Below are positions 1-12,455 of a stretch of 12,455 bases of DNA, piece after piece. A model generated the notes under the pieces. The model did not search any database. It was not told where the DNA came from and saw only the letters and a list, made by a program, of their open reading frames with translations. The position numbers were made by a program, and so were the translations under genes. How positions within the stretch are numbered: the stretch's first letter is position 1; every line of letters begins with the position of its first letter. The stretch comes from Abditibacteriaceae bacterium (GTDB taxonomy: Bacteria > Armatimonadota > Abditibacteriia > Abditibacteriales > Abditibacteriaceae): assembly GCA_031425655.1 (NCBI GenBank), contig JANPJS010000049.1, forward strand, positions 1 through 12,455. Direction: 5' to 3'.

Positions 1-72
1 ATTTCACAAAGAATTTGAAAGTTGCTTTGTGAAATCTTTGTGCCGGGTGCCCTCTGGGCGGATGTCTTTGTG
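1..72. repeat. Short CTTTGTG/CACAAAG repeat cluster with an 11-bp inverted repeat, downstream of nuoB (probably truncated by the window edge)
   Basis: ATTTCACAAAG (1-11) is the exact reverse complement of CTTTGTGAAAT (25-35). CTTTGTG recurs at 25-31, 36-42 and 66-72. Confidence 0.5.
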
Positions 73-73
73 G

Positions 74-730
74 TTAAAGCGAAATTTCGTCGGTCGTTTT
101 GCCGTTGCTTTTGACCAGAGCATCTAAAGTGCGCCGCGCGTCTTTGAGCGCCGGCGTTTGAATGGCAGTCGGCTTGGGAATGGATTCACCTTTGCCGCGC
201 CGCAGGCCTTCACTCTCGATTTTCTTATGCAACTGCAAAATACCCCAGATAAGTTGTTCGGGGCGCGGCGGGCAGCCGGGAACGTAAATATCAACCGGCA
301 CGATGCGGTCTACTCCCTGCACAATCGCGTAGTTGTTGAACACGCCGCCGCAACTGGCGCACGCGCCCATCGAAATCACCCATTTCGGCTCGGCCATCTG
401 GTCGTAAATCTGGCGCAGAACCGGCGCCATTTTCTGCGAAACCCGGCCTGCCACAATCATCAAATCGGCTTGGCGCGGGCTGGCGCGAAAAACTTCCGAA
501 CCAAAACGCGAAATATCGTATTTCGCGCCGACAGTCGCCATCATTTCAATCGCGCAGCAGGCAAGGCCGAAAGTCAGCGGGAAAAGTGAGCCTTTCCGCG
601 CCCAATTCACGACATCTTCGAGAACGCCCAATGCGATATGATCTTCGACATTTTGCGACGCTGGATTGGCGCCGGTCAGCGGGCCTTTTGGCTCCAGCGA
701 AATCACGTTCGGATGATTAACTATTCCCAT
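74..730 (-). CDS. nuoB: NADH-quinone oxidoreductase subunit B
   Basis: Motifs [37 protein letters not shown] and [13 protein letters not shown]. Start placed at ATG 730 (MGIVNHP), overlapping the nuoA W-E-stop by 10 nt, a common nuoA/nuoB junction. 218 aa. Confidence 0.96.
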
Positions 731-1086
731 TCCAAAGCACCTCTGCGCCACAAATAAACGTAGCCGACGACTAAAAAGCCCAAAAATACCATCATTTCCA
801 GCAAGCCGAACAAGCGTAATTGCTTGAACATCACGGCCCACGGATAGAGAAAAATCGCTTCGATGTCGAACAAAATGAACAACATCGCGATGATGTAGAA
901 CTTGACCGAAAAGCGCAGGCGCGCATCGCCGACGGGGTCAATGCCGCATTCGTAGGGTTGATTTTTCACCGCGCCGGGCCGGCTGGGGCCAAGCACGCTG
1001 GACAAAAACAGAAACGCCACGCCGACGACCAAGCCGACGACCAGCAGAACTAATAATGGAAATACGTTTCCCGTAGGATTCAGCAT
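721..1086 (-). CDS. nuoA: NADH-quinone oxidoreductase subunit A
   Basis: [31 protein letters not shown]-terminal GALEWE, three hydrophobic helices. ATG at 1086 is preceded by GAGAG. 121 aa. Confidence 0.96.
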
Positions 1087-1105
1087 GATTTTTCTCTCGT
1101 CAGGC

Positions 1106-1134
1106 AGTATAAAGGCTTGTGAAATTGCGCACAA
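1106..1134 (-). promoter_or_regulatory. Sigma70-type promoter of the nuo genes
   Basis: Minus strand TTGTGC (1134-1129), 17-nt spacer, TATACT (1111-1106), about 20 nt upstream of the nuoA ATG. Confidence 0.65.
1117..1134. promoter_or_regulatory. Rex (NADH/NAD+ sensor) operator-like site
   Basis: TTGTGAAATTGCGCACAA is TTGTG-N8-CACAA, close to the Rex consensus TTGTGAA-N4-TTCACAA. It overlaps the -35 and spacer of the nuoA promoter. Confidence 0.65.
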
Positions 1135-1176
1135 TGACTTACAACGGTATTTTCGGCACTAAAATGCTGACTTGAT

Positions 1177-1205
1177 TTGACAGAAGAGCGGCGGACGTTT
1201 AAAAT
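1177..1205 (+). promoter_or_regulatory. Near-consensus sigma70 promoter
   Basis: TTGACA (1177-1182), 17-nt spacer, TAAAAT (1200-1205). Divergent from the nuo promoter. Confidence 0.75.
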
Positions 1206-1635
1206 ATTACAGCGAAGTTACGACGACGTTGCGATGGGATTGCGAATCGGCGTTCGTCGAAAAAAGAGGGTTCTCTGCGCGCTGCCAACCGCAAGGTTAA
1301 GACAGTGTTAAATCAGCCGTTTTCGCAGAGTAAAGCTGCCGAAATGCTTCATCTTGGGCACCTTTTTAATTCTCGTGTGTGACTTCACAGCCTGAGATTT
1401 GCGGATGAAGGGAAGTGAGCGCAACAGCGATTCGTGCGCGAAGCGAACTTGGTAAGAACGGCATAGGAAACGTGGACACTGTGCTGCATCGCCAAATGAG
1501 TTTCAATCTCGAATCAAAGTTACGAACACTCAAGAGCATTGCGAATCGAAAGCCTTGAAATCATGCACCGGCGCCGCTTTTCCGTGCGAACATTGCCGTC
1601 ATCGTCACAAAACCGCACGAAAAGGGAGTAGTAAC

Positions 1636-2400
1636 ATGAACAAGACGTTCAAAGCCGCTTTGGCGGCAGCTTTGGTGTTCGGCAGCGCGCAAGTGGCGCA
1701 CGCCGACCTCAACCTCAGCGGCGCAGTCGGTCTGCCGCTCAACCCGACGGCGCAGATTCCAGACCCAGGTGGAGTCCGCTTGCAGGGCAACTACTACGAC
1801 GGCGGCGACGCCGGCGGTGGCAGCGCGAAAACCTACGGCATTTTTGCCGCGGGCCGCGTCGGAGAAAAGATCGAAGTCAGCGGTGGCATCAATCGCCTCG
1901 ACGGCGCCGGTGCCGGCATTGACAAGACAGGCTTTGCTCTTGGCGCGAAGTATTTGTTCACCAAAGAATCCGATCCGGCAGGCGTGCGCTTCGCAGTGGG
2001 CGCCGGCTACGACCGCGCTTTGTTGAAGAACTACCACGTCTATGCCGTGGCAACCAAATATCTTGGCTCCGTCAGCGGCGACAAGGTTCCGGTTGTGGGC
2101 CATCTCGGTCTGCGCTACGATCACTTCGGTTCGGTCGTTGACGACAGCAAAGTGTCGGTTTACGCCGGCGCCGAAGTGCCGCTCAGCCGCACTGGTGAGT
2201 TCCAGGTGATCGGAGAAATCCAGTCGAAGAATGTGACCGGCGGCAAAGTGCCGTATTCGGCATCGTTGCGTTATCGTCCGAAGGGCAAGCCTTTCGGCGT
2301 GACCGCCGGTTGGCAGCGTCATGGCGTTATCAGCGACGGCGGTTTCTTCGTGCAGCTTGGCTACACGTTCAACACCGGCTCCGATGCCGCTACGCCGTAA
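1636..2400 (+). CDS. Exported, probable outer-membrane beta-barrel protein (YjbH-like N-terminus)
   Basis: RBS AAGGGAG upstream of ATG 1636. Signal peptide MNKTFKAALAAALVFGSAQVAHA. LSGAVGLPLNPTA resembles the YjbH-type GxxGLxxxPTA start. Gly/aromatic alternating strands, with a last strand FFVQLGYTF. 254 aa. Confidence 0.7.
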   Translation: MNKTFKAALAAALVFGSAQVAHADLNLSGAVGLPLNPTAQIPDPGGVRLQGNYYDGGDAGGGSAKTYGIFAAGRVGEKIEVSGGINRLDGAGAGIDKTGFALGAKYLFTKESDPAGVRFAVGAGYDRALLKNYHVYAVATKYLGSVSGDKVPVVGHLGLRYDHFGSVVDDSKVSVYAGAEVPLSRTGEFQVIGEIQSKNVTGGKVPYSASLRYRPKGKPFGVTAGWQRHGVISDGGFFVQLGYTFNTGSDAATP

Positions 2401-2415
2401 GAGATGTTTGAGTTG

Positions 2416-2460
2416 AAAACAACAACGCCCCCGAAAATTTTTCGGGGGCGTTGTTGTTTT
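2416..2460. terminator. Bidirectional intrinsic terminator
   Basis: AAAACAACAACGCCCCCGAAAA-T-TTTTCGGGGGCGTTGTTGTTTT, a perfect palindrome with A/T tails between convergent genes. Confidence 0.9.
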
Positions 2461-2471
2461 TGCATTGAAAA

Positions 2472-3320
2472 TCAGCCGCGCGCGTGCGCATCGCCTTTGC
2501 GCCAATCGCTGCCGGAAGTGAAGCCGCCATCTACGTAAAGAATCTGGCCGGTGACGAAATTCGAGGCATTCGACGACAGAAAAATCAAAGCGCCGCCGAG
2601 TTCGGTTGGCTCGCCCCAGCGGCCCGCTGGCGTGCGATTGAGCACCCACGCATTGCGCTGATCTTCGCGCACCGGCTGCGTCATCGCCGTGTTGAAATAG
2701 CCGGGCGCGATGCCGTTGACCTGAATATTGTGGTCGGCCCATTCGACCGCCATCAGCTTGGTCAACTGGTTCATGCCGCCTTTGGCTGCTGAGTAGGGCA
2801 CAACGGTCGGCAAACCGAGAAACGAAGTCAGCGAGAGAATCGTGATGATCTTGCCGCTGCGTTGTGGCGCCATGACTTTGGCGCACTCGCGCGACAGAAA
2901 AAACGCGCCTTTCAAGTTGACATCAATGACCGCGTCCCAGTCGGCTTCGGAGATTTCCAGCGCGGGAATGCGCTTGTTGATGCCCGCGTTATTGAGCAAA
3001 ACGTCAATTTTCCCGAATTCCGTGACGACGGCGGGCACGGCTCTTTCAATATCGGCCACGCTGCCCACATCGGCGGCGAGCGATAAAATGCGCCGGCCCG
3101 TCGCGTCGGTAATGCGCTGGGCAACGTCGTCCAGCGTGTTTTGATCGCGGCCCAAAATCGCTAAATCGGCGCCGGCGCCGGCCAAAGCGAAGGCCATCGC
3201 TTCGCCCAGCCCGCGACTCGCGCCGCTGACGACGGCGACTTTGCCTTCTAACGAAAACTGTTTAATCGTATCTTGCGGCTGGTAATCGGGCAGCGGGGTG
3301 CCGGTTGTTTCGTGGTTCAT
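2472..3320 (-). CDS. SDR-family oxidoreductase, 2-deoxy-D-gluconate 3-dehydrogenase / gluconate 5-dehydrogenase-like
   Basis: SGASRGLG Rossmann motif, NNAG, catalytic YSAAK, NIQVNGIAPGYF, RTPAGRWG and VTGQILYVDGG, typical of the KduD/IdnO subgroup. Confidence 0.88.
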   Translation of the reverse strand: MNHETTGTPLPDYQPQDTIKQFSLEGKVAVVSGASRGLGEAMAFALAGAGADLAILGRDQNTLDDVAQRITDATGRRILSLAADVGSVADIERAVPAVVTEFGKIDVLLNNAGINKRIPALEISEADWDAVIDVNLKGAFFLSRECAKVMAPQRSGKIITILSLTSFLGLPTVVPYSAAKGGMNQLTKLMAVEWADHNIQVNGIAPGYFNTAMTQPVREDQRNAWVLNRTPAGRWGEPTELGGALIFLSSNASNFVTGQILYVDGGFTSGSDWRKGDAHARG

Positions 3321-3427
3321 AAAGACAAATTAACCACAGATGAGGCGTGTTGCACACCGCCGCAAGTTTGGCGCGGCTTTGTATATTAGATGAGGACGCA
3401 ATTTTATTGAATAGGGAGACAATCGCA

Positions 3428-4183
3428 ATGGCGATCAAAGTGACGGTCTGGGGCGAATTTCGCCACGAAAAGCGCAACGAAAAAGTGCGCGCAGTTTATC
3501 CCGAAGGAATGCACGAAGCCATCGCCGCCGGTTTGCGGCAGTTCGATGGGTTCGATGTGAAAACTGCGACATTAGATGAGCCGGAACACGGTTTAACCGA
3601 AGCAGTTTTGGCCGAAACCGACGTTCTGACGTGGTGGGGTCACATGGCGCACGGCGATGTGCAGGACGAAATCGTCAACCGCGTTCACAAGCGCGTGATG
3701 GAAGGCATGGGCCTGATCGTGCTGCATTCGGGCCATTTTTCCAAGATTTTCAAGAAACTGATGGGCACATCCTGCGACTTAAAATGGCGCGAAGCCGACG
3801 AAAAAGAGCGCCTGTGGGTATTGCAGCCCGGCCACCCGATTGCCGAAGGCATCGGCGAATATATCGAACTCGAAGCCGAAGAAATGTATGGCGAATTTTT
3901 CGATATTCCCCAGCCGGAGCAACTGATTTTCATGAGTTGGTTCGCGGGCGGCGAAGTTTTTCGCAGCGGCGCGACGTGGACACGCGGACTCGGCAAGATT
4001 TTCTATTTTCGTCCCGGCCACGAAACGTATCCGACGTATTTCAATCCGCAAATTCGCCGCGTCATCGCCAACGCCGCGCAATATGTGGCCCAGCCGGGCG
4101 GCGCGGCGCCCAAGTTCGGCAACGCCAAGCCGCTGGAAAAATTGGAAGCCTATAGCGGCGCACAGCCGGAAGGCTTTAAGTGA
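3428..4183 (+). CDS. thuA: Trehalose utilization protein ThuA family (class I glutamine amidotransferase-like fold)
   Basis: [60 protein letters not shown] and [22 protein letters not shown] before ATG 3428. 251 aa. Confidence 0.9.
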
Positions 4184-4211
4184 AGCCGCGCTCTAATTCG
4201 GCGCGAAGCAC

Positions 4212-4242
4212 GAAGGCCGCAAGAGATTTTCTTGCGGCCTTC
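4212..4242. terminator. Intergenic stem-loop (possible terminator or mRNA-stabilising hairpin)
   Basis: 13-bp arms GAAGGCCGCAAGA / TCTTGCGGCCTTC with a 5-nt loop, downstream of thuA. No strong U-tract. Confidence 0.55.
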
Positions 4243-4265
4243 TCCGGGTTGCCTCCGGTTATTTT

Positions 4266-5330
4266 ATGCGCTACCTCTTTCTAATTTTCGCTCTTTGTCT
4301 GAGCTTCGCTCCGGTTTTTGCCGCGCCCGAATTGCGTGTCGCCACGCGCGAAATAGCGCCGTTCGTAGTGCCGCAAGGCAGTCAATTAAGCGGATTCAGC
4401 ATTGATTTATGGAACGCCATCGCCGCCGAACTGAAGGTGCAAACTCGGTTCAGCATCAAGAAAAACGTCGGCGAATTGCTGGCGGCGGTGAAAAATGGGC
4501 AAGCCGATGCCTCGGTCGCGGCCATTTCGGTGACGGCCAAACGCGCCCGCGAAGTGGATTTTTCGCAGCCGATTTACGATTCGGGGCTGCAAATTCTGGT
4601 GCGCGGCAAAGCCAGCACGCCTTCGCTGTGGGATGGCCTGATGCAGCTTTTGCGCTCGCCGATTATGGTTCAATTTGTCATCGCGGTGGCGTTGCTGATT
4701 CTGATTCCGGCGCATTTGCTGTGGTTTATCGAGCGCCATTCCAACGACGGCATTATTCGCCACGATACTTACTTTCCGGGCATTTTTGAGGCGGTTTGGT
4801 GGACGGTTTCGTGTCTGGCCACGCAAGCCGAGGAAATGCCGAAAACCGTCTGGGCGCGCATTTTGGCCGTAATCTGGATGTTTTTCGCGGTCATTTTCAT
4901 CGCTTACGTCACGGCGGCGCTGACGGCCAATCTGACGATGCAAAGTTTGCGCGGCGACATTCACGGGCCGGACGATTTGCCGGGCAAAAATGTGGCGACG
5001 GTCGCCGGCTCGACTTCGGCGGAATATCTGGGCGAGCGGAAAATTCGTGCCCAAAGCTTTGCTTCGGCAGACGAAGCGATTGGCGCTCTGGAAAAAGGTG
5101 AAGTCGCTGCCGTGGTTTACGATTCGCCGATTTTGCTGTATTACGCGGCCAATAAAGGGCAGGGAAACGTCGCGGTCGTCGGCGCAGTGTTTCGGCGCGA
5201 AAGTTACGCCATCGCGTTTCCCAACGGCTCACGCTGGCGTAAATCGGTCAACTTTGCGCTGCTTTCGCTCAGAGAAAACGGCGTCTACGACCAAATCCGC
5301 GAAAAATGGTTCGGCTCCGAAGGCGATTAA
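4266..5330 (+). CDS. Prokaryotic ionotropic glutamate receptor-like channel (split amino-acid-binding domain plus M1-pore-M2)
   Basis: Signal peptide, then S1 (IAPF, GFSIDLW, AISVTAKR, DFSQP), TM helix and LLWFIERH, pore helix FEAVWWTVSCLAT, PKT..ARILAVIWMF TM helix, and S2 (VAGSTS, VYDSP, YAIAFP, KWFG). Same topology as GluR0. Confidence 0.85.
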   Translation: MRYLFLIFALCLSFAPVFAAPELRVATREIAPFVVPQGSQLSGFSIDLWNAIAAELKVQTRFSIKKNVGELLAAVKNGQADASVAAISVTAKRAREVDFSQPIYDSGLQILVRGKASTPSLWDGLMQLLRSPIMVQFVIAVALLILIPAHLLWFIERHSNDGIIRHDTYFPGIFEAVWWTVSCLATQAEEMPKTVWARILAVIWMFFAVIFIAYVTAALTANLTMQSLRGDIHGPDDLPGKNVATVAGSTSAEYLGERKIRAQSFASADEAIGALEKGEVAAVVYDSPILLYYAANKGQGNVAVVGAVFRRESYAIAFPNGSRWRKSVNFALLSLRENGVYDQIREKWFGSEGD

Positions 5331-5366
5331 TGGCTCACCTTACGCTGTAGGATGTGATAGGCCAAA

Positions 5367-5524
5367 AGAGCGGCTTCGCCGCTCGTGGAAACCCCCAACC
5401 CCCTTGGTAAGGGGGCAAAACTGGGGCGCTACTGCATAAGCCAAGCTGGATTTTTCCCAAAGCGTAAGAACATAGCCCCCTTACCAAGGGGGTTGGGGGT
5501 TTCCACGAGCGGCGAAGCCGCTCT
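5367..5524. repeat. REPIN/MITE-like element: perfect 50-bp inverted repeats around a 58-bp spacer
   Basis: 5367-5416 AGAGCGGCTTCGCCGCTCGTGGAAACCCCCAACCCCCTTGGTAAGGGGGC is the exact reverse complement of 5475-5524. Each arm holds two internal palindromes. Confidence 0.9.
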
Positions 5525-5595
5525 GCACACTGCTTGCTATAAGTCCGCCGTGTGAGGAACTAATTTGGGTGCCCCTACATCGCCGGCGCCGCGCG

Positions 5596-5604
5596 TGATA
5601 CAAT
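5596..5604 (+). promoter_or_regulatory. Extended -10 promoter for mod
   Basis: TG-A-TACAAT ends 10 nt before the mod ATG. No SD sequence, implying a very short leader. Confidence 0.5.
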
Positions 5605-5614
5605 AACGCGCATT

Positions 5615-7492
5615 ATGGCACCTCCGATTTGGAACAAAGAAAACCCGCATCCGCTGTCGCAGCGCAAAACCGAACTGATTTGGGAAGGCAAATACGACGA
5701 ATACGGCAACCGCCGCGCGGTCGCGGTTCCCGGTAGCCCGCCGCCGATGCAGCGCATCGAAACCATTGACGCGCCGCGCGATTTGGCCAAAGCGCAGGGC
5801 GCCTTGTTCGAGCCGGAAATCAGCCACCGCGACGACTTTCGCAATCGCCTGCTGTGGGGCGACAACAAACTGATTCTCAATGCTCTGCGCGCCGAATTCG
5901 CGGGCCGCGTCAACCTGATTTATATTGATCCGCCCTTCGATGTCGGCGCCGATTTCACGCTCAATATCGAACTGGGCGACGGCGAAGGTGAAATCCACAA
6001 AGAGCAATCGTTGCTCGAAGCCGTCGCCTACCGCGATATGTGGGGCAAAGGCACCGATTCGTATCTGCACATGATGTATGAGCGGCTGACTCTGATGAAA
6101 GATTTGTTAGCCGAAAATGGGAGTATTTATGTGCATTGTAATCAAACCATGCTGGCTCTGTTGCGCGGGATTATGGATGAAGTCTTCGGGCAAAATAACC
6201 ATATGAACGACATAATTTGGCACTTTGAAAATAAGCCTAAATTTAGCTTTTCTAAAATGCAGCCACGAGATTGGGAATACATCATCGTTTACGCAAAATC
6301 TATCGGACGGCACACATTTCAGCATCAGGTCATTCCCGTAAAAGCCGTGCAACAACAAGCAGTTGTTGCATGGGATCCAATCGCGAAAAAACGCATAGCT
6401 AAACGCGATGATAGTGGTGATATTATCTACGAAACGAGAACCGAAAAGTTAATGGGCAGCGTATGGACTGTTCCTATTGTTCATCCCGTTGGATACGAAA
6501 GAACAGATTACGCCACCCAAAAACCCGAAGCTCTCCTCGAACGTGTTCTCAAAGCCTCGTCCAACGAAGGCGATTTAGTTCTCGATTGTTTTGGCGGCAG
6601 CGGCACGACGGCGGCGGTGGCGGAGAAACTGGGGCGACGCTGGATCACCTGCGATCTGGGGCGTTATGCGATTCACACGGCGCGCAAGCGTCTCATCGGC
6701 GTGCAGCGCGAATTGCACGACGCCGGCAAGCCGTATCGCTCCTTCGATGTCTTCAATCTCGGTCGCTACGAGCGCCAATGGTGGCAGCAGGAACGCCTCA
6801 AAGGCCACGATAAAGAGCATCGCCGCGTCGTCCTCGAATTTTTCAAAGCCGCGCCGCTTGCCAATCCGCCGTCGCCGCTTTTGCACGCTACGAAGGGCAA
6901 AGCCTACGTTTCGGTGGACGGCATTGACGGCGTTCTCACCTTCGCCGAACTCAACGAAATCGCGCGCGATGCGGCATCGGTCGGCGCGCCGGAAATCATT
7001 TGTCTGGCGTGGGAATTCGAGATGAATCTCAAACTGCGCGCGAAGGAATTGGAAGCCCTTCTCGGCTTGAAAATCGGCCTCAAATACATTCCGCGCGAAA
7101 TCATGGAAGCCAATCGCACGACGGTTCAATTCTTCGACGCGGCGGCATTGGAAGCCAAAGCCATTATCAAAGGCAAAACCGCCGACGTGGAACTGCTCTC
7201 GTTTTATCCGGCCCTCACCGAAGTTCCCGACAAAGAATTAACGGCCTTGCAGGAGCGCGCCATCAAAAGCCCGTTCGACTTCATAGACTTCTGGGCCATA
7301 GATTTCGAGCACAACGCCGACAAGCCCTTCGAGCATCACTGGCAAGACTTCCGCACCCGCAAAAACCGCAGTTTGAAGACGAAATCCGACGCCGCTTACG
7401 AGTATTCCGGCAAAGGCGCCAAGCAAATTTGCGTCAAGGTCATAGACGTTTTCGGTGTTGATACTTCGATTGTGATTGATGTTAAAGTTTAA
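5615..7492 (+). CDS. mod: Type III restriction-modification DNA methyltransferase (Mod), beta-class amino-MTase
   Basis: NRLLWGDN, catalytic [30 protein letters not shown]-binding [16 protein letters not shown]. Long C-terminal extension ending VKVIDVFG. Lies upstream of a Res gene. Confidence 0.92.
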
Positions 7493-7497
7493 GAACT

Positions 7498-8631
7498 ATG
7501 AAATTGCGAGGAAAAGAAGAACCGAAAGTTAAATTAAGTCAGCCTCTGCCAATTCGGAAAAAGTGGGAAGAGTGGAAAAGTAAAAAGAGCGCGCCCGAAG
7601 CCAACTCTCTGCCCGCAGTTAGCGCGGCGATTCTTTCTTACGCCGCGCCGCTTGGAGCAGCATTAACAAAAGTTTATTTGCCGGAATTGGCGGAGCCGCA
7701 GGCGTTGCTACTTTTTGCTACGCCCTTCGCGGTTTATCTGGAAAAAACTTGGAGCAAGCGGCGTGAAACTGAAGCGAAAGACCGCGAAAGCGAAGCGAAA
7801 AAGCGACGCATTCAACAGGATGATTTCTGGAACGAATACATCGCTCATATTTCAGATGTGGTGGCAAACCGCGTAGGAGAAGATTTTAAAAACTACCTCG
7901 ACACAGTAGGAGAAGCTGTGGCCTTACGCGGCTCTGCCAGTTCTTATACACGCGAAGAAGCCCGGAAAGCACAGAAATTGACGCTGCGAAATATTTGCGC
8001 GGCTGTTGCGATTTATTACAAAGAAGGCGATGACGAGCGCAAACAAAAATTTAACGCCAGTCTGATGCTCCCCGAAGACTATGAGTTATGGCTCACGGCG
8101 CCCGGCGGAAAATTCAAAGAAGCGGTGCGCTTTTTCGATCCCCGGCGCGATGTGGATGCCTGCACCAAAATGTTGCACTTGACGTGCTGGGCACGCGAAC
8201 CACAAGGCTGGAAACCCTTTGTTTTGGCGGTTGACGGCGACGCCGATTACGTGTTGCCCGGCGCGCCGCGTGCCTACGCCACGCGCAAACTGCAAGTCGT
8301 CGCCGACACCAAAGCTGTAGATGTAATGGAAAAAGAGATGATCGAACACGCCAAAATCGCTAAAAGACAGCTTCGCAATTATTTCGAGGAGAACGAAGAC
8401 AGATTTCGCAGTTTCTTTTCCGTGCCTCTGATTCTCAATGAGCGCATCGTAGGAATTCTCAACGTGCAGTCGAAAGAAACTCACATTTTAGGCGCCAACA
8501 ACGAACACCAAAAAGATTTGGAATTGTCTTTGCTCCCATTTTGCGCTTTATTGGTGTCGCTGATTACCCGCGAAGAAAGCGTCCAATCGCAAGATGAAGA
8601 AAGCGTCCAATCGCAAAACACCGATGGATAA
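7498..8631 (+). CDS. Hypothetical protein with hydrophobic N-terminal segments, a charged helical linker and a C-terminal GAF-like domain
   Basis: 377-aa ORF starting 5 nt after the mod stop. Hydrophobic stretches AVSAAILSYAAPLGAALTKVYL and ALLLFATPFAVYL. GAPRAYATRKLQVVADT...FRSFFSVPLILNERIVGILNVQS matches the GAF-fold pattern. Confidence 0.7.
   Translation: MKLRGKEEPKVKLSQPLPIRKKWEEWKSKKSAPEANSLPAVSAAILSYAAPLGAALTKVYLPELAEPQALLLFATPFAVYLEKTWSKRRETEAKDRESEAKKRRIQQDDFWNEYIAHISDVVANRVGEDFKNYLDTVGEAVALRGSASSYTREEARKAQKLTLRNICAAVAIYYKEGDDERKQKFNASLMLPEDYELWLTAPGGKFKEAVRFFDPRRDVDACTKMLHLTCWAREPQGWKPFVLAVDGDADYVLPGAPRAYATRKLQVVADTKAVDVMEKEMIEHAKIAKRQLRNYFEENEDRFRSFFSVPLILNERIVGILNVQSKETHILGANNEHQKDLELSLLPFCALLVSLITREESVQSQDEESVQSQNTDG
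8572..8616 (+). repeat. 21-bp direct repeat with 24-nt period, in frame
   Basis: GAAGAAAGCGTCCAATCGCAA at 8572-8592 and 8596-8616, encoding EESVQSQ-D-EESVQSQ. Confidence 0.9.
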
Positions 8632-8650
8632 ACCTTTGCATCTTGCACGC

Positions 8651-8679
8651 TTGCCAAAGCGTCAGGCTTGGCAGATAAT
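8651..8679 (+). promoter_or_regulatory. Internal sigma70-like promoter for the small ORF
   Basis: TTGCCA (8651-8656), 17-nt spacer, GATAAT (8674-8679). Overlaps an imperfect inverted repeat TGCCAA...TTGGCA. Confidence 0.5.
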
Positions 8680-8700
8680 TTAAGCAACGAACGGAGGGCT

Positions 8701-8886
8701 ATGCAGTTCAAAACCAACCAAGACGCCCAAATCAAGGACGCACAAACCAAAGGAAAACCGAGCGTCAGCGAAGGACGCCAAAAACCCGATGCGGAAGCGA
8801 CCGAGCGTTTGCAGCGCTACATCGAATCTTCCGAACGGTTTCAACGAAGTGTTCACAACGGAGAAACCAAAACCAAACGCCCCTAA
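8701..8886 (+). CDS. Small hydrophilic hypothetical protein (61 aa)
   Basis: GGAGG at 8693-8697 just before ATG 8701 (short spacing). Fills the intergenic gap co-directionally and is flanked by a promoter-like sequence and a terminator. Confidence 0.6.
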   Translation: MQFKTNQDAQIKDAQTKGKPSVSEGRQKPDAEATERLQRYIESSERFQRSVHNGETKTKRP

Positions 8887-8918
8887 ACCAGCGGCCACGA
8901 CTTGCTAAATCACCGAAA

Positions 8919-8955
8919 ATAAAAGCGCAGCACGAATTTCGTGCTGCGCTTTTAT
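8919..8955. terminator. Intrinsic terminator-like hairpin directly upstream of res
   Basis: ATAAAAGCGCAGCACGAA-T-TTCGTGCTGCGCTTTTAT, 18-bp arms with A/T tails. Ends 14 nt before the res ATG. Confidence 0.8.
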
Positions 8956-8969
8956 AGTTTCCTTTTCTT

Positions 8970-11900
8970 ATGCTCAACATTCCCATTCTCAACCAAAGCG
9001 GCCTCGAACCGATTTTTCTGCCCTGGCAGGAACCCGACAAGCATCGTCGTCCGAATCCGACTTCGGGCGGCGCGGCGATCATTGAAATGGGGCGGCGCAC
9101 TTCCAAAGCCCTTCTGGTGCCGCGCATTCGCTACGCAGTGGACGATTGGCGGCGCGGCGATTATGCCGGTGTCAGCGACACCACGCGCACGCTTCTCGAT
9201 CACTGGTTTCGCGGTGAGCATCCAAACGGCTTTCGCTATCACTTTTGCCAGCGCGAAGCGATTGAAACTTTCATCTGGCTTTACGAAGTAGCGCAATACC
9301 GCGATTTAAGCTCGATTTATTCCTCGCTGTGGGGCGAAGACGCCGACCCGTTATACGAAAAGCAAATTACAGCCGCCGATGATGCGTGGCCGCGCGGCGT
9401 GGCGAAAATCGCAACCGGCGGCGGCAAAACCAAAGTGATGAGTTTGGTAATGGTGTGGAGCTATTTTCACAAACGCTTCGAGCCAAATTCCGAAATGGCG
9501 ACGCATTTTGTCGCCATCGCGCCGAATCTAATCGTTTTCGAGCGCCTCAAAGACGATTTTTTAGCCAAAGACGGACGCCCTTCGATTTTTCACAGCGACC
9601 CGCTTTTGCCGCCCGAATGGGCCGGCGATTGGGACGTGCCGGTGGTTTTGCAGGACGATCCCGGTGGCGCCAGCGGAGCGGGCGCGCTTTATCTCACCAA
9701 CATTCACAGACTTTACGAACGAAAAAAGAAAGAAAAAGAAGAATCAAGCGAAAATATCACCGGCCCGGCCGTCAAAAAAGCCAAAGCGCTTTCGACGGGC
9801 GAACAATTGCGGGCGCGCATCGCATCGCACCCAAATTTTCTGGTTCTCAACGACGAAGCGCATCATTTGCACGACCCCGAATCGGCGTGGAACGAAGCCA
9901 TCGTTTCGCTTGATGCCGATTCCAAAGTGCGCGGCAATAATGGCCTCGCGGCGCAGTTCGACTTCACGGCCACGCCGAAATATCCCGACGGCACGCTGTT
10001 CAAGCACATCGTCTGCGATTTTCCCCTCGGCGAAGCGGTAGATTCCGGCATCGTCAAAGCGCCGGTTTTGGGCCGCTCGGACGCACTAAAAACTACCAAA
10101 CTCGATAACGCCGCGCAAAAGTTTCGCGCGCATTTGATGCTGGGATATAAGCAATACGAATGGTCGGTCGAAGAATGGAAAGACAGCAATTTTAAGCCGA
10201 TTTTGTTCGTGATGACCGAAAGCACGCAAGCCGCCGACGAAGTGACGGAAGCTCTTAATAGTGACGATTATCCACTGCTCAAGGGCAGCGTCATCAACCT
10301 GCACACCAAACTCAAGGGCAAAATCGTCAAGGGCGAATTCGTCGTCAACGAAAAGCAAATGTCCGATGACGATTTAAAAGCCGTGCGCGAACTGGCGTCA
10401 GATTTAGATAAGCCCGATTCGCCGTATCGCTGCGTGGTTTCGGTCTTGATGCTGCGCGAAGGCTGGGATGTAAAAAGCGTGACCACGATTGTGCCTCTGC
10501 GCGCTTTCACCGGCCAATCGAACATTTTGGCCGAGCAAACTCTGGGGCGCGGCTTGCGGCGCATGGCGCCTATCGGAATGGGCGGCGCGCCGGAGCGCGT
10601 TACCGTAGTTGAGCATTCGTCGTTTGTCAAACTTTACGAGCAGGAATTGGCGCTTGAAGGCGTGATTGTGCAGATCAGCGACGCCGAAAAGAAAGCCAAA
10701 CCGCCTTCGGCCTCAATTTTCGTTGACCCGCACAAAAACGCCGCCGATTTAGATATTTCCTATCCGCGCATTTCCGATGGCGTGCAAACCATTCCTACGG
10801 TTGAAAACCTCACGTTAGACGAAGTGCGCGCTTATTTTCAAGCGCGTTATGCGCCTTTGCCAATCGGCAGCGCCTCCAAAAAACCGATTGATTTTGAATT
10901 GCGCGCCTTGTTCACCGATGAAGTGGTCGCCTCGTGGAAAATTGATCGCGGTTTGCTGCGCATGGGTTTTACCGCCGTCAGCGTCTTTGTTAAAGAACTG
11001 GAAAAAGCCTGCGGCCTGACCGGAAACCACACCAAATTAGCGCCTTTAGTGCAACAATTCATCGAGCAGGTGCTGTTTGAGCATCCGGTGAATTTATACG
11101 GCGGCGAAGTAGATCATCGCATGAGCAACACCGACGTGGCCGAGCACATTCGTGCCGCGTTCACGCAACTCATCCGCGAGCGCACTATCACCGAAATCCG
11201 GCGTGAACGCGGCGAAGACGTGCTGAGCATTTCCGATTGGAAGCCGTTTCAAGCCGCCAATCTGCCGCCGAAAAAATTGTGCGTGACGGCGACCAAAACG
11301 CTGTTCAACTTGGTGCCGTGCGATTTGGACTTGGAAAAGCAGTTCACGCAGTTTTGCGACGGCGCCGAAGATGTCATCGCGTTCGCCAAAAACGCCGGGC
11401 CGCAAAAAATCGCCATTGATTACAAAGCCGCCAATGGCCGTCCGGCGCTTTACGTCCCCGATTTTTTAGTGCGCGACGACGCGGGCAAGCATTATTTAGC
11501 CGAAACCAAAGGCCAGCAGGATGCCAATGTTCCGCTGAAAGCGAGTGCCGCCGTCGCGTGGTGCAAAGCCGCCTCGAAGCGCGGCCAAAAATGGGATTAT
11601 CTTTTCGTGCCCCAAGCGGTTTTTGAGGAAAGCGCCGACGAAAACATGGCGGAATTAGCCCGCGCCTGCATTCCTTCGCTGAAACACGTTCTCGACAAGC
11701 TCAAAACCGAGCAAATGGAATTGCCGCTCGAAGCAACGCCCGAAGAAATTAAAGAAGAGCGACTGGAAAAGGCGTTGGAAAGCGCGGGTGGGGCCGATTT
11801 GCCCGAAGACGTGCGCCTTTACGTGACGCAAGCCGTGAACCAACTCGCCTACGACCGCAAAAAGAATTATCCGCAGTTCGGCGGCGCCTTTCAGCCGCTG

Positions 11901-12368
11901 CTTTATCCGCTGGAAGCTTTGTGCGGCGAAATTCTACATCGCACTTTAGCAGCGCGCGTGCCCTCGCATCGCGGCGATGCCGATTATTATTTCCAGCCGG
12001 ATTTGAGCGATTTATCCATCCCGCAGGAAAGCGTTTTCGCCAAAAACGGGCGTTATTTACGCAAGAATCTGGTTTACGGTCAAAACAACAATCGCATCGG
12101 CGTTTTGCTGTTTTGCCTGGAACACGCCGTTAAAGGCAAGCCTGAACTTGGCGGCATCTGGCAGGACGTGCGCGAGGTTTTTGGCACCGATGAGTTTCGC
12201 GCGCTTTATCCGCTGCTCAATTCGATGAACACATTTCGCAACCGCCATGTAGCGCACGTTGATGACCCGCTCAACGACGGCGAAGCAGCGGACGCGGCCA
12301 TGAACCAGTGGATTAATGGCTTGGCGGAATTGTGCCGTTTAGCGAGTGCTTGCAGCAGTCGTGCTTAA
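8970..12368 (+). CDS. res: Type III restriction enzyme Res subunit (SF2 helicase-like ATPase plus PD-(D/E)xK nuclease) with an additional C-terminal HEPN-like domain
   Basis: CQREAIET, Walker A IATGGGKT, Walker B NDEAHH, FTATP, MLREGWDV, EQTLGRGLR and nuclease YVPDFLV...LAETKG. About 220 extra C-terminal residues contain FRNRHVAH. Confidence 0.92.
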   Translation: MLNIPILNQSGLEPIFLPWQEPDKHRRPNPTSGGAAIIEMGRRTSKALLVPRIRYAVDDWRRGDYAGVSDTTRTLLDHWFRGEHPNGFRYHFCQREAIETFIWLYEVAQYRDLSSIYSSLWGEDADPLYEKQITAADDAWPRGVAKIATGGGKTKVMSLVMVWSYFHKRFEPNSEMATHFVAIAPNLIVFERLKDDFLAKDGRPSIFHSDPLLPPEWAGDWDVPVVLQDDPGGASGAGALYLTNIHRLYERKKKEKEESSENITGPAVKKAKALSTGEQLRARIASHPNFLVLNDEAHHLHDPESAWNEAIVSLDADSKVRGNNGLAAQFDFTATPKYPDGTLFKHIVCDFPLGEAVDSGIVKAPVLGRSDALKTTKLDNAAQKFRAHLMLGYKQYEWSVEEWKDSNFKPILFVMTESTQAADEVTEALNSDDYPLLKGSVINLHTKLKGKIVKGEFVVNEKQMSDDDLKAVRELASDLDKPDSPYRCVVSVLMLREGWDVKSVTTIVPLRAFTGQSNILAEQTLGRGLRRMAPIGMGGAPERVTVVEHSSFVKLYEQELALEGVIVQISDAEKKAKPPSASIFVDPHKNAADLDISYPRISDGVQTIPTVENLTLDEVRAYFQARYAPLPIGSASKKPIDFELRALFTDEVVASWKIDRGLLRMGFTAVSVFVKELEKACGLTGNHTKLAPLVQQFIEQVLFEHPVNLYGGEVDHRMSNTDVAEHIRAAFTQLIRERTITEIRRERGEDVLSISDWKPFQAANLPPKKLCVTATKTLFNLVPCDLDLEKQFTQFCDGAEDVIAFAKNAGPQKIAIDYKAANGRPALYVPDFLVRDDAGKHYLAETKGQQDANVPLKASAAVAWCKAASKRGQKWDYLFVPQAVFEESADENMAELARACIPSLKHVLDKLKTEQMELPLEATPEEIKEERLEKALESAGGADLPEDVRLYVTQAVNQLAYDRKKNYPQFGGAFQPLLYPLEALCGEILHRTLAARVPSHRGDADYYFQPDLSDLSIPQESVFAKNGRYLRKNLVYGQNNNRIGVLLFCLEHAVKGKPELGGIWQDVREVFGTDEFRALYPLLNSMNTFRNRHVAHVDDPLNDGEAADAAMNQWINGLAELCRLASACSSRA

Positions 12369-12455
12369 ATCCAGATGCCCGGCGGGGCAATCTGCGCCGT
12401 CACGCCGCCTTCTGAAAGCTGAAAGTGAAATTGGTCATGGGAAGTTTTAAATGGA
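12365..12455 (-). CDS. Possible 3' end of a convergent gene (partial)
   Basis: A minus-strand frame is open from the window edge (PFKTSHDQFHFQLSEGGVTAQIAPPGIWI*), and its TAA overlaps the res TAA in TTAA. Too short to verify. Confidence 0.3.
   Translation of the reverse strand, partial: PFKTSHDQFHFQLSEGGVTAQIAPPGIWI

Follow-up and report, generated by a model that had tools for sequence, protein, structure and literature searches.

Does the restriction subunit of a restriction-modification (R-M) system of Type III carry a suicide RNase of its own? The question arises from a locus in an Abditibacteriaceae bacterium, within a 12,455-nt stretch of DNA (the window; Table 1). The initial annotation noted that the product of one open reading frame (Res) continues for some 220 apparently helical residues past its nuclease domain, with a PLEAL helix and an F-R1090-N-R-H-V-A-H1096 motif, and proposed a HEPN-like RNase fused to a restriction enzyme. 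Translation confirms the reading frame, the helix sequence and the motif: codons 12237-12257 encode R1090-N-R-H-V-A-H1096, preceded by F1089, which gives the motif the form R-x5-H. On balance, we favour a two-gene Type III R-M system whose Res would bear a C-terminal, catalytically intact HEPN endoribonuclease as a second line of defence.

Table 1. Features of the Type III locus in the window; residue numbers from the Walker A row onwards refer to Res.
Feature	Coordinates	Strand	Evidence
mod, Type III DNA methyltransferase, 625 aa	5615..7492	+	PADLOC MTase_III, E 7e-244 over residues 5-623; Pfam N6_N4_Mtase
377-aa gene between mod and res, weak GAF match	7498..8631	+	Pfam GAF_2, E 1.6e-4, below cut-off
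Small ORF between GAF gene and res, ~61 aa from ATG 8701	8701..8886	+	ORF list, sequence
res, encoding the 1132-aa Type III restriction subunit (SF2 helicase-like ATPase followed by PD-(D/E)xK nuclease and putative HEPN-like domain)	8970..12368	+	Pfam ResIII; PADLOC REase_III; Foldseek
Walker A ATGGGKT, residues 148-154	9411..9431	+	K153 and T154 in 119/119 rows with a residue
Walker B DEAH, residues 295-298	9852..9863	+	Kept in 120/120
PD-(D/E)xK DNase domain spanning roughly 770-900, with E789, D831, E845, K847	11277..11669	+	Alignment; Pfam RE_endonuc and NCBIfam TnsA-like, both weak
Linker with conserved Q-x-x-L-P-L, residues 914-924	11709..11741	+	Alignment; lower model confidence
Putative HEPN-like helical domain, roughly 925-1125, whose fold resembles RnlA/LsoA	11742..12365	+	AlphaFold model; structure and feature searches
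E982, acid in PLEAL helix (long helix 971-996)	11913..11915	+	D/E in 119/119 and 208/208
R1090-N-x4-H1096, end of helix 1074-1095 and start of next loop	12237..12257	+	R and H in 119/119 and 208/208; DSSP

The window holds what defines a Type III system: mod upstream of res and, within Res, a Walker A motif, a DExH Walker B motif and a C-terminal PD-(D/E)xK nuclease. The mod product carries DPPF and FGGSG motifs of the beta-class type of methyltransferase. EcoP15I Res (4zcf_C) is the best Foldseek match of the full-length Res model (E 8.7e-10), and the system resembles EcoP15I (Mod2Res1) in its mod-res order, its methyltransferase motifs and its SF2 ATPase followed by a PD-(D/E)xK nuclease. 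In contrast to EcoP15I, with which it shares 13% identity in the structural alignment, the Res described here has an extra 200-residue C-terminal helical domain. Judged by sequence, the DNase and ATPase motifs are intact alongside this domain. In an alignment of Res homologues, D831 is kept in 119/120 proteins and E845 and K847 in 119/119; replacement of the DNase by the new domain is ruled out by these residues, which are intact across homologues. The nearest named Res family is the BPTD_3080 family restriction endonuclease (NCBIfam NF046055, E 1.7e-90), though its score of 304 falls well short of the required 800. Members found on plasmids align only to about residue 850-885, at 25-30% identity.

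Comparison of loci delimits the conserved part of the system. The mod gene lies upstream in 23 of the 26 loci with a whole res open reading frame and is at most 62 bp away in 18. No other neighbour family occurs in more than two of the 49 loci, many of which are short, and across the same 49 no dedicated antitoxin gene, RnlB-type included, accompanies res. The 377-aa GAF-like gene has no counterpart among the other 48 loci and is an insertion outside the conserved part of the system. The small open reading frame next to it matches no Pfam, PADLOC or NCBIfam family and nothing in the other loci compared. Since both are absent from other loci, neither qualifies as an antitoxin.

The extra domain is not peculiar to this genome. 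Homologues were collected with residues 400-900 only as query, so that the domain itself played no part in the selection, and 119 of the 120 best Res homologues in this unbiased set carry it. Sister Res proteins (31-37% identity) stop 5-12 residues past the nuclease in nine near-complete cases; thus, the domain is a clade-wide add-on, as expected from the earlier view that it follows an intact nuclease and is absent from ordinary Res. The clade spans several phyla and includes cultured cyanobacteria; a cultured thermophilic member is Thermosynechococcus vestitus (BAC09032.1 / WP_011057320.1). Database annotations of its members go no further than "DEAD/DEAH box helicase" or "type III restriction enzyme". 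In a quick tree, the 32 rows that carry the domain fall together beyond one weakly supported branch (71), and two branches are long; the tree is compatible with a single origin of the domain-bearing Res. The contig scan returned at least one locus, and two scans of viral contigs recovered no relative. A stand-alone family of the domain was considered and rejected, as most short matches are Res fragments or contig-end pieces, though this is not proven for all.

AlphaFold models residues 901-1132 as all-helical with a mean pLDDT of 92.7, in agreement with the helices expected from the sequence; pLDDT falls to about 60 in the first 20 residues of the model, the linker region, where EQMELPLEATPEEIKEE begins at about 11709. 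HEPN domains are defined by a motif where helix 3 ends and in the loop to helix 4, an acid in helix 2 and an insert between helices 2 and 3 (PMC3710099). By DSSP, the motif found here occupies a helix end and the start of the loop preceding the last helix, the acid sits in a long helix that comes earlier in the chain, and a helical insert separates the two. This pattern fits the four-helix up-down HEPN fold, with a moderate Z score and a negative Foldseek result for the same model.

When the domain model was compared with 48,161 chains, the top match was RnlA (Z 9.6, 141 residues aligned, rmsd 3.0), a value inside the range where, according to the tool, helical bundles may share a common arrangement. 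RnlA R255A (Z 8.9) and LsoA (fourth, Z 8.2) also ranked high, whereas the third row was a non-HEPN chain (Z 8.3) with only 87 residues aligned. RnlA came first again in a second structural search (Z 9.5). HEPN RNases make up five of the eight rows that align at least 135 residues, and further HEPN rows within the top 50 are Csm6 (two entries), AF0298, 1wwp, sacsin HEPN and 3c8g. The initial annotation named PrrC/RloC, Csm6 and Cas13 as HEPN effectors; the closest solved structures here are RnlA/LsoA and not PrrC/RloC or Cas13. Language-model features point the same way, the nearest named clusters being RnlA/RNase LS, Csm6 and DUF4145 HEPN families (0.89-0.78; 0.91 in another search).

Other searches gave no significant match. 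Foldseek found nothing at E <= 0.001 for the domain model in PDB or BFVD; the BFVD row of highest probability is an RNase LS-like protein (probability 0.85, TM 0.38, E 0.5). No Pfam, PADLOC or NCBIfam model matches the domain; among 57 members, Pfam HEPN_AbiU2 touches only two (E 0.053) and PF19034/PF18869 none. An hhalign comparison of the domain profile with the single RnlA sequence gave no match (probability 0.1%), and PDB sequence searches returned nothing significant, including a HepS-H105A row (E 1.7) in a profile search that aligns the RN of the motif to HepS R100. RnlA/LsoA matches are present in plasmid sequences; PF19034 had no match in 151 genomes, where the control genomes were also without any match. 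The HEPN-like assignment of the initial annotation thus stands with moderate support, upheld by conservation and by the structural and feature searches but not by Foldseek or sequence profiles. On the predicted structure, the domain very probably has a HEPN fold.

Conservation of the motif carries the argument further. In 20,000 shuffles of residues 925-1125, Rx4-6H occurs in 66% and R[NDH]x3-5H in 14%. The motif is therefore no more than chance in a single sequence, and far above chance across homologues. All 119 domain-bearing homologues of the unbiased set have R1090, H1096 and, at position 982, an acid. Among the 200 columns of that alignment, no charged or polar one other than R1090 and H1096 is invariant. 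All three positions are likewise kept in 208/208 full-length proteins. The corresponding figures in a wider set of fragments are 154/155, 150/153 and 107/107. The residue after the Arg, polar in HEPN proteins, is Asn in 112 of 119 and Gly in 7. These counts bear out the proposed conservation of R1090, N1091 and H1096; R1092 and H1093, inside the motif, are not conserved. Among 104 aligned full-length proteins, with a mean domain identity of 36% and a minimum of 16%, four of 200 columns are invariant (P998, L1030, R1090 and H1096). Clade-wide conservation rules out a chance motif or a lone read-through. Two further signatures were sought and are absent: Ex3[KR] around the acid, typical but not universal in HEPN, as position 986 is G/L/K/I/Q (K in 14/104), and the R255-x2-E258 pair of RnlA, as position 979, matched to it by spacing, is G in 37, E in 19, Y in 13 and R in 9 of 104. 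A conserved Rx4-6H motif and an upstream helix-2 acid nevertheless recur throughout, and the HEPN active site is probably functional.

RnlA and LsoA (RNase LS; PF19034, PF18869) are the best fold match over about 140 residues and share an Rx4-6H motif near the C-terminus with an upstream acid, although the correspondence of catalytic residues with RnlA is read from the ends of the alignment range only. Unlike them, the domain here has R-x5-H instead of R-x4-H, no equivalent of R255 (the fourth catalytic residue of RnlA), no sequence-level match, no TBP-like domains and no RnlB-like antitoxin gene, and it is fused to a restriction subunit. PrrC, with the Type Ic system EcoprrI, likewise links a HEPN nuclease to R-M as a second line (PMC3710099), but there the ABC-NTPase-HEPN protein stands apart from its Type I neighbour, whereas here the domain is inside a Type III restriction polypeptide. 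DUF4145-HEPN domains on Type I restriction subunits and HEPN-DUF499 ATPases in BREX-related systems are predicted back-up suicide RNases (PMC3506569, PMC3710099, PMC12839542). They resemble the present case in joining HEPN to restriction-side subunits, but belong to other HEPN families and other R-M types; the domain here has no Pfam DUF4145 match, and it is C-terminal on Res, whereas in DUF499 systems HEPN is N-terminal on an accessory ATPase.

Several other explanations deserve weight. The domain could be a helical bundle with no relation to HEPN, such as an extension that binds proteins or grips DNA, with the RnlA match reflecting a common four-helix arrangement. The lack of a significant Foldseek or profile match, a Z score under the caution level for helical bundles and the ease with which the motif arises in single sequences would all fit. 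Yet in three different methods the leading or most probable match is a HEPN of the RNase LS type, HEPN RNases dominate the long structural alignments, and the invariant Arg and His sit at HEPN-typical positions; an unrelated bundle seems very unlikely. Given a HEPN fold, the domain might still be a structural or dimerisation module that pairs two Res or binds nucleic acid to aid DNA cleavage, its Arg and His being interface or binding residues that cut no RNA. HEPN domains dimerise via the motif, Type III cleavage needs two Res to meet, and non-catalytic HEPN domains exist (PMC3710099). Moreover, the domain is almost always kept and has diverged in step with the helicase core (Spearman 0.86 between distances), which is not how a quickly exchanged toxin behaves, and no antitoxin is present. 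Non-catalytic HEPNs, however, are described as losing the motif, whereas in this clade no polar residues are better conserved than R, N, H and the acid, and the sister Res without the domain indicate that the basic reaction does not require it in the wider family. We regard a structural module as unlikely.

An active nuclease could also act locally on the invader, cutting phage or plasmid transcripts (or DNA ends or RNA-DNA hybrids) near the bound complex without dormancy or death. Where data exist, HEPN RNases are mostly toxins that are non-selective or directed at tRNA, and the domain model lacks the partner domains with which RnlA binds substrate (TBP-like or RNase H), so that local action appears quite unlikely, even though the closest folds, RnlA/LsoA, are described as mRNases aimed mainly at viral mRNA (PMC3710099), the fusion would tether the domain to DNA under restriction, and the cost of suicide after successful restriction would be spared.

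We lean towards a second-line RNase defence of the dormancy type. Based on the conserved motifs, the gene order and knowledge of Type III systems, Mod would mark self DNA and the PD-(D/E)xK site of Res would cut unmethylated DNA as the first line; as the second, the HEPN domain, of a superfamily whose RNase activity is metal-independent, could cut mRNA, like RnlA/LsoA, or tRNA, and translation would stall in the infected cell. Type III cleavage calls for two sites in inverse orientation. HEPN requires a dimer (PMC8266594, PMC13043305), and a characterised Type III complex holds one Res, cleavage involving the meeting of two complexes (PMC8259958). Because HEPN sites form across a dimer, each complex has one Res and no antitoxin gene is present, the RNase would most likely be off while monomeric or mis-paired, and could become active in any enzyme state where two Res are brought into contact. 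Candidate triggers are two complexes meeting on foreign DNA, complexes staying bound after cutting, as a Type III enzyme does (PMC3874151), or complexes that an anti-restriction protein from a phage has jammed. An RNase set off each time restriction succeeds would be costly, which argues against the simplest collision trigger. More doubtful, though possible, is that the RNase site assembles only when unmethylated foreign DNA brings two Res into contact or keeps them paired. The methylation test of self and non-self would then directly gate the RNase, without antitoxin, sensor domain or second messenger, and one polypeptide would link restriction of DNA to dormancy at the RNA level.

If the second-line reading is true, one Res protein would cleave the invader's DNA and also bring its own cell to a halt. 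Experimental support for the coupling of restriction to suicide comes mostly from PrrC. Gene fusions had led to the prediction, from 2012-2013 onwards, that restriction systems are coupled to a nuclease for dormancy or suicide. A Type III Res with a C-terminal HEPN fusion was not found in the literature, where HEPN fusions to other restriction subunits are published. In this clade the DNase site and the putative RNase site share a single polypeptide, each strictly conserved, and its domain-less sisters provide natural controls. It would also represent an unmodelled HEPN family concealed behind helicase and restriction annotations, which may matter for transforming cyanobacteria.

The Res subunit encoded in the window carries Walker A, DEAH and the PD-(D/E)xK residues D831, E845 and K847, and EcoP15I Res is the best Foldseek match to its full-length model (E 8.7e-10; model pLDDT 85.4). 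Behind the nuclease, a short linker leads into about 200 extra C-terminal residues, which no Pfam, PADLOC or NCBIfam model matches. The initial annotation had placed here an HEPN-like RNase with an Rx4-6H motif (R1090-N...H1096), and both its coordinates and its motif agree with the window sequence. Two inserted genes separate mod from res. A 377-aa gene between them encodes a hydrophobic N-terminal stretch, has a weak GAF match and terminates in a short repeat (EESVQSQ, twice); it was found in none of the other loci examined. The window's genome also has another Res-like ORF, which is distant (1034-aa frame); a domain search of that genome recovered no further copy of the HEPN-like domain.

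Coordinates of genes in the window, its genome (G000) and loci of relatives (L-numbers)
Location	Feature	Coordinates	Match
Window	mod	5615-7492	PADLOC MTase_III, E 7e-244
Window	GAF-like gene	7498-8631 (+)	GAF (weak)
Window	res, 1132 aa	8970-12368	Pfam ResIII
G000:C66	distant Res-like ORF	43516-45318	
L015	more distant Res, different tail	4054-4473 (+)	
L044	broken mod and res	5151-10583	
L045	gene upstream of mod	11028-11915	metallo-beta-lactamase fold
L046	mod-res junction insert	6588-7196	
L047	gene upstream of mod	10477-12327	HerA/DUF87 ATPase
L048	mod-res junction insert	6747-7211	
L077	mod-res junction insert	1985-3112	Macro domain, Pfam E 6e-14

An Rx4-6H motif in a single sequence is not beyond chance (when the domain was shuffled 20,000 times, Rx4-6H occurred in 66% of the shuffled sequences and R[NDH]x3-5H in 14%); conservation across homologues decides. 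Homologues were sought with Res residues 400-900 only, to keep selection independent of the domain, and the best 120 of 4272 matches were used. The domain is carried by 119 of these 120; the exception, P0269, departs from the frame near residue 766, as read from its sequence. All 119 domain-bearing proteins retain R1090, H1096 and an acid at position 982, and 112 retain N1091, bearing out the annotated motif. In the other seven (the P0007-P0014 group) G takes its place, so that RG instead of RN is found as natural variation at the polar site of the motif. Of 200 columns, R1090 and H1096 are the sole charged or polar ones that never vary. R1090, H1096 and an acid at 982 are likewise present in 208/208 full-length proteins, a set that overlaps the 119 and was partly picked by the domain itself. 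A fragment-rich set of 161 sequences (P0097 left out as a repeat artefact) gave R in 154/155, H in 150/153 and the acid in 107/107. In a 104-row alignment, mean identity is 36% in the domain (minimum 16%) versus 61% in the helicase and 58% in the nuclease, and four domain columns are invariant (P998, L1030, R1090 and H1096). Because the DNase and ATPase residues are as strictly retained among the best 120 homologues as the domain motif, the domain has been added to the enzyme rather than substituted for part of it.

The model of residues 901-1132 (29 sequences) is confident (pLDDT 92.7, pTM 0.85) and all-helical. The final turns of helix 1074-1095 contain R1090; H1096 comes directly behind, and one long helix follows. 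E982 lies within helix 971-996, which a helical insert separates from the motif helix. This arrangement equals the HEPN layout defined in PMC3710099. A structural search of 48,161 solved chains placed RnlA first and second (Z 9.6, 141 residues, rmsd 3.0; Z 8.9) and LsoA fourth (Z 8.2), values at which helical bundles can share a common arrangement (Z below ~13). The top 50 also include Csm6 (twice), AF0298, 1wwp, sacsin HEPN and 3c8g, and HEPN RNases make up five of the eight matches with at least 135 aligned residues. A second structural search again put RnlA first, and an Atlas feature search independently returned RnlA/RNase LS, Csm6 and DUF4145 clusters (scores up to 0.91, leads on the tool's scale). 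Weighing against the annotated HEPN fold, the domain model had no significant match in Foldseek; the rival reading here is an unrelated helical bundle.

The RnlA alignment spans residues 924-1124 of the domain and 203-357 of RnlA. Judged from this range only, E982, R1090 and H1096 are arithmetically compatible with E258, R318 and H323, which are essential in RnlA (PMC8266594). R255 of RnlA has no conserved counterpart in the domain, and at the sequence level neither RnlA nor any Pfam HEPN could be linked to it. We therefore call the domain a new HEPN family that resembles RNase LS but stands outside it.

Gene context was sampled at 49 loci, many on short contigs; 26 have a whole res ORF and three lack a domain ORF under our filter. 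Mod lies upstream of res in 23 of the 26, at most 62 bp away in 18, and unrelated genes are inserted at the junction in 5/23 (the window, L046, L048, L059 and L077). The L077 insert encodes a 375-aa Macro-domain protein. Since no neighbour family other than mod recurs in more than two of the 49 loci, the unit is mod plus res, without a dedicated antitoxin. Single loci have an ATPase gene (L047) or a metallo-beta-lactamase-fold gene (L045) directly upstream of mod, and in L044 mod and res are each broken into two ORFs, with the HEPN motif intact.

Sister Res proteins (31-37% identity; related genomes and plasmids) stop 5-12 residues past the nuclease in nine near-complete cases (L003, L004 and L006-L012), and their loci, with flanks of mostly ~1.5 kb, contain no domain match. 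In a quick Res-core tree all 32 domain-bearing sequences fall on one side of a weakly supported branch, and domain distances follow helicase distances (Spearman 0.86); both would fit a single old fusion that was passed down whole. Named members occur in Cyanobacteria (Thermosynechococcus, Thermoleptolyngbya, Kovacikia, Prochlorothrix), Armatimonadota, Chloroflexota, Planctomycetota, Hydrogenedentes and Agrobacterium. Occurrence is patchy (15/401 genomes in the window's phylum, 0/26 other genomes in its family), and two scans found no domain in viral contigs. An Agrobacterium pusense protein (P0263, WP_279872837.1) is a 636-aa form on 15 contigs that lacks much of the helicase and keeps the nuclease and HEPN motifs. 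Two proteins are single cases of the domain having moved out of Res, each with RN-x4-H intact: P0066 (residues 462-647 of 656), behind a non-Res N-terminus with no Pfam match, and P0064 (residues 120-298 of 302), behind DUF7662. The more distant Res at L015 has a different 140-aa tail behind the nuclease, with no Pfam match, which by eye we take to resemble a LexA/S24-type domain. The position behind the Res nuclease may be one at which extra domains are attached.

HEPN fusion to restriction-side subunits is a published general theme (PMC3710099): DUF4145 occurs on Type I restriction subunits, HEPN is fused to REase-fold DNases and SF-II helicases (PMC3710099, PMC3632139) and to DUF499 (PMC12839542), and PMC3506569 states that HEPN-type toxin domains are part of many R-M systems of Types I and III. 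In the literature searched, including PMC11090510 and preprints, we found no description of a C-terminal HEPN on Type III Res; the search did not extend to subscription papers, REBASE notes, bioRxiv supplements or the full architecture lists of PMC3710099, which may include the fusion. The Type III Res-HEPN fusion is real, clade-wide and unmodelled, a variant on this theme.

The analysis shows the architecture, that both catalytic sets are conserved, the similarity in fold and the gene context. HEPN RNases need a dimer to bring two motifs together (PMC8266594, PMC13043305), and the Type III enzymes characterised so far contain a single Res in each complex, cleave on the meeting of two complexes (PMC8259958) and remain bound afterwards (PMC3874151). 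In the favoured reading the domain is an RNase that would be silent within a lone Mod-Res complex and become active once two Res are kept together; less probably, it is a non-catalytic pairing module or a local nuclease aimed at the invader. Candidate triggers are normal collision, persistent post-cleavage complexes and jamming by anti-restriction proteins, the last being the PrrC-like model that PMC3710099 puts forward for HEPNs linked to R-M systems. Once on, the RNase would arrest translation as a second line of defence.
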